Below, piece after piece: positions 1 through 60,622 of a stretch of DNA of 60,622 nt. Where the stretch lies: IMG/VR virus record IMGVR_UViG_3300037343_000158, positions 1 through 60,622 of that record; one strand, written 5' to 3'. A program made the translations under genes and the position numbers. The notes below the pieces were generated by a model. It saw only the letters and a program-made list of their open reading frames with translations, made no database searches and was not told where the DNA came from. The stretch comes from a virus. Lineage: Duplodnaviria > Caudoviricetes. Within the stretch, counting starts at the first letter, position 1; each line of letters begins with the position of its first letter.

Positions 1-75
1 CCAGACGACCTCACTGAAAAGCTGTGGGCAGACAACGCTGCCAATTACCCTAAGGCGCAATCCACTGGGATTTAG
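1..75 (+). CDS. 3' end of a hypothetical protein (truncated by window start)
   Basis: Frame 1 is open from base 1: PDDLTEKLWADNAANYPKAQSTGI-TAG; converges on ORF 72..299. Confidence 0.45.
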   Translation, partial: PDDLTEKLWADNAANYPKAQSTGI

Positions 76-299
76 CTGTACTGGTGAATCCAAGTGGTAA
101 TAACTTTCTCCCACTCGCGAAAGTTGTCTGTATCTCCGCCAACTTCCAATCCACGCTTCACACTTACTTCGCGTTGATACCGAAGCTCTCCTTCGGAATT
201 ATAAATCTTTAGATTACCTCGCCACATGTTCTCGCCTATTGACTCAATAACTACTGAGTAATTCTCTATCTGGCTTTGCCAAATCATATCTGGTTCCAT
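72..299 (-). CDS. hypothetical protein (75 aa)
   Basis: ORF with AAAGAGGAAA RBS-like sequence upstream of ATG. Confidence 0.65.
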   Translation of the reverse strand: MEPDMIWQSQIENYSVVIESIGENMWRGNLKIYNSEGELRYQREVSVKRGLEVGGDTDNFREWEKVITTWIHQYS

Positions 300-314
300 G
301 GTTTCCTCTTTTTA

Positions 315-334
315 CGGGGTGGGAGCGCGAAAAA
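315..334 (+). repeat. dispersed direct repeat, copy 1 (CGGGGTGGGAGCGCGAAAAA)
   Basis: Matches consensus CGGAGYGNGAGCGCGAAAAA; abuts the stop codon of ORF 335..1054. Confidence 0.85.
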
Positions 335-1054
335 TCACATTCTGGTTCCGAGAGCAGACCTGTACCACTCTCTGCCGTCTTTAACATTATGCACGAACCT
401 GACGTCGGTGACTCCTACAGAGTTCAGCCAATCGGCCCACTTAGGCTCGCAGTCTATGTACTCTCCACCCAAAAGAGCGAACGGGACTTCATACGCGTGC
501 GCAACAATCGCCGCATGCATTGAGCCTGCCAAAACAAACCTTGCTCCAGAGACTTTATCTATGAAGGCCATAATGTCTGCGCGGTCCTCGACAACGGGGC
601 TAAAAAGTGCGTCTGCGCCTAGCTCGTGTATCGAATTGACGTTGTAATCCGACTTGTCCAGAATGTGCCGTACTGCAAACGCAAGACCATTAGGCGAAGA
701 CTTAGGGTAGATTCCTGGAAGCATGTATGCGGGGTCTAAGGTGATTTCAGTTTCAATCCCGTGCTTTCTAAGTTCCGCTTGAGTGTTTGGGCCTCGTACT
801 CCATCAAACTCTGCAGTCTCTAGCAACTCTGGGTCCAAGCTTTCGCCTCTCCAGCCACAGCGGTGAAAGACGGCAATTTTCCCAGCATCGGCAGCAAGCT
901 TAAGGTGCGTGTTGCTTATGACACTTCCAATAGGAAAGTGCACACTGCTAGGGTCCAAAGACCATTCGTGGTGCTTCAAGGGGTCAAGGAACACTTCTGG
1001 CAAAGCGTCACCAAAGTTTCGGGTTACCCCGTCTAGTTTCCATTCGTAAATCAT
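335..1054 (-). CDS. polysaccharide pyruvyl transferase family protein (ExoV-like)
   Basis: Motifs NFGD, IGSVI, GVRGPNT, DPAYMLP, SMHAAIVAHAYEVP, KWADW. Confidence 0.8.
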   Translation of the reverse strand: MIYEWKLDGVTRNFGDALPEVFLDPLKHHEWSLDPSSVHFPIGSVISNTHLKLAADAGKIAVFHRCGWRGESLDPELLETAEFDGVRGPNTQAELRKHGIETEITLDPAYMLPGIYPKSSPNGLAFAVRHILDKSDYNVNSIHELGADALFSPVVEDRADIMAFIDKVSGARFVLAGSMHAAIVAHAYEVPFALLGGEYIDCEPKWADWLNSVGVTDVRFVHNVKDGREWYRSALGTRM

Positions 1055-1087
1055 TAACCCAATCTTATCGGGTGTATGCTGAGTTGT
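1055..1087. promoter_or_regulatory. back-to-back putative leaderless promoters
   Basis: -10 TAAGAT (minus, 1062-1067) 7 nt before ATG 1054; -10 TATGCT (plus, 1075-1080) 7 nt before ATG 1088; no RBS for either gene. Confidence 0.55.
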
Positions 1088-1303
1088 ATGGATGACTACG
1101 AGTACGACGGAAAAGAACGAGACGCCAGACAGTTCGAAGAGAGGATGTCATTAGCATCTTTTAAGGGCAAATCCGTTGAGTACCTTATCCGAGCTGAAAC
1201 TGCTGCGGGCTACGATGTCGGGTTGCACTACGCTCAAATTGCTCAAGCTTACGCAACGCTGGAGCTTGCTCGCGTTACTGGAATTCAAAGGCGCTCTAGT
1301 TAA
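1088..1303 (+). CDS. hypothetical protein (start re-called to ATG 1088)
   Basis: ORF track 1076..1303; the in-frame ATG at 1088 follows a -10 box. Confidence 0.6.
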   Translation: MDDYEYDGKERDARQFEERMSLASFKGKSVEYLIRAETAAGYDVGLHYAQIAQAYATLELARVTGIQRRSS

Positions 1304-1490
1304 ATCTGTCTTCTTGCTCAATCATCTGAACGGCTCTTTTTACAAACTGCTCAGGACTGTTCATCTTCAGCAGAAGCAGGTCCAGCATCAGTAGGGCCAG
1401 GATTCTTCTTTTTTCGTCCTGCACCCCCTGCTGGTAAATCTGCTCCTCTATCATGTTCCTCGGCTGCTTCTCGGTTCCCATGGCACTCAC
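1296..1490 (-). CDS. small hypothetical phage protein (start may be 1481 or 1454)
   Basis: QQGVQDEKRRILALL pattern typical of small phage helical proteins. Confidence 0.5.
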   Translation of the reverse strand: MSAMGTEKQPRNMIEEQIYQQGVQDEKRRILALLMLDLLLLKMNSPEQFVKRAVQMIEQEDRFN

Positions 1491-1587
1491 ATTCGCACTT
1501 AGTCATTTCGCCTTTTACGGCCCAGTTTTCAAACTCAACTCTACAGCCAGCGTGATGTCCCGTTGCGCACCACCCAAAAAAAGCCAT
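1351..1587 (-). CDS. small Cys/His-rich hypothetical protein, possible Zn binding
   Basis: ATG 1587 gives MAFFGWCATGHHAGC...CECECH; in frame with track ORF 1351..1860; overlaps the next gene. Confidence 0.45.
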   Translation of the reverse strand: MAFFGWCATGHHAGCRVEFENWAVKGEMTKCECECHGNREAAEEHDRGADLPAGGAGRKKKNPGPTDAGPASAEDEQS

Positions 1588-1627
1588 ACCTAACCATAAC
1601 TCATTTCTATCCTTCCTTTTTCTCTGT

Positions 1628-1657
1628 CGGAGCGGAAGCGCGAAAAAACGATTTTTG
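1628..1657 (+). repeat. dispersed direct repeat, copy 2
   Basis: CGGAGCGGAAGCGCGAAAAAACGATTTTTG. Confidence 0.85.
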
Positions 1658-1684
1658 AACTTACGAGTACCGCTAAGATAGTCG

Positions 1685-1851
1685 GTGTGGAGGCATGCAC
1701 AACCACTGCGTAATTGGACGGTCGGTTGTGTTTCTTCTCTGCTAGGTAAACCGAAGACAACCGTGAGGAGGTCGGAAAACGTATCTAGGGGAGGTGCCAG
1801 GAAGCATGGATTGGGATTTCTCGATTGGTCTGGCACCTCCGCCTCCACACT
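1685..1851 (+). ncRNA. putative structured non-coding RNA (~166 nt, multi-branch)
   Basis: Perfect 10-bp terminal stem 1685-1694/1841-1850; 7-bp stem 1698-1704/1724-1730; 7-bp stem 1742-1748/1782-1788; CC-GTGA-GG GNRA loop; perfect 11-bp stem 1790-1800/1830-1840; -10 TAAGAT at 1674-1679 just upstream. Confidence 0.6.
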
Positions 1852-1897
1852 CCCCCCCACACCTAAACTCCCCTATTTCTCTGGAAGATTCCCTTTA

Positions 1898-1927
1898 CGG
1901 AGCGAGAGCGCGAAAAAACGAGTTTTG
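1898..1927 (+). repeat. dispersed direct repeat, copy 3
   Basis: CGGAGCGAGAGCGCGAAAAAACGAGTTTTG. Confidence 0.85.
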
Positions 1928-1945
1928 TGGTGTAGTATCTATTAT

Positions 1946-2512
1946 ATGACAAATGACAATTCTCAGTGGAGCTACTCCCTGACCCCTCAAGAAGAAGCAA
2001 CTTGCGCTCGCGTTGGCTTTGAACGCCAAGAGCCCTACCTCGCAAGGCCCGAAGCTAATCGAAGATACTCCCAAGGAGACGTTGCAGAGATTTGGCAACA
2101 CTCAGTTGCTGCTGGCTCTGAAATGGCCTTTGCTCGAATGGTTGGCCTTAGTGATTTTGTTCCCCACGTAAACAAGTGGAGGTCCGCTGCAGATGTTCCC
2201 CCCTACGAGATTAGGTATTGCTTTACCAATAAAAGGGTGGACGACTCGACTTGGTCCCTGAGGCATGAAGAAGGCGACGACATAGATGTTGCTTATGTAC
2301 TCCTTGTTGGCGGGCTCGAAGATATGAAGCCGAGGGACAGAGATAACGTATCTCCTCCCTACACAGCGGTTGGGTGGATGTGGGGCTCTGACTGCCGACA
2401 GTCCACTTTTGAGCTTACCCAGATATCTAGCAAGCGCCGTTGGAGAGTTCCCTTTGACCAACTGAGGTCTATGGCAGAAGTGACTTCTCCTCAATACGTT
2501 AACGGAGTGTGA
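1946..2512 (+). CDS. hypothetical protein, possible PD-(D/E)XK (restriction-endonuclease-fold) nuclease; start re-called to ATG 1946
   Basis: AGSEMAFARMVG helix, ADV..YEIR, later GW and WRVP..L motifs; -10 TAGTAT at 1933-1938, 7 nt before ATG. Confidence 0.6.
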   Translation: MTNDNSQWSYSLTPQEEATCARVGFERQEPYLARPEANRRYSQGDVAEIWQHSVAAGSEMAFARMVGLSDFVPHVNKWRSAADVPPYEIRYCFTNKRVDDSTWSLRHEEGDDIDVAYVLLVGGLEDMKPRDRDNVSPPYTAVGWMWGSDCRQSTFELTQISSKRRWRVPFDQLRSMAEVTSPQYVNGV

Positions 2513-2522
2513 GCGCGAAAAA
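2503..2522 (+). repeat. dispersed direct repeat, copy 4
   Basis: CGGAGTGTGAGCGCGAAAAA; contains the TGA of the upstream ORF and its last A is the A of the HNH ATG. Confidence 0.85.
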
Positions 2523-2953
2523 TGCCGAAAAAGGACAGAGAAGACTACAACGCATACATGCGTGAGTATTTAGCTAATCGCTATCGCGAGCGCAGAGAAT
2601 TGCTTATTTTAGAAATGGGCGGAAAGTGCGTTAAGTGCGCCAAGACAAGTGATTTGGAGTTTGACCATATCGACCCCGAAAACAAATCCTTCCCCATATC
2701 CAAAAGGCTCACTAGTGCGAGCATGGATGTTATCCGAGCAGAGAGCTTAAAGTGCCAACTTTTATGCGTCCCATGTCACAAAGAGAAAACCACTAAGGCG
2801 TCTTCCGTTGGGCACGGAGGTGGCAAGACAGGTATGAGAAACTGTCGATGTACTCTCTGTGCACCCCTAAAGAACACTGACGCACGAGAACGTAAGCGTG
2901 CTAAAGCTAAGCAAAAAGCCCTATCTATTGCTTTGACTTCACAGGGAGAGTGA
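2522..2953 (+). CDS. HNH endonuclease
   Basis: CVKC...LEFDHIDP...KCQLLCVPCHKEKT; extra C-terminal HG...CRCTLC motif. Confidence 0.85.
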   Translation: MPKKDREDYNAYMREYLANRYRERRELLILEMGGKCVKCAKTSDLEFDHIDPENKSFPISKRLTSASMDVIRAESLKCQLLCVPCHKEKTTKASSVGHGGGKTGMRNCRCTLCAPLKNTDARERKRAKAKQKALSIALTSQGE

Positions 2954-2973
2954 GCGCGAAAAAACGGGTTTTG
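2944..2973 (+). repeat. dispersed direct repeat, copy 5
   Basis: GGGAGAGTGAGCGCGAAAAAACGGGTTTTG; contains the HNH stop codon TGA. Confidence 0.85.
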
Positions 2974-3132
2974 CACGAAGTTTTATAGGGGCATTTTCCT
3001 TGTATTTACTGGGCAAAGTGCCTAAATTGTACGAACTCCAAATGAACATTAGGTATAATACAAATAAGTAATACAGTTTTAGACATAACACTGTATGATA
3101 TAGTCTAGTTAAACGACAGAAAGAAGGTAATT

Positions 3133-3339
3133 ATGAGTATCAATTGGAAAGCACCATTCGAGTTTGCATTTGAGCTAGGTATGTTCCTGCTCGGCTCTAT
3201 TTTGGTCCTCGCTATCGGCATCATCGCCATTGTTTTGGTCTACGGTTTGGTCAAAAGCCTCTTCGTAACCTTAGGCAAAGCGAAGAATAAGAAGAGCGAA
3301 GACAAGAAAAGCTTTTTCAAGATGCACTCGGTAGACTAG
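3133..3339 (+). CDS. small membrane protein
   Basis: Long hydrophobic segment plus Lys-rich tail; AGAAGG RBS. Confidence 0.7.
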   Translation: MSINWKAPFEFAFELGMFLLGSILVLAIGIIAIVLVYGLVKSLFVTLGKAKNKKSEDKKSFFKMHSVD

Positions 3340-3345
3340 GAACTA

Positions 3346-4068
3346 ATGACAGTCTTTAACTCAGACATGACCGTAGAGCTGGTCAAGCACAGTGCGTCAG
3401 ATACCGATGTAATCTTCGCTGCCAAGGTTTCAACCCAAGGCGAGCGCTCATTTCACGGCAACGAGGGGTTCTCCGAGGACGCGTCAGACAGGCAAGCTGG
3501 TCTAATCAACTGGCTGGTTCGCGACCGTCACGGTTCTCCTTTCGAGCACTCTGTCTTTACTTTTTATGTAAAAGCCCCTATTTTTGTTTGGAGAGAGCAC
3601 ATGCGTCACCGCATGGCTAGCTACAACGAAGAGTCGGGACGATACAAGAAGCTAGAGGCAGAGTTCTACGTTCCAGACGTATCTCGCAACCTTATCCAGA
3701 CTGGCAAGCCAGGAGCTTACGTATTTAGTGCAGGCACCCCTGAGCAGTACGAAGTTGTGTCTAACAGCTTTGTTACTTCCTGCGAAAGTGCTTACGCAGA
3801 ATACACAGGGATGCTGGACGCGGGAGTTGCCCGAGAGGTGGCCAGAGCAGTTCTGCCCACAACCATTTACTCATCGGCATACGTCACCATGAACGCCCGC
3901 GCTCTTATGAACTTTTTGTCACTGCGTCGCAACGTAGAAGGTCAAAGGTTTCCGTCATACCCACAGCGCGAGATTGAGATAGTCGCAGAGAAATACGAAG
4001 CCATCTTCGAGGAGCTCATGCCATTGACCCACAAGTCTTTTGTTGCGAACGGAAGAGTAGCTCCGTAA
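3346..4068 (+). CDS. thyX: flavin-dependent thymidylate synthase ThyX
   Basis: HGSPFEH, RHRMASYNEESGRY (RHRx7S), REVARAVLP, NARALMNFLSLR, QREI. Confidence 0.95.
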   Translation: MTVFNSDMTVELVKHSASDTDVIFAAKVSTQGERSFHGNEGFSEDASDRQAGLINWLVRDRHGSPFEHSVFTFYVKAPIFVWREHMRHRMASYNEESGRYKKLEAEFYVPDVSRNLIQTGKPGAYVFSAGTPEQYEVVSNSFVTSCESAYAEYTGMLDAGVAREVARAVLPTTIYSSAYVTMNARALMNFLSLRRNVEGQRFPSYPQREIEIVAEKYEAIFEELMPLTHKSFVANGRVAP

Positions 4069-4742
4069 TGACTGAAGGCATTGCTTATTGCTATGCACGA
4101 GTCTCAACTCAAATGCAAGCAACAGACGGTATGAGTCTTGGAGCTCAGGAGAAGCAGCTAATCGCTGCCGCTGAGTTGGCTGGCTATACGCCTGTAATTC
4201 TTAGAGAAGAGGGGCGCTCAGGGAAGAGTATTCAAGGTAGACCAGTGCTGAAGAAGGCACTGGAAGAACTTGACTCTGGGCTTGCTCAGGCTATGTATGT
4301 CACAAGGTTGGACCGACTAGCTCGCTCCACTCGAGACTTTCTCAGCATTGTTGACCGTTCTCATAAGTATGAATGGCGATTAGCCCTGCTTGACCTTGGG
4401 CTAGACACTGCCACATACCAAGGAAGATTCGTCGTCACAATAATGTCAGCCATGGCTGAGATGGAAAGAGGAATGATTTCTCTACGCCAGAAGGATGTCC
4501 ATCAAGACCGACGTGATAACGGCAAAGTCTGGGGAGTTGACATTGGCCCTAAGTCAGTACTGGACATAGACCTAAAGCAAAGAATTTGGAATGAAAGAAA
4601 CGCTGGTCTTTCTTTTAACGTTATAGCTCAGAAGCTGAACAAAGAGGGAGTCCCAACAACTAACAAAGGTAAAGAGTGGTACGCAAGTACTGTTCGATAC
4701 GTCTTTGTGGCATTCTCTAAAGAAGTCACTGATGTTGTCTAG
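4068..4742 (+). CDS. serine recombinase (resolvase catalytic domain plus short recombinase-type DNA-binding domain)
   Basis: YARVST catalytic Ser, GRPVL, RLDRLARS, AEMER, IAQKLNKEGVPT...WYASTV; TAATG overlap with thyX. Confidence 0.9.
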   Translation: MTEGIAYCYARVSTQMQATDGMSLGAQEKQLIAAAELAGYTPVILREEGRSGKSIQGRPVLKKALEELDSGLAQAMYVTRLDRLARSTRDFLSIVDRSHKYEWRLALLDLGLDTATYQGRFVVTIMSAMAEMERGMISLRQKDVHQDRRDNGKVWGVDIGPKSVLDIDLKQRIWNERNAGLSFNVIAQKLNKEGVPTTNKGKEWYASTVRYVFVAFSKEVTDVV

Positions 4743-4743
4743 C

Positions 4744-4899
4744 TCAGGACTTTTTATCCAGGTCACGCACTGAGACTAGCCAGTCGTCTTTCAACTTAGC
4801 AACCGCCGAGAGCAAAACAAGTCCAGACATTACCAATAACAGAACCCACAGGATTGCCAGCACCCCAGCCACAATCAAAAGAATAATTAAAAAGTCCAT
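4744..4899 (-). CDS. small membrane protein (51 aa, not in ORF track)
   Basis: MDFLIILLIVAGVLAILWVLLLVMSGLVLLSAVAKLKDDW...; -10 TATCAT 6 nt upstream of ATG. Confidence 0.6.
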   Translation of the reverse strand: MDFLIILLIVAGVLAILWVLLLVMSGLVLLSAVAKLKDDWLVSVRDLDKKS

Positions 4900-5029
4900 A
4901 AGTAAATGATACAACTTTTCGGAACTGACACGCGATAATACATGCGGTAAACCTTAAGGTTATAGATTAGGTTTAGGGACTTACGTATGATAGTCTTGAA
5001 AGTGGACAATCTGGGATACAAAGACATAG

Positions 5030-5506
5030 ATGGAGAATGACATGAGCTATGAGCTCGTAGAAGAATACGCAACAATGATTGTGCCTATACTACCTCAGGC
5101 AAAGCAGGCGTATGGTGCTCGTAACCAGTCCTCGCCAGCCCACGAAGCAAGCAGGGAGTACACCCGATTGCTCACAGAGTTTTACAACAAAGGTGGAAGT
5201 CTTCCTTTGCTTGCAAAGAAACTAGAAGTAGCGTATGCGGGAGTTCGCCGTCGCGTTGTTATGAATGACATTACTGTGTCAGCTTTCAGGCCAAAGGTTC
5301 GCGTAAAAAATCAGGACATCAAATCAGCTGCGTCTCGAGTGACTTCTGCTCGTAAAAAAGACGGAGACCTGTATCACGACCAGTTGGCTGAGGAATACCA
5401 GAACGGTATCTCTCTTTCTAACTTGGCAAAGGAATTAGGACTCAGCTCAGCTGCACCCCTGTATTATGGAGTTCAGAGAAGTTTGCAACGTAACTCAAAG
5501 AAGTAG
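5030..5506 (+). CDS. tandem-HTH DNA-binding protein (candidate terminase small subunit or regulator)
   Basis: Two HTH-like segments (GGSLPLLAKKLEV, GISLSNLAKELGL); immediately upstream of TerL. Confidence 0.55.
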   Translation: MENDMSYELVEEYATMIVPILPQAKQAYGARNQSSPAHEASREYTRLLTEFYNKGGSLPLLAKKLEVAYAGVRRRVVMNDITVSAFRPKVRVKNQDIKSAASRVTSARKKDGDLYHDQLAEEYQNGISLSNLAKELGLSSAAPLYYGVQRSLQRNSKK

Positions 5507-5513
5507 GTGACCT

Positions 5514-8234
5514 ATGGGCAAAAGTTTGATGGAGCTTATTGCGCTTTTGCCCATAGAGGAGCAACAGGCTGTCCTTGCTGATATGGACATGGACCAGCTC
5601 ATGTGGGACTGGAACGTTTGGGCTCGCCCTGAGCAGTTAGCACCCGAAGGTGACGACTGGAACGTATGGCTAATTATGGCTGGGCGTGGATTTGGGAAAT
5701 TTTTGGAGATGTCCACTCCAATACTCTATACAGATGGTACGTCTACATACTTCAAAACTATCGGGGACATTCAAACGGGCGACACCATTTTTGATGAGAA
5801 TGGTAAGCCCACTAAAGTACTGCAAGCTCACGTCCCTGATATACCCAAGAGGATGTTTCGTTTGACTTTTTCAGACGGCACTACCTTGGACGCAGGTGAA
5901 GAGCACCAATGGGTAACATGGACCCACTCGGACAGGAAAGCCTATAACCGAAATGTCGGCGGGGCCAAAGGCCTTCCCGATAACTGGCCTCAATGGAAGT
6001 CCACGATTTCTCGCCTGAGATTAGGGTCTCGCATTCCCGTGTCTACTATTGACCGCGCTTTTGAACTTGTGGGCGCTGGGATGTCGGTTAGGAAAGCTGC
6101 AACCAAGCTTGGAGTTTGTAGACAGGCCCTCGCCCCTCACATGCAAGCTGGCAGAAATCTTCACTCGACCATAAATTACGTTAGGCAAGAAACAGGCGTA
6201 GGGCCAAAAATACGCAACACTCAGGAAATTGTAGATTCTTTTACCTACAACGACAGAGGCGACTTCAACCACTCAATTCCCGTAACAGGGGATGTTTCAA
6301 CGCCAATTGCTGATTTACTTATTGACCCGTATTTACTTGGGGTATTTCTTGGAGACGGGACTACTGCATCTAGTGGCTTTACTCAGCACCGTGATGATAT
6401 GGGTCACCTCGTAGATGCAATTTCGGCTGCAGGATACACCCCAACAGAGCCAAAGTATAGAAAACTAATGCACCCTAATACAGGTTCTGTAACTGCTAGG
6501 GGTCTTATCTCTGACTTACGAAAAATAGGAGTACCAGGAACCAAGCACATCCCTGCTGAATATTTATATGCCTCAGCCGACCAACGCTGGGAGCTCTTAG
6601 CTGGCCTACTAGACTCTGACGGATTTATTGACGCTAAATCGGGATATATAGAATTTTCAAATACTAATAAGAATCTTGCCGACGGCGTCATGTTCCTTGC
6701 TCGCTCGCTTGGGCAGAAGCCCACTATGGCGGAAAAAAAGACTCACGCGACTGCTAAAGACGGTACGCGTACTCCTGGTAAACTTGCTTATCGCATTATG
6801 TGGAGACCAACCCGTAACTTTTTCAAGCTTCCTAGAAAAACTGAGCGGTTTATCCCTCTTGGGAATCAGGCGTCTAGAAATTTTCATCGCATGATTGTTT
6901 CTTTCGAGGAAATAGCTCCCGTACTAAGCCGATGCCTCACCGTTGACTCACCTAACTCCATGTACCTTGCTGGCGAAGCTCTCATCCCAACGCACAACAC
7001 GCGCCTTGGTGCCGAATGGGTCCGCGAGCAGGCAAAATACACAACCACAGGGCAAAGAAGATTCGGGCTAGTAGCTCGTACCGCGGCTGACGTTCGAGAC
7101 GTTTTGGTCGAAGGAGAAAGTGGTATAATAAACATTTCTCCTCCTTCAGAGAAGCCACACTACGAACCTTCTAAGCGAAGACTCACTTGGCCAAACGGTA
7201 ACGTTGCCAGTCTCTTCACTGCAGACGAACCTGATGGTTTGCGTGGACCACAATTTACGCATAGTTGGAGCGACGAAGTGGCGGCCTGGAGACAGACCCC
7301 AGACGCTGCTGGCATGACTGCTTTTGACAATATACGAGTTGGTACTCGTCTTGGAGCCAACCCTCAGATGGTTGTGACCACAACACCAAAAAGAGTGCCG
7401 CTACTTTATAAACTTATTGAAGAATCCAAACTTATAAAGACCTCAGGTTCAAAAGTTATTATCACCAAGGGTTCTACTCTGGATAACGCTGGAAACTTGT
7501 CGGGCGCATACCTAGACACAATTACTGGGGTATACGAAGGAACATCTCTCGCGCAGCAAGAACTTTACGGCGAAATGCTTGATGACGTGGACGGCGCTCT
7601 TTGGACAATCGAAATGATTGATAAGGCAAGAGAGCTTATCTACCCGCCTAGCACCCCCCTGAGAGTTATAGGTGTTGACCCGTCGGTAGCAGAAAACCCA
7701 AGGGACGCTTGCGGTATCGTCGTCTGCGCATCCACTGGAGACAGAGACTTGTACAAGCGCCACGCTTGGGTTCTGGAAGACGCTACCATTCACGGCTCCC
7801 CAGAAGTCTGGGCTAATAAAGTCGTTGAGATGGCTCGTCGCTGGGGCGCACCAGTTGTCGCAGAAGTAAACCAAGGTGGTGCTTTGGTTCGTAACGCAAT
7901 CAACGCTATTGACCCTAGCGTAAAGGTTTTAGAGGTCCACTCAAAATACGGTAAAGCTTTGAGAGCCGAGCCAATTGTTTTGGCCTACGAGCAATCTAGA
8001 ATTCACCACGTAAATTATCTACCCGAGCTAGAGTCTCAGATGACTTCTTGGATTCCAGAGCAGACTCGAAGCTCACCAGACCGAGTAGATGCTTTGGTTC
8101 ACGCCATGACAGCTTTGCTAATTAAGCCACCTGCAGGATTCCATGGAGGAAAGCTAACTGCTAAATCTCCTGCTGCAAGAAAGCTTCCGCCGTTCCGTTC
8201 TGGCGGAGGTAAGGTTTTTAACCCTAACCGTTAG
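5514..8234 (+). CDS. terL: terminase large subunit, intein-containing
   Basis: Walker A AGRGFGK|T split by the intein; LRGPQF, Walker B WSDEVAAW, TTTP, QELYGE, nuclease IGVDPS, SPDRVDALV. Confidence 0.95.
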   Translation: MGKSLMELIALLPIEEQQAVLADMDMDQLMWDWNVWARPEQLAPEGDDWNVWLIMAGRGFGKFLEMSTPILYTDGTSTYFKTIGDIQTGDTIFDENGKPTKVLQAHVPDIPKRMFRLTFSDGTTLDAGEEHQWVTWTHSDRKAYNRNVGGAKGLPDNWPQWKSTISRLRLGSRIPVSTIDRAFELVGAGMSVRKAATKLGVCRQALAPHMQAGRNLHSTINYVRQETGVGPKIRNTQEIVDSFTYNDRGDFNHSIPVTGDVSTPIADLLIDPYLLGVFLGDGTTASSGFTQHRDDMGHLVDAISAAGYTPTEPKYRKLMHPNTGSVTARGLISDLRKIGVPGTKHIPAEYLYASADQRWELLAGLLDSDGFIDAKSGYIEFSNTNKNLADGVMFLARSLGQKPTMAEKKTHATAKDGTRTPGKLAYRIMWRPTRNFFKLPRKTERFIPLGNQASRNFHRMIVSFEEIAPVLSRCLTVDSPNSMYLAGEALIPTHNTRLGAEWVREQAKYTTTGQRRFGLVARTAADVRDVLVEGESGIINISPPSEKPHYEPSKRRLTWPNGNVASLFTADEPDGLRGPQFTHSWSDEVAAWRQTPDAAGMTAFDNIRVGTRLGANPQMVVTTTPKRVPLLYKLIEESKLIKTSGSKVIITKGSTLDNAGNLSGAYLDTITGVYEGTSLAQQELYGEMLDDVDGALWTIEMIDKARELIYPPSTPLRVIGVDPSVAENPRDACGIVVCASTGDRDLYKRHAWVLEDATIHGSPEVWANKVVEMARRWGAPVVAEVNQGGALVRNAINAIDPSVKVLEVHSKYGKALRAEPIVLAYEQSRIHHVNYLPELESQMTSWIPEQTRSSPDRVDALVHAMTALLIKPPAGFHGGKLTAKSPAARKLPPFRSGGGKVFNPNR
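5700..6998 (+). mobile_element. intein (433 aa) with LAGLIDADG homing endonuclease, class-3 signature
   Basis: Starts FLEMSTPI after GFGK; block B EEHQW; LLGVFLGDG and LLAGLLDSDG; block F RCLTVDS; ends IPTHN followed by T(+1). Confidence 0.9.
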
Positions 8235-10855
8235 AACCTAGCTATCGAAGTCATTGTCTGCCAGTTCATATCTGTAGGCGTCATCCTTGAAATAACCTTG
8301 AGACCCTTGACAGTTGCGCGAGAACCAGTACCGTCAATCTCCATGCCACGCTCAAGAAGCTTTCTAGTGAATGCAATCTGAGTCATCGAGCGCTCGCCAC
8401 GGTCCTCGGACCAAACACGGTAGACGCTAAACATAGTCTTGATTGTTGTCTGAATCCCTACGGCTTCTTCAGTCTCTTCGGCAAGGAAGATTCCAATACG
8501 GTCTTCGTTCTTGCGATAGACATCAGCTGCTTCTCGAACTCGTACGCACCAACCAAGAGCGTCAGGGTCATTGGAGTTTAGAATCTGCATTGCACCTTCG
8601 ACAGCCCAAGCAAGAACAGCGGGTAGTCCGCCTTCTGGGTCAAAGATGTAGTCCTTAAGGTTTGGGTCTGGGTGAAGAGGCACCTTGTCAAACGGGATAG
8701 GTCTGATACGACGCCACATGGCATCATCCGTAATGATAGGACGGTGGTTTGTAGAAATCCATAGCTTCGCCTGAGACTGGAACGTGAAAGGCTGCTCTCC
8801 AGGAGAACGGGCTGAGATTTCAGAAGAGCCCGTCAACTTCTTTACAGAGTTCTCTTTAATACGCTCGGAGTCGGGAAGCTCATCTACCCAGACCATTCGG
8901 CGTCCACGCAACTGAGCCCAGTGGTAGAGGTCAGTGCTGTTTGACTTTCCGTCGCCCTGAGCCAGAATTGTGGAGTCCAGAGGCCAAGCGTATTGCTGAG
9001 TACCTAGGCACTTAACCAAAGCCTCAACGAAAGTATTTTTACCCGAACCACCAGGTCCATAAACTAGAAAAAGAATGTCGTACTTACTGGAGCCAGTGAG
9101 TGTGTACCCAGCGGCTCTTTGTAGCCAGTCTTGGTATTCTTTGTCTCCACCAGTTGTCTCGTCTAGGAACTTTTCCCAGCGGGCGTTTCGGTGACCACGA
9201 GTGTAAGTAACTGGAGCACGGCGAGTGATGTGCAGGTCTGGACGACCCTTCAAAAGCTCACCTGATTTTAGGTCAATCACACCGTTGAGAACACCCAACA
9301 AGTTTGAGTCATTGTCCCACGTGTCAACTGCTACTTCAACCCTAGGGTCAGACTTAGCACTATCCACTGCTCCACGCAACCGAGAGTTGCTACGAGATTG
9401 ATGCGCCCACTTGAGAACTTCACCCTGCTTATCTGGGTCATGGTTCTCGGTCTCAGAGCCAATAAAGGCGCCGAGTCGCTTAGCAAGTTCTTGAATTTCT
9501 AGGTCTTCGGTATCAGGCTTCCAATAGCCCTCTTTCCAAACAAACCAACCAAGGCCAGTACTGTATCGAGCACCCTTACCAAAAATGTCTACAAGGCGAC
9601 GTCCGTTGCCAGTGTCTGACAAAGAACGTCTACCTGGAGTTCCTCCGTCTTGAACTGCTATGGCGTCTGGGTCTTTAGGCACGTCCATGTTTGTAATGCT
9701 GGTGGCTTCATTAATAGAAGCCCCCTGCTCAATTAGCTCATCTACACCGTGCTCGTACGGACGGTAGATGTTTTCGTTTAGGCCGTCCATTGAATAAGTC
9801 TCGGGAGCCACGACGCCAAGAAGAGGAACTAGCTTTGCTGGGGATTTAGCCGCTCCATTGGATGCGCTAATTTTTACGGCACGGTCTTTTTGCCATTCGC
9901 TGTGCTGAGGGTCATATCTTTGTTCTTTAGGATTATCCGCAACAAACTGTATCCCACGACGAACGTGCATAATCAAAGAGTTTGTGCCCTCTAGCTCCAT
10001 AGGAGGTCGGACGTTATCGTGATTGAACCTAATCATAAACGTTTCAATGAAGTTAGCGGTTACAGGCTCTGTCCCATACTTATTAGCTAAGTGGCAGGAA
10101 AGCTTATAAATCTGTACAGCTCGCTCTCCTTCGTCAATTCCCTCGTTAATAAGTTTGTCGTAGTCAAAATCTTCTACGTCATTTACCCAGTCCCAGTCGC
10201 CTCCACCAGCAAAGTTGTATGAGGTGCGACGACGCTGTTTACGGAGAATACTTAGGAGCTCCTCGGGAGCCTCTGCCATATCAATTTCCCAAGGCGCACA
10301 GCCCTCGGCCCATTCATAAGTAACACCAGAGTGGTGCCTCGAAGGAGAAATAAGGACATAGCCATTGTGCTTAATGTCAACACCTTTTAGCTCAAGAGAG
10401 TTGAGGTTTCCGATTAAGTCTTCTTCTGGGTCACACTTGTAGTAAATGTGGCGTCCACGGCCACTAGTTCTGTCATCGCCGTTGTAGATACCAGTGATGG
10501 CCTCAACGGTTGGGGGTAGCTCGCCTTCGAGCTTTTCTAAAAATTTTACATAGGATTCTGGACCGCCAGAGCGTGGGTCAATGTCGATGACTAAAAAGCC
10601 AGACTTAGAACAATGTACGCCGATGTTGTACTCAGGGTTGGCGCTCCACCACTTGTTAATCTTGTCAATGTCTGAAGTTGATTCAACATTCCACTGACCT
10701 ATTACAGGGTGCTTTCCAACTTCCTTGGGCTCACCGTGGGTCTTATTGCAAGTGCATCGACCGTTATCAATTCCATGGCATGGAAGAATTTTCCAATTCA
10801 AATTTGGGTAATATGTCGACGCCTTTGCGAGACGACTCTTGTCTTTGTTATCCAC
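8231..10855 (-). CDS. bifunctional primase-polymerase fused to D5-like SF3 helicase
   Basis: N-terminal Prim-Pol (GKHP, NIG, VIDIDPR, GRHIYY, PSRH); SDTGNGRR, NGVIDLKSG, Walker A GPGGSGKNT, KKLTG, NHRP, AMWRRI. Confidence 0.92.
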   Translation of the reverse strand: MDNKDKSRLAKASTYYPNLNWKILPCHGIDNGRCTCNKTHGEPKEVGKHPVIGQWNVESTSDIDKINKWWSANPEYNIGVHCSKSGFLVIDIDPRSGGPESYVKFLEKLEGELPPTVEAITGIYNGDDRTSGRGRHIYYKCDPEEDLIGNLNSLELKGVDIKHNGYVLISPSRHHSGVTYEWAEGCAPWEIDMAEAPEELLSILRKQRRRTSYNFAGGGDWDWVNDVEDFDYDKLINEGIDEGERAVQIYKLSCHLANKYGTEPVTANFIETFMIRFNHDNVRPPMELEGTNSLIMHVRRGIQFVADNPKEQRYDPQHSEWQKDRAVKISASNGAAKSPAKLVPLLGVVAPETYSMDGLNENIYRPYEHGVDELIEQGASINEATSITNMDVPKDPDAIAVQDGGTPGRRSLSDTGNGRRLVDIFGKGARYSTGLGWFVWKEGYWKPDTEDLEIQELAKRLGAFIGSETENHDPDKQGEVLKWAHQSRSNSRLRGAVDSAKSDPRVEVAVDTWDNDSNLLGVLNGVIDLKSGELLKGRPDLHITRRAPVTYTRGHRNARWEKFLDETTGGDKEYQDWLQRAAGYTLTGSSKYDILFLVYGPGGSGKNTFVEALVKCLGTQQYAWPLDSTILAQGDGKSNSTDLYHWAQLRGRRMVWVDELPDSERIKENSVKKLTGSSEISARSPGEQPFTFQSQAKLWISTNHRPIITDDAMWRRIRPIPFDKVPLHPDPNLKDYIFDPEGGLPAVLAWAVEGAMQILNSNDPDALGWCVRVREAADVYRKNEDRIGIFLAEETEEAVGIQTTIKTMFSVYRVWSEDRGERSMTQIAFTRKLLERGMEIDGTGSRATVKGLKVISRMTPTDMNWQTMTSIARF

Positions 10856-11037
10856 CGCAACCTCCTCAAATCGCTGGGAAGATTACTCAACGTTCGCGGA
10901 AGATAGTTAAGTAACTTAAAAAATTTTTAGCTTAGTAGGGAAACTATACACCTAGCGCAGTCCGCTGTCTACTAATCGTTCAACGAGTTTCAATATACAC
11001 TATAAGTAACACAAGCTTACTCAGACGGGGCATTCTC

Positions 11038-11475
11038 TTGCAATTTCTTTCATACACTTTTCCAGCTGTGATTATTGACACGGCCAATTGGTGGGAGCCA
11101 GGCACGGCTGATGTTTTGGACATCGGAGACATTGCTATCTACTTAAGTGCTTTAATTGCTTTTGCAGCGGTTGTTGCTGGCACATCTAAGGTTTGGTCTA
11201 GGTCTTTACGCAAAATTGTCAAAGAAGAGATTGAAATTGCCACCGCTCCCATCCATCCGAAGTCCAATGGAGGCCTTAGCCTCGCAGATGTGGCCCGTAA
11301 GACTGGAGATTTAGAAACTTCTCTAAATAAAATCAGCACTCAAAACGAAGAAACCCGAACCATTCTTCTTCAAGTTTTAGCCAACTCGGTCTATATCCCA
11401 ATCGTTGTGCCTGAAAAACAAGTCAAAAAGCCGACTAGAAAAAAAGGACCCACTCCTCCCAAAAAGGATAATTAG
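11038..11475 (+). CDS. membrane protein with coiled coil (holin-like or unknown)
   Basis: One TM segment, then NGGLSLADV motif common in actinophage membrane proteins; start uncertain. Confidence 0.55.
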   Translation: MQFLSYTFPAVIIDTANWWEPGTADVLDIGDIAIYLSALIAFAAVVAGTSKVWSRSLRKIVKEEIEIATAPIHPKSNGGLSLADVARKTGDLETSLNKISTQNEETRTILLQVLANSVYIPIVVPEKQVKKPTRKKGPTPPKKDN

Positions 11476-11623
11476 GTCTTATAGTCGCCATAAGTAGGGA
11501 CTTTTGAAACAGTTTTATTAGATACTTGACACGCCGTAAGTATTATAAGTCGAAAAGTTTGCACTTAGTGTTACAGTTATCGCGAGACTTACAATAAGTC
11601 TTTCCGCCTTACTGGAGGTACTT

Positions 11624-11917
11624 ATGAGTTTAGCCGAAAAGTTGAGCGCTACCCCCCGCACCGATTCTGGTTTGCCCTGCGGCGTAGCCAAGCTTCTTTC
11701 TCTAATTGAGGGAGAAGACCTAGAAGCTTTAGAGATGCTTATGTCTGAGCCCTCTAGCGCCACGACCGTCTCTAATCGACAAATCCACGACATTCTTTTG
11801 AGTGAAGGATATGACGTTGCTTTTTCCTCTATATCAACGCACCGCCGTAAGCAGTGCCGTTGCTTTACAGGGATGAATAGCGTAGCTCGTAGAGACCTAA
11901 AAAAGAAGGCGTCTTAA
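11624..11917 (+). CDS. conserved hypothetical phage protein
   Basis: GGAGG RBS; C...HRRKQCRC motif; TAATG coupling to the next gene. Confidence 0.7.
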   Translation: MSLAEKLSATPRTDSGLPCGVAKLLSLIEGEDLEALEMLMSEPSSATTVSNRQIHDILLSEGYDVAFSSISTHRRKQCRCFTGMNSVARRDLKKKAS

Positions 11918-13122
11918 TGTCTGAGTTGACTGACAAGTTTCTAGCTCTAGTTAGTCCAGGACCAAGCGGGTCTGACACAAGATTAGTGAACGCCCCAGAG
12001 TCTTGGCGTCCCCGAATGGAGATTGACGAGAACGGTGGGTTCATCGTCTCAACACCCAGAAGTGCTGGTGAGATTCCAGACCAAAAAGATTTACTAGAAG
12101 AGTTTGACCTCACCCCAGAGCAGTGGGAAGTTGTCTCAGTAAGAAAATCTAAATGGCAGAACCACGCTGGAGAATGGCTAGAAGCTCACAGAATTTCACT
12201 CAAGCCAGCTGCAGGATTTGGTCAAAGAGATTTTGATTTAGAAAAATTAGTAGCTGAAGTCTCTAAATGGAAGCCAGGCAAGCCAGAAAAAGTTACTTCT
12301 GGCAATCTGGCTTATATTTTTGCCCCTAGCGACCAGCAGCTTGGTAAAAAGCAAGGAGATGACGGCACAGCTCAAACTGTAGACCGTCTTCTTCAAATGA
12401 CAGCTCTGGGAGTTCAAAGACTTAAGGACCTTAGAAAAATTGGTCGCAGTATTGGCACAGTGGTTATCCCACTTCCTGGAGACCACGTTGAGGGCAACAC
12501 CTCACAGAATGGAAAGCTACAAGGCCTTGCGTCTTCAGACTTGGGGCTAACAGAGCAGACAAGAGTTGCTCGTAGGATTCTTATGGCTCAAATTAAGGCC
12601 TTTGCACCATTGGCAGACAGAATTATTGTTCCTGTAGTCAATGGAAACCACGATGAAGTTACCAGACAAGTAATCTCAGACCCATCCGACGGGTGGAATG
12701 TTGAAGTTGCCTCCGCAGTTCAGGACGCATGCGCCGAAAATGAAGCACTAAGTCACGTTGAGTTTAGATTCCCTGAAAAGTCTCACCAGACACTGTCCAT
12801 AGATATTTGTGGCACGCTGCTGGGATTATTCCACGGACACCAAACTGGTAACAACGTTTTGAAGTACTTGCAGGGCCAATCAGCAGGCCAAACCGCCCTA
12901 GGCATGTGTGATGTCTGGATTTCTGGGCACTTTCACAATTTCAAAGCTATGGACATTGGTGGCAGATTGTGGGTCCAAGCCCCTACGGTTGACCCAGGGA
13001 GCGCGTGGTTTCGCGACCGTCACGGCCTAGAGTCTTCTCCAGGAATTCTTACGATGGTGATTGGCGAGGGGCACAACCCTAGACAAGACATTAGCGTAAT
13101 TACTGGGGTTAGAGACAACTAA
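11917..13122 (+). CDS. calcineurin-like metallophosphoesterase
   Basis: SDQQLGK, GDHVEG, GNHD, FHGH, GHFH motifs. Confidence 0.85.
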
Positions 13123-13214
13123 CCCCTGCAGAACTCCCGTACAATAAAAAGCGTAAGAAGAGTCCGCTGCCTGTCGGACCTTCGGCAAGCTTTAATGGAC
13201 CTGGAGCGCGGCCT

Positions 13215-16200
13215 ATGAATTTTTCACCTGACGTTAACACTAGAAATGTCGTTGGTAAGTACCTCAAAGGTACTGGCCTGCCCGCTTCTGGTACCGTAGT
13301 ATTCACGGCTTCTAGCCGAATCGAGGATGTCGACGACGCGACAATCGTTGCCAACCCAATTGTTTTAACTATTGACTCTAACGGAGAGTTCACCGTTGAG
13401 CTCCCATGTACTGACGACCTTGACCTGAGCCCACGTGGCTGGTACTGGACTGCAAAGATTCGCATCAAGGGTTCACGTCCAAAAGAATTCCGCTTCTACC
13501 TCCCTATTGGAGATGAGAGCGATGTAGATATCACCAAGCTTGACACAGTAGATACAGTAACAACTTCCCCCGCAGGTTCAGACGTTGCTAGAGGCTCTGT
13601 AGGCCCACAGGGAGCAACAGGACCTACTGGCGCTGGCGAGCAAGGCCCGCAAGGCCCTACAGGACCTTCAGGCGGTCCTACAGGTGCAACGGGTGCACAA
13701 GGTAACATCGGTAACATTGGGCCAACTGGTGCAGCTGGAACCTCAGTCACCATTGTTGGTTCTCTGGCATCCACAGGTGACCTACCTACAACAGGCGACA
13801 TCGGAGATGGCTACCTTATAAATGGTGACCTTTTTGTGTGGGACAACGTCAACTCCGAGTGGGACAACGTTGGAACAATCCAAGGTCCAGTTGGCGGAAC
13901 TGGTGCAACAGGCGCGGCAGGAACAACTGGAGATGCAGGACCTGCAGGCGCTACAGGACCCACAGGTATTCAGGGTGCAACTGGTGCTATCGGTGCCACG
14001 GGCGCAACTGGTCCAACCTCCACAGTTCAAGGCCCCATCGGTGTCACAGGCCCAACTGGGCCGATAGGTCTTCAGGGTAATTTAGGTAATACTGGTCCCG
14101 CTGGCGTAGCAGGCCCAACAGGCACTGCAGGCCCAACTGGGTCAATCGGCTCAACTGGAGCTACTGGAGTCGCGGGTCCAACAGGTATCCAAGGTGTAAC
14201 AGGAGCAGTTGGCGCAACGGGTGCAACAGGTGCAAGTGGTGTCCAAGGTAATACAGGAACGACTGGCGCTTCAGTTACAGGTGCAACAGGAGCAGTCGGT
14301 GCTACAGGCGCAACAGGTTCAAACGGCCTAGTCGGCTCTACTGGTGCTCAAGGTCCTCAAGGTGTACTTGGCGCGACAGGCGCTGTAGGCGCGACTGGCG
14401 CAACAGGTTCTCAAGGTTTAGTTGGTGCAACAGGTGCTTCAGTTACAGGTGCAACTGGTGCCGCTGGCGCAGTGGGCGCAACTGGAGCTACTGGTTCTCA
14501 AGGCGCTACTGGTGCTCAGGGAGTAGCAGGTCCAACTGGTGCGACAGGTTCGGTGGGTTCAGACTCAACCGTGGCTGGTCCACAGGGTGCAACTGGTGTT
14601 CAAGGTCCGACTGGTGTTGCAGGTGCAACAGGCCCAATTGGTAACTTTGGTGGAGCAAGCTTTGACTACACCTTTAGCACTTCGGTAGCAGACACCGACC
14701 CTGGCACTGGAAAAATTAAATTTAACAACGCTGACCTTCAGAGCGCAACCAATCTTTTTATTGACGATGAGGCTGACGGTGCAATCGATGTTCAGCAATT
14801 CCTCCGCACGATTGACGACTCTACAAGTCCAATCAAGGGACACGTTCGAATCACCAACAAAGTTGACTCCAACGACTTTGCAATCTTTGCTATCACAGGT
14901 GCAATCACTGAGGCCACAGGATACTTTAGAGTTCCTGTTTCTTACCTGAGTGGTCTGGCAACAAGCTTCTCCAATCTAGAAGATATTATTGCCACGTTCG
15001 CAAGAACTGGTGACATTGGTCCTCAGGGTATTCGCGGTGAAACAGGACCTACGGGTGCAACAGGTGCAATCGGTGAAACAGGCCCAGCAGTCACTGGTCC
15101 TACAGGCGCGGCCTCTACCCAAGTTGGCCCCACAGGTTCTACAGGTGCAACAGGTGCAGGAATACAAGGACCAACAGGTGTTGCTGGACCGCTAGGACCT
15201 ACGGGTGCTATTGGTGCTACAGGTGCTACAGGCTCGACTGGACCTCAGAGTAATGTTCTCGGGCCTACAGGCCCAACTGGGCCGATAGGTCTTCAGGGTA
15301 ATTTAGGTAACACAGGCCCAACTGGTGCTACTGGTGCAGTCTCAACAACTCCTGGACCTACAGGTGCAACGGGTAACGACTCCACAGTTCAAGGCCCGCA
15401 GGGCGAGCAGGGTGTCACAGGGCCTACTGGTGCAGACAGCACAGTTGCAGGACCGCAGGGTGTAACTGGACCGACAGGTTCGACAGGTTCTCAAGGTGAG
15501 ATTGGCGTAACAGGTCCCACTGGGCAGACAGGCCCAAGCGGTCCAACAGGTGCGGACAGCACAGTTGAAGGACCGCTAGGACCTACAGGTGCAACTGGTT
15601 CAACGGGTGCTCAGGGTACTGGCGTAACAATCCTTGGGTCATATGCAACCTTAGGAGAGCTCCAAGCATCTGAGCCAACAGGTAATCCTGGAGACGGCTA
15701 CTTAGTAACTGGTGACCTCTACGTTTGGGATGACGTAGACGGCTCTTGGAATAACGTTGGAAGCATTCAAGGACCTATAGGCCCACTTGGTCCTACAGGA
15801 CAAACTGGCCCAACAGGACAGACTGGTTCTCAAGGTGAGCTAGGTGCATTTGCTGTTACAAATGTCACTCCTCCCTCCAGCCCTGATGCTGGCGACGCTT
15901 GGTATAACAGCGAGACTGGTCGCATTTATGTTTACTATGACAACTTCTGGGTTGAGACTTCTGCTGCCCCAATCGGACCGACAGGTGCTACAGGAGACGT
16001 AGGCCCAACAGGAGCTGACTCAACAGTTACTGGTCCTCAAGGTGTCACTGGCCCAACTGGGTATAGAGGAATTACAGGGCCTCAGGGAGAGGTCGGACCG
16101 ACTGGCGCAACTGGAGCTGACTCTGTAGTTGCAGGTCCCCAAGGTATCACTGGTCCAATCGGTGAGACTGGACCTACTGGTGCCGCCTCAACTGTGGTTG

Positions 16201-17867
16201 GGCCGACAGGTTCTCAAGGTGAAGTTGGCCCTACTGGTGCTGACTCAACAGTTGCAGGACCAACGGGTGCCGCAGGAGAATTTGTACCTAAGTCTGATAG
16301 CCCTCCATTATCTCCAGAGCCAGGCGAGCTATGGTTCGACACAAATAACGGAGCAGTCTTTGTTTACTATGACAACTTCTGGGTTGAAGTTGGTACTTCA
16401 GAGTTTGGTGGAGCAACAGGCCCCCAAGGTATTCAAGGCGAGATTGGGCCGCTAGGACCTACAGGCGCAACTGGAGATGAAGGCCCGCTCGGGCCGACTG
16501 GTGTTGCGGGTGCAACTGGTCCTATTGTTACTGGACCCGCTGGACCGCAGGGCGTGGGCTCACAAGCGCAAGGATTTTATAACACCTTCGCTGAGTTCAG
16601 CGCGGCAGCTGGAGCAACCGCTGGTGCAATTGGAGATTTCTACGTTATCTACGAAGAAAACACAATTTATATCTACACAGCTGACAACGGCTGGATTGAA
16701 GCAGGAGCCTTAATTGGTCCCGTAGGTCCTATTGGTCTCACTGGAAACGTTGGAGCAACTGGCGCAACGGGCGCAACGGGGCCTTCGGTTACAGGACCTA
16801 TTGGCCCTCAGGGGACTTCCATAAACGTTGAAGGAAGCGTATCTACAGCTGCTAATCTTCCTCTCACTGGGAACGCCGTTAACGATGCATACATTGTTGA
16901 TGACAACGGTGACCTATATGTTTGGGACGGGCTTAACTGGAACAGCGTTGGCCAGATTGTTGGTCCAACAGGAGCAATCGGAGTAACTGGGCCAACTGGA
17001 CCATCCGTCACAGGTGCTACAGGACCTGCCTCTACCATTCCTGGACCTCAAGGTTCTCAGGGGCCTGCAGGTCCTAAGGGCGGTGTTGTCTATACAATAT
17101 CTTCAAGCGGTGAGGGCGGATTTTACTCTTCTCAGGGGGTCGTAGGAAACAACCCCAACCTTGTCGCGGTGCGCGGTGAAAGACTTTACATAGATACTTC
17201 CGCTGTGTTGTTAACAAACTCCCTAGCGCTGAGGCTGTCTTCTGGAAGCACCTCAACCGTACCTGGAACCCTCAACAACTCCACTGTTTCTGGTAGAAAC
17301 GGAACCAGCACAGACCCAGTTATTATCTACGATGTGCCTTTGGACGCTCCAGTACAAATTATTTATCAAGACGTTACTGACCCAAGCGTTGCTGGTGTTA
17401 TCGATGTTGTTGATAAGATTGGGCCTACTGGCGCAACAGGCGCAGCGGGACCTGCTGGAACTCCTCAAGAAATTCCATACGCTCCCGTTTTCGGTGGAGA
17501 TGACCTAGGAGTTTCTGGTACTCCCGCAACTGGAAACTACGTAAAAAATGGTAAGGCTATTGTCTTTAATGTAGACATCGACTGCACCACAGTGAGCAGC
17601 TTCGGAACTGCTCAATACTCGATTACCCTTCCTGTTCTACCAGAGCCTGCAATGTCCAACTCGTTTGTTGGAGCATTAGACTTAGACGGCACAGGAGCTA
17701 CGTTGTACAACGTAATTGGCTTTGGAGGTCAGGGCTCTGCAATTCTAGACTTGTGGTATCTCGGAGCTAGCGGAGCGCTAACCGCCTTTACAGGCGTAGC
17801 ACCAGACACTTTAACAACGTCAAGTAAGCTATACCTCAGTGGTTCTTACATAGCGGATAGCGAGTAG
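13215..17867 (+). CDS. giant collagen-like fibre protein (1550 aa)
   Basis: Hundreds of Gly-X-Y (GPT/GAT/GPQ) triplets interrupted by GDxYLxxGDLYVWD and GDAW..YVYYD knob domains; N-terminal anchor-like domain. Confidence 0.88.
14046..14089 (+). repeat. 44-bp perfect direct repeat, second copy at 15267..15310
   Basis: ACAGGCCCAACTGGGCCGATAGGTCTTCAGGGTAATTTAGGTAA occurs twice, including synonymous positions. Confidence 0.85.
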
Positions 17868-17874
17868 GGCAATA

Positions 17875-18579
17875 ATGGCAGCGATTGATTTTCCATCCAA
17901 CCCATCAGTAAACGATGAATATACAAACGGTATAAACACTTATGAATGGGACGGTCAAGCATGGCGTCTTGTCCGCACAAGTGCGGTTGGGCCAACTGGC
18001 CCGACTGGACCAATAGGCGCTGACTCAGACGTTGTAGGACCTACAGGGCCTGACGGTGCTATCGGACCTACAGGTCCCGCGGGAGCTGACTCAGACGCCA
18101 TCGGCGAGCAAGGACCTCAGGGTGCAACGGGTGCAACGGGTTCTTTTGCAATCGAGCCTTGGCAGACTTACAGTCCTGTTTTGACTGCCAGCGTTACAAA
18201 TCCAACAATTGGGAATGGCAGCGTTACTGGTAGGTACACATTTATTGGCGCATCTATTTACGGCGAAATAAGAGTTATTGCTGGCACAACGGGCTTTAAT
18301 CGAGGCGAGGGAGTCTACAAAATAAGTCTCCCTGCAGCAGGAGTAATTGAAAACTATCAACCCGTGGGACAAGTAGTTGTACGAGATGAGGGTCCAGGGG
18401 TTACTTACTTTGGAACTGCAATTTTTAACAACGATAATGCCAGCGTGCTAGAGCTCTTTATTCACGGACAGGTAGCTCAGTACGCCGAGGGGTTTGCTAT
18501 TACCCACACAACGCCTTTTTTGTTCAGCGCTAACGACAAAATTTTAATTCAGTTCACCTATGAAGCAGACTTGGGCTAG
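17875..18579 (+). CDS. short collagen-like fibre protein
   Basis: MAAIDFP N-terminal domain, short Gly-X-Y run, beta-rich C-terminal head. Confidence 0.8.
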   Translation: MAAIDFPSNPSVNDEYTNGINTYEWDGQAWRLVRTSAVGPTGPTGPIGADSDVVGPTGPDGAIGPTGPAGADSDAIGEQGPQGATGATGSFAIEPWQTYSPVLTASVTNPTIGNGSVTGRYTFIGASIYGEIRVIAGTTGFNRGEGVYKISLPAAGVIENYQPVGQVVVRDEGPGVTYFGTAIFNNDNASVLELFIHGQVAQYAEGFAITHTTPFLFSANDKILIQFTYEADLG

Positions 18580-18589
18580 GGGATAAATA

Positions 18590-20473
18590 ATGGCAGCGAT
18601 TGACTTTCCAGATGCACCTCAAGTAAACGACACATTTACTGACGGTACGTCTACATGGGCGTGGACAGGCGTTGCTTGGAACTTAGTTATCTCTCCGATT
18701 GTTGGCCCAACTGGTCCTGCAGGCGCTACAGGTTCTGATAGCTCTGTAGCTGGTCCGATTGGCCCAACGGGTGCGTTCACAATAACTTCTGCAACTCCTC
18801 CCGAGAGTGCTGACGAAGGCGATGCTTGGTTTAATTCTGAGACTGGCCAAATTTATATTTATTACGATTCTTACTGGGTCGAGTCCGCCTCAAGTAATGT
18901 TGGGCAAGCTGGACCACAGGGTGCTACTGGACCGACTGGCGTTGAGGGACCTGCCTCAACTATTCCTGGCGCTACTGGACCTTCTGGTCCAACAGGCCCC
19001 CAAGGAAACACGGGTCCTACTGGCTCAAACGGCTTAGACGTTACTGGACCGACAGGCCAAGCTGGCCCCACGGGTGCAGTTGGTCAGACAGGTATTGAAG
19101 GTCCCGAGGGTCCAACTGGCGCAACGGGTGCTCTAGGTTTTACGGGCCCAACGGGTCCAGAGGGTGTAGAAGGACCTATTGGTCCGCAGGGTATTACTGG
19201 ACCAACTGGAATAACAGGGCCACGAGGATTCGTAGGTGCAACTGGTGCACAGGGTCCAACAGGAAACACTGGGCCTTCGGTAACTGGGCCTACTGGTTCG
19301 GTTGGACCTACTGGGCCATCTCAAGGACCCACTGGACCAACGGGCTCTACAGGTGCAACTGGCCCTTTTGGTCCTACAGGTGATGCTGGTCTTCGTGGTG
19401 CTACTGGTGCAACTGGTGCGACAGGCTCAGCTTCGACAATTCCAGGACCAACAGGACCGCAAGGATTTACAGGACCTACTGGTGCCGCTTCTACTGTGCA
19501 AGGACCAATTGGGCCTACAGGGCCAGAAGTTACAGGACCAGCTGGAGTTGCTGGGCCTACTGGCGTAAGTTTCGCTGGGGTAACTTCTTCTAGCAACTTG
19601 ACAATAACAACAGGCGAAGACATTAACTTTATTGTCAACACTGTTGGAGCTTTTGCAGTCGGTACTCGTGCCAGACTTGCCAGCTCGACCTTCCCAACTA
19701 ACTTTATGGAAGGTATCATAATTAACATCTCTGGTACTTCTGTATCTCTAGATGTCGATAAAGCAGCAGGAGTTGGGAACACTTACGCTGGTTGGAAATT
19801 TGTTGTAGGTGCTGGAGAAGCAGGACCCGTCGGGCCAGAAGGCCCTCAGGGGACTGGAATCACTTTCGTAGGCTCTGTGTTTCAAGCCAACCAACTGCCT
19901 GCAAATGGCAATGCCGTAAACGATGGCTACATTGTTGAGTCAACTGGAGATTTGTTTGTTTGGGATGGCTCACAGTGGGTCAACGCTGGGCAGATTGTCG
20001 GACCAACGGGCGCAACTGGCGCAACGGGTGCTGTGTCAACAACTGCTGGACCAATAGGACCCACTGGGGCTACAGGACTACAAGGAGTTACTGGACCAAC
20101 TGGACCACAAGTCACTGGACCTCAGGGTCCGCTAGGGCCAACAGGACCTGCCAACTTCGAGTTAGTCGGGCCTCAGTACTTAAACTCCATAACTTTGCAA
20201 GACTCTGACGCTGCTTCAATTGTGAAGATAAACAGTTCAGTAGTGACCACAGTCACCGTTCCTTTAGACGGCGCTGCGGGCTACACCTTCCCATTAGGAA
20301 CTCAAATAGTTTTGACTCAGCTCGGCCTAGGTCAGGTGGGCATAGTAGGAGCAAGCGGCGTTCAGGTTCTTTCAGAGGGAAACCGAAAGACAACAAAGTC
20401 TAGGTACTCAATAGCTTCGTTGATTAAGCTCAGTTCTAACACTTGGCTACTAAGCGGAAACTTGATATCTTAA
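18590..20473 (+). CDS. collagen-like fibre protein
   Basis: MAAIDFP N-terminus, long Gly-X-Y runs, C-terminal QLGLGQV...WLLSGNL domain. Confidence 0.85.
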
Positions 20474-20474
20474 G

Positions 20475-21401
20475 ATGCTAATTTCTACTCACGCAATACA
20501 TGCAACTCTAGACGCACCCTTTTTGCCTGCTGGCTGGGTAGCTGTTGACGATTCATCTTTTGGTACGACTACCATAAACTCGATTGCGTACGATGGAACC
20601 GACAGACTAGTTGCTGTCGGGAACTCTGGGAAAATAGCAGTATCAGACGATTATGGAGTCAATTGGTTTCAGACTAGCTCACCTTTTTCTGGCAGCAACC
20701 TTTACTCTGTTGCATACGGAAATGGCATCTTTGTAGCAGGCGGTAGCATAGGAAAGCTTGCTACCTCAGTTGACGGAGAGACTTGGGTTCTTCAGAATTC
20801 AGGTTTCGGGGCTAGCACAATATTAGGAATAACTTACGCTTCTGTAAGTGGTACTTGGGTAATTGTAGGCGCATCTGGGAAGCTGGCCACATCATCGGAC
20901 TCGCTTAGCTGGATACTTAGAGCATCTTCCTTTGGTGCAAGTTTTATAAACGAAGTTTTTGCAGCTCCTAATTTAGTTTTAGCAGTGGGGTATGACGGAA
21001 AACTTGCAACGTCAACAAATGGAACCGCTTGGACACAGAGAGCTTCGTCGTTTATAAATAGCACCATCTACGGCGTGACAGTCAGTGCGGACAACAGTCA
21101 ATATGTAGCTGTCGGAGACTCTGGAAAAGTTGCGTACTCTGCTAACGGAACATCTTGGACTCAGATTTTTCCACAGAGTTCTTTTGGGGCGTCAAGTATT
21201 AAAGCAATTATCTCTACTGAAGAAACTTACTTAGCGGCAGGCTCAGCTGGAAAACTAGCTAACGCTCTTTCTCCTATTCCCGAGTCTTGGACTCAGAGAA
21301 ACTCCACTTTTGAGCTTGACACTATTAATTATCTATTACAAATAGACAACACATATGCAATCGCTGTGGGGGATGAAGGGAGAATAGCGTACTCGCTATA
21401 A
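20475..21401 (+). CDS. BNR/Asp-box beta-propeller protein (putative adhesin)
   Basis: About 7 repeats of I..IAY....VAVG.SGKLATS.DG.SW..R.SSFG. Confidence 0.8.
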   Translation: MLISTHAIHATLDAPFLPAGWVAVDDSSFGTTTINSIAYDGTDRLVAVGNSGKIAVSDDYGVNWFQTSSPFSGSNLYSVAYGNGIFVAGGSIGKLATSVDGETWVLQNSGFGASTILGITYASVSGTWVIVGASGKLATSSDSLSWILRASSFGASFINEVFAAPNLVLAVGYDGKLATSTNGTAWTQRASSFINSTIYGVTVSADNSQYVAVGDSGKVAYSANGTSWTQIFPQSSFGASSIKAIISTEETYLAAGSAGKLANALSPIPESWTQRNSTFELDTINYLLQIDNTYAIAVGDEGRIAYSL

Positions 21402-21406
21402 AAATT

Positions 21407-21643
21407 ATGCACACATACCTGTTAATCGAGCCAGAACTTCATATCCAGATTCTTTTTGGGACGAATGTAATTGACGAAAGTGGCCCTTGGGAGTCAATAG
21501 CTTCGGCAACGGAGTGGGCTCAGGCTTACGTAGATTTTAAAAATTCTGACAAAATTGAACCAGTATTGCCTCAGTCAGAACAAAGTACAATAGAACTATT
21601 ACCTGCAAGTATAGTGGAAGGACTAGCTAATGGCAGCGATTGA
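21407..21643 (+). CDS. hypothetical protein
   Basis: ORF in operon position; GPW....A.EWA motif. Confidence 0.55.
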
Positions 21644-22280
21644 TTTTCCGTCTCCTGCAGTTGTAGATGAGCAATTCACTTCTGGTGGGCAAACTTGGGT
21701 ATGGACTGGGACAGTTTGGGAAGCGCTTCGCGTAACACCTACTGGCCCCACTGGGCCGCAGGGTATCCAAGGAATTACTGGACCTACAGGCGTTATTGGC
21801 GCTACAGGTGCTCAAGGAATTCAAGGACCGACTGGTCCAGTATCTGATGTTGCAGGTCCTCAAGGGCAGCTTGGTGTAACAGGTCCTCAGGGTGTAACAG
21901 GTCCTCAGGGTCCTCAAGGTGAGCTCGGTGAGCGAGGCGTAACAGGCCCAACAGGTGCGGACTCTTCTGTCACAGGTCCTATAGGAGTAACAGGCCCCCG
22001 CGGCCCAGTGGGTCTTCAAGGTATTACAGGACCGCAATCTGAGATTCCTGGCCCAACTGGTCCTGAAGGACCAATCGGTAAATTTACCGCTGCCCCTACT
22101 CAGCCAAACATTGAAGACGCAATAAACGGAGATGCTTGGTTTGATACAAGCACTGGAACTACTTACGTTTACTTCAACGGAGTTTTTGTGCAGACTCAGG
22201 GTGGCCAACTTGGACCGACTGGTGCACAAGGGGTGCAAGGGTCTATTGCCCTGAGCACGACTTGGTGGCTTGGCGTTTAA
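21630..22280 (+). CDS. collagen-like fibre protein
   Basis: MAAIDFP N-terminus, Gly-X-Y run, GDAWFDT knob. Confidence 0.82.
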
Positions 22281-22352
22281 TTTAGAATCAATGTTTTATG
22301 TAAGTGCTATTCTATTGAATGAACTATTGAGCTGTGAAAGAGGTAATGACTG

Positions 22353-25016
22353 ATGCCTGGATTCCTTGGAGGAAGTACTGGTGGCGGTGGCGGCACTGGT
22401 GGAGAAATTCGTTTTCCTAAAGAGTTTGTCGACCCAGTAACTAAACTGCGCGTTTCGACGCCTGAAAACCTTATTGACACCGACTTTGAGTACGGACTAC
22501 AGCCAACTAAGTGGGAGACTGTTGAGCTAATCAACAATACCCCGTCATTCTTCTCTAAGTCTGGTGACACCACAATTCCAGGTATAACTGCGATTACCAC
22601 AAACGCGGGGACCCGAGAAATTATTGTAAAGACCTCTTTAGGTCACGGATTAGCCGCTGGTATCCCAATTAACGTTACAGGCAGTAAGTCTGTAACCGCT
22701 GATGGTGCATACATTATTAACTCAATTCCTGATGAAACTACATTTACTTACTTGTGTAGAGACACCCAGCCTGAAACTTCTTCTATTGAAGACCTTTACA
22801 CTTCAATCATCACTGGAGAGTTTTTTCAAGGTTCTCAACTGCGTCTTTCAGACTCTGCTGGTATAACAACCGATGGAGATACCTTCTCTGAGCTAACTGT
22901 CACTACCAACTCCCCGCACGGTTTTGGTGCCCAGACACCTTTCTATTTTCTAAACCTGAACTCCACAATCTCACAGGAGTTTGCTGCAACAAACACTGAG
23001 ACAAAATCCTTTGACTCCTCAAACTCTGCAACTGCTCAAACCTTTGACGGCTCGAACACTCTTTCTTCGCTAAACATTGACTGGAGCAACAGCGCAACTA
23101 TTGCTGGCATTGAGAGCGACATTGACTCTGTCAGCATAGCTGATGACACAATTGTGGTTGTCCACGGCGGAACTGAAAACTTTGTAGGCCTTCCAACGGG
23201 AGCACCTCTTTACTACAGCATCGTTGCCGCGGGAGGCTACTTCCTAACAAACCCAAGAGGCGTTCTTTTCTTGGGAGAAACCAGCACCCTAGGAACGTCA
23301 CAGTCCACTATTCAGTTGACAGACACTCCTGGCGGAAACGTAATTGACATTCAAACAAACCTCGCAGGTAAATTTAAAATTGCAAACCAAGCTCGAGTTT
23401 TTGCTGGTAACAACAGAGACCCAGAGACCGAAGTAGGAATAAACTTAATTAACGAAGAACCAAAAACCTTTGACGGAGGCAACTCTGTGGGGCTCTCTGG
23501 GACGGTAACTTCTTACAACAGCTCTAACGTCACAATCCAGTCAGCAGAAGCTCTTGATTGGTACCAAGGCACTATGCTTTTCTACAATACCGATGGAGCA
23601 GCTGCTTCTGGGCTAACTAACAACACTACGTACTTTATCGATTTTCTTATTGCTCAGCCGAATAATGTCTACACCTTCACTCTTAAGCCCTTGCCGACCT
23701 CCTCGGCTATTTCTACCATTTCTGGCGGCTCAGGAACACAAACATTCAAGCAAATTGGCGTATCTATAGATAAAGATATTTTTCACCTTAAAGATAACGG
23801 CTATCAACTAAACGACATGCTTCGCTATGAGTACCCCGTAGGTGGTCGAATAGACGCTGATGAAGACTTTAATTTTTACTTTATAAAAACTCGCTATGAC
23901 CAGCACAATTTTAATCTGAGCCACACTCTTGGCTCAATTATCCCAACTACCATTGAGCGGATAGGTAATGACTGGGGAATTCCAATAACTCCAACCACAG
24001 TTACTATAGTCGGCTTTCAAACTCCGCTTTCCTTTGCAGTTACAAGCGGAGTTCTCCCTGCGGGGTTGACTCTAGACACTTCTACAGGTGTCGTGTCTGG
24101 GACTCCAACGGAGACTATTGACATCCCAGGACGCGAAGTAATTATTACATTGACAGACGCCGAAGGCTCACAGGGTATCCAGACTCACACTTATCAGTTC
24201 AACCAGCCCCCATTCTTGTACAGCTTTAGCTCTGCAACGTTTACTACTGGCGGGGTTTCAGGCAGAGACGGCCCGAGCGTCAGCCAAGCTCGTAACGGTG
24301 TTGGTAACCCCTCATGGGCAAGTCAGTACTTAAACATGAACCAAAACGGCGTTCAGCTTTGGACAGTACCTCAAAACGGCACTTATAGGATAGGCGCTTA
24401 TGGCGCTGCGGGAGGCCGTTCAAATAACTGGGGCCAGAGAGGTGGCTACGGAGCCTACTCCAGAGGCGATATCGCTCTTACGCAAGGGCAAGTTTTGAAG
24501 ATTGTCGTTGGTCAGATGGGCGGGAGTAATACCTATGACGGTGGCGGTGGCGGTGCTTCTTATGTCTCTACCAGTGACAACAGCCCACTTATTGTTGGAG
24601 GCGCAGGTGGCGGTGGAGGCCCAAGCAACCAGAGTTATAAAGAAGCCAGAACTTCCCAAGGCACTAATAACGAATATGGAAGCCCACAAATTGGGTACGG
24701 TGGCACCAACTACAACAGCACTCCAGGTGGCGGTGGAGGATTCTATGGTGATGGAGCAGGAAGTTGGAGAGGCATCGGCTTTACTAACGGGTCTAGGGGT
24801 GGCTCAGGGACATCTGGAGCCTACGGAGGCTTCGGAGGCGGCGGCGGCGGTGGACAGACCAACGGAGCTGGAGGTGGCGGAGGCTACACAGGTGGAAACG
24901 CTTCGCGATGGTCAAACTCAGCTTCGGGTGGCGGCTCTTACGTTTCAGGGTCGAATCAGTACCAACAAGCCCAGTACAGCGGCGGCGATGGCCAAGTTAG
25001 CATCCAACGGGTATGA
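22353..25016 (+). CDS. virion structural/adhesin protein with Ig-like and glycine-rich domains
   Basis: LRVSTPENLIDTDFEYG N-terminus; LPAGLTLDTSTGVVSGTPT Ig-like motif; C-terminal Gly-rich domain (QLWTVP..GTY.I.AYGAAGG). Confidence 0.8.
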   Translation: MPGFLGGSTGGGGGTGGEIRFPKEFVDPVTKLRVSTPENLIDTDFEYGLQPTKWETVELINNTPSFFSKSGDTTIPGITAITTNAGTREIIVKTSLGHGLAAGIPINVTGSKSVTADGAYIINSIPDETTFTYLCRDTQPETSSIEDLYTSIITGEFFQGSQLRLSDSAGITTDGDTFSELTVTTNSPHGFGAQTPFYFLNLNSTISQEFAATNTETKSFDSSNSATAQTFDGSNTLSSLNIDWSNSATIAGIESDIDSVSIADDTIVVVHGGTENFVGLPTGAPLYYSIVAAGGYFLTNPRGVLFLGETSTLGTSQSTIQLTDTPGGNVIDIQTNLAGKFKIANQARVFAGNNRDPETEVGINLINEEPKTFDGGNSVGLSGTVTSYNSSNVTIQSAEALDWYQGTMLFYNTDGAAASGLTNNTTYFIDFLIAQPNNVYTFTLKPLPTSSAISTISGGSGTQTFKQIGVSIDKDIFHLKDNGYQLNDMLRYEYPVGGRIDADEDFNFYFIKTRYDQHNFNLSHTLGSIIPTTIERIGNDWGIPITPTTVTIVGFQTPLSFAVTSGVLPAGLTLDTSTGVVSGTPTETIDIPGREVIITLTDAEGSQGIQTHTYQFNQPPFLYSFSSATFTTGGVSGRDGPSVSQARNGVGNPSWASQYLNMNQNGVQLWTVPQNGTYRIGAYGAAGGRSNNWGQRGGYGAYSRGDIALTQGQVLKIVVGQMGGSNTYDGGGGGASYVSTSDNSPLIVGGAGGGGGPSNQSYKEARTSQGTNNEYGSPQIGYGGTNYNSTPGGGGGFYGDGAGSWRGIGFTNGSRGGSGTSGAYGGFGGGGGGGQTNGAGGGGGYTGGNASRWSNSASGGGSYVSGSNQYQQAQYSGGDGQVSIQRV

Positions 25017-25076
25017 CAATCACTTTAGCACTAACAGAAGTTTTATTATTTATTAGTAAAGTCAAGGAGAAAACAA

Positions 25077-28000
25077 ATGGCTATTGATGTACTCACAGCG
25101 GGTGCGGCTGGAACGCACTCCTTTGCTAAAACTACCGTAAATACTGACGAAGACTTTATTTACTACACAAACACTGGAGAAGACGTTATACCAGCTGCTT
25201 TGGTTCCTGGCACCACATTTACCTACGCAGCGGGTGTGGGCATTTTGACTGGTCTAGTTGACAATGATTTGCTCTACGTAGTCACCCAAAGCGCTAAAAA
25301 ACTACAGTTTAGCTTTACTTCAGGAGGAACGCCTGTAGACATAACTGACGTATCTGCTGGTGGAGTATCTTTCAATCCCCCTGTTTTGGTGGATGGCAAG
25401 CTCAACATTGACGGCTCTACCCCAGAAAATCAAGCCGTAAAGTATTACACCAATCGAGAGCCACTCACTGGACTTACGTCAGGCGAGACTTACTTCCTAA
25501 AAAACGTATCCATCTCTGAGTTTGCTGGTACTCAGGCGCTATACGACTTTACTAGCCATAACTTTACAACTGCAGGTCTTACTGGTAGAGAAGGCCCAAC
25601 AATTACTCAACTTCGTGCTAGCTACAACACGACTTGGGAAACAACTTACCTAACTCAGGGAGCTTTTAGGGGCTACCAAGACTGGACCGTTCCTGTCTCT
25701 GGACTCTACAACTTTGACGTTAGAGGCGCTTCGGGCTTTGACGATTCGGGCGCTGCAAATCCTGGACGAGGAGCTCGAGTCTCGGGGCGCATATCCTTAA
25801 CTAAGGGTGAGATTATCACCATAGTTGTAGGCCAAGTAGGTGACGGGCCTTCTACAGGGAGCAGAAGCGGTGGTGCTGGTGGAGGTACTTTTGTTGTTAG
25901 AAAGCAGACCTCAGACCCTCTTTTCGTTGCTGGTGGAGGTACTCCTTCTTCTGCCACTGTAGCTGGTAGAGACGCAACTCTCACTAACATTGCAGGGACA
26001 TCCACGAATGGACGAACTTCAGGCGGCGAGTCTGGGTTCGGTGGAGCTTCCAGGTTTGGGTACTCTGCTGCTGGTGGTGGATTCTTCTCTAGAGGTGAAG
26101 ACCGAAGCTTCAACCCAGCAAGCGGTGGAGGTTCGTACTTAGACGGGCTAACCATGAGTATCAACTCTGGTCAAGGTGGTTACGGTGGATTTGGTGGCGG
26201 TGGCCAATCAGACGCTAGGTATAGATTTCAAGGTGGTGGTGGTGGTGGCTACTCTGGTGGAGGCGGTTCGAACAGTACTACTACTGGAGATTCTGGAGGT
26301 GGTGGAGGTTCCTTCATCGCAGCTACAGTTACCAACCCCTCAACGTCAACAGGAACTTTTAACGGTTCAACTACCATAAATAACGGTCAGGCAGTGACCA
26401 ACCTAAACTCTTTCAACACTGGAGAAGGTAGCGTTGAGGTCAGCCTAGTTTCGGACTTTACTACTGGCAATGAGCTATACCCAACAGCAGTAGATGCTAA
26501 CGCAGGCACAAACAAGATTGCTCTTGAGCCTGCAGGCTCAGCTTTCCACGCTCTTGTGCCAATCAACATGGACTTAGAGGCTGATGTAATCCACAGTCCA
26601 AGCCCGCACACCCTCACTACAGGCGAAGCAATTACCCTCAACTTCACGGGTACTCCTGCTGCTGGCCTAGCCAACGACGGCATTTACTATGTAGAGGTAG
26701 TAAACGCGTACACCTACAGACTGAGCAGTACTCCGTCTCCGTCATTTACAACAATTAACCTAACCCAGCCCTCAGGGCAGTCCGTTGGGGGCTCGTCTCA
26801 ACTGAGCCGAGTTGTGGTAAACACAGCAACCAACACTCTAACTATAAGCAACCACGGATTCCTAGTGGACCAGCCGCTCCAATACAGCAAGGGTGACGAG
26901 ACTGACACGGCTATTGGCGGTCTTCAGGATGGACTTACTTATTACATCGCTGAGGTAATAAACGCCAACCAAGTTAAGCTAAAGAACGCTTTTAATAGCC
27001 CTACAACAATCAACTTTACGGGGCCTGGAACTGGCACAGGGCACAGTTTTATATTTTTGACTGTGAACATTTTAGAAGACACTCTTTACATCCCTAACCA
27101 CGGGCTAGTAGATAACCAGCGCGTTATATATACCAGCAACTCAAACGATGCTGTCACGGGGCTTGTAGAGGGCCAAACTTACTTTATTAGAGTTGTAGAT
27201 GCTAGCATTATCAAATTAGCGATAACTGCTAACTTAAACAGTGCTTTTGCGAACATAACAGCTGCAGGTGTTGGTACGCATTCTCTAATTCTGACATCTA
27301 TTGATTTTGCTAATGACACAATTTCTATCCCCTCTCACGGATTCCTTGGCGGAGAGCTAGTCAACTATGACTCTAAGAGTCAAACAGTCATCACTGGACT
27401 TACCACCAACACGCCTTACTACGTAATCGAAGTTGATGGTGACAACCTAAAGCTTGCCACAACCCCCGAGAACGCAATAACAGGTAATGCCGTAGACCTT
27501 TTGGCTTCTCCTGCCGCGGTTGGGCGTCACACGTTGCAATCTTTGACAAACACTCCCGACGGAATTTATGACGTCAACTCAGTGCCGTCTCCAACCACCT
27601 TTACTGCAATAGCAAAGGGAAGTGTTCCAGTAATTGAGAAGCTGTTCAACCCTAGAGCTGCAATAAACTTAACTCTAGATACTATCCTTCTGCCTTCTCA
27701 TGGATTCTCTACTGGAACAAAGGTAAATTATTCCCAAGGAGCTTCAGCAACAGACATCGAGGGACTGGTTGATACCACAGACTACTTTATTGTAACTGTT
27801 AACAGGGACAACGTACGCCTAGCTTCCTCTGCTGAGTTTGCTGCTTCTGGAGTGACAGTGCCAATCACAGGCTACGGAACTGGCATTGCTCACACACTTA
27901 CTACCAGCCAGATAAACGGTAACCTAACTGGGGCAGGGTCTGTAACCGTTGCTCAAGGCTCAGTTCTTGTAAACGGACAGGGAACCTCTTTTGCTAAGAT

Positions 28001-30884
28001 TCTAAAAGTTGGAGACACTTTCAGGATTTATCCTGCAGACACTGAAGTACCTTTGACATTCGCAGCTGCTGATGTTGACGAGGCTAACTCTAGAATTAAC
28101 AAGACTCACTTGTTTACCACGGGGGACGTTGTAAAGTTTGCCCCTAACGGAGGAGTATCTCCTAGCCCGCTAGTTGACGGATACTACTACTTTGCACGGG
28201 CTATCTCTGGTACGCAGTTGTCCTTGCACCAGTCTTTGGTAGAAGCCAACAATGATACAAACCCCGTTGACTTTAATACTCAGGGTACTGGAACTACCTT
28301 CTCGCTAATTAAGAGCACCCCTATAGGCCCTATTATCCGTAGGATTACGGCTGTCGGGTCGGACACGCAGATTACTGTGGACCGCCCATACGCAAACCCC
28401 TACACCACAATCGGGTACTCTTTCCCAACCTTTGTATATGTTCGACCTCAGGGCTACTCGCTTCACCGTCCATTTGATGGTGGCGTTGAGATGTCCGTTG
28501 GTATTGGCACATCGTTTGGTCAGATTATTCGCCAAACTCGTAAGTACTTCCGTTACCAGTCAGGTAAGGGTATTCAGACTTCCGCTGGTATCAACTTCAA
28601 GCCCTCAATTGATATTCAAAGCATGAGGCAGTTCTCCTCGCTTTTGGTGGAAGCCAAGACTCGCCGTCCACACGGGCTAAGGTCTGGGCTATTTATAACA
28701 GTAAGCCAGTCAGAAGACTCTTTCGGCGTTCCAAGCTTGCCTTACAACGGAGACGTTGAAGTTACTGTAGTTGACCAAACTACTTTCCGATTCCCTGCGC
28801 CTGCCCCAATGATAGAGCCTCGTGCATACGGATTCCCACAGTTCTTTGTTCGCGAATGGTCTAACGGTGCTGTACGCTCTGGAATGTTCGACTTCCAAAA
28901 CGGAATGTTCTACGAATACGACGGAGAAGAAATCTACTGTGTTAGACGCTCTTCGACTCAGCAGCTAGCTGGAACAGTTGCTGCTTTGCAGGGGTCGGAG
29001 CTTATCTTTGGTGAAGGAACTCAGTTCACTACTCAGGTAAAATTAGGTGATTTTATTGTTCTTCGTGGTCAGTCATACCGAATTGTTCAGGTTGAGTCTG
29101 ACACTAGGCTGGCTGTAAGGCCAGAATACAAGGGCGCTTCTGGGGCAGAGAAAGAGTTTGACCCAGCCGTTGAAGTAGATACAGCCATCAATACGTTTAA
29201 CATTATTGGTCACGGGTTTAGCGACAGGCTTCCTGTTGTATACAACTCTATTGATGGCGAGACTATCGGTGGTTTAGTAAACGGTAGAACTTACTATGTT
29301 GACTTGAATAACAACAATAGCTTTAAGCTACTTGCCCTCCCAGACTCAGCTACCAACGTGAATCTATCTACTGTGGGCACAACAAATGTGCACACTTTCG
29401 TGCCTGCTAAGTCGGGTATCGTGGTTACCAAAACTGTGGACACTAAAATTCCTCAGGCGGACTGGTCAATTGACCCTTGCGACGGTTCTGGTATTACGGG
29501 GTACAACCTAGACCTATCTCGTATCCAGATGGTCTACATTGATTACTCTTGGTACGGTGCTGGAAAAATTCGTTTTGGATTTAAAACTTCTGACGGTCAA
29601 GTGCAATACACTCACGAGTTTGTTCACAATAACAATTTGTACGAGTCCTACTTCCGCTCTGGAAACCTTCCAGCTCGTTATGAAGTAGCCACTTTTGAGA
29701 ACCCAACCTACATTCCATACCTGTTCCATTGGGGTACTTCGGTAATGATGGATGGGCGTTTCGACGATGACAACGCTTACTTGTTCACAGCCAGCAGTCA
29801 AACCTTGAATGTTCCTGGAACTACAGCAAAGTCCTTCTCGTCTTCTGGGATTAACTTGGTAACGGACCTATTTACCGTACAAAGCCACGGTTTCCGCTCT
29901 GGTGACGTTCTACAGTTCCAGTCCATTGCCGCCGACGGCTTCCCTGGCCCTAATACTCAGAACCCTGCTACTCAGGTAATTGGGTCTAACACGTTTGCAA
30001 ACCTAACAAACTCAGCTAAGTACCAAGCGTTTGTGAACTCACCTAACCTAATCCACTTAACCCCAGAAGATGCCACAATAACTGTTGGCGGGACAATTGC
30101 CCGTACAGGCAGTACCGTAACGGTTACAACCGCGCAAGCTCACAACATCCCAGCAAGCAATAACGTTGGAGTTTACTTTATTACAAACGCGGCTGGCGAG
30201 GCAATTACAAACTTGCCAGACTACTACGTGGGCGCAGTATCCGTCACGGGCGCGACGACCTTCACCTTCACAGTTGCTGGTTCGTTTACAGTTGCTTCTA
30301 CTCCTATCCCTAACGCTGCTATTGGTGAGATTTTGAATTTCACCAGTCAGGGAAACACTCAGTACACCTACTTCCTATACCCAGAGGGTTCGCTAAACAA
30401 CACTTCTGGACCAAACTACCAACCACTATTGTCGCTCCGCTTGAGCCCATCGGTGTCTGAAGGTTTGACTGGTAAGCTTGGTGACCGAGACATTATCAAC
30501 CGAATGCAATTAAGGCTTCAGGAAATTGGTGTCTCAACTGACCAGTTAGTAGACGTAAAAGTTCTACTTAACCCTCGTCTAAACAACCTTAACTTTGTTG
30601 GCGTGGACCCTCCTTCGCTAACTCAGGTCGTGGCGCACACTGCTCAGGACACTGTTTCTGGTGGAGTTCAGATTTACAACTTCCGTGCATCAGGTGCCGC
30701 AGGGGGCGAAGAGTCAACCACTACAGTAGACATCACCACACTGTTTGAGCTATCAAACTCAATCCTAGGTGGAGACTCCATCTTCCCCGACGGCCCAGAC
30801 ATCTTGACGCTTGCAGTGTCTCGGTTGACTGGCGCGTCTACCTTGACTGCTGCTAAAATATCATGGGCTGAAGCTCAAGCGTAA
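25077..30884 (+). CDS. very large virion structural protein (1935 aa)
   Basis: AAGGAGA RBS; Gly-rich domain; many HG(F/L)..G..V.Y beta repeats; RQTRKYFRYQSGKG and WYGAGKIRFG motifs. Confidence 0.82.
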   Translation: MAIDVLTAGAAGTHSFAKTTVNTDEDFIYYTNTGEDVIPAALVPGTTFTYAAGVGILTGLVDNDLLYVVTQSAKKLQFSFTSGGTPVDITDVSAGGVSFNPPVLVDGKLNIDGSTPENQAVKYYTNREPLTGLTSGETYFLKNVSISEFAGTQALYDFTSHNFTTAGLTGREGPTITQLRASYNTTWETTYLTQGAFRGYQDWTVPVSGLYNFDVRGASGFDDSGAANPGRGARVSGRISLTKGEIITIVVGQVGDGPSTGSRSGGAGGGTFVVRKQTSDPLFVAGGGTPSSATVAGRDATLTNIAGTSTNGRTSGGESGFGGASRFGYSAAGGGFFSRGEDRSFNPASGGGSYLDGLTMSINSGQGGYGGFGGGGQSDARYRFQGGGGGGYSGGGGSNSTTTGDSGGGGGSFIAATVTNPSTSTGTFNGSTTINNGQAVTNLNSFNTGEGSVEVSLVSDFTTGNELYPTAVDANAGTNKIALEPAGSAFHALVPINMDLEADVIHSPSPHTLTTGEAITLNFTGTPAAGLANDGIYYVEVVNAYTYRLSSTPSPSFTTINLTQPSGQSVGGSSQLSRVVVNTATNTLTISNHGFLVDQPLQYSKGDETDTAIGGLQDGLTYYIAEVINANQVKLKNAFNSPTTINFTGPGTGTGHSFIFLTVNILEDTLYIPNHGLVDNQRVIYTSNSNDAVTGLVEGQTYFIRVVDASIIKLAITANLNSAFANITAAGVGTHSLILTSIDFANDTISIPSHGFLGGELVNYDSKSQTVITGLTTNTPYYVIEVDGDNLKLATTPENAITGNAVDLLASPAAVGRHTLQSLTNTPDGIYDVNSVPSPTTFTAIAKGSVPVIEKLFNPRAAINLTLDTILLPSHGFSTGTKVNYSQGASATDIEGLVDTTDYFIVTVNRDNVRLASSAEFAASGVTVPITGYGTGIAHTLTTSQINGNLTGAGSVTVAQGSVLVNGQGTSFAKILKVGDTFRIYPADTEVPLTFAAADVDEANSRINKTHLFTTGDVVKFAPNGGVSPSPLVDGYYYFARAISGTQLSLHQSLVEANNDTNPVDFNTQGTGTTFSLIKSTPIGPIIRRITAVGSDTQITVDRPYANPYTTIGYSFPTFVYVRPQGYSLHRPFDGGVEMSVGIGTSFGQIIRQTRKYFRYQSGKGIQTSAGINFKPSIDIQSMRQFSSLLVEAKTRRPHGLRSGLFITVSQSEDSFGVPSLPYNGDVEVTVVDQTTFRFPAPAPMIEPRAYGFPQFFVREWSNGAVRSGMFDFQNGMFYEYDGEEIYCVRRSSTQQLAGTVAALQGSELIFGEGTQFTTQVKLGDFIVLRGQSYRIVQVESDTRLAVRPEYKGASGAEKEFDPAVEVDTAINTFNIIGHGFSDRLPVVYNSIDGETIGGLVNGRTYYVDLNNNNSFKLLALPDSATNVNLSTVGTTNVHTFVPAKSGIVVTKTVDTKIPQADWSIDPCDGSGITGYNLDLSRIQMVYIDYSWYGAGKIRFGFKTSDGQVQYTHEFVHNNNLYESYFRSGNLPARYEVATFENPTYIPYLFHWGTSVMMDGRFDDDNAYLFTASSQTLNVPGTTAKSFSSSGINLVTDLFTVQSHGFRSGDVLQFQSIAADGFPGPNTQNPATQVIGSNTFANLTNSAKYQAFVNSPNLIHLTPEDATITVGGTIARTGSTVTVTTAQAHNIPASNNVGVYFITNAAGEAITNLPDYYVGAVSVTGATTFTFTVAGSFTVASTPIPNAAIGEILNFTSQGNTQYTYFLYPEGSLNNTSGPNYQPLLSLRLSPSVSEGLTGKLGDRDIINRMQLRLQEIGVSTDQLVDVKVLLNPRLNNLNFVGVDPPSLTQVVAHTAQDTVSGGVQIYNFRASGAAGGEESTTTVDITTLFELSNSILGGDSIFPDGPDILTLAVSRLTGASTLTAAKISWAEAQA

Positions 30885-30894
30885 GGGACTGAAA

Positions 30895-32655
30895 ATGTCG
30901 ATACAAAGACTTGGAATTTTAAATCCTCCAGCAAACGATGTCACTCCCTTGGCAACGTTCAGTTCGGCTCACCTTGTGTCAGTGATTGTTGCGAATAAAG
31001 CAGTCACAGCCACGCCTCTTACAAAAGTAAACATTTATGTCGTACCTTCGGGAGCCACCATTGAGGCGCAGTACTCTTACGTCGCTTTTGGATTAGAGCT
31101 CTCGCTAGGAAGTTCCTTTGAGACATTCAGGTTTGCTGTTAATCCAGGCGATGTAATTTTTGTCAGGTCTACGGTAAGCACTACGTCATTTACCTGTGTA
31201 GGAATTACTCAGGATGACGCGGCGCAGCCCGCAGCGCTTTCGCAGGTGTTTACAAACAAAGTAATTAGAGGAATCTCTAACACTCTTTACCTAGATAAAG
31301 GCCAGACTGCTGACCGTCGCCTTGATGCTGAAGAAGGCTACGTTAGGTATAACGGAGACCTAAACGCGGGCGCAGGCGCTCTAGAGCTCCTAACCAGCGC
31401 TGGCTGGGAGCCAGTCGGACTGGGAGAAGCCTTAGAAGGCCCTGAAGGACCTACAGGTCCCACAGGACCCTCAGGCGGTCCTACAGGTGCAACGGGTCCT
31501 TTAGGTTTTACAGGCCCAGCAGGCCCTCAAGCAATTGCAATAAATCTTTTAGGAACAGTTGCTGATTTTGCTTCCCTTCCTTCAACTGGTCAAACTTTTT
31601 CAGATACATACCTAGTTTCAGATGACGATAATTTGTATTTTTGGGACAATGAAGCTTGGGTCAGCTTAGGACCAATTGTCGGACCGACTGGTGCACAAGG
31701 GGTACAAGGCGCAACTGGGCCTTCAGGTGAAGATGGCACTACAGGCGCTCAAGGAGCGCTTGGCCCCGTGGGGCCAGTAATACGTTTGTTAGAAGCTGTG
31801 GCAACTTTAGCCGACATCCCGCTAGAAGAGGCATTAGAGGACAATGACGCTCTATACATAGAAGACGAGTCTGCACTGTACGTTTACAGCACTAACTCTG
31901 GTCTTGTAAATGTTGGCGCAGTTTTTGGTCCTACTGGTCCAATTGGGCCTACAGGGCCTGAAGGGCCTACAGGGCCTACTGGTCCACAGGGGATAATTGG
32001 GCCAACAGGGGCTGGCTCGACAGTTGAGGGTCCACTAGGCCCCACGGGTGGCGCGGGTATTGCAGGTCCAACAGGAGCAGAGGGCCCTCAAGGGACATCT
32101 CTTGTTGTTGTGGGGTCAGTAGCAACTGTTGGAGATTTGCCAGCTAGTGCCTTGACAAGCGAGGCTTACGTTGTAAATGCAACAGGAGAGCTTTACGTTT
32201 GGGATGGCTCCGCTTGGAACGCTCTTGGGCTAGTGCAAGGACCAACGGGACCAACAGGCTCTGTGGGCTTGACTGGCGCGGCTGGCGACGTAACTGTTAG
32301 CACAACCACAGACGTATCTACGTTTGTGTCGCTGTATGAGAATGCCAATGGAGACCAAGAAGGCAAGACTAATGTTGGCATTGTCTATAACGCTTCAGAA
32401 GAGAAGTTGACAGTCACCAACATACAGTCCGAGTCTCTCGTGAGTGCAACCGACCTTTTGCTCAGTGCTCCTCAAGGAATTAAAGCGTTATCTCCGTTCA
32501 AGCTCGCGAACTACACCAAAGCTCAATTGCTTGCGCTCTCTTCGGTACAAGCTGGGTCAATGGCCTTTTGCACCGATGAAGTTGGCGGAGCAGTTCCTGT
32601 ATTCTACGATGGAGCTGACTGGAGACGAGTAACTGACCGAGAGGTAGTACTGTAA
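30895..32655 (+). CDS. collagen-like fibre protein
   Basis: N-terminal domain with GSSFETFR; Gly-X-Y runs with knobs; C-terminal [13 protein letters not shown]. Confidence 0.82.
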
Positions 32656-32698
32656 TGTTGAACTTGACGTCGATTGCAACAGACTTGGAGATGGTGAA

Positions 32699-34390
32699 TT
32701 GCCTGTAAAAAGATTAGGGTCCTTGACTCCTGCCGCTTTCAACGGAACAGACTACGCTCTTTTAGCCACTTCTGACGTTACTTGCGTGGCCTCAGTGATT
32801 GCCGTAAACAAAGGCGCAATCCCTGCGCTAGTAACCATAGCAGTAGAGCCTTTTGATACTCCTGGAAGTTTTTTCTCTTGGAGCCACATTGTTAAAGACC
32901 TAGAGATTGGCGTGGGCCAGTCTTTTGAGACTTTTAGGGTTGCTCTCACTGTTGGCGACAAGATTTACATCTCGGCTGACACAGCTGACATAAACTTCAA
33001 CGTTACCGCCGCTTACGAGCAAGCTGGAAGAACTAACGTTCTGTATCAGCCCAACCAACCTGGATTCCCCTCCGTGGGAGACATCTGGATTGACAGCGAT
33101 GACGATGACTCAATCAAACTTTTTAACGGCGCTGCGTTTAACACTATAGCTACCGCTGCACCTATAGGCCCTACTGGCCCAGCGGGAGCTGCGGGAGTCG
33201 CTGGCATAGCGGGAGCAACTGGCCCAGCGGGCTCAGGAGTTAGCGTTTTAGGAGCTTATGAAACAGAAGAAGCTCTTGTTACTGACAACCTTGTTGGAAA
33301 TACTGGAGACGCGTACATAGTAGGTCAGGATATATATTTTTGGTCAACACTGAACGAAGCGTGGACCAACGGCGGACCTTTTTTGGGTTCAACTGGGCCT
33401 GAAGGACCGATTGGCCTTATTGGTGCTTTTGGTCCAACAGGTGCTACTGGACCGACTGGGCCAGTATCAGATGTCCTTGGCCCAATGGGTGCTACAGGAC
33501 CGATTGGTATTGAAGGGCCCACTGGGCCAACTGGAGTAACTGGACCTTCAGGTGGCCCAACTGGCGCTACAGGAGCCGACTCAACTGTGGTTGGACCAAC
33601 TGGACCTGCGGGCACTGACGGCGATGATGGCCTAGACGGTGCCGACGGTGCAACTGGTGCTGCGGGAGTCACGGGCCCGACAGGTGCAACTGGTGCCGCT
33701 GGCGCAGCTTCCACGGTCACTGGACCGACGGGTGCCAGCGGCGGAATTACTTACACAATCACAAACTCTGGGGCTAGCGCATACAACATAAATGGCGCTG
33801 CCAACCCAACTCTTTCCGTAATCCGTGGCCACAGGTACATTTTAAACGTGAACGCTTCTGGCCATCCCTTTTGGATTCAGACAGTTTCTGGAGCCTACAG
33901 CTCTGGCAACGTCTACTCAGGGGGCGTTACAAACGGTGGCGCTGCGGTAGGAACAATTATCTGGGAAGTCCCCTTTGATGCTCCTGATAATCTTTACTAC
34001 GTTTGCCAGAATCACAGCTCAATGGCTGGTTCTATAACAGTATCCAATTTGGGGCCTGCTGGCGCTGACGGCGATGATGGAGCCGATGGCACCTTTAGCT
34101 CAACTCAGACCATTGAAACAGTTGCATCAAGCAGGGCTTTGGCCTCGGGGGATGCTGGGAAGTTAATTTTAAACTCGGCTGCAGTTACAGTCACAGTTCA
34201 AGGACTCTCTGTAGGGCAGCAGGTTGATTTTCTCCAGAACGTTGCAGGCCAAATTACTTTTGTAGCTGCTGGAGGGAGCACACTAAACTCAAAAGATGGA
34301 AACTTAAAAACCGCTGCTCAATACTCGCCAGCTGGCATAAAGTGTGTCGCCACTAACACTTACGTGCTAATCGGTGATTTGGGGACCTAA
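32699..34390 (+). CDS. collagen-like fibre protein (paralog of 30895..32655)
   Basis: GQSFETFR N-terminal domain; Gly-X-Y; cupredoxin-like motif HPFWI...[13 protein letters not shown]; C-terminal VLIGDL domain. Confidence 0.8.
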
Positions 34391-34392
34391 GC

Positions 34393-35301
34393 ATGGCACT
34401 GAGCCTAGGGTTTTACGGAGCTGCTGGTAGCCTGCCCCCCGTAGTAGAGGGTGGAACTGTTACTGATTCTGGTCAGTATAGGTATCACACCTTTTTAAGT
34501 TCAGGAACTTTTATGAACCCATTTGATGACTTGGTTGTCCAGCTATCGACAATCTCTGGAGGTGGAAGTGCCTCAACTAGCTATCATGGCGGGGGAGGTG
34601 GCGGAGCTGGCGGGTTCAGTGAGACAAATCCCACTCTCGCAAAGGGCGACTACATTGTTGCTATTGGAGCTGGCGGAGCTACTACTACATCTACCAACGC
34701 AACTGCAACCAAAGGCAACGCAACCACAGTTTCCATTCTAAATACCAACATTCCTGGCGGAGGCGGAGGTGTTACAAATTTCACTAATACCTCGGTGTCT
34801 GACGGAAGCTCGGGTGGAGGAACTTGCAACGTTGGCAGTAATCCAGGTTACAAAGGGCTAGGCATAGCTGGCCTTGGGAGAGATGGCGGAAGCTCCTTCC
34901 AATCAAATACCCAAACTCCCCACGCTGGGGGCGGCGGTGGCGGATTTTCTGCAGTCGGACAAGATGCACAAAGCCCAAACTATGGTGGAGTTGGAGGCGC
35001 TGGGGTGTCTAAAAGCACCCTAGCAAGCGCGACAGCGACTGGCGATGGCGGGTTCTACTGCGGCGGTGGTGCTGGAGGCATAGATGGGCAGGCAGTGGGG
35101 GCTGGCACTTCTGATGCAATACAGGGCGGTACTGGTGGCGGCGGTAATAGCGGGGTTTACTTTGGTTCAAATGACGGTCAAGCAGGACTTGTAAATACTG
35201 GTGGTGGCGGGGGGGCTCCAAACTCAAAAGGCTCTGGATACGGTGGCGCTGGTGGCTCGGGTCTAGTGATATTTAGATACTTAATAAGTGCGGTGGAGTG
35301 A
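34393..35301 (+). CDS. glycine-rich tail/adhesin protein
   Basis: YHTFLSSGTF, GGGGGAGG, NTGGGGG, GGSGLVIFRY. Confidence 0.8.
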   Translation: MALSLGFYGAAGSLPPVVEGGTVTDSGQYRYHTFLSSGTFMNPFDDLVVQLSTISGGGSASTSYHGGGGGGAGGFSETNPTLAKGDYIVAIGAGGATTTSTNATATKGNATTVSILNTNIPGGGGGVTNFTNTSVSDGSSGGGTCNVGSNPGYKGLGIAGLGRDGGSSFQSNTQTPHAGGGGGGFSAVGQDAQSPNYGGVGGAGVSKSTLASATATGDGGFYCGGGAGGIDGQAVGAGTSDAIQGGTGGGGNSGVYFGSNDGQAGLVNTGGGGGAPNSKGSGYGGAGGSGLVIFRYLISAVE

Positions 35302-35630
35302 TGGCGCACTTTGCAGAATTAGATGAAAACAGTATTGTTATTAGAGTTTTAGTTACAGATAACGACGCCCAAAATGAGGGGCTTGACTGGCTTATCAAAA
35401 GCTTTGGTGGCACATGGATGCAGACCAGCTACAACGCAACAATACGGAAAAACTTTGCTGGCATAGGATTTAGCTACAATTCAGAACTAGACGCATTCAT
35501 ACCCCCCAAGCCTCACGAGTCATGGGTAGATAATGGGCACTTTGGGTGGGAGGCACCAGCCCCATACCCACAAGACGGTAACGGCTACTACTGGGATGAG
35601 CCAAGTGCGTCTTGGACAGAAGCACCATAG
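35298..35630 (+). CDS. conserved phage tail-associated protein
   Basis: MAHFAELDEN.IVIRV, WMQTSYN..IRKNFAGIG, DAFIPPKP. Confidence 0.75.
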   Translation: MMAHFAELDENSIVIRVLVTDNDAQNEGLDWLIKSFGGTWMQTSYNATIRKNFAGIGFSYNSELDAFIPPKPHESWVDNGHFGWEAPAPYPQDGNGYYWDEPSASWTEAP

Positions 35631-35688
35631 ACTTTTAGTAACTTTCCTAAGAGACGCCCTCTAAATACTTATGTAGTATGCTGAGCGC

Positions 35689-36267
35689 ATGAGCAATCTA
35701 CCCAACTGGTTTGCAAACGACGGGCAACCAAACTTTGTGGATTACGTCTACCCCGAGTTTAGAGGGCGCTCAGCGCGATTCCTCCAGATAGGTTCTTACA
35801 CGGGAGACGCCAGTACTTGGCTCTACGAGAATCTCCTAAAAGATACAGACTCTGTTCTTGTTGACGTTGACACTTGGGAAGGGTCAGACGAAAAAGTACA
35901 TCACCAAATGAACTGGGCAACAGTCGAGACTGTTTATGACGCAAAGACCCTAGCTGGACGCAATCAAAGAAAAATTTTAAAGTACAAAGGCACAAGCGAC
36001 TCTTTCTTTAAAAACAATCGCGAACTGTATGACTTTATCTATGTTGACGGCGACCACACAGCCTACGGAGTTATGAAAGACGCTACCGCTGCGTACGAGT
36101 GCCTGAAGGTGGGAGGCGTCCTCGCCTTTGACGACTACAGCTGGTCTGGGGCCGATGATTTGGCTGACCGCCCTCAAATGGCGATTGATGCTTTCATGCA
36201 GATTTATAGAAAAAGAGTTACGCTAATTCATAGGGGTTATCAACTCTGGGTTAAGAAGCTAGGATAG
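35689..36267 (+). CDS. class I SAM-dependent methyltransferase (Methyltransf_24-like)
   Basis: QIGSYTGDAS, VDTW, YDFIYVDGDH, LKVGGVLAFDDY; -10 TATGCT 6 nt before ATG. Confidence 0.88.
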   Translation: MSNLPNWFANDGQPNFVDYVYPEFRGRSARFLQIGSYTGDASTWLYENLLKDTDSVLVDVDTWEGSDEKVHHQMNWATVETVYDAKTLAGRNQRKILKYKGTSDSFFKNNRELYDFIYVDGDHTAYGVMKDATAAYECLKVGGVLAFDDYSWSGADDLADRPQMAIDAFMQIYRKRVTLIHRGYQLWVKKLG

Positions 36268-36299
36268 GCAGTAAGAACTAAAGTGAAAGAGAGACGTAT

Positions 36300-37364
36300 A
36301 TGAAATCAGCAATTTACACAATCGCCCTCAACGAACGTCAGTTCGTGGACAAGTGGTACGAGTCGGTAAAAGACGCTGACTATCTTTTAATTGCAGACAC
36401 TGGCTCTACTGATGGCACGATACAACGCGCCCGTGAGCTTGGCATAAACGTCATTGAGATTAAAGTTACGCCTTGGAGATTTGATGATGCACGCAACGCC
36501 GCGTTAGCCGCACTTCCAGAAGATATTGACATGTGTGTTTCTCTAGACATGGACGAAGTAATCACTCCAGGCTGGAAAGAAGTTTTGACCGAAGCTTGGG
36601 AGCGCGGTGTAACTCGACCTCGCTACAAGCACATTTGGTCTTGGAACGAAGACGGCACTCCTGGACTTGAGTTTAGCTATGACCACATCCACGGTCGCAA
36701 GGGATTCCGCTGGCGTCACCCCGTCCACGAGTGCCTGTATTCTTACGGAATCGAAGAGAAGCAGGAATGGCTCGGCGGAATTGAGACACATCACCACCCA
36801 GACCCAACTAAGAGTCGCGCTCAGTACTTGCCGCTTCTTTCAATGTCTGTAACAGAAGACCCGCACAATGACCGAAATGCTTTCTATTATGGCCGTGAGC
36901 TCTACTTCTATGGTCGGTACCTAGAAGCTGCGGAAGAGCTAAAGCGACACTTAGCGTTGCCTACAGCAGGCTGGGCACCAGAACGAGCCGCGTCGATGCG
37001 GTTTATCGGTAAGTCTCTACCTGCAGAAGCCGAAATCTGGTTCCGCAAGGCCATAGAGCAGGCTCCAGGACGCCGTGAGCCCTACGTAGACCTAGCAAAG
37101 TTGTATTACGAGCGTCAGGACTGGGAGAAGTGCTTAGAGGCTTCAGAGGCTGCCCTAGCTATCAAAGAGAAGCCTTTAGAGTATCTCTGTGAGGCCGAGG
37201 CTTGGGGGTTTGCTCCGCATGATTACGCATCTATTTCGCTGTATTGGTTGGCAGAGTTTGAAAAGGCCGTGGAGCACGCTAAGAGCGCTGTAGAGCTTGA
37301 GCCTCTTGATGCGAGGCTGCAGAAAAATTTAGTAGTGTGTGAAGCAGCCTTAGCTACAAACTAG
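36300..37364 (+). CDS. glycosyltransferase family 2 with TPR repeats
   Basis: IALNE, DTGSTDGT, FDDARNAAL, LDMDE (DxD), PVHE, C-terminal TPR-like helices. Confidence 0.9.
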   Translation: MKSAIYTIALNERQFVDKWYESVKDADYLLIADTGSTDGTIQRARELGINVIEIKVTPWRFDDARNAALAALPEDIDMCVSLDMDEVITPGWKEVLTEAWERGVTRPRYKHIWSWNEDGTPGLEFSYDHIHGRKGFRWRHPVHECLYSYGIEEKQEWLGGIETHHHPDPTKSRAQYLPLLSMSVTEDPHNDRNAFYYGRELYFYGRYLEAAEELKRHLALPTAGWAPERAASMRFIGKSLPAEAEIWFRKAIEQAPGRREPYVDLAKLYYERQDWEKCLEASEAALAIKEKPLEYLCEAEAWGFAPHDYASISLYWLAEFEKAVEHAKSAVELEPLDARLQKNLVVCEAALATN

Positions 37365-37881
37365 GAGGAAGAGCTTTTGCTCTTTTAGCGGCTTTCTTAT
37401 CTTTTTCTCTTTGGCGCTTCAATGCTTTCTCTGCTTTTTCCTGTTGGTAAGCCAAAACCGCGTTAACGCTAGTTCTACTCTTCCACGAAAACTCGCATAC
37501 GGTGCAGATTACTAATCTGGCAGTGGTCCATCTTCCGCCACCTGGAATTTCTACAGACTCTGTGACAAGCTTTGAGGGCCTCGCTGAGCAGTATGGGCAG
37601 TTGGGGTAGCGTCTTCTACGAGCTTCTTCTCCCTTGTACGAGACTGAAAGCGTCCTACGCATTTCTACTTCGTCTTTGCCACCCCAGATGCCCCAAATCT
37701 GCCTGTGCTCAAGCGCCCATTGGAGGCACTGTTTTCTTACAGGGCAGCTAAAACATAAATTTTTTGCATCGTATTTTTCTTTTGGCTCTTTAGAAAAGAA
37801 CCAGTCAATCGAGTTGATGTTCTCGGGTTGGGCGCAGAGGGCTTGGGCCTGCCACTTTAGATTATCTGCTGGTTTCCACAC
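37354..37881 (-). CDS. whiB: WhiB family transcription factor with C-terminal Zn-ribbon-like extension
   Basis: WQAQALC...AKNLCFSCPVRKQC...GIWGG; then CPYC...CTVC and a Lys-rich tail. Confidence 0.88.
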   Translation of the reverse strand: MWKPADNLKWQAQALCAQPENINSIDWFFSKEPKEKYDAKNLCFSCPVRKQCLQWALEHRQIWGIWGGKDEVEMRRTLSVSYKGEEARRRRYPNCPYCSARPSKLVTESVEIPGGGRWTTARLVICTVCEFSWKSRTSVNAVLAYQQEKAEKALKRQREKDKKAAKRAKALPPSL

Positions 37882-37934
37882 GACTTCTATACTACCTTAG
37901 AAAACTATAAAAACCTTACACTAAATACTATAAA

Positions 37935-38270
37935 CTAAAACTCTATCCAAGTAAATTCTTCGGGCTTTTCTATAGAATCTCCATACTGTGTCTCGCCATC
38001 CTCGTCACAGTACGTGTATTCGTTCTCATCTGGGAGAATTCCAGCCCAACCAGCATGGATGTCGCGGTCTTCTAGAAACTTAAATCCGTCGCCCAAGGAG
38101 TCAACAACTCCGTCACGTTGAAGCACAGAAGCCAAAGCTCTGCGAACAATCTCGTTGTCCATGTCTATGTGCCCGATTGTGCAAAATATTAGCTCCGAGT
38201 CATTCTCAGAGAAATAGTCACTCCCGCTCCACTGAAACCAGAGGTGCTCACCGTGCCTGATATCTTTCAC
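37935..38270 (-). CDS. hypothetical protein
   Basis: ORF with 4-nt overlap to the upstream gene. Confidence 0.65.
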   Translation of the reverse strand: MKDIRHGEHLWFQWSGSDYFSENDSELIFCTIGHIDMDNEIVRRALASVLQRDGVVDSLGDGFKFLEDRDIHAGWAGILPDENEYTYCDEDGETQYGDSIEKPEEFTWIEF

Positions 38271-38566
38271 AGATAGTCTTCTTCTCTGCCAGGCTCTTCG
38301 ATTAGTTCAAAACCTTTTTTAACACTCTTTTTAAAAAGCTTTTTGTCCTCGGTGTCTAGGGAGTAAATCCCAGAAACAGTTATTTCCCCGCACAGGTGGC
38401 AAGTTTCTACAGAGCCAGTGTTGTGTTTTATCGGGACGTCAACGCCCTTGAGGCGCATAAGGATATTTCCAGAGTCGTCAATGCTTTCAGGCTCCCAGTG
38501 GGCATGAGTTTTTAGCCAACACTTTTCACAGGTCGGCAGAGGAACTTCTGGGCGGTTTGAACTCAT
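38267..38566 (-). CDS. hypothetical protein with two CxxC motifs
   Basis: CEKC...CHLC. Confidence 0.65.
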   Translation of the reverse strand: MSSNRPEVPLPTCEKCWLKTHAHWEPESIDDSGNILMRLKGVDVPIKHNTGSVETCHLCGEITVSGIYSLDTEDKKLFKKSVKKGFELIEEPGREEDYL

Positions 38567-38575
38567 ACATATATT

Positions 38576-38878
38576 CTACCGTCTTACCCAAAGAGGCAAT
38601 TGGATTTTAGGTATCTTTACGGGGTTCCTAGCGCGAATTTTGGCTCGTTCTCTAGGAGTTAATCCTCCCCACATTCCGTGCTCTTCATACACAATGCCCC
38701 ACTCAGCGCACTCTAACTTGTGAACGCAAGTGCCGCAAACTTCCCTCGCACTTATGTACGGGTCTTCCCACCTAGCGCCTTTAAACGAGACATCTGGGTC
38801 AACAGAGTAGAACAAAGCTGTCCCTACTTCGGCACAGGCAGGTTCTTCGTAATTCCAGGGTTCTCTAGGGTTCGGCAC
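38576..38878 (-). CDS. whiB: WhiB family transcription factor
   Basis: C...CGTC.HKLEC...HGMWGGLTPRER. Confidence 0.88.
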   Translation of the reverse strand: MPNPREPWNYEEPACAEVGTALFYSVDPDVSFKGARWEDPYISAREVCGTCVHKLECAEWGIVYEEHGMWGGLTPRERAKIRARNPVKIPKIQLPLWVRR

Positions 38879-38908
38879 TTTTGTCTTTCTGTCTTTAAGT
38901 TTTAGCTA

Positions 38909-39229
38909 TTAATTGTCTGATTGTTCGTGAAGCAATTTTCCTACTTCGTAACCGCACCCTGCGTACCCTGCAATGTCAATCCAGGTATCGGGTTGAAAGC
39001 CAGAATTAGCAGCATAGCGAGCTACCTTAAGGCCAACCATAGCCATAGCAACATCTTCGGTTGTAAATTCTCTTTTAAAGAGGACTGACCACACCTTGGC
39101 AATGTTCGTAAAGTTATCCTCTGGGCCGCCATACTGCTTATTACGGTCTCCCGAGATAATTTTAGCCGCTTCACGAAGTGCTTCCACTCTTGGTGGCTGC
39201 TCCGCTGAGTCTTTGTTAGTCTCTTCCAT
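38909..39229 (-). CDS. DUF6378-like protein (nucleotide pyrophosphohydrolase-like)
   Basis: GDRNKQYGGPEDNFTNIAKVW...KVAR...DTWIDIAGYA. Confidence 0.75.
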   Translation of the reverse strand: MEETNKDSAEQPPRVEALREAAKIISGDRNKQYGGPEDNFTNIAKVWSVLFKREFTTEDVAMAMVGLKVARYAANSGFQPDTWIDIAGYAGCGYEVGKLLHEQSDN

Positions 39230-39458
39230 GTTTTATCCTTGCCGTAACTTCCGCTGTGTAGTTGCTATCGTTTGACATATCTTGATTTTCGCTTACAACC
39301 ATTTCATAGTTTACGCTGTAGCTAGTCAGATATTCTTCATCTTCGAAATCAGGCTCATCTTCATCTCTAAGAAAGTTAGCTATTAGAGAATCTGCTTTGA
39401 TTTTAAGCCCGTCATACGAATCTCCCGATACTTCAAACTTGAAGGTAGTGCTAGTCAA
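39216..39458 (-). CDS. hypothetical protein
   Basis: Acidic ORF overlapping its neighbours in the operon. Confidence 0.55.
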   Translation of the reverse strand: MTSTTFKFEVSGDSYDGLKIKADSLIANFLRDEDEPDFEDEEYLTSYSVNYEMVVSENQDMSNDSNYTAEVTARIKHGRD

Positions 39459-39876
39459 TTCTAACTACCAACTTTTCAAGCATCTGAGGAGGATAGTGAG
39501 CGCCCTCTAGGAGGGGAGCTTTATCATCGGTACTGTTAACAATGATGTCTCCATAGCGAACCCCAACAACTACGCCTCTGCGCCCGTTGTGTATTGTGCC
39601 AGTATCACCTGAGAAAGCGTCTGAACGTACACGAACTTGGTCTGTGACTTTGATGTCTCCAGAACGCGCTTGAGCCCACAGTTCATTCTTTTTGTCTTTA
39701 GTGAAAACGTGGCCCAAGGCTAACTTAGAGAACATTTCAACAGTTTTTTCTCTGTGCTCATCGGGCAGCTCGATTGAGTCTAAAACCTCAATTAGCTTCA
39801 TTGTGGCATCTCCAACTGGTTTACGAACTTTAGCTGCTTGCAGTTGAGTTTTAATCCAATTTATGTCTAGTCCCAT
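39451..39876 (-). CDS. hypothetical protein (SH3/KOW-like C-terminus)
   Basis: AAGGAG RBS; DQVRV...HNGRRGVVVGVRYGD. Confidence 0.7.
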   Translation of the reverse strand: MGLDINWIKTQLQAAKVRKPVGDATMKLIEVLDSIELPDEHREKTVEMFSKLALGHVFTKDKKNELWAQARSGDIKVTDQVRVRSDAFSGDTGTIHNGRRGVVVGVRYGDIIVNSTDDKAPLLEGAHYPPQMLEKLVVRID

Positions 39877-39911
39877 TTTGGGACTCCTTTCGTCTATAGG
39901 TTGATAGGTAA

Positions 39912-40949
39912 TTACTTACTAGTCAAACTTATCTCGGATGCCATCGCTTGAATGGCTTCAGAGAGTTTTGTTTGGCCACTAGATGATGTTGCATCGAGGT
40001 ACACACTCCTCTGGAAATTAGCAAGCTCTGCCCTCTCTAGGACAGACATCTCTTCAACAGTGCTCGCTAGATGGCTCCAGTGAGCGCCTAACTCAGAGCT
40101 AAAACGCCAATCAGTTACTACAGGCTTACTGAGTGCCAGCGACTCTGCTAGGAAGGGGGTCCACCAAGGCTCCGAGGAGCGGTAGGTGGAGATTAAAGTG
40201 CCAACAGACCCAGACATGCGGTCCGCAATTTCATCCCTGTTCTCCCACTTGCTGTGCCTCACAGGGGTCATTGGGTGGCGAAGAGTCTTCTCTATAGACG
40301 TTGCCCATTTGGTTTTAGGGGCGTCGCAAGTCCAGAAAGTCTGCTCAGGGTGTGTGACTATAGATAGAGGAGCCTCTTGCAGGATTTGATAGTCCAAATT
40401 TACCCCGAAGAGTTTAGAGGAGTTAATGTTGGGAAGAGCCGACGTTAGAGAGGCTTTGTCTGACCAAGGCAGAGCTGAAAAAATTGTTGTAGGCCACTCT
40501 TGCGTGTACAAGTACTCAATAAAGCTGTAGACATCAGCTGAAAACTTTGAATCGGTCAACAACTCGTCATAGTTATTGCGACGGCTGTAGAAATCTTTTT
40601 TTAAGTCCGAAACATTTAAGTAGCAAGACTTGATTGAGGCCTGTAGTTTATAAGGCTCAGGTGCGTCAATAAAAAGTATTAAGTTGCCAAGCTCTCTGGC
40701 TTTATTTGCAATGGCAAACGCTGGGTAGATTTTGTTCGCAGAGAGGCTTGTCGGAGGAGCAATGCCTACCAAGACAGCGTCGTAAGAAGATAGCTGTTCT
40801 TTACCCATTCGCGATGAGGGCTCGATAAAGTCCACAGAAGCGCCAGAGTCCGTAAGAGACTTATACATTAGCGCCGCAAAGGTGGTGAACCTTGCCGCAG
40901 TTTTAAAAGAACTCTGCTGAGCAGTAGAGCCTGTAATTAGAACTTTCAT
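39912..40949 (-). CDS. putative GT-B-fold glycosyltransferase-like protein
   Basis: Rossmann-like start MKVLITG; C-terminal WWTPFLAESLALSKPVVTD resembles the GT-B E-x-L-x-x-x-x-PVV motif. Confidence 0.5.
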   Translation of the reverse strand: MKVLITGSTAQQSSFKTAARFTTFAALMYKSLTDSGASVDFIEPSSRMGKEQLSSYDAVLVGIAPPTSLSANKIYPAFAIANKARELGNLILFIDAPEPYKLQASIKSCYLNVSDLKKDFYSRRNNYDELLTDSKFSADVYSFIEYLYTQEWPTTIFSALPWSDKASLTSALPNINSSKLFGVNLDYQILQEAPLSIVTHPEQTFWTCDAPKTKWATSIEKTLRHPMTPVRHSKWENRDEIADRMSGSVGTLISTYRSSEPWWTPFLAESLALSKPVVTDWRFSSELGAHWSHLASTVEEMSVLERAELANFQRSVYLDATSSSGQTKLSEAIQAMASEISLTSK

Positions 40950-40980
40950 TGTGTTACTTCCCTAAAGGTTTTTGATTGGC

Positions 40981-41016
40981 CCAGAAAGCCGCCCAAGGTA
41001 CTGAGCGGCAATCTGG
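40981..41016 (-). terminator. intergenic hairpin downstream of SSB (possible terminator or processing site)
   Basis: CCAGA-aa-GCCGC...GCGGC-aa-TCTGG inverted repeat; no clear U tract. Confidence 0.4.
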
Positions 41017-41033
41017 ATTATCCAAGTTAGTTC

Positions 41034-41573
41034 TTAGAACGGTGCTGATGGTGCAGAAACAGCGGTAGCAGGCGCTGGAGCAGCAGCTGGCGCTGGAGCT
41101 GGAGCTGGAGCAGCAGCAGCTGGCGCTGGAGCTGCTTGTGCAGGAGCAGCCGAAGCGCCTGAGGAGACGTAATAGTTCTTTATTTCATTGCGCTTCTGGC
41201 CATTGTAGACACGTGAACCAATCTGACCACGGAAGCCGCGGCCAACCATTGCCTGCTCAATTTGAGAGGCGCTTGGCTCACGGTCAAAGAAGCCTTCCTT
41301 GTCTAGACCAAGTGCAGACATCTTGCGGAAAAAGATTCCTAGAGCTGTCGCGTTCTCAGGCGAGATTACCAAGTTGTCCCATACGAGACGGTTGGCGTTT
41401 GCTCCACCCTGAACCTGGCACTTGATTGCGAACATAGTTTTTCCAGACTGGGATGTCTTTGCCTCAGACTCGATTACCTTTAGCTCGTAGTCGCCATCTG
41501 GCAGTGCTTCTATGTTTGATGCTCCTGAGTCAGCAGCATCCTTGATTAGTTCTCCCCAATTAAGTGAACTCAT
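41034..41573 (-). CDS. single-stranded DNA-binding protein (DUF669-like)
   Basis: LPDGDY, SGKTM, VWDNL, YNGQKRNEIK, Ala/Pro linker, terminal PF; next to Sak4-like ATPase. Confidence 0.8.
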   Translation of the reverse strand: MSSLNWGELIKDAADSGASNIEALPDGDYELKVIESEAKTSQSGKTMFAIKCQVQGGANANRLVWDNLVISPENATALGIFFRKMSALGLDKEGFFDREPSASQIEQAMVGRGFRGQIGSRVYNGQKRNEIKNYYVSSGASAAPAQAAPAPAAAAPAPAPAPAAAPAPATAVSAPSAPF

Positions 41574-41575
41574 GT

Positions 41576-42358
41576 TTATACCTCTTCCTTATTTTTCTTA
41601 TTGTTATTTGTCTTTTCGGCCTGTTTAGGTCCGAAGATTGTATCAAGCATCATTTCGATGCTTAGGTTTTGCTGCTCAACGATTGTGCCCAATCGACCCT
41701 GAACACGCTCACCTGCTTCGTAGTCCTTTGTTCGTTCGACGTAAAGCCTACGAACTTTATGCGGAGCACCCATCGGGTCTTGATTAGGTAGCTCCTCAAT
41801 AGCCAAGGCACCGAGGATGTCGTAAAAGTACGGTGCCATGATTTTTAGCTGTCCCTGCAGATAAGGACGGTGCCGTCCATCCTGCGTAACCTGAGACATA
41901 GCCGTTAGCACGACTGCCTCAAGAGGGTTTGTAGCGTGCATTGTCAAGTCACGAAGGTCACGAAGAAGCCCGCCCATGTGGCGAAGTAGTTCGCCCCACT
42001 GTTGCATCTTCATTTGCTCGCTACCTGCAATGTTGTCAATGCACTTGACCTGGAGCTCCGAGATGGAGTCAATAATCAAGGACTTGAACTGGTGCTTGCC
42101 GCTCTGAAGCCATTGGAATGCCTTCATCACAACATCGTAGTCACGGACTGTGACAACAACTGTGTCCCAAGTTCCATCAGCTACTGGCGGTTCCTCCCTC
42201 ATCGGGTCCCAGTACTTGGTGACAATAGGCAAGAATCTGTGCCCACCCTCAACGTCAAGCATGAGACGTGGATAAGGAGCAGTTACGGCGAAGGAGGATT
42301 TACCCACCTTTGATTCACCGTAGACCATTACGGTCAAAGACCGTTGTACTTCACTCAT
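41576..42358 (-). CDS. Sak4-like AAA ATPase (AAA_24) recombinase
   Basis: VYGESKVGKS Walker A, LDVEGG, IIDSISELQ. Confidence 0.85.
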   Translation of the reverse strand: MSEVQRSLTVMVYGESKVGKSSFAVTAPYPRLMLDVEGGHRFLPIVTKYWDPMREEPPVADGTWDTVVVTVRDYDVVMKAFQWLQSGKHQFKSLIIDSISELQVKCIDNIAGSEQMKMQQWGELLRHMGGLLRDLRDLTMHATNPLEAVVLTAMSQVTQDGRHRPYLQGQLKIMAPYFYDILGALAIEELPNQDPMGAPHKVRRLYVERTKDYEAGERVQGRLGTIVEQQNLSIEMMLDTIFGPKQAEKTNNNKKNKEEV

Positions 42359-42361
42359 ACG

Positions 42362-43288
42362 TCACTCACTTCCTTTTTTGTCTGTTTCTCCATAGTATGC
42401 ATATGGGTCTGCTACTTCGTACATTGCTTCAATCGCCTGTTCGGCGGCAGAACCGTCGTCCATAAGCGTGCATACAGTGAAGAATTGGCACTTCCACTTG
42501 CAATCCCGAGAAGGGCTTGGGTAAGCGTGGAAGGCGTGGCTTTGTCCGTCGTCTAGAGCAGTGCGAACACGCATCATGTCTGCAACAGTTCCGTGGATAC
42601 GGTCCCAAAAAGACCTGAGGGTAAACACGTTGTGACGTACTTCTATTTGGTCATAGAACGGAGGGCGGGCAGCAGCAGTGCGACGAACCTTCTTTAGAAG
42701 TGTAAAGATTCCTCCCTCTGAGCGGTCGTCTCCCTTGTTCTGGTGTTGCTCAAGCAACATGTACGTCATAATCTGTTCATTCATTGGGGCCAAGTTTGCG
42801 AAGTCGCTAAGAGAGCCACCTACAGTTTTGAAATCTCTGAACATCCGAACACCGTCTATTTTGCGACGAACACGCATGTCCAGCTTGCCTTGCAGCTCAA
42901 CTTCTCCGTTGAACATTGGCATCGTAATCTTTTCTTCTGTAGAAATCATTTCAAGCTCGGAGTCAATTCCGTTCTCCTCAACCCACTGGAGGTAGCCCTC
43001 AAGCATAATGTGCCCTAGCTCAGCTTCCTTCTCAAGCTCAGTGACATCACGGAAGTCCGTTAAGAGAGTCTCTTTCTCCATCTCAACCAACTTAGTGTGT
43101 GCCTGAATAAGAGGAGCCCCCGTTGAGTAGTGCTGGTCTAGTGCCTCGTGGATACGAGAGCCTAATGCTAATGCACCTGTCATCTTCTTTTCAGTTGGCT
43201 GTAGACGGCGGTAGTACGTAAACCACCAGCGTCTTTTGCAGTCTTTGAACGTCTGAATTTCGGAGTTGCTTATTCGCATAATCGTCAT
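42362..43288 (-). CDS. Cas4-like / PD-(D/E)XK exonuclease
   Basis: ISNSEIQTFKDCKRRW, GSRIHEAL, GKLD, DFKT, Q..TY, C.WKC.F..VC. Confidence 0.88.
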   Translation of the reverse strand: MTIMRISNSEIQTFKDCKRRWWFTYYRRLQPTEKKMTGALALGSRIHEALDQHYSTGAPLIQAHTKLVEMEKETLLTDFRDVTELEKEAELGHIMLEGYLQWVEENGIDSELEMISTEEKITMPMFNGEVELQGKLDMRVRRKIDGVRMFRDFKTVGGSLSDFANLAPMNEQIMTYMLLEQHQNKGDDRSEGGIFTLLKKVRRTAAARPPFYDQIEVRHNVFTLRSFWDRIHGTVADMMRVRTALDDGQSHAFHAYPSPSRDCKWKCQFFTVCTLMDDGSAAEQAIEAMYEVADPYAYYGETDKKGSE

Positions 43289-45093
43289 TTTTTAGCCTTG
43301 TCTTCCTTGAGCATCGAGAGCAGTTGGTCTTTATCTTTCACTATCTGCTCGAAGTTGTCTGCTTTTTTCTCTAGTACTTGGATAACTCGCTCTTCAATAC
43401 TGTCTTCTGTAACGTAGTCAGTGATGATAATTGAGTCGTGAATCTCAGAACCAATTCTGTGTACGCGGTCCATAGCCTGCTTGTGGTCAACCAAAGACCA
43501 CGGACGTTGAAGCATGATAAGCCTGCGAGCTGCTGTCAAGGTGATTCCAACTCCACCAGCCTGCGCAGTGAAAAGAATCCACTTAATACGCCCGCTCTGG
43601 AAGTCGTCTACCGCTTGCTGGCGCTCGTCTTCGTTCTGCAGTCCAGTAATAAGTCCGTGCTTAATCCCAGCCTTTGTCATGGCAGCACTTAGCAAGTAGA
43701 TAAGCTGACGAGACACCGCGCAGACTGCTACGGAGTCCTCACCAAAGTCTTTAGCCTTTATGTCTGACATCACAGCATCGACTTTACAAGAGGGCTCTGA
43801 CAAAGTAGCTTTTATCTCTCCTGTTGACTCGTCCACTGTTAGCTCAGCGTAAGCGTTAGCAAACTGGTTGAGCCTAGTGGTCTGGGTCAAGATACTTGGG
43901 GCGGTTAGAGCCTGTCCATCGTCCAGTTCAGCAATCATAGTGTCGCGCATCTGAGCATAAGCCTTTTTCTGCTTAGTAGACATTTCTACATCTCGGCGCT
44001 CGTTCATAACTTCTGGAAGCCAAGGAAGAACCTTCTGCTTCAACATGCGACGCATGTGCGGGTTGAGAGTTTTGTAGAACTCTTCTTGCATGTGAGGCTT
44101 TACGCCCAAAACCAACATACCGCCAAAGGCGTTGAGCATTGTGTCAATCATTCGCTCAATCCATTTGGTCTTGCTTGGCCACTCACGAGCATCTAGCCAG
44201 TGCAGGATAGGCCAAAGGTCCACAACGTCATTAGCAATAGGGGTACCAGTCATTGCAAAGCGTATATCCGCTTCTCCCGTAGCTGACCACAGTGCTCTAG
44301 TCTGTTTTGACTTGGGGTCTTTAGAGCGGTGAATTTCGTCGGCAACTACTGCCTTAAACTCGATGTTGTTTAGTTCACGAATGTGGACTTCGCAACGGGT
44401 TTCACTAATACTTTCGTCGTGGCCCCCGCACGCTGAGCAACGAGTCAACGCAACGGAGCCATAAGGTGCAAGTCTGCTGTGAGACCGTAGGGACTCCCAG
44501 TTAATAATGAAGACATCGATGTTGCTCTCAACAGAAACGTCAAATTGCTTCTTACGCTGGGCAGCTGAGCCCTTGATAACCTGAGTAGTGACTTCAGGCC
44601 ACCATCTCTGAAATTCGCGTTGCCAGTTCTTCTTCAAAGTGTTGGGGCAGACAATCATGGCGGGAAAAACATCCTCGCCTTGCTCTCTAAGAAGCTTTAA
44701 GGCACGAATAGCCTGAGCGGTCTTACCTAAGCCTGGTTCGTCGGCCAAGAGAGCCCTTCTAGCGGTCGCTAGATACGCTACACCAGCTCTTTGGTGCGGG
44801 AACAGGTCTTCATCCCCGTCGTGCTCTTCAAGCTCTCTAAGAGCCATAGAGGGTTCTATACGGGTAGTTATTGTGTGCTGGGCCCAAGACGAAAGGCCTT
44901 CGCCAATCTCTAAGTTGTCCTTAAATGTTGAACGTAGGGCTAAACAGCTTGACCAGCTAAGCGGTATGCGCCAAACTTGCTCTTTTGTGTTCCAAGAGGA
45001 GCCTGGAATGCTTTTACACAGCTCTTTGTACCGCCAATCAGCGTTTATAAGAATGTGAGTCCCGTTTGGGTCCAATTCTGCCGATACAGCCAC
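43285..45093 (-). CDS. SNF2-family DNA helicase
   Basis: LLADEPGLGKT, ADEIH, MTGTP, GGVGITLT, QAMDRVHRIG. Confidence 0.92.
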   Translation of the reverse strand: MAVSAELDPNGTHILINADWRYKELCKSIPGSSWNTKEQVWRIPLSWSSCLALRSTFKDNLEIGEGLSSWAQHTITTRIEPSMALRELEEHDGDEDLFPHQRAGVAYLATARRALLADEPGLGKTAQAIRALKLLREQGEDVFPAMIVCPNTLKKNWQREFQRWWPEVTTQVIKGSAAQRKKQFDVSVESNIDVFIINWESLRSHSRLAPYGSVALTRCSACGGHDESISETRCEVHIRELNNIEFKAVVADEIHRSKDPKSKQTRALWSATGEADIRFAMTGTPIANDVVDLWPILHWLDAREWPSKTKWIERMIDTMLNAFGGMLVLGVKPHMQEEFYKTLNPHMRRMLKQKVLPWLPEVMNERRDVEMSTKQKKAYAQMRDTMIAELDDGQALTAPSILTQTTRLNQFANAYAELTVDESTGEIKATLSEPSCKVDAVMSDIKAKDFGEDSVAVCAVSRQLIYLLSAAMTKAGIKHGLITGLQNEDERQQAVDDFQSGRIKWILFTAQAGGVGITLTAARRLIMLQRPWSLVDHKQAMDRVHRIGSEIHDSIIITDYVTEDSIEERVIQVLEKKADNFEQIVKDKDQLLSMLKEDKAKK

Positions 45094-45162
45094 TGCTACC
45101 TCTTTCGTCGTTATGTATAGATACTAACACAGAATAAGACCCCGTGGGGCAAATCGTGTTAG

Positions 45163-45645
45163 TTACTTTTCATTATTTAATAATGCCCTAGGAATCCAAC
45201 TTTGTCTAGCTAAAGCCAGTAGAGCGTGTCGGATTGCGTCAAGCGCGTGACCTTCGCCACCTCTGTGCCATGTCTCAAGCTTTTTTAGTGCAGGGTTGGG
45301 GAACATGTTTTTAGCATCAACTGGGGCTTGAACTTTCACTTTTTCTAGGTCATACCCAGCTTCTCGACATAACTGCTTAAGAACTCCGATTTGTTCCAAA
45401 GAGTAGGGAGCCTGAGAATTACGCACAGTCTGTTGATTTATAGTGAATCTTTCGTAGACAACTAAAAAGACGTCAAAACCCTCAGCACCCTGCTTTAAGC
45501 CGTCTCTAACTCGTTCGGCATAATCATCCGCGTCAACCTCATCGGACCACTCAAGAACAGGGTTGACATCGTGGTCGCCATTCCAAGTGATAAAAGCTAT
45601 TCCACTGGCTTTTCCAGGGTCTACTGACAAAATCCCAATCTTCAT
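45163..45645 (-). CDS. RuvC-like Holliday junction resolvase (start re-called to ATG 45645)
   Basis: ILSVDPGKASGIA, VYERF, EQIG, HALDAIRH; TAATG overlap with the polA stop. Confidence 0.78.
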   Translation of the reverse strand: MKIGILSVDPGKASGIAFITWNGDHDVNPVLEWSDEVDADDYAERVRDGLKQGAEGFDVFLVVYERFTINQQTVRNSQAPYSLEQIGVLKQLCREAGYDLEKVKVQAPVDAKNMFPNPALKKLETWHRGGEGHALDAIRHALLALARQSWIPRALLNNEK

Positions 45646-47471
45646 TAGTACTTCGACCCCCAGTTTTCTAAGGGGCCATCCACGTCTGCTGTCAGTGGCA
45701 CTGCCCAGCCCTCTGTTGTAGTCATACATTCCTTAACGATTCTTTTAATCTCCTCTGCGTTCTCGCGGGGAGCCTGAAGCACTATCTCATCGTGTACAGG
45801 GACAATAAGGTAATCAGTCAAGTCTGCGGCATCCAACTTTACGAGGTTGGATTTGAATACCTCAGCTGCCCCGCCTTGCACAAGGTAATTAACCAGCGTA
45901 TAAGTGCGGTCATCATCGCAAGGTAGGCGTCTGCCAGTCCAAGTGTGAACGTAGCCCTCTCCTTCATTGCGGTATCTCTTCTGCCCTACGTCGTTTACCT
46001 GCTTTTGGAACATAGCCATACCTGGATAGTTGATATCAAACGAGTCAGAGACAGCTTGCATATTTTCTTTTGGCACGCCAGCAGTCAAAGCTTGCTTAGC
46101 CACTCCTGCCCCGTAGAGACGTCCGTAGACAACTCCCTTAATCAAGTTACGCCGTTTATCGGACTTAATCATCGTTGGGTCTTGATAAACCTGACGACCA
46201 ATTTCAGTAAAGGGGTCAGAGCCTTCCGCGTCTGCGCGGTTGAACAGCTCAATAAGGTTTGGGTCACCAGACATAGAGGCGAACATACGGAACTCGACTT
46301 GGTCAAGGTCCGAGGTAATGATTACGTGATTCTCGTCTTTGGGTATAAATGCACGTCGCACAACGTCGTCGCCTTTAGGAAGAGTTTGCAGTGCAGGCTC
46401 AGTAATAGACATGCGCGAAGTCCTAGCAGCCAAAGTGTTGATAGATGGATGCAGGAACCCGTTGGAGTTTTTCTCCATAAAGTTGCTGAAGTAAGTGCTG
46501 GCAAGCTTGTCTGCTTTACGTTGCTTAAGCACAACCTCTGCAAGGTTTTTTACTTCTGCGTTGCCCTCGATTGCGAGGCGTTTAATTTCATCTTTGCTCG
46601 CGGACTTCTGGCCCGACGGGGTGAATGCAGTGAGCTCAGCGCCTAGACCCTCAAAAGTTCGGACCAACTGTTGATTGCTGGTCATTGAAGAGTTGTAGGT
46701 GTTGTAGAACCACAGCTTTGTACGTTCTGTGTAGTCAATTAGTTCTTCGTACTTATCTTTAGAGTACTCAAGGTCAATACGTGCACCATTGACTTCCATG
46801 CGAGTGGCAATTTTTCTAACAGCCATCTCAAGTTCATAAGCTTTGTAGTAGGGGCCTTCTGGTCCACACTGCTGGTAGAACATTTCCCAAAGTCTGGTTG
46901 TTAGGACGGTGTCCAGAGCGCCGTAGGCCCAGTAGGGCTCGTATGTGACTGGAACAGTCCCCCAAGTCCAGCCATTTTTAATCATTCCTATGTCTAAGCC
47001 TTCTTGCAACTGAGCAGAGTGACGGTCAATGAACTGCGCAGACAGTGGCTTAAGCCCAGCAGCGCCGAGAGGGTTGATAATGCGAGCCATAATCATGGTG
47101 TCGTGGGCACGGTCCCAAGGCATCTCCCACTCAGACTTGACGGCAAACCACTTGGCTTCAAAAGCTATGTTGTGACAAATTACAGGGCCAGAGAACTCCT
47201 TTATAGCCTGATAAAATACTCCAGCCCAGCTCTCCCAAGGAATCGCCCAGCCCTGCATTCCATCGCCAACCTGAACAAGACGGATTCGACCGTGCCAAGG
47301 AGAGAAAGCGTCCTTCTTTGGGTTACCTGGAAGTTCGCCTGTCTCAATGTCAACAGAAATAGCGTTGTGGGGTCGGCGCTCGCTCATCCAACGGAGAAAT
47401 TCTTCAGCTTTCTCGACGCTGTCTACTAAATGAAGCTGCACCTGAGATAGGTCAGTTATCTTGTCTGTCAT
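45645..47471 (-). CDS. polA: DNA polymerase, family A (3'-5' exonuclease plus polymerase)
   Basis: DIET, HNIAFE, DTM, YGALD exonuclease motifs; TSRMS..P.LQ, DLDQVEFR, KGVVYGRLYG, VQGGAA, VHDE. Confidence 0.95.
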   Translation of the reverse strand: MTDKITDLSQVQLHLVDSVEKAEEFLRWMSERRPHNAISVDIETGELPGNPKKDAFSPWHGRIRLVQVGDGMQGWAIPWESWAGVFYQAIKEFSGPVICHNIAFEAKWFAVKSEWEMPWDRAHDTMIMARIINPLGAAGLKPLSAQFIDRHSAQLQEGLDIGMIKNGWTWGTVPVTYEPYWAYGALDTVLTTRLWEMFYQQCGPEGPYYKAYELEMAVRKIATRMEVNGARIDLEYSKDKYEELIDYTERTKLWFYNTYNSSMTSNQQLVRTFEGLGAELTAFTPSGQKSASKDEIKRLAIEGNAEVKNLAEVVLKQRKADKLASTYFSNFMEKNSNGFLHPSINTLAARTSRMSITEPALQTLPKGDDVVRRAFIPKDENHVIITSDLDQVEFRMFASMSGDPNLIELFNRADAEGSDPFTEIGRQVYQDPTMIKSDKRRNLIKGVVYGRLYGAGVAKQALTAGVPKENMQAVSDSFDINYPGMAMFQKQVNDVGQKRYRNEGEGYVHTWTGRRLPCDDDRTYTLVNYLVQGGAAEVFKSNLVKLDAADLTDYLIVPVHDEIVLQAPRENAEEIKRIVKECMTTTEGWAVPLTADVDGPLENWGSKY

Positions 47472-47508
47472 TTTGTCCCTGTCATTTTGTGTTGCTATTG
47501 TATCTTAT

Positions 47509-47982
47509 TTATGGAATCATTTCTACCCTATAGATGCGCTCAATTTCTGAGTCCGCATTTGAGGCCTGTTCTAGGAGCCTCTGAGCAACCTTTGTCAGGT
47601 AACGAGCGCCACCATCAGGGTCAAATTTATACAAAGCATCCAGTACTGGACCTGGCTCGTCGCTAACCTGAGCCCAAGTTCGGTCTTGTTCTGGGAACAA
47701 TAAAGGCATGTTTCTGTCAGGTCTGCACTCTACGCACGGGATTGCGTCATCTGAAAGCTGTTCTGACTTTGACTCGCTAAGGCCGTACCTTTTAACTAGA
47801 GAACAAGTTGCCGCGTGGAAGACAATCGAGATGCCTATTCTAGAAAGTATGTAAGAGCCGTTCTCGGTACGGTAGAGCTTAAACTCAATCCACCTAAAGG
47901 AGTCGTATCTTTTGGAAGAGGACTCTCCTAAAAGTTGGCCGCTAAATTGTAAGGTTCTAGACCCGTCTTTTACTTCAAACAT
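47509..47982 (-). CDS. hypothetical protein
   Basis: VKDGSRTLQFSG...RWIEFKLYRT pattern; coupled to the upstream gene. Confidence 0.7.
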   Translation of the reverse strand: MFEVKDGSRTLQFSGQLLGESSSKRYDSFRWIEFKLYRTENGSYILSRIGISIVFHAATCSLVKRYGLSESKSEQLSDDAIPCVECRPDRNMPLLFPEQDRTWAQVSDEPGPVLDALYKFDPDGGARYLTKVAQRLLEQASNADSEIERIYRVEMIP

Positions 47983-48344
47983 TACTCTGGCCCCTCTTCG
48001 TCTTTATAGTAAACCGATTCCCACCAGCGTAAAACTTCTTCTTTTGCCCACTCTATTTCTGCCCAGCCGCCCTTAAGATGCCAACCATCTAAAGGGTTAT
48101 CTTCATCAAGTGCGATGGGGGACAACCCTCGAGAAGCATCTTTTATGTAAGACACGAGATTTTCTAGATGCACATAGACCTCTTCGTCTGTCAAAGACTT
48201 CAGTTCTGCTGTGTTACTAAAGTTTAGAATTACTCTCTGCTCTACTCCGTCAGAGTCTGTGATTGTCTTTACCCAGCGTGGTCTATCAGCCAACGAGGCA
48301 CCGCCCGCAGGTATTGCCCCGTCATATTCAAAAAGGTAGGTCAT
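47982..48344 (-). CDS. hypothetical protein
   Basis: ORF with ATGA and TAATG overlaps. Confidence 0.65.
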   Translation of the reverse strand: MTYLFEYDGAIPAGGASLADRPRWVKTITDSDGVEQRVILNFSNTAELKSLTDEEVYVHLENLVSYIKDASRGLSPIALDEDNPLDGWHLKGGWAEIEWAKEEVLRWWESVYYKDEEGPE

Positions 48345-49768
48345 TTTTTGTCCTTAAGTCTTGTAACTTCTTCTTTAAGAGAGTCTATCTCAGTCTGTTG
48401 GACCTTAACTAGCTCCAGCACAAGCATTGCCATAAGTCCGTAGTCAAGTTTGTCTGCATCGCCATCTTTGCTATACCCCACTGGCTCGGAGAATCCAAGG
48501 TCCACAAGGTCTTCTACCATGTATCCGTGCATCCACTCTTTGTTGAGCTCCTTGTGGTACCCCCTCTTAGACCTTTTGTACTTAAACTTTTTTGGTTCTA
48601 AGTTAAGTAATTTTTTAATGTCAGAAGGTTCATAGGATTCTATGTCTTTTTTAATTTTTTGCGTTGAAGGGGTGCTGGTTGTTCTAGTTATGTTCTGAAA
48701 GCCACTAAGACCTCTTCCCTCAGCGTCTCTGGTTGGGTACAAGTCAGACACGGTATGTGTGTGGTTACCACGAGCAGCCAACTGAGAGGCAGTACCGAAT
48801 CTTACTCCAATAGTAACTGTGGAGCCGCTTCTTCCAACGGTGGCAGGAGAAATTGCGCTTATCGTACGAACAAATGACCCGTCTGTCTGGCTAACGCCTA
48901 CAGCTCCATTTGCTATTTGACTACTACCTACAGCTCCGTTTGCAATTTTTGCACTTGACACAGAGCCGTTTTCAATTTTGGCGCTGGTCACAGCTTGGTT
49001 GGTAATTTTGCTGGTTGTAACAGCGCCATCTCTAATGTTTGCGTTAAAAACTGCTCCGCCAGCAAGTTCACTGTTTCCAACCGAGCCGTTAACAATGTTG
49101 GATGCGTTTACGGAGTTTGGGGCCATGGCATTATTAGTTACAGCGTTTGAATCAATCTTTGCTGAGGTAACTGCACCGCTGGCAAGTTCGCTGGTTCCAA
49201 CTTCCCCGTCGGCTATTTTATCGCGAGTAACTGAGTTGCTGGCAAGTTTAGAATTTCCAACGGCTCCGTCTTCAATTTTCTGGGAAGTAACTGACCCATC
49301 CTCTAGCTGGCCAGTGTCCACTGAACCGTCAATTATCTGTTCTTTACCTACCGAGTCGGTTTGAAGTTCCTCCTGACCTACAGAATCGCTTTGTAGATTA
49401 TTTTGCGCAATAGCATCGTCAGCAACTGCTCTATTTTCTACAGCTGCGTCTGCGAGCTTTAACGGGATAATAGCAAAGTCGTTGATTTTTCCAGTGACTA
49501 CTGAACTGTCAATAAGTTCAGAAGTTCCAACCGAATCGTTTTGCATATTTTCTTGCCTAATTGCGTCGGCTTGAACTTGGTCGTTGACAATAGAGTTCAG
49601 CGCAATTTGGTCTGTAGACACAGCTCTAGGCTGGATAGTAGTTCTGGTGACAACTTGATTGGCAAGCCTGGTTGGGTTGCCTCGGGCCTGTAGATACTTA
49701 ACTCTTCTCTGCAGGTCAGTAATGTTTCCCGTAAGTGAGTTTCTACTTGCTCTTCTTCTAGTTGCCAC
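48341..49768 (-). CDS. tail fibre with 10-aa repeats and C-terminal intramolecular chaperone (peptidase S74-like)
   Basis: More than 20 repeats like DGAVTSAKIA; C-terminal STQKIKKDI...LEPKKFKYK...GYMVED...LDY...QQTEIDSLK. Confidence 0.78.
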   Translation of the reverse strand: MATRRRASRNSLTGNITDLQRRVKYLQARGNPTRLANQVVTRTTIQPRAVSTDQIALNSIVNDQVQADAIRQENMQNDSVGTSELIDSSVVTGKINDFAIIPLKLADAAVENRAVADDAIAQNNLQSDSVGQEELQTDSVGKEQIIDGSVDTGQLEDGSVTSQKIEDGAVGNSKLASNSVTRDKIADGEVGTSELASGAVTSAKIDSNAVTNNAMAPNSVNASNIVNGSVGNSELAGGAVFNANIRDGAVTTSKITNQAVTSAKIENGSVSSAKIANGAVGSSQIANGAVGVSQTDGSFVRTISAISPATVGRSGSTVTIGVRFGTASQLAARGNHTHTVSDLYPTRDAEGRGLSGFQNITRTTSTPSTQKIKKDIESYEPSDIKKLLNLEPKKFKYKRSKRGYHKELNKEWMHGYMVEDLVDLGFSEPVGYSKDGDADKLDYGLMAMLVLELVKVQQTEIDSLKEEVTRLKDKK

Positions 49769-51755
49769 GTTGGTCTACCTTCCAATCTGTTACTAATCTA
49801 AGTTGAACTTCTTCAGGAATCGGGACGCCATCGGGTATAACTACCGAGTACGAATCAATCTTGCGGATAAGAATGTCACTTCGAGGCTCTTGGTCACTCG
49901 CCAGACGCTGTTTTACAAACTCGTCGTCGACAATAATTGAGCACCACTGGCCTGGAAAAAATGTCCCGACCTGTGGGTAAAGCGAGCCATTAACAACTAC
50001 GTTGTATACCCCAACAGGAGGACGAGATTCAAACAAATAGTCCCGAGCATACGCGTGGAGGGATAGCTCATCTTCAATTTCGTCTAACTGTTCTGCCAAG
50101 TCAATCAAAGGCCAGCTTCTCCCGTTGGGATTGGCTAGCATTACACGGTCCGCGGCTCCTGCATAGGGTTGGCTAGCGTCATCGCTTAGGTCCTCAATGC
50201 TGCCAACTACAAAGAACCTAGTAGCGGCGTCCTCTGCGGATTCCGCAACACTAAAACTAAGTATGTTTCCAGGATACTCAAACACCAGTCTTTCAGCACC
50301 AAAAGCAGTGACTGGGTAAATTTCCCCCTCTGGCGGGGCCTCAGCAAGGCTGATAGGAAAGAGCCTGAATGTTCTACTAAAAGTTGCGGTATCGAAATTG
50401 TAGTCGCAGTCAATGCGATACTCGAACCCACCCTCAACTGTGTTGGAGTACTGCTCGAGTATCTCTCCAACAGTCTTCTGCTCAAAGCCTCTCAAGATTT
50501 GAGTATCTTGGTAATAACCGCTCTTATCTAAATTTTCAAAGTCAATCCCGATATCGGCATTAGCTGTGTAGCTTCCATAGTCCCCGTAAATTACTTTGGA
50601 GCCAAATAGAGCAATGCCACCTGCAACACCCTCTGGGCCAACATTTAAGATGCCTCCCGAGCTAAAGCTAAAACTGTTTGGGCTAGGGACATCTATAATT
50701 GTGAAACGTCCGTTAAATGTTGTATCTAGTCTCCCAGTGAAGAAGGCGTCCACGCCTGTAACAATTACTGTCTGCCCAACTGTTGCATTGTGCGCATCGT
50801 CAAGGGTGAGGGTTGCTACGTTATCTAAAAGCTGCTTGCTTTCCACGTTTTGCGTGCGGATACCAGGCACAGACGAAAGAGGAATCGCTGGCCCGTCAAG
50901 TAAAAATCTAATAGTTCGATTATTTGGAACTTCTGAGATTATGTGAAACCCGTCTAACTCTGAGTCAATTTGAACTAGTTCTATCTCTTGACCCGCAATT
51001 ATGCTGTGGTCCTCACCTGTTTGTAGGGTAACTACACCAGCTGACCGTACCTTAGATATAACTTCTGCTTGAAGCTCTTTAGCTGGTTTAATTACTTCGT
51101 TAGCAAAATTAAAGCCGCTCAGGTCTTTGGAGGTTTGGAAGATAAGGTCTCTAGCAAAATCGTAGGTGTCAACTAGGCTACGTACCGCTCCGCTTGTGCT
51201 GGACCCGTTGCCATCTCCAGAAGTTGTTTCAAAGCTAAAGCTAGTTGTTGAATTAATCTCCGTAATTGTTTGGACACCATCAACAATAGGATTTGTGAAA
51301 GATACAGCTATTTTCTGTCCAACGGCAAATCCCTGAGGAAACTCGGTAACTATAGTTCCTACGCCTGATGCCACGGCAAACGTGGAGACCCCAATAAAGT
51401 CAGAACCATACTGAATTGTCTGCCAGATGTTCCTGTGGTAGAAGTAGCTCATAAACTCAGCGCCGTTGACACTTAAAGTCTCGCTGACCGCGTCGTACGA
51501 CCGAGACCAAATTATCCCGCCCCAAACACAGACGTCGTTTCGCATAATGTATATCCCTGTTCGACCAGGCATAGTTGATTCGTAAAGGTTCAGTCCTTTA
51601 GTGGACTCAATAAATGGGATGCTTCCGCTAAAAGCTCCAGCTCTGCGGTTTGCTCTTTCGTAGGAAACGCCTTTAAACGGGACCTCAGAAATTACATCAT
51701 TGCTGAGTAGGTCAGTTAGGAAGTAACGGTATTCAACCTGTGTCTCGATAGTCAT
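49758..51755 (-). CDS. minor tail protein (Tal/hub, actinophage type) with inserted beta-domain repeats
   Basis: CVWGGIIW, GFEYRID, FEYPGNI motifs; follows Dit. Confidence 0.78.
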   Translation of the reverse strand: MTIETQVEYRYFLTDLLSNDVISEVPFKGVSYERANRRAGAFSGSIPFIESTKGLNLYESTMPGRTGIYIMRNDVCVWGGIIWSRSYDAVSETLSVNGAEFMSYFYHRNIWQTIQYGSDFIGVSTFAVASGVGTIVTEFPQGFAVGQKIAVSFTNPIVDGVQTITEINSTTSFSFETTSGDGNGSSTSGAVRSLVDTYDFARDLIFQTSKDLSGFNFANEVIKPAKELQAEVISKVRSAGVVTLQTGEDHSIIAGQEIELVQIDSELDGFHIISEVPNNRTIRFLLDGPAIPLSSVPGIRTQNVESKQLLDNVATLTLDDAHNATVGQTVIVTGVDAFFTGRLDTTFNGRFTIIDVPSPNSFSFSSGGILNVGPEGVAGGIALFGSKVIYGDYGSYTANADIGIDFENLDKSGYYQDTQILRGFEQKTVGEILEQYSNTVEGGFEYRIDCDYNFDTATFSRTFRLFPISLAEAPPEGEIYPVTAFGAERLVFEYPGNILSFSVAESAEDAATRFFVVGSIEDLSDDASQPYAGAADRVMLANPNGRSWPLIDLAEQLDEIEDELSLHAYARDYLFESRPPVGVYNVVVNGSLYPQVGTFFPGQWCSIIVDDEFVKQRLASDQEPRSDILIRKIDSYSVVIPDGVPIPEEVQLRLVTDWKVDQRGN

Positions 51756-51777
51756 TTAATGTCCTTTAAGTATTGTG

Positions 51778-54153
51778 TTAGCCGAGCCATCCAGAGCGGT
51801 AATAGACTCGAAGAGATGTCTCACCCTCTGGGTTACCTGAGTCAATAAATTCTAACTCATTATCTCCAGGAGCTAGTTTTATGAAGTTAGCCAATACATC
51901 GACTCTGCCTCTTGCTCCTTCGACTTCTCCGTTGAAAGCTACCTCGCGGTTTTGGGTGTCAATCTCAAGAATGTCTGCTGAAACAATTGCGGTTGCTCCC
52001 GATAGTCCAGGAGTGAACTGAACGTTCTGAGTTTTAATAACGTTTCCACCAGTAAATGTCTCTGGGATTGTGCCCGAGACAGTCGCTGTGCCGCCCGTAG
52101 CAGTCAAGGGGAGACTTCCGCCTACCTCTGCTTGCCCGTTAGGTGTCACATTCACCAAAGAAATTTTCCCTGAGAGCTCAACGAAGACATCGGCGGTTGC
52201 GCCTGTTTCTTCGTCTACTGGGTACGAAATGAGAGCAACGTTAGCTGCCGTCTTTTGGCACTCCAAAACATTTAGAAAAGGGATAGCGGAGATAGTGTAG
52301 GTTCCATCAAAAGGAGCACCCACCCCCGTAATTGTAATTTGTTCTCCGAAAATCGCGCCGTGGCTATCTCTGGTAGTTATGGTTATAACGTTTCCAGCTA
52401 AAAGAATAGAAGCAATCTTTCGGCTTCCAGCTCTAGCTGTACCGCCAGTGGGTATGGTCGTTGATACTTGGTTAGACCCGCTGTTGGCATAAGTAAAGGT
52501 GGTCGAACTGGGGAGGCTGGTAATTGTGTGCGTTCCGTTGAAGTTTCCACCAGCACCACCGCCAACACTTGCTACAACAACCTTCTCTCCAACCACAAAA
52601 CCGTGTGATTGCGACGCAGTTAAGGTTGCAACGTCGTTAGACCTTGCTTTGGTCACAATTGTTTTTTGGGTAGTTCTGACTCTGCGGTAACCAAAATCCG
52701 TGGGGAGGTAGGTAGCGCCAATTGTGTAACCACCATTTAGAGATAAGTCGACTCCAGTGACATTTACGTTTTCGCCAACAACAAACCCGTGCGGAGCTGA
52801 AGTTGTCAAAATGACAATGTCTTCTTCTACCATTTGTTTTTTGATAATAGTTCGAGCGTTAGTTCTGGTAGAAGCGTAACTAAAAGAAGTAGGGGACGGA
52901 ATTGCAGTAACTTCAAATGTTCCGTTGTAGTTAGACCCAACGCCAGTTATTGTGACGGTTTCTCCAAGAATGAACTGATGAACGTCAGAAGTGTTAATTG
53001 TTGCAATGTTGGAAATTAACGACGCCGATACAACGCTTCTCGGAGGAATACGAGTTTTGGAGAACTGTAAAGAATTAGCAGCAGGAGTAGATGTGATTGT
53101 GTGCACGCCGTCAAACACTGAATCCACGCCGCTCACAACTATGGAACTACCTGTGGTTAGCCCGTGAGGTTCGGTCGTTTTTATGGTGGCAAAACCCGAT
53201 GCCAAGGACTTGAAAGCTACAGGGATGATAGAAGCAGCGTCTGCTTCGTAATTGAAAGTTGTGTCAGTAGGTACAGCTGTGATGAGGTTGTCCCCGTCAA
53301 AGGGTGCGTCGATTCCTGAGACATAAACGCTATCTCCTACAGAGAATCCATGAGCCTCAGTGGTGGTAAGTGTGGCAATGTCTTTTAGCGTAGCTAGGTT
53401 GAAAGTGAGCTGCTTGTTAACTACGGTGCGAGAGATTGGACCTTTCAACCCCTGAGTCAAAATGATGAGCTCTTCAGTTGCTCTGTTGAAAATAGTTCCT
53501 GGACCAGCAAACGGACCTGACACCTCTAAGAAGCAAGGCACCGAGTAGTTTCCAATATTGGTAATCGTTCCTAGCCCACTAACCCCCGTTGCGGAGTTTC
53601 TAACTGGAACCTCAGCAAAAGCGTAGCCATCTGGGCTTGCGTCGTTCCACGCATACTTAATAGGGTCGGCAGCACGAAGCCCGATTTCAAAGTTGGTTCT
53701 GCCTCTAAGGTTTTCAGTCTCAATCGAGATGTCGCCGTTTAGCGTTACATACGCTGCTCTAATTGGGTCGCTGCCTGTTTTAAACCAAACGCCAGTTCTT
53801 GCCAAGTTAGCGGTAGCTGCAATAAGCCTGTCACGAGCGGCCTCAACGAGTGCTGGTTTTGGGACTAAGAAAGAGCCTCGAATAGAAAAGCTCCGTGAGT
53901 TGTAGCGCCCTCGTACTTCATACGAACCATCACCAAAGCCTCTAGCTATGTCTGGAACATCGGCTCTGGGGGATTCCCACCATCCTGGAATATCTGTGAC
54001 TACCCAAACAACTCCTTCAGAGTCTAGGGTGTTGAGGATAAAGTCCCCAAGGACAATGTTTGCGTCAAGCTTTAGGCGGCCAATGTCTGGGCTAAAGAGC
54101 TCTTGTAGCCCTCTGTCTACTGAAAAGTTTTCTTGTCCTTGTGTGTAAACCAT
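51778..54153 (-). CDS. distal tail protein (Dit) with six inserted beta-domain repeats
   Basis: Follows TMP; GWW, AADPIKY, NIGN, LEIDT..R, LAPGDNEL, YRSGW; six T...HG...G..V.V.G...F.G repeats. Confidence 0.8.
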   Translation of the reverse strand: MVYTQGQENFSVDRGLQELFSPDIGRLKLDANIVLGDFILNTLDSEGVVWVVTDIPGWWESPRADVPDIARGFGDGSYEVRGRYNSRSFSIRGSFLVPKPALVEAARDRLIAATANLARTGVWFKTGSDPIRAAYVTLNGDISIETENLRGRTNFEIGLRAADPIKYAWNDASPDGYAFAEVPVRNSATGVSGLGTITNIGNYSVPCFLEVSGPFAGPGTIFNRATEELIILTQGLKGPISRTVVNKQLTFNLATLKDIATLTTTEAHGFSVGDSVYVSGIDAPFDGDNLITAVPTDTTFNYEADAASIIPVAFKSLASGFATIKTTEPHGLTTGSSIVVSGVDSVFDGVHTITSTPAANSLQFSKTRIPPRSVVSASLISNIATINTSDVHQFILGETVTITGVGSNYNGTFEVTAIPSPTSFSYASTRTNARTIIKKQMVEEDIVILTTSAPHGFVVGENVNVTGVDLSLNGGYTIGATYLPTDFGYRRVRTTQKTIVTKARSNDVATLTASQSHGFVVGEKVVVASVGGGAGGNFNGTHTITSLPSSTTFTYANSGSNQVSTTIPTGGTARAGSRKIASILLAGNVITITTRDSHGAIFGEQITITGVGAPFDGTYTISAIPFLNVLECQKTAANVALISYPVDEETGATADVFVELSGKISLVNVTPNGQAEVGGSLPLTATGGTATVSGTIPETFTGGNVIKTQNVQFTPGLSGATAIVSADILEIDTQNREVAFNGEVEGARGRVDVLANFIKLAPGDNELEFIDSGNPEGETSLRVYYRSGWLG

Positions 54154-57100
54154 TAGACTGCGCCTCTCCTAAGCTCGAAAGCTAACCTGCGAGAGACAAG
54201 CTCGGCAAGCTCGCGCTCGTTCATCCCTGCGGATGGGTAAACGTTGATTGTAGCGGCACCGCCACTTTGACCAGACAAAAGCCTAATCATTGCTTTGTCA
54301 CGGGTAGACAGCCCGTCTTTATCAAGAGGCTCTACTCGCTCTGAACGGCCACCTTCTCCGATAACTGCCATCATCCCGCCTCGCGTAGCAGGAACTATGC
54401 CACCAGCAGCCAAACGGGGGATATTAGGAGTGTCAATCGTAAATCCTAAGCCAGCAACACCTAGAGCTTTGGATATAAAGTTCGTAGGAATTCGGATGTC
54501 TAGGCTAAAGTTATTCCATTTATCGATTATGAAGTTAAGGGCAGTCTTAAAACTATCCTTGAGCCAGTCCCAGAGTCCTGATGCGGCGTTCTTAATTTTA
54601 GTTGGTAGGTCTTTAAAGAACGGGATGAGAGTGTTATTAAAGTAGTTTTTTACCCCGTTAAAGGCGTCTTTAAACAAGTCACTAAAGAACGCAAAAATGT
54701 TCCCAGCCGCGTTTGAGATTAGCTTGCCCAAGCCTTTAAACCAGTTGGGGATAGTGGTAGTGAAAAAGCTTAAGAACCCGTTCCAAGCATCCTTAAAGAA
54801 GTTTAAAAACCAATCAAAAGCTGCTTTAGCAGCGTCGCCTATTGTTTTACCTAGATTAGTAAAGAACGGAATTACAGTTCCAGTCCACCAATCAACCGTG
54901 CGGCCCCAAGACTCTTGGAAGATAGTAATAATCGATTCCCAAAGTTTGGAGAACGTCTCCCCAATGTAAGTAAATATCCCCGCAAAAAACTCAACAATTT
55001 TGTCCCAGTTTTTAATAATCAACGGGACAGCCGTAATAAGAATGCTAATTATTAGCCCAATTGGCCCTAGGAATCGTATAACAAAGCTAATAACACGAGT
55101 TAAGCCAGCAGCAATTCTGCCTATAAACCCAAGGATTCCTTGTTGGCCAAAGTATTTAAATGCAAGCCCGCCAAAGAACTTCATTGCGCTGGCAAGCCCG
55201 TTTTTAATCAATAAAACGAAACCTGCTGCTGCTTTGAATAAAAACTTAAAAACAGCAACAATTCTACCTACTGCTAAAAGAACGCCAAGTAGCGGACCTA
55301 CAGCTTGTAGAATGGCCTGAGCAAACTCGCTTCCAACAATGGTATTAACAATCTTTAGAGTAATAATTAAAGTGTCAAAAAATGCTTTGATAGAGCCGAC
55401 ATCGGTTAAGTTAGCTGTCAAAATAGCGAATTGCTCAATTAGCTCGCCAAGCTGTGCAACTGGACCGTCCTTTCCACTGAGCTGTATACCGAGCTCATTG
55501 AAAACTGTTACAGCATTATCCAAACTCTCAATAAATTGACCCACGCCAGCTTCGGCTCCAAGAGCCAAAATACCGCCACCTAGGTTGGACAAAAGGCTCA
55601 ACAGTGCGGTGAAGTTTTTTGTAGAGTCTATAAAGAATTTGTTTAGGCTTCCGTCTTTTGCCCCGTCCGTGACAAACTTAAGGAAGCTTGTAGAGGCTTC
55701 TTCAAAGTAACTGAGCAGTACATCTCCAGCGCCACCTGGCTGATTGATAACATCAAAGATTCCACCAAAGGCTTTTTTATAATTGCCAAAGATGCCTGTA
55801 ATCTTTTCAATTTTAGTTTGTAGTGTCTCAAACTCTGTGGCTAGCTCACCGTTTTTTTCTTTGAAAATCTGAGTCTGTTTCCAAGCTTCGCTAGTGTTTA
55901 CCGCCCAATCTCCAAAGACCTTAACTAGAGGCTCTGCAGCATTTAGAAGGATTAAAAACCCTTCTAGCAAATTTATTGCTGTTTGACCAAGTTTCCCCAG
56001 CAGTTCATTGTTAGTAGACCAAACAGCTTTTAGCTTTTCAAAGTTTTCGCCTTGGAAGAATGTCTCAGCAAAAGTAACAGCCAAGTCTCCAAGGATGCTG
56101 CCTGTTTCTTCGAAAAGAGGCTCTAGTTCTTTGAACCTCCCAATGATTATTGTTAGAGACTCTTCAAGCTTCGGGAACAGCGCTCGTCCAGCAGCGTCAC
56201 GGAGAGAGTCAAACGCTTCTTGTTGCTCAATCAAAAACTTAACGAAGCTCTGAGCCTCTGGTGAAAGCTTTTCTAGTGCGTTTCGGTACTCATCAATTCC
56301 CCCTGAAGCGGCTTTCGCTGCGGCTTTTTGAGCAAGCTCAACTTGCTCTCTAGCAGTGGCAATTCTTCTGTTTAAGTCACGTTCTACGGTTCCACCAGCG
56401 CTAGCGTCAGCTGCTGCCTTAGCAGCTTCCTCTGTAGCTCTGCTTGCATCTCTGATTGCTCTAGCGGCAGCGATTCCAGAGTCAAGTTCTGCCTGCTGGG
56501 CTTGTGCGATGTTTTCTTTAGCCTCAACAACTTGTTTAGAGCCCTCAACACCAGCTCTGGTAGAGGCTTCTGATTCTTTTTTGAGGTCTGAGTTGTTGTC
56601 AATAGCCTTGCGGAGGTTTAGCTCGGCTTCTGCAAAAGCAAGCTCTGCTTCTTGACGTGCTCTGGAGTTCGGTGGAAGGTCCTGAACTCTCTGCAAGGAG
56701 TCGCGAGACTTTTCAAAGGCAAGGCGGGCCTTTTTCTCTGAGATAGCGCCACCCTCAACCTCAAAACGAAGTTGCTGTATCTTCTCTCTGGCGTCATCAC
56801 GAGCCTCGTTGAGGTCCTCGAGGGCATTGAGAGAGTTCTTTTGTGCTTGATTATAAGTTCTAGTGGCTCTTTCGGTCCCGAGCAATGCGTCAGCAGCCGC
56901 TTCTTCGGCTCTGACAGCCCTCTCACGTGCTGCTGCAAGGGCTTCAGGCTTTTCTTCTTCTAGTAGTCTCTTAAGAGATAATCTGGCGTCACGGAGGCGC
57001 CTAGCGGCTGCCGCTTGTGCATCACTGTTGTCTGCCGCTGCTTCTTGCGCCTTCAAGCCAGCTGAAAGGGCATCGCTTACGCCTCTAAAGGCCACTTTAG

Positions 57101-57491
57101 CTACAATTGCGCCCTGAACTAGACCGCCCAGAGCAGACGCAAACACAATTGAGCCTCTGGCAGCATTGCCCAAAACTCCAACAAGAACTACAAGACCGCT
57201 ACCTAGAGCTCCTATTGAGCCCAAGAGAGCAGGGATACCTGCTACAAGAAAATTCTGAGCTACGCTTAGGTTACGAAATTTGACCCGAGCACGCTCTGCC
57301 TCAGCTTCAAACTGAGGGGTTGAGATTTTTAGTCCGCCGCCCCTTCTAGAGCCGCGGTTAAGGCCCTCGCTCAGCTCTTTCCCAGCTTTGTCTCCAACAC
57401 TACCAATACCGTTTAGGTCACGTTCGACTTGCTTTTTGAATCCAGAAGTGAGAGCGCGGACTACTACATATGCATCACCTACTACTGCCAT
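54153..57491 (-). CDS. tape measure protein
   Basis: 1112 aa helical/coiled-coil; VVGDAYVVVR start; 11-aa aromatic periodicity; IPRLAAGGIV...IGEGG.SERVEPL. Confidence 0.9.
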   Translation of the reverse strand: MAVVGDAYVVVRALTSGFKKQVERDLNGIGSVGDKAGKELSEGLNRGSRRGGGLKISTPQFEAEAERARVKFRNLSVAQNFLVAGIPALLGSIGALGSGLVVLVGVLGNAARGSIVFASALGGLVQGAIVAKVAFRGVSDALSAGLKAQEAAADNSDAQAAAARRLRDARLSLKRLLEEEKPEALAAARERAVRAEEAAADALLGTERATRTYNQAQKNSLNALEDLNEARDDAREKIQQLRFEVEGGAISEKKARLAFEKSRDSLQRVQDLPPNSRARQEAELAFAEAELNLRKAIDNNSDLKKESEASTRAGVEGSKQVVEAKENIAQAQQAELDSGIAAARAIRDASRATEEAAKAAADASAGGTVERDLNRRIATAREQVELAQKAAAKAASGGIDEYRNALEKLSPEAQSFVKFLIEQQEAFDSLRDAAGRALFPKLEESLTIIIGRFKELEPLFEETGSILGDLAVTFAETFFQGENFEKLKAVWSTNNELLGKLGQTAINLLEGFLILLNAAEPLVKVFGDWAVNTSEAWKQTQIFKEKNGELATEFETLQTKIEKITGIFGNYKKAFGGIFDVINQPGGAGDVLLSYFEEASTSFLKFVTDGAKDGSLNKFFIDSTKNFTALLSLLSNLGGGILALGAEAGVGQFIESLDNAVTVFNELGIQLSGKDGPVAQLGELIEQFAILTANLTDVGSIKAFFDTLIITLKIVNTIVGSEFAQAILQAVGPLLGVLLAVGRIVAVFKFLFKAAAGFVLLIKNGLASAMKFFGGLAFKYFGQQGILGFIGRIAAGLTRVISFVIRFLGPIGLIISILITAVPLIIKNWDKIVEFFAGIFTYIGETFSKLWESIITIFQESWGRTVDWWTGTVIPFFTNLGKTIGDAAKAAFDWFLNFFKDAWNGFLSFFTTTIPNWFKGLGKLISNAAGNIFAFFSDLFKDAFNGVKNYFNNTLIPFFKDLPTKIKNAASGLWDWLKDSFKTALNFIIDKWNNFSLDIRIPTNFISKALGVAGLGFTIDTPNIPRLAAGGIVPATRGGMMAVIGEGGRSERVEPLDKDGLSTRDKAMIRLLSGQSGGAATINVYPSAGMNERELAELVSRRLAFELRRGAV

Positions 57492-57510
57492 ACGCTCTCA
57501 CCCCCTTCTT

Positions 57511-57975
57511 CTAACGACTTTCAGGCTGGTCTAGGACCCGCCCAAATGGAAGCGGACTATCCGCATCAAAGTCTGTTGTCGGTGTATATGCCCTTGTGGG
57601 GCGCTTCTGCTGCATTGGGTCTGGAATCACTTCATCGGTGCTGCCTACTAGCCCATCCGAGGGAAGGGTGTCATTAGCATAATTATAGCTTTCTCCTGAT
57701 TTACTGACTCCGTACTTATACGTAGTCCCATACATTTCTCTATATAAAACGGAACGTATTTGTGTCTTAGCTTCGGACTCTTCAGAAGAGCTGACCAGTA
57801 AATCTTCTTCGAAGAAGTAGTGGATGACATCTAACATGTCTGACAGTTCCATTTCTTTAAGCTTTATGCCTTGCACAAGGGCTTTTCCGTTTATATAAGG
57901 CCAAAGGTCAATTGCCCACTCTACGAGTCCTTTGGCCCCGCTGTAGGGCGGCTTGAATACTCCTCTACTAGCCAT
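57511..57975 (-). CDS. tail assembly chaperone, C-terminal part (probably reached by -1 frameshift)
   Basis: Overlaps the upstream chaperone ORF in the -1 frame; directly precedes TMP. Confidence 0.7.
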   Translation of the reverse strand: MASRGVFKPPYSGAKGLVEWAIDLWPYINGKALVQGIKLKEMELSDMLDVIHYFFEEDLLVSSSEESEAKTQIRSVLYREMYGTTYKYGVSKSGESYNYANDTLPSDGLVGSTDEVIPDPMQQKRPTRAYTPTTDFDADSPLPFGRVLDQPESR

Positions 57976-58259
57976 GCGGTGATTTCACCGAGTGTCTCGA
58001 CCGAGACGATGCGAATGGGGTCCCTCAATAGGGTGTCGAAACGGGTGTAGCTTTCCTCTACGAGGACAGCTTTAAAAAACGAGTCAATAGTTTTGGCTAT
58101 TGCGGCTCCGTCGTTTTCGTCTGAGTTAGCCACTAAGTCGAGGAGCATTTTACCCTGCAAAGCTGGGTAACACTCGAAATCTTCTCCGTGGAGCTTAAAC
58201 GAAACAGGCGTATCTGTGACAGCTGAGCCAGCACCGAAGTCCTTAAATCTATTCGTCAT
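57921..58259 (-). CDS. tail assembly chaperone
   Basis: Position before TMP; ends WLVEEYSSRPT. Confidence 0.8.
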   Translation of the reverse strand: MTNRFKDFGAGSAVTDTPVSFKLHGEDFECYPALQGKMLLDLVANSDENDGAAIAKTIDSFFKAVLVEESYTRFDTLLRDPIRIVSVETLGEITAWLVEEYSSRPTAGPKDS

Positions 58260-58317
58260 ACTTCTTCCTTGTCTATGTCATTTACGCACAACTAATGCAG
58301 TGCGTCCTTACTGCTGT

Positions 58318-58710
58318 CTATCTTATCAACTTTAGATTGTCTGATAAATAGCGATTTGGCTTTGTTCCAGGATGCCTTACTAAAGGGGCAAAAACAATTA
58401 CCCCCTTACTAAAGAATCTAAGATGTGTGTTTGGGCCTTTAGGCAGGATTAAATGAGGCTTAGTGCCCTCGTGATGCATGTAGGCATACTTTACAGAGGA
58501 GCCAATCTTTAGATATTGACCTCGGGAATCTCGCATGTGACGCATGTGAATCGATGAGCGCAACTGCCCCGTTTTTACCCCAACTTGAGCTCTAGCAGCG
58601 GTCGTAACCTTAGTTCCTTGCTTTTTAAGGTATCGACCAACTTGTCCACCTGGAGAATTTAGATACTTATCAAGTACTAAATTTCTCCAAACTATGTTTA
58701 CATTTCCCAT
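58318..58710 (-). CDS. HK97 gp10-like neck/tail-completion protein
   Basis: VKTGQLRSSI, YAYMHHEGTKPH, VRHPGTKPNRYL. Confidence 0.8.
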   Translation of the reverse strand: MGNVNIVWRNLVLDKYLNSPGGQVGRYLKKQGTKVTTAARAQVGVKTGQLRSSIHMRHMRDSRGQYLKIGSSVKYAYMHHEGTKPHLILPKGPNTHLRFFSKGVIVFAPLVRHPGTKPNRYLSDNLKLIR

Positions 58711-59222
58711 TATGGGATAGCCATTGTGATGGTCAAACGGGTCGTCTGGAATCCGCCTTCAGGGGAGTCAACGTCTACAGTTGCGATTACGCCGAGGCCT
58801 AGTCCACTGGGCAAGCCGCTCCAGCTTGAGTCAAAATCTCTAACGCTTTCCATAAGAATCCAAGCGTCTAAAGCTGAGACTTCAGTAGCGTCTTGGATGT
58901 TTACAGAGTTTGGCGGGTTCCCGTTAGCCTGAGCTACAGGCACTGCTCGAGATACAGAGACAAGAAGAGTCGCACTTCGTGGGTCGTTACAGCGCCTAGG
59001 CTCGTTGGCTTCGTCGCCAGGAGTTCCAATGTACATCTGGATAAGAGACACAACTAGCTGCTCACAGTCAACCGCGGGGGCTCCAAAAGTGTAATACTTG
59101 CGAGTCGGGACAGGCATGTTGTAAGAATCGTACACAGTCACAACTTTGGAGAGAACTTCTCCAAGAAAGGTTGCTAAGTTTCTAGCGTCGTCATTTACGC
59201 CACTGATGTCTGCTATTGCCAT
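58710..59222 (-). CDS. putative tail terminator protein
   Basis: Position; PAVDCEQLVV, PEGG motifs. Confidence 0.6.
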   Translation of the reverse strand: MAIADISGVNDDARNLATFLGEVLSKVVTVYDSYNMPVPTRKYYTFGAPAVDCEQLVVSLIQMYIGTPGDEANEPRRCNDPRSATLLVSVSRAVPVAQANGNPPNSVNIQDATEVSALDAWILMESVRDFDSSWSGLPSGLGLGVIATVDVDSPEGGFQTTRLTITMAIP

Positions 59223-59241
59223 GTCATTTCTTTCTTATGTA

Positions 59242-60384
59242 TTATGCAATTGCTATTGGTGTTATGCGGCCACCTAGCTGATAGATAACGTTACCCGTTA
59301 CTAAGTTGATTATCTCGTTTACCTCGGGGTTTCCTAAACTTGGTCGACTTGCATATATGTCAATCAATCCAGGATTACGAGGACCTAAAATTCCAAGCAA
59401 CGCTGGGTAGCCCAGAGCGATTCTAATGGTACCGTCTACTCTGTCCAGCTGAGCCTCATTTGAGAAGTCAGTAGTTGTAGAGCTGTTGTAATTAGACACT
59501 GTTGCGTACACGTTCCATGCGCTGTCTTCGGTAAGGAACTCTCCACCAAATTCGTTGATGTAGTAGACCTGCGTGCCACCCTGAGAGTTGAAGTACAAAT
59601 CGTATGAGCTGAGCTCGAAGGCAGGGGACTTGCCGATAATTCGACGAGCACGAGGCTGGTCTGGTGAGAACACTCGAGAACGAGCACGGGCCTTGTCTGG
59701 GTTAACAGCACGCAAGAAGAGGTCAACTGCGTAGATACCAGTTTTGAGCTCGTCAATAAAGTCTTGATTGTCAAGTACTGTGTAAGAGACTCCCTGACGA
59801 GCAACAGAAGTCACACGTTGAGGAAGGGCGCAGGTGTCGTCTCCTGAATAAAGCTTTACTAATTCTGTGGCTAAAAGCCTCGCAGCGGCTCGCCCTGAGG
59901 GGGGAGGAGGAGTTCCGTATGTGTAAGTCACTTCAACGTTTGTCGCGGTCCACGAAGCATTTGGTGTTCCGTAAATTACTGAGTGGTCTGCTAAGTAGTA
60001 AGTGTCTGGGTCAATGAGTTCACCCTGCATATCTCGCATGTTGTGAATCTCAACAACTTTACGTCCTCGCAGTCTTACGCGGGTAAGAGCGTTGGTGCCG
60101 TCTCCAAGAAAGTCATGGTTTGAATAACGACCGTTTCCGCCATTGACAACGTTCTCTACTTTTCCATTAATTAGCTGAGGAGCATGGGACATGCTAGAAG
60201 TCCCAGTGCGAAGATATGGGTCATAGGCAGAAACGTACCGCTCAGTGACGGTGGTGCTACCAGAAAATTTACGCCCTGACATACTCCAGAGCAAGTGAGA
60301 AGCGGTCTTAATTGCATCATATGCGTAATCAGAGTCTGCGTATTCGCCAAGCTCTTCTACATCTACCCACAAGTTACTCATCAA
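59242..60384 (-). CDS. head-to-tail adaptor protein
   Basis: AS.LLWSMSGRKF, VTYTYG.PPP, CALPQRVTSVARQGVS, TGI..VD.FL..VNP. Confidence 0.78.
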   Translation of the reverse strand: MMSNLWVDVEELGEYADSDYAYDAIKTASHLLWSMSGRKFSGSTTVTERYVSAYDPYLRTGTSSMSHAPQLINGKVENVVNGGNGRYSNHDFLGDGTNALTRVRLRGRKVVEIHNMRDMQGELIDPDTYYLADHSVIYGTPNASWTATNVEVTYTYGTPPPPSGRAAARLLATELVKLYSGDDTCALPQRVTSVARQGVSYTVLDNQDFIDELKTGIYAVDLFLRAVNPDKARARSRVFSPDQPRARRIIGKSPAFELSSYDLYFNSQGGTQVYYINEFGGEFLTEDSAWNVYATVSNYNSSTTTDFSNEAQLDRVDGTIRIALGYPALLGILGPRNPGLIDIYASRPSLGNPEVNEIINLVTGNVIYQLGGRITPIAIA

Positions 60385-60399
60385 GGCTCCTTAGATTAG

Positions 60400-60442
60400 A
60401 AAAAGCGGGCAGTTGACGACAGTGTCGTCGTTAACTACCCGC
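60400..60442 (-). terminator. intrinsic terminator
   Basis: Minus strand GCGGGTAGTTAACGAC-GACACT-GTCGTCAACTGCCCGC followed by TTTTT. Confidence 0.7.
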
Positions 60443-60454
60443 CTCATAACTAAA

Positions 60455-60622
60455 TTATACTGTTGGGTCCTCAGTTGACGCAATGATGAAGTCAATTGGG
60501 AGGTCAGGGTTGTAGTACTCGCCGCCAGGTACGTTGTACGTGGTGGTTGAGCCTTGGCTGTCAAAGTCTTGGACTGTGATGTAGCCACGCTGACGGATAG
60601 CTGTTCCAGCAGGTGACACTGG
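60455..60622 (-). CDS. 3' end of a structural gene, possibly the major tail protein (truncated)
   Basis: Open frame PVSPAGTAIRQRGY...IDFIIASTEDPTV-TAA, followed by a terminator. Confidence 0.55.
   Translation of the reverse strand, partial: PVSPAGTAIRQRGYITVQDFDSQGSTTTYNVPGGEYYNPDLPIDFIIASTEDPTV

Follow-up and report, generated by a model that had tools for sequence, protein, structure and literature searches.

Organization of the repeat-bearing region

The window analysed here, the whole 60,622-nt IMG/VR record IMGVR_UViG_3300037343_000158, is an incomplete viral contig (CheckV completeness estimate, 45%). An actinobacterial host is indicated by the WhiB-like gene in the window and by the nearest isolates, Actinomycetia phage DSL-LC01 and Microbacterium phages. 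At one end, accessory genes are separated by five copies of a short repeat (Table 1), and a protein with weak HTH matches and the terminase (5030..8234) form the downstream limit of this region. The pyruvyl transferase-like gene has 51-57% identical homologues in the related phages L127, L143 and L153, and the PDB relatives of the recombinase are resolvases, invertases and the catalytic domain of the TP901-1 integrase. Genes for a Sak4-like annealing protein and for an exonuclease are also present in the window.

Table 1. Coordinates of genes and motif copies in the repeat-bearing region of the window
Feature	Position	Strand	Remarks
75-aa ORF	72..299	-	no family match; homologues in L143, L153
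Motif copy 1	315..334	+	CGGGGTGGGAGCGCGAAAAA; flanked by two reverse-strand genes
Polysaccharide pyruvyl transferase-like gene, 239 aa	335..1054	-	PF04230, E=6.8e-12
75-aa ORF	1076..1303	+	no family match
Cys-rich 78-aa ORF, possible zinc finger	1351..1587	-	no family match
Motif copy 2 with right arm	1628..1657	+	right arm ACGATTTTTG; divergent junction
Non-coding 250-nt unit	1648..1897	+	between copies 2 and 3
Motif copy 3 with right arm	1898..1927	+	right arm ACGAGTTTTG; then TAGTAT 1933-1938, ATG 1946
188-aa gene	1946..2512	+	phrog_18407; between copies 3 and 4
Motif copy 4	2503..2522	+	TGA stop (2510-2512) of 188-aa gene inside
Free-standing HNH endonuclease gene, 143 aa	2522..2953	+	phrog_4234, E=2.8e-30; between copies 4 and 5
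Motif copy 5 with right arm	2944..2973	+	right arm ACGGGTTTTG; TGA stop of HNH gene inside
Copy-5 unit	3133..4742	+	membrane protein, ThyX, serine recombinase
68-aa membrane protein	3133-3339	+	copy-5 unit
ThyX	3346-4068	+	PF02511, E=5.8e-48
Small serine recombinase	4068-4742	+	PF00239, E=9.5e-32, plus PF07508
158-aa protein	5030-5506	+	weak HTH matches
Terminase large subunit with LAGLIDADG intein	5514-8234	+	

The core of the repeat, AGCGCGAAAAA, has five exact matches in the window, all on the + strand (324, 1637, 1907, 2512 and 2953), against 0.05 expected by chance, and a count of five or more was reached in none of 100 shuffles. A 20-mer consensus with up to three mismatches returns the same five sites (0.02 expected), while a looser 12-mer scan of the window yields seven matches for 5.9 expected, the two additional ones (25289 and 59939) being at chance level. 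The sequence-only reading, which had described five co-oriented repeats placed at unit boundaries, is thus borne out by both scans and by the genes that the copies bracket, the spacings between copies 2 and 3, 3 and 4, and 4 and 5 being 270, 605 and 441 nt. Copy 1, said to touch the pyruvyl transferase stop, does so: it ends at 334, its A-run directly adjoining the reverse stop codon that begins at 335. This copy is fully conserved in L125, where its surroundings (window 1-1606) are just 89% identical. Copy 2 lies upstream of the reverse-strand 78-aa gene, 41 nt from its start; in L143 and L153, + oriented motif copies flank the homologues of this gene, one of them at the place of copy 2, just past the start of the reverse gene. 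The last A of copy 4 is also the A of the HNH gene ATG (2522), which makes it the one window copy in five that touches a start codon, and copy 5 heads the unit that ends with the recombinase.

The unit between copies 2 and 3 had been put forward as a structured non-coding RNA. Its + strand folds to -84.5 kcal/mol (z=-2.23; an equally good fold in 4 of 200 shuffles) and its - strand gives z=-1.23; an Rfam search of the unit returned no match even at E<=1. The unit is kept in the five close relatives that align with the window there, with too few changes for covariation. It may be regarded as a weak candidate structured RNA with modest support.

Distribution of the motif among related phages

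A position weight matrix (PWM) describes an asymmetric motif with a conserved left arm of ~26 nt, TAACGGAAnGnGAG(C/G)(G/C)CG(A/G)AAAA, which ends in the A-run and is followed by ~5 variable bases and a T-tract. It finds matches in 52 of 81 related, recombinase-bearing phage stretches, over which recombinase identity is 70-99% while flanks and neighbouring genes differ; conservation of the motif thus reaches well past that of the surrounding sequence. All matches in the 81 stretches lie on the strand of the recombinase and upstream of it, except two reverse copies in L173, and no copy was found downstream of the recombinase on its strand. Relatives whose genomes are complete or nearly so have 6-7 copies, grouped in a stretch of ~12 kb. 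Six copies were counted in each of G005, G007 and G002 and one in G006, and G001 (133 kb) has five at 109-119 kb and two reverse ones at 98-99 kb; a control pattern read backwards gave no match in these genomes. The copies thus form clustered arrays in the accessory region, upstream of the ThyX, recombinase and terminase genes, rather than a genome-wide scatter, and they are intergenic rather than spread inside genes. Across 185,579 bacterial and archaeal species genomes, a scan produced 13 single, scattered matches. The motif belongs to phages and not to bacterial genomes, and it is clade-wide, being common to uncultured actinobacterial phages and not private to this contig.

Changes in gene content at motif copies

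As the sequence-only reading would predict, gene gains, losses and replacements among related phages coincide precisely with the copies. Some breakpoints lie beside the core rather than within it. The HNH unit is present in four of eight close relatives and absent from the other four (L060, L122, L123 and L124), in which copies 4 and 5 are merged into a single hybrid copy. L124 also has an extra 705-bp unit inserted at copy 3, whose gene, encoding a 2OG-Fe(II)-oxygenase-like protein, has core copies on both sides, the second of which is without the left arm; in both this indel and that of the HNH unit, the duplicated segments overlap exactly in the invariant 11-mer. In L119, an unrelated 131-aa gene (phrog_13596) replaces the 188-aa gene between copies 3 and 4, the left breakpoint falling within the ORF, 44 nt beyond the core, and in L125 ThyX is precisely missing. 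Sequence divergence also shifts at the copies: differences from L125 fall across copy 3 from 28/250 (11.2%) to 17/585 (2.9%), and in L121 the HNH unit differs at 21/421 positions, versus 2/585 and 3/382 in its flanks. Overall, 55 of 671 alignment breakpoints lie within 15 bp of a motif, compared with 1.9% under the null, a count in which related sequences recur and are not independent, and in which HSP ends may be drawn to conserved islands. Near-identical, directly oriented copies sit at each unit boundary, and it is for this reason that the relatives differ at the copies.

Association with gene ends and expression signals

The intergenic copies often bridge the stop codon of one gene and the start codon of the following one, and in many the stop of the upstream ORF, located exactly 20 nt before the end of the core, is the TAA of TAACGG. 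A start codon is abutted by 40 of 118 distinct copies, versus 415 of 5000 control positions (8%), when ORFs of at least 40 codons are counted (ATG 25, TTG 12, GTG 3); for another 45 of the 118, the start is found 21-80 nt downstream. The distance between the SD-like GAG and the ATG, 9-10 nt, exceeds the 4-7 nt of other genes of these phages. Both reverse copies of G001 precede reverse-strand genes. Copies in + orientation also abut the stop of a reverse-strand gene (window copy 1, L139, L140, L143, L164 and L166), an arrangement seen in 10 of 118 copies (~6 independent sites) versus 102 of 5000 controls. The orientation of four or more copies hence does not follow the local gene; a purely start-associated signal is therefore insufficient, and a DNA-level site would explain these cases. 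The T-tract, 6-9 nt past the A-run, persists whether the context is coding, non-coding or a reverse gene, which points to a DNA-level or RNA-level site spanning the start codon.

Another candidate identity is a composite terminator-promoter element of the kind of the T4 promoter-early stem-loop (PeSL), in which the motif would be the -35/UP part of a promoter for the host RNA polymerase, placed after the terminator of the preceding unit, with no dedicated factor. Among the copies inspected, those of G001 and the L154-L166 group have TATAAT- or TATAG-like hexamers 15 or 19-20 nt past the motif, then AGGAG and ATG, and window copy 3, which likewise has a -10-like hexamer and AGGAG between motif and start, is followed after 15 nt by TAGTAT, a TANNNT-type hexamer seen by eye 7 nt before the ATG. 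The sequence upstream of copies that do not abut a start is pyrimidine-rich and G-poor (69% and 8%, versus a background of 48% and 23%), a canonical hairpin and T-run directly precede copy 2 in L125, two of three G001 copies form a hairpin with upstream sequence (z -2.65 and -2.73), and indels occur at the copies as they do, in published accounts, at PeSLs (PMC2839356, PMC4122927). However, in 40 of 118 copies the A-run is in direct contact with the start codon, which leaves a -10 element no space, and the spacing from motif to -10-like hexamer varies by 4-5 nt. Furthermore, none of the five window copies has a promoter or terminator according to a generic sigma-70 scan, these copies fold no better than shuffles (z -0.79 to +1.0, with no significant hairpin), and the most invariant bases, AGCGCG, are unlike a -35 hexamer. 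A composite promoter is thus an unlikely identity for the motif, and for the promoter that the sequence-only reading assigned to the gene between copies 3 and 4, there is the hexamer seen by eye but no match at copy 3 in the sigma-70 scan.

Site-specific recombination and homing as possible explanations

The proximity of the small serine recombinase raises the possibility that the motif is its recombination site and that units are excised and inserted in an integron-like manner with a serine enzyme. The copies of an array are all co-oriented, even within a reverse-strand gene block, unit boundaries fall sharply at the end of the A-run, whether a forward start or a reverse stop follows, and the HNH and L124 indels share the 11-mer overlap described above. 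In addition, the array is always on the recombinase strand and never further than ~12 kb upstream of that gene, the recombinase is inside the unit headed by the last copy, and every stretch with the motif has the recombinase, the motif being found in none of 8 recombinase-less stretches that offer 5 kb or more of upstream sequence, a phyletic link that is confounded by relatedness. As in integron cassettes and attC sites, co-oriented sites part compact units of one or few genes, some with reversed genes, and a recombinase gene adjoins the array. The integron integrase IntI, however, is a tyrosine recombinase and attC sites are conserved in their folded structure, whereas the present sites are conserved in sequence, with no hairpin or inverted repeat, and no attI or Pc arrangement was seen here.

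Crossover sites of serine recombinases are dyad-symmetric. The motif is asymmetric, its only dyad being that of the A-tract and T-tract around +2.5, where complementarity is at background level beyond 6 bp, and the HNH junctions diverge right after the A-run, so that crossover did not take place at the centre of this dyad. The missing left arm at the L124 insert and the L119 breakpoint within an ORF are also at odds with such a reaction. The recombinase is present without the motif in at least nine stretches (L237, L239, L241, L242, L244, L247, L248, L254 and L256) and in DSL-LC01 (PWM on part of the record, pattern scan on the whole), distant relatives keep orthologous unit order, and no unit was found at two array positions. 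The integron-like system suggested by the sequence-only reading is not supported, given that the site shows no extended dyad and that some stretches have the recombinase and no motif, and a cassette system driven by this enzyme appears decidedly improbable.

It is very improbable indeed that the repeats are footprints of the HNH endonuclease, with the motif targeted and duplicated on insertion and the other copies as potential targets: the unit, present in four of eight close relatives, is flanked by a 14-19-nt direct repeat, is unusually divergent in L121 and has a 63%-identical homologue with motif-like sequence on both sides in L205, but the HNH search found homologues in 6 stretches, versus 52 with the motif, arrays of 5-7 copies exist in genomes where it found none, homing is not normally known to create target duplications, and a footprint would account for one indel and not for the motif.

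Comparison with known systems and proposed role

Actinophages commonly carry repeated, asymmetric motifs between genes whose role is unknown for the motifs described (PMC3203893, PMC7302621). As described by Pope et al. 2011 (PMC3203893), the start-associated sequences (SAS) of Cluster K mycobacteriophages resemble the present motif in being short asymmetric repeats in several to many copies, confined to non-structural genome regions and to a single orientation, and in standing where the ribosome-binding site would be, a few bases ahead of start codons, with the stop codon of the upstream gene sometimes inside the repeat. They are likewise kept between subgroups before different genes, and their role is still unknown in these accounts (PMC3203893, PMC12699233). 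A 13-mer of distant relatives, GGAACGGGAGCCC, located 6-7 nt before ATG, agrees with the SAS consensus in 10 of its 13 bases (hand count). With 3 mismatches in these relatives and 6 in the window copies, the motif nevertheless exceeds the operational definition of at most 2 mismatches in the SAS description; its conserved tract is about twice as long and is supplemented by the A-run, N5 and T-tract. It is present in 5-7 copies in ~10 kb, compared with 11-19 SAS over half a genome, about a third of its copies touch a start and some abut reverse-strand stops. No ESAS-like inverted repeats were seen here, and the phages that carry the motif are unrelated to SAS phages, with genomes of ~135 kb and uncultured hosts.

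Stoperators are spread over the whole genome, whereas the motif copies are confined to one region and have a tighter start-codon spacing. Similarities to Cluster A stoperators and to Microbacterium phage motifs, as these are reported, are the asymmetry of the sites, their position in short intergenic gaps, their orientation with transcription, and their conservation where the surrounding DNA is not conserved, such motifs being thought to bind regulators. Those listed for Microbacterium phages include an 18-bp motif in 12 copies (EC), a SAS-like motif (EF), an 18-bp inverted repeat (EG) and a 30-bp motif in five copies (EI), the last comparable in size (~30 bp) and copy number to that of the window (PMC7302621). 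The sequence of the window motif differs from theirs, and no repressor is known for it. The sequence-only reading had offered, as its alternative, an array of protein-binding sites, either stoperator-like or packaging-related. The first part stands, a stoperator-like array fitting the primary nature of the motif better than a dedicated cassette system; the second does not, as the copies of complete relatives lie between genes and up to 12 kb from the terminase.

For changes in gene content, the repeat-flanked shuffling modules of T4-type phages, also invoked at the outset, provide the best analogy. PeSLs, in the descriptions of Arbiol et al. 2010 (PMC2839356) and Comeau et al. 2014 (PMC4122927), are conserved regulatory repeats at gene boundaries of a plastic region, where insertions, deletions and replacements separate close relatives and recombination between direct copies accounts for the differences. 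Unlike PeSLs as described there, the motif occurs in another phage group and host phylum, has no recognisable sigma-70 promoter plus stem-loop in its conserved part, and in many copies serves as a stop-to-start spacer within operons.

On balance, we lean towards a boundary or regulatory motif akin to actinophage start-associated sequences or stoperators, whose direct copies act as homologous-recombination junctions in the way of T4 PeSLs. The motif is probably a gene-expression signal; it would act in cis and be read as sequence by a factor, probably phage-encoded, in the manner of the Cluster K sequences or of stoperator-type operator sites. Crossing-over between copies would be ordinary homologous or short-homology recombination, with no dedicated site-specific reaction, in a window that encodes its own annealing protein and exonuclease, and the recombination logic at the copies could be that of PeSL-mediated shuffling in T4-type phages.

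Repeat copies and gene organization

The window, an incomplete viral contig of IMG/VR covered here as the entire record of 60,622 bp (CheckV completeness estimate, 45%), holds five copies of the core AGCGCGAAAAA, all on the + strand and located at 324, 1637, 1907, 2512 and 2953, against a chance expectation of 0.05; a count of five was reached in none of 100 shuffles. The sequence-only reading had reported five co-oriented repeats, and a scan for the 20-mer with up to 3 mismatches returned the identical five sites and no others in the window, while a relaxed 12-mer scan added two further matches, at chance level. Copies 2, 3 and 5 are directly followed on their 3' side by ACG-NN-TTTTG. The gene map of that reading agrees with the gene and family searches of the window, compiled in the table. 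Copy 1 ends one base short of the stop codon of the reverse-strand pyruvyl transferase gene, the TGA stop of the 188-aa gene lies within copy 4, whose final A is also the A of the HNH endonuclease ATG, and copy 5 contains the HNH stop codon.

Features of the repeat region and its surroundings in the window
Feature	Position	Strand	Remarks
75-aa ORF	72-299	-	
Pyruvyl transferase	335-1054	-	
75-aa ORF	1076-1303	+	
Cys-rich 78-aa ORF	1351-1587	-	
Non-coding stretch	1588-1945		contains copies 2 and 3
188-aa gene	1946-2512	+	phrog_18407
HNH endonuclease	2522-2953	+	
68-aa membrane protein	3133-3339	+	
ThyX	3346-4068	+	
Serine recombinase	4068-4742	+	PF00239; PDB relatives are resolvases and invertases
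Protein with weak HTH matches	5030-5506	+	
Terminase large subunit	5514-8234	+	906 aa, with LAGLIDADG intein
WhiB-like transcription factor gene	37354-37881	-	phrog_472, E=3.7e-18

The WhiB-like gene and the nearest isolates by primase, namely Actinomycetia phage DSL-LC01 (60%) and Microbacterium phages (49-50%), indicate that the window phage is an actinophage. The WhiB-like gene by itself points to an actinobacterial host, and its product is a possible candidate factor for A-rich promoter regions. The 250-nt non-coding unit at 1648-1897 is predicted to adopt, on the + strand, a multi-branched fold with a 10-bp closing stem (z=-2.23); it is conserved in five close relatives aligned with the window, with most of the changes in the relative L125 falling in one hairpin. 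Rfam gave no match in the whole window at the gathering threshold, nor in positions 1-3400 at E<=1, and a tRNA scan found none; the unit is a weak candidate for a small RNA. Further downstream, three close relatives (L121, L123 and L124) cleanly lack the stretch 5700-6995 (1,296 bp) of the intein-bearing terminase gene, and L060 and L122 differ inside this stretch (6280-6543). The terminase genes of L119, L124 and L125 carry one or two insertions that are absent from the window (1,309 bp at 7216 and 1,044 bp at 7260).

Gene content changes at the repeat copies

Eight close relatives, of 89-99.6% identity, were compared with the window, and indels and replacements among them occur at the repeats, as had been proposed from the sequence alone. 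The 441-bp HNH unit, between copies 4 and 5, is absent in L060, L122, L123 and L124, where the flank alignments overlap by 19 nt and a single hybrid copy forms the junction, its left flank being that of copy 4 and its right flank that of copy 5; these relatives are most simply explained by deletions between the two copies. L124 also has an additional 705-bp unit after copy 3, which encodes a 211-aa 2OG-Fe(II) oxygenase-like protein and lies between AGCGC(A)AAAAAACG at its left end and AGCTCGAAAAAACG at its right end, the right-hand copy being without the left arm of the motif. In L119, the slot between copies 3 and 4 is filled by a different, 131-aa gene (phrog_13596), with breakpoints 44 nt past the core, after the first five shared codons, and at the start of copy 4. 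The two genes that occupy this slot (window 1946-2512; L119:216-611) are unrelated and have in common the 44 nt upstream and the codons for MTNDN. L125 carries an additional 436-bp gene with its own terminator immediately 5' of copy 2, where a canonical hairpin and T-run are found, and precisely lacks ThyX, the alignment joining 3338 to 4066. This ThyX gap (window 3339-4066) is bordered by a motif copy on neither side.

The level of divergence also shifts abruptly at copies. The window and L125 differ at 28 of 250 positions in the unit between copies 2 and 3 and at 17 of 585 in the unit between copies 3 and 4, with the final dense mismatch at 1884 and the next mismatch at 1954; against L121, the HNH unit differs at 21 of 421 positions, compared with 2 of 585 and 3 of 382 in its flanks. 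Among 671 alignment breakpoints, taken from 365 ordered pairs of stretches, 55 fall within 15 bp of a motif, compared with 1.9% of random positions; these counts are non-independent because related sequences enter them repeatedly. L205, a distant contig, carries a 63%-identical HNH gene with motif-like sequence at both sides, and the arrangement is therefore old.

Distribution of the motif

A search of viral contigs with the recombinase yielded 80 related stretches of 61-99% identity, many of which contain the exact core, on the recombinase strand every time. When a position matrix made from 37 distinct exact-core copies was used to scan 81 sources with a cut-off of >=18 bits, matches were found in 52 of them, all upstream of the recombinase and on the same strand, save two reverse matches in L173. 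The motif takes the form T(A/T)ACGGAA-n-G-n-GAG, followed by a short GC-rich stretch and an A-run; the GC-rich stretch varies by lineage, reading GCGCGA in that of the window and GCCCGG, GCCCGA, GGCCGA or CGCCCGG elsewhere. L188 holds four copies of a more distant variant, CAATAGGTGCAGCGGAAAA. These copies (L188:4389-7846) lie about 1 kb apart upstream of the recombinase, among recombinase relatives of 62% identity, and the CGGAAAA end is all that their repeat has in common with the motif. In L176, four tandem units of CCCCCTAA, with an 8-nt period (6800-6831), are located just 5' of a motif variant.

The genome-wide scan suggested by the sequence-only reading was extended to whole records of relatives, and copies proved to be few and clustered, not scattered; the control pattern, read backwards, gave zero matches. 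G001 (133 kb, complete) has five copies at 109-119 kb on the recombinase strand and two reverse copies at 98-99 kb, G005 (136 kb, complete) has six, five of them at 66-74 kb, G007 (161 kb, complete) has six, five of them at 60-67 kb, G002 (103 kb, 78% complete) has six at 18-22 kb, and G006 (135 kb, complete) has one. A motif of host genomes was discarded as a candidate, a scan of bacterial genomes having returned 13 single matches in unrelated taxa. A pattern scan of the viral collection gave 113 stretches, most of which represent one unrelated prophage coding sequence, together with singletons outside the clade; two copies were present in close relatives of the window only. Megablast of window positions 1-6000 against 50,697 phage records gave no match, and an equivalent repeat was found neither in distant relatives without the recombinase (L251, L261, L245) nor in distant relatives with it (L244, L247).

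Position of the motif relative to genes

The positions of 118 distinct copies were classified by neighbouring ORFs of at least 40 codons, with 5000 random positions as a control. A start codon touches the motif in 40 copies (ATG in 25, TTG in 12 and GTG in 3, some of the TTG starts being possibly spurious), compared with 415 control positions (8.3%), and the offset between motif end and start codon is 0 or -1 in nearly all 40; in the window, one copy of the five, copy 4, has such contact. In many of the 118 copies the stop codon of the upstream ORF lies exactly 20 nt before the core end, so that the stop codon is provided by the TAA in TAACGG, and the entire stop-to-start spacer consists of the motif. 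A further 45 copies have the next start 21-80 nt downstream. Inspected copies of G001 and of the L154-L166 group present the order motif, A(C/T)G-NN-TTTT, -10-like hexamer, AGGAG and ATG, with the hexamer, similar to TATAAT or TATAG, located 15 or 19-20 nt after the motif. In G001, the repeat takes in the -10 box and the ribosome-binding site as well as the first codons.

The DNA 5' of copies that do not touch a start is 69% pyrimidine and 8% G, against a background of 48% and 23%, and these pyrimidine-rich tracts may be Rho-loading or terminator-like elements. Long tracts of this G-poor kind were seen in the 50 nt upstream of such copies in G001 and other relatives, and at two of three G001 copies such a tract forms base pairs with the purine-rich motif (z -2.65 and -2.73).

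Ten of the 118 copies, from approximately six independent sites that include window copy 1, directly adjoin the stop codon of a gene on the reverse strand (control, 102 of 5000), and a T-tract 6-9 nt past the A-run is retained in coding, non-coding and reverse-gene contexts alike. A reverse block composed of a 75-aa ORF, the pyruvyl transferase gene and the Cys-rich ORF sits amid + oriented copies in the window, L143 and L153. The two reverse copies of G001 precede reverse-strand genes, which are paralogous to the fibre-like genes that follow its forward copies. The genes after copies at this locus, which lies on the minus strand, are glycine-rich, collagen-like paralogues whose products resemble fibre proteins and share an N-terminus (MPILGT...).

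Probable mode of action

The motif is under selection, because it is conserved among unrelated flanks. It is intergenic, tied to gene ends and confined to one accessory region, and relatives recombine at it. Most likely it is a cis-acting expression signal, which would be read as sequence, since the window copies have no significant RNA fold (z -0.79 to +1.0), and by a phage-encoded factor, since the motif is absent from bacterial genomes and since its lineage-specific variants suggest co-evolution with such a reader. Start-abutting copies stand without another ribosome-binding site, so that the motif has at least to permit translation initiation; their GAG lies 9-10 nt before the ATG. In copies with a -10-like hexamer downstream, the motif overlaps the -35 zone. 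Two candidate functions were rejected by eye: a leaderless promoter in start-abutting copies, where positions -12 to -7 read AGCGCG or AGCCCG and not TANNNT, and an intrinsic terminator formed by the A-run and T-run, whose stem would consist of just 4-5 A-U pairs. A phage RNA polymerase or sigma factor was also sought as the reader. No PF00940 match was found in G001, G002, G005, G006 or G007, a negative that says little, the control genomes being silent too; PF04542 likewise gave none in these five records, with the control positive in 10 of 14 genomes.

Exchange at the motif would proceed by homologous or short-homology recombination, which would pair direct copies or the copies of co-infecting relatives. 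In favour of this, breakpoints fall anywhere in shared sequence, be it the core, the core with ACG, or a promoter and first codons held in common, and genes for a Sak4-like annealing protein and an exonuclease are present in the window.

The neighbouring serine recombinase could itself act on the motif copies, an idea that is improbable on the present evidence. Were the motif a DNA-level boundary site bound by this conserved enzyme, one would expect co-orientation regardless of gene direction, sharp junctions at the A-run and a motif never found without the recombinase. The copies are indeed co-oriented independently of gene direction, junctions are sharp at the A-run end, an invariant 11-mer is common to both clean indels, the array is close to the recombinase gene, and the recombinase is present in every motif-bearing stretch examined, a pattern confounded by relatedness. 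Crossover sites of serine recombinases (the res, hix and att type), however, are imperfect dyads around a central 2-bp crossover, an architecture that was not found in the motif: dyad symmetry is confined to the A/T tracts, with complementarity of 0.73-0.85 at three positions and 0.06-0.27 further out, and the HNH junctions diverge ahead of the centre of this small dyad. Moreover, one of the copies flanking the L124 insert is without the left arm, one breakpoint (the left one of L119) falls outside the motif, the recombinase occurs without the motif in at least nine stretches and in DSL-LC01, and the order of orthologous units is unchanged in distant relatives. It is doubtful that the motif combines the roles of operator and crossover site for this enzyme; if it did, large lytic actinophages would carry, upstream of their terminase gene, an array of gene cassettes served by a serine recombinase, comparable to an integron but made from another enzyme family and with an asymmetric site.

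Integron arrays proper adjoin an IntI-type tyrosine recombinase, and their attC sites fold in single-stranded form, being imperfect inverted repeats. The integron-like part of the sequence-only reading fails on both counts, the recombinase being of the serine type (PF00239) and the window copies having no dyad past the A/T tracts and folding no better than shuffles (RNA parameters), while its unit boundaries, with changes of gene content at the copies, are supported.

Comparison with known systems

Stoperator sites are bound by a phage repressor that blocks transcription in one direction, and are thought to be one type of site active both at promoters and inside operons. The position of the motif in short intergenic gaps and its orientation are compatible with such a function; a site fixed a few bases ahead of start codons is what characterizes start-associated sequences (SAS).

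In behaviour, the SAS of Cluster K mycobacteriophages are the nearest known system. According to PMC3203893, SAS have the 13-bp consensus GGGATAGGAGCCC, present in 11-19 copies with <=2 mismatches, 3-7 bp before starts, with ATG preferred, in one orientation and in the non-structural half of the genome; the upstream stop codon is sometimes inside. PMC12699233 describes their function as still untested as of 2025. Like SAS, the motif is asymmetric, has a single orientation and is restricted to a non-structural region. Compared by hand, the best 13-mer among relatives, GGAACGGGAGCCC, shares 10 of 13 positions with SAS and is located 6-7 nt ahead of ATG, and GGAGCGAGAGCGC of window copy 3 agrees at 7 of 13; both have more than two mismatches to the consensus quoted in the text. 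The motif alignments of the SAS and Microbacterium papers may contain closer matches than this consensus.

In evolutionary consequence, the nearest system is that of the promoter-early stem-loops (PeSLs) of T4-type phages (PMC2839356, PMC4122927), with close relatives showing indels and replacements at motif copies. A PeSL combines a sigma-70-like promoter with a stem-loop terminator, and mini-circles as circular excision products are a further trait of such cassettes. Neither a consensus promoter or terminator nor a significant fold was found at the window copies. Parts of this type do occur in relatives, namely the -10-like hexamers after the motif, the terminator before L125 copy 2 and the hairpins at two of three G001 copies. 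Several analogous motifs are described for Microbacterium phages in PMC7302621, e.g., a 30-bp motif in five copies in cluster EI. The observation of the sequence-only reading is thus confirmed and its interpretation partly supported: the repeat is a real, conserved boundary motif, which resembles SAS in position and PeSLs in the way it affects gene content.

Implications

Repeated intergenic motifs such as SAS have been catalogued for 15 years in cultured actinophages, and their function is not known. A related-looking motif has now been followed through dozens of uncultured phage genomes of approximately 135 kb, with far more natural variation than before, spanning lineage-specific variants, a near-match to the SAS core, and copies that fill stop-to-start spacers, precede -10 boxes or stand ahead of reverse genes. 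This variation restricts the possible readers of the motif, and supplies defined test sequences. Furthermore, actinophages have a counterpart of the gene shuffling by regulatory cassettes that is known from T4-type phages of Gram-negative hosts; the genes exchanged at the motif include an HNH endonuclease, an oxygenase-like gene and unknown genes.
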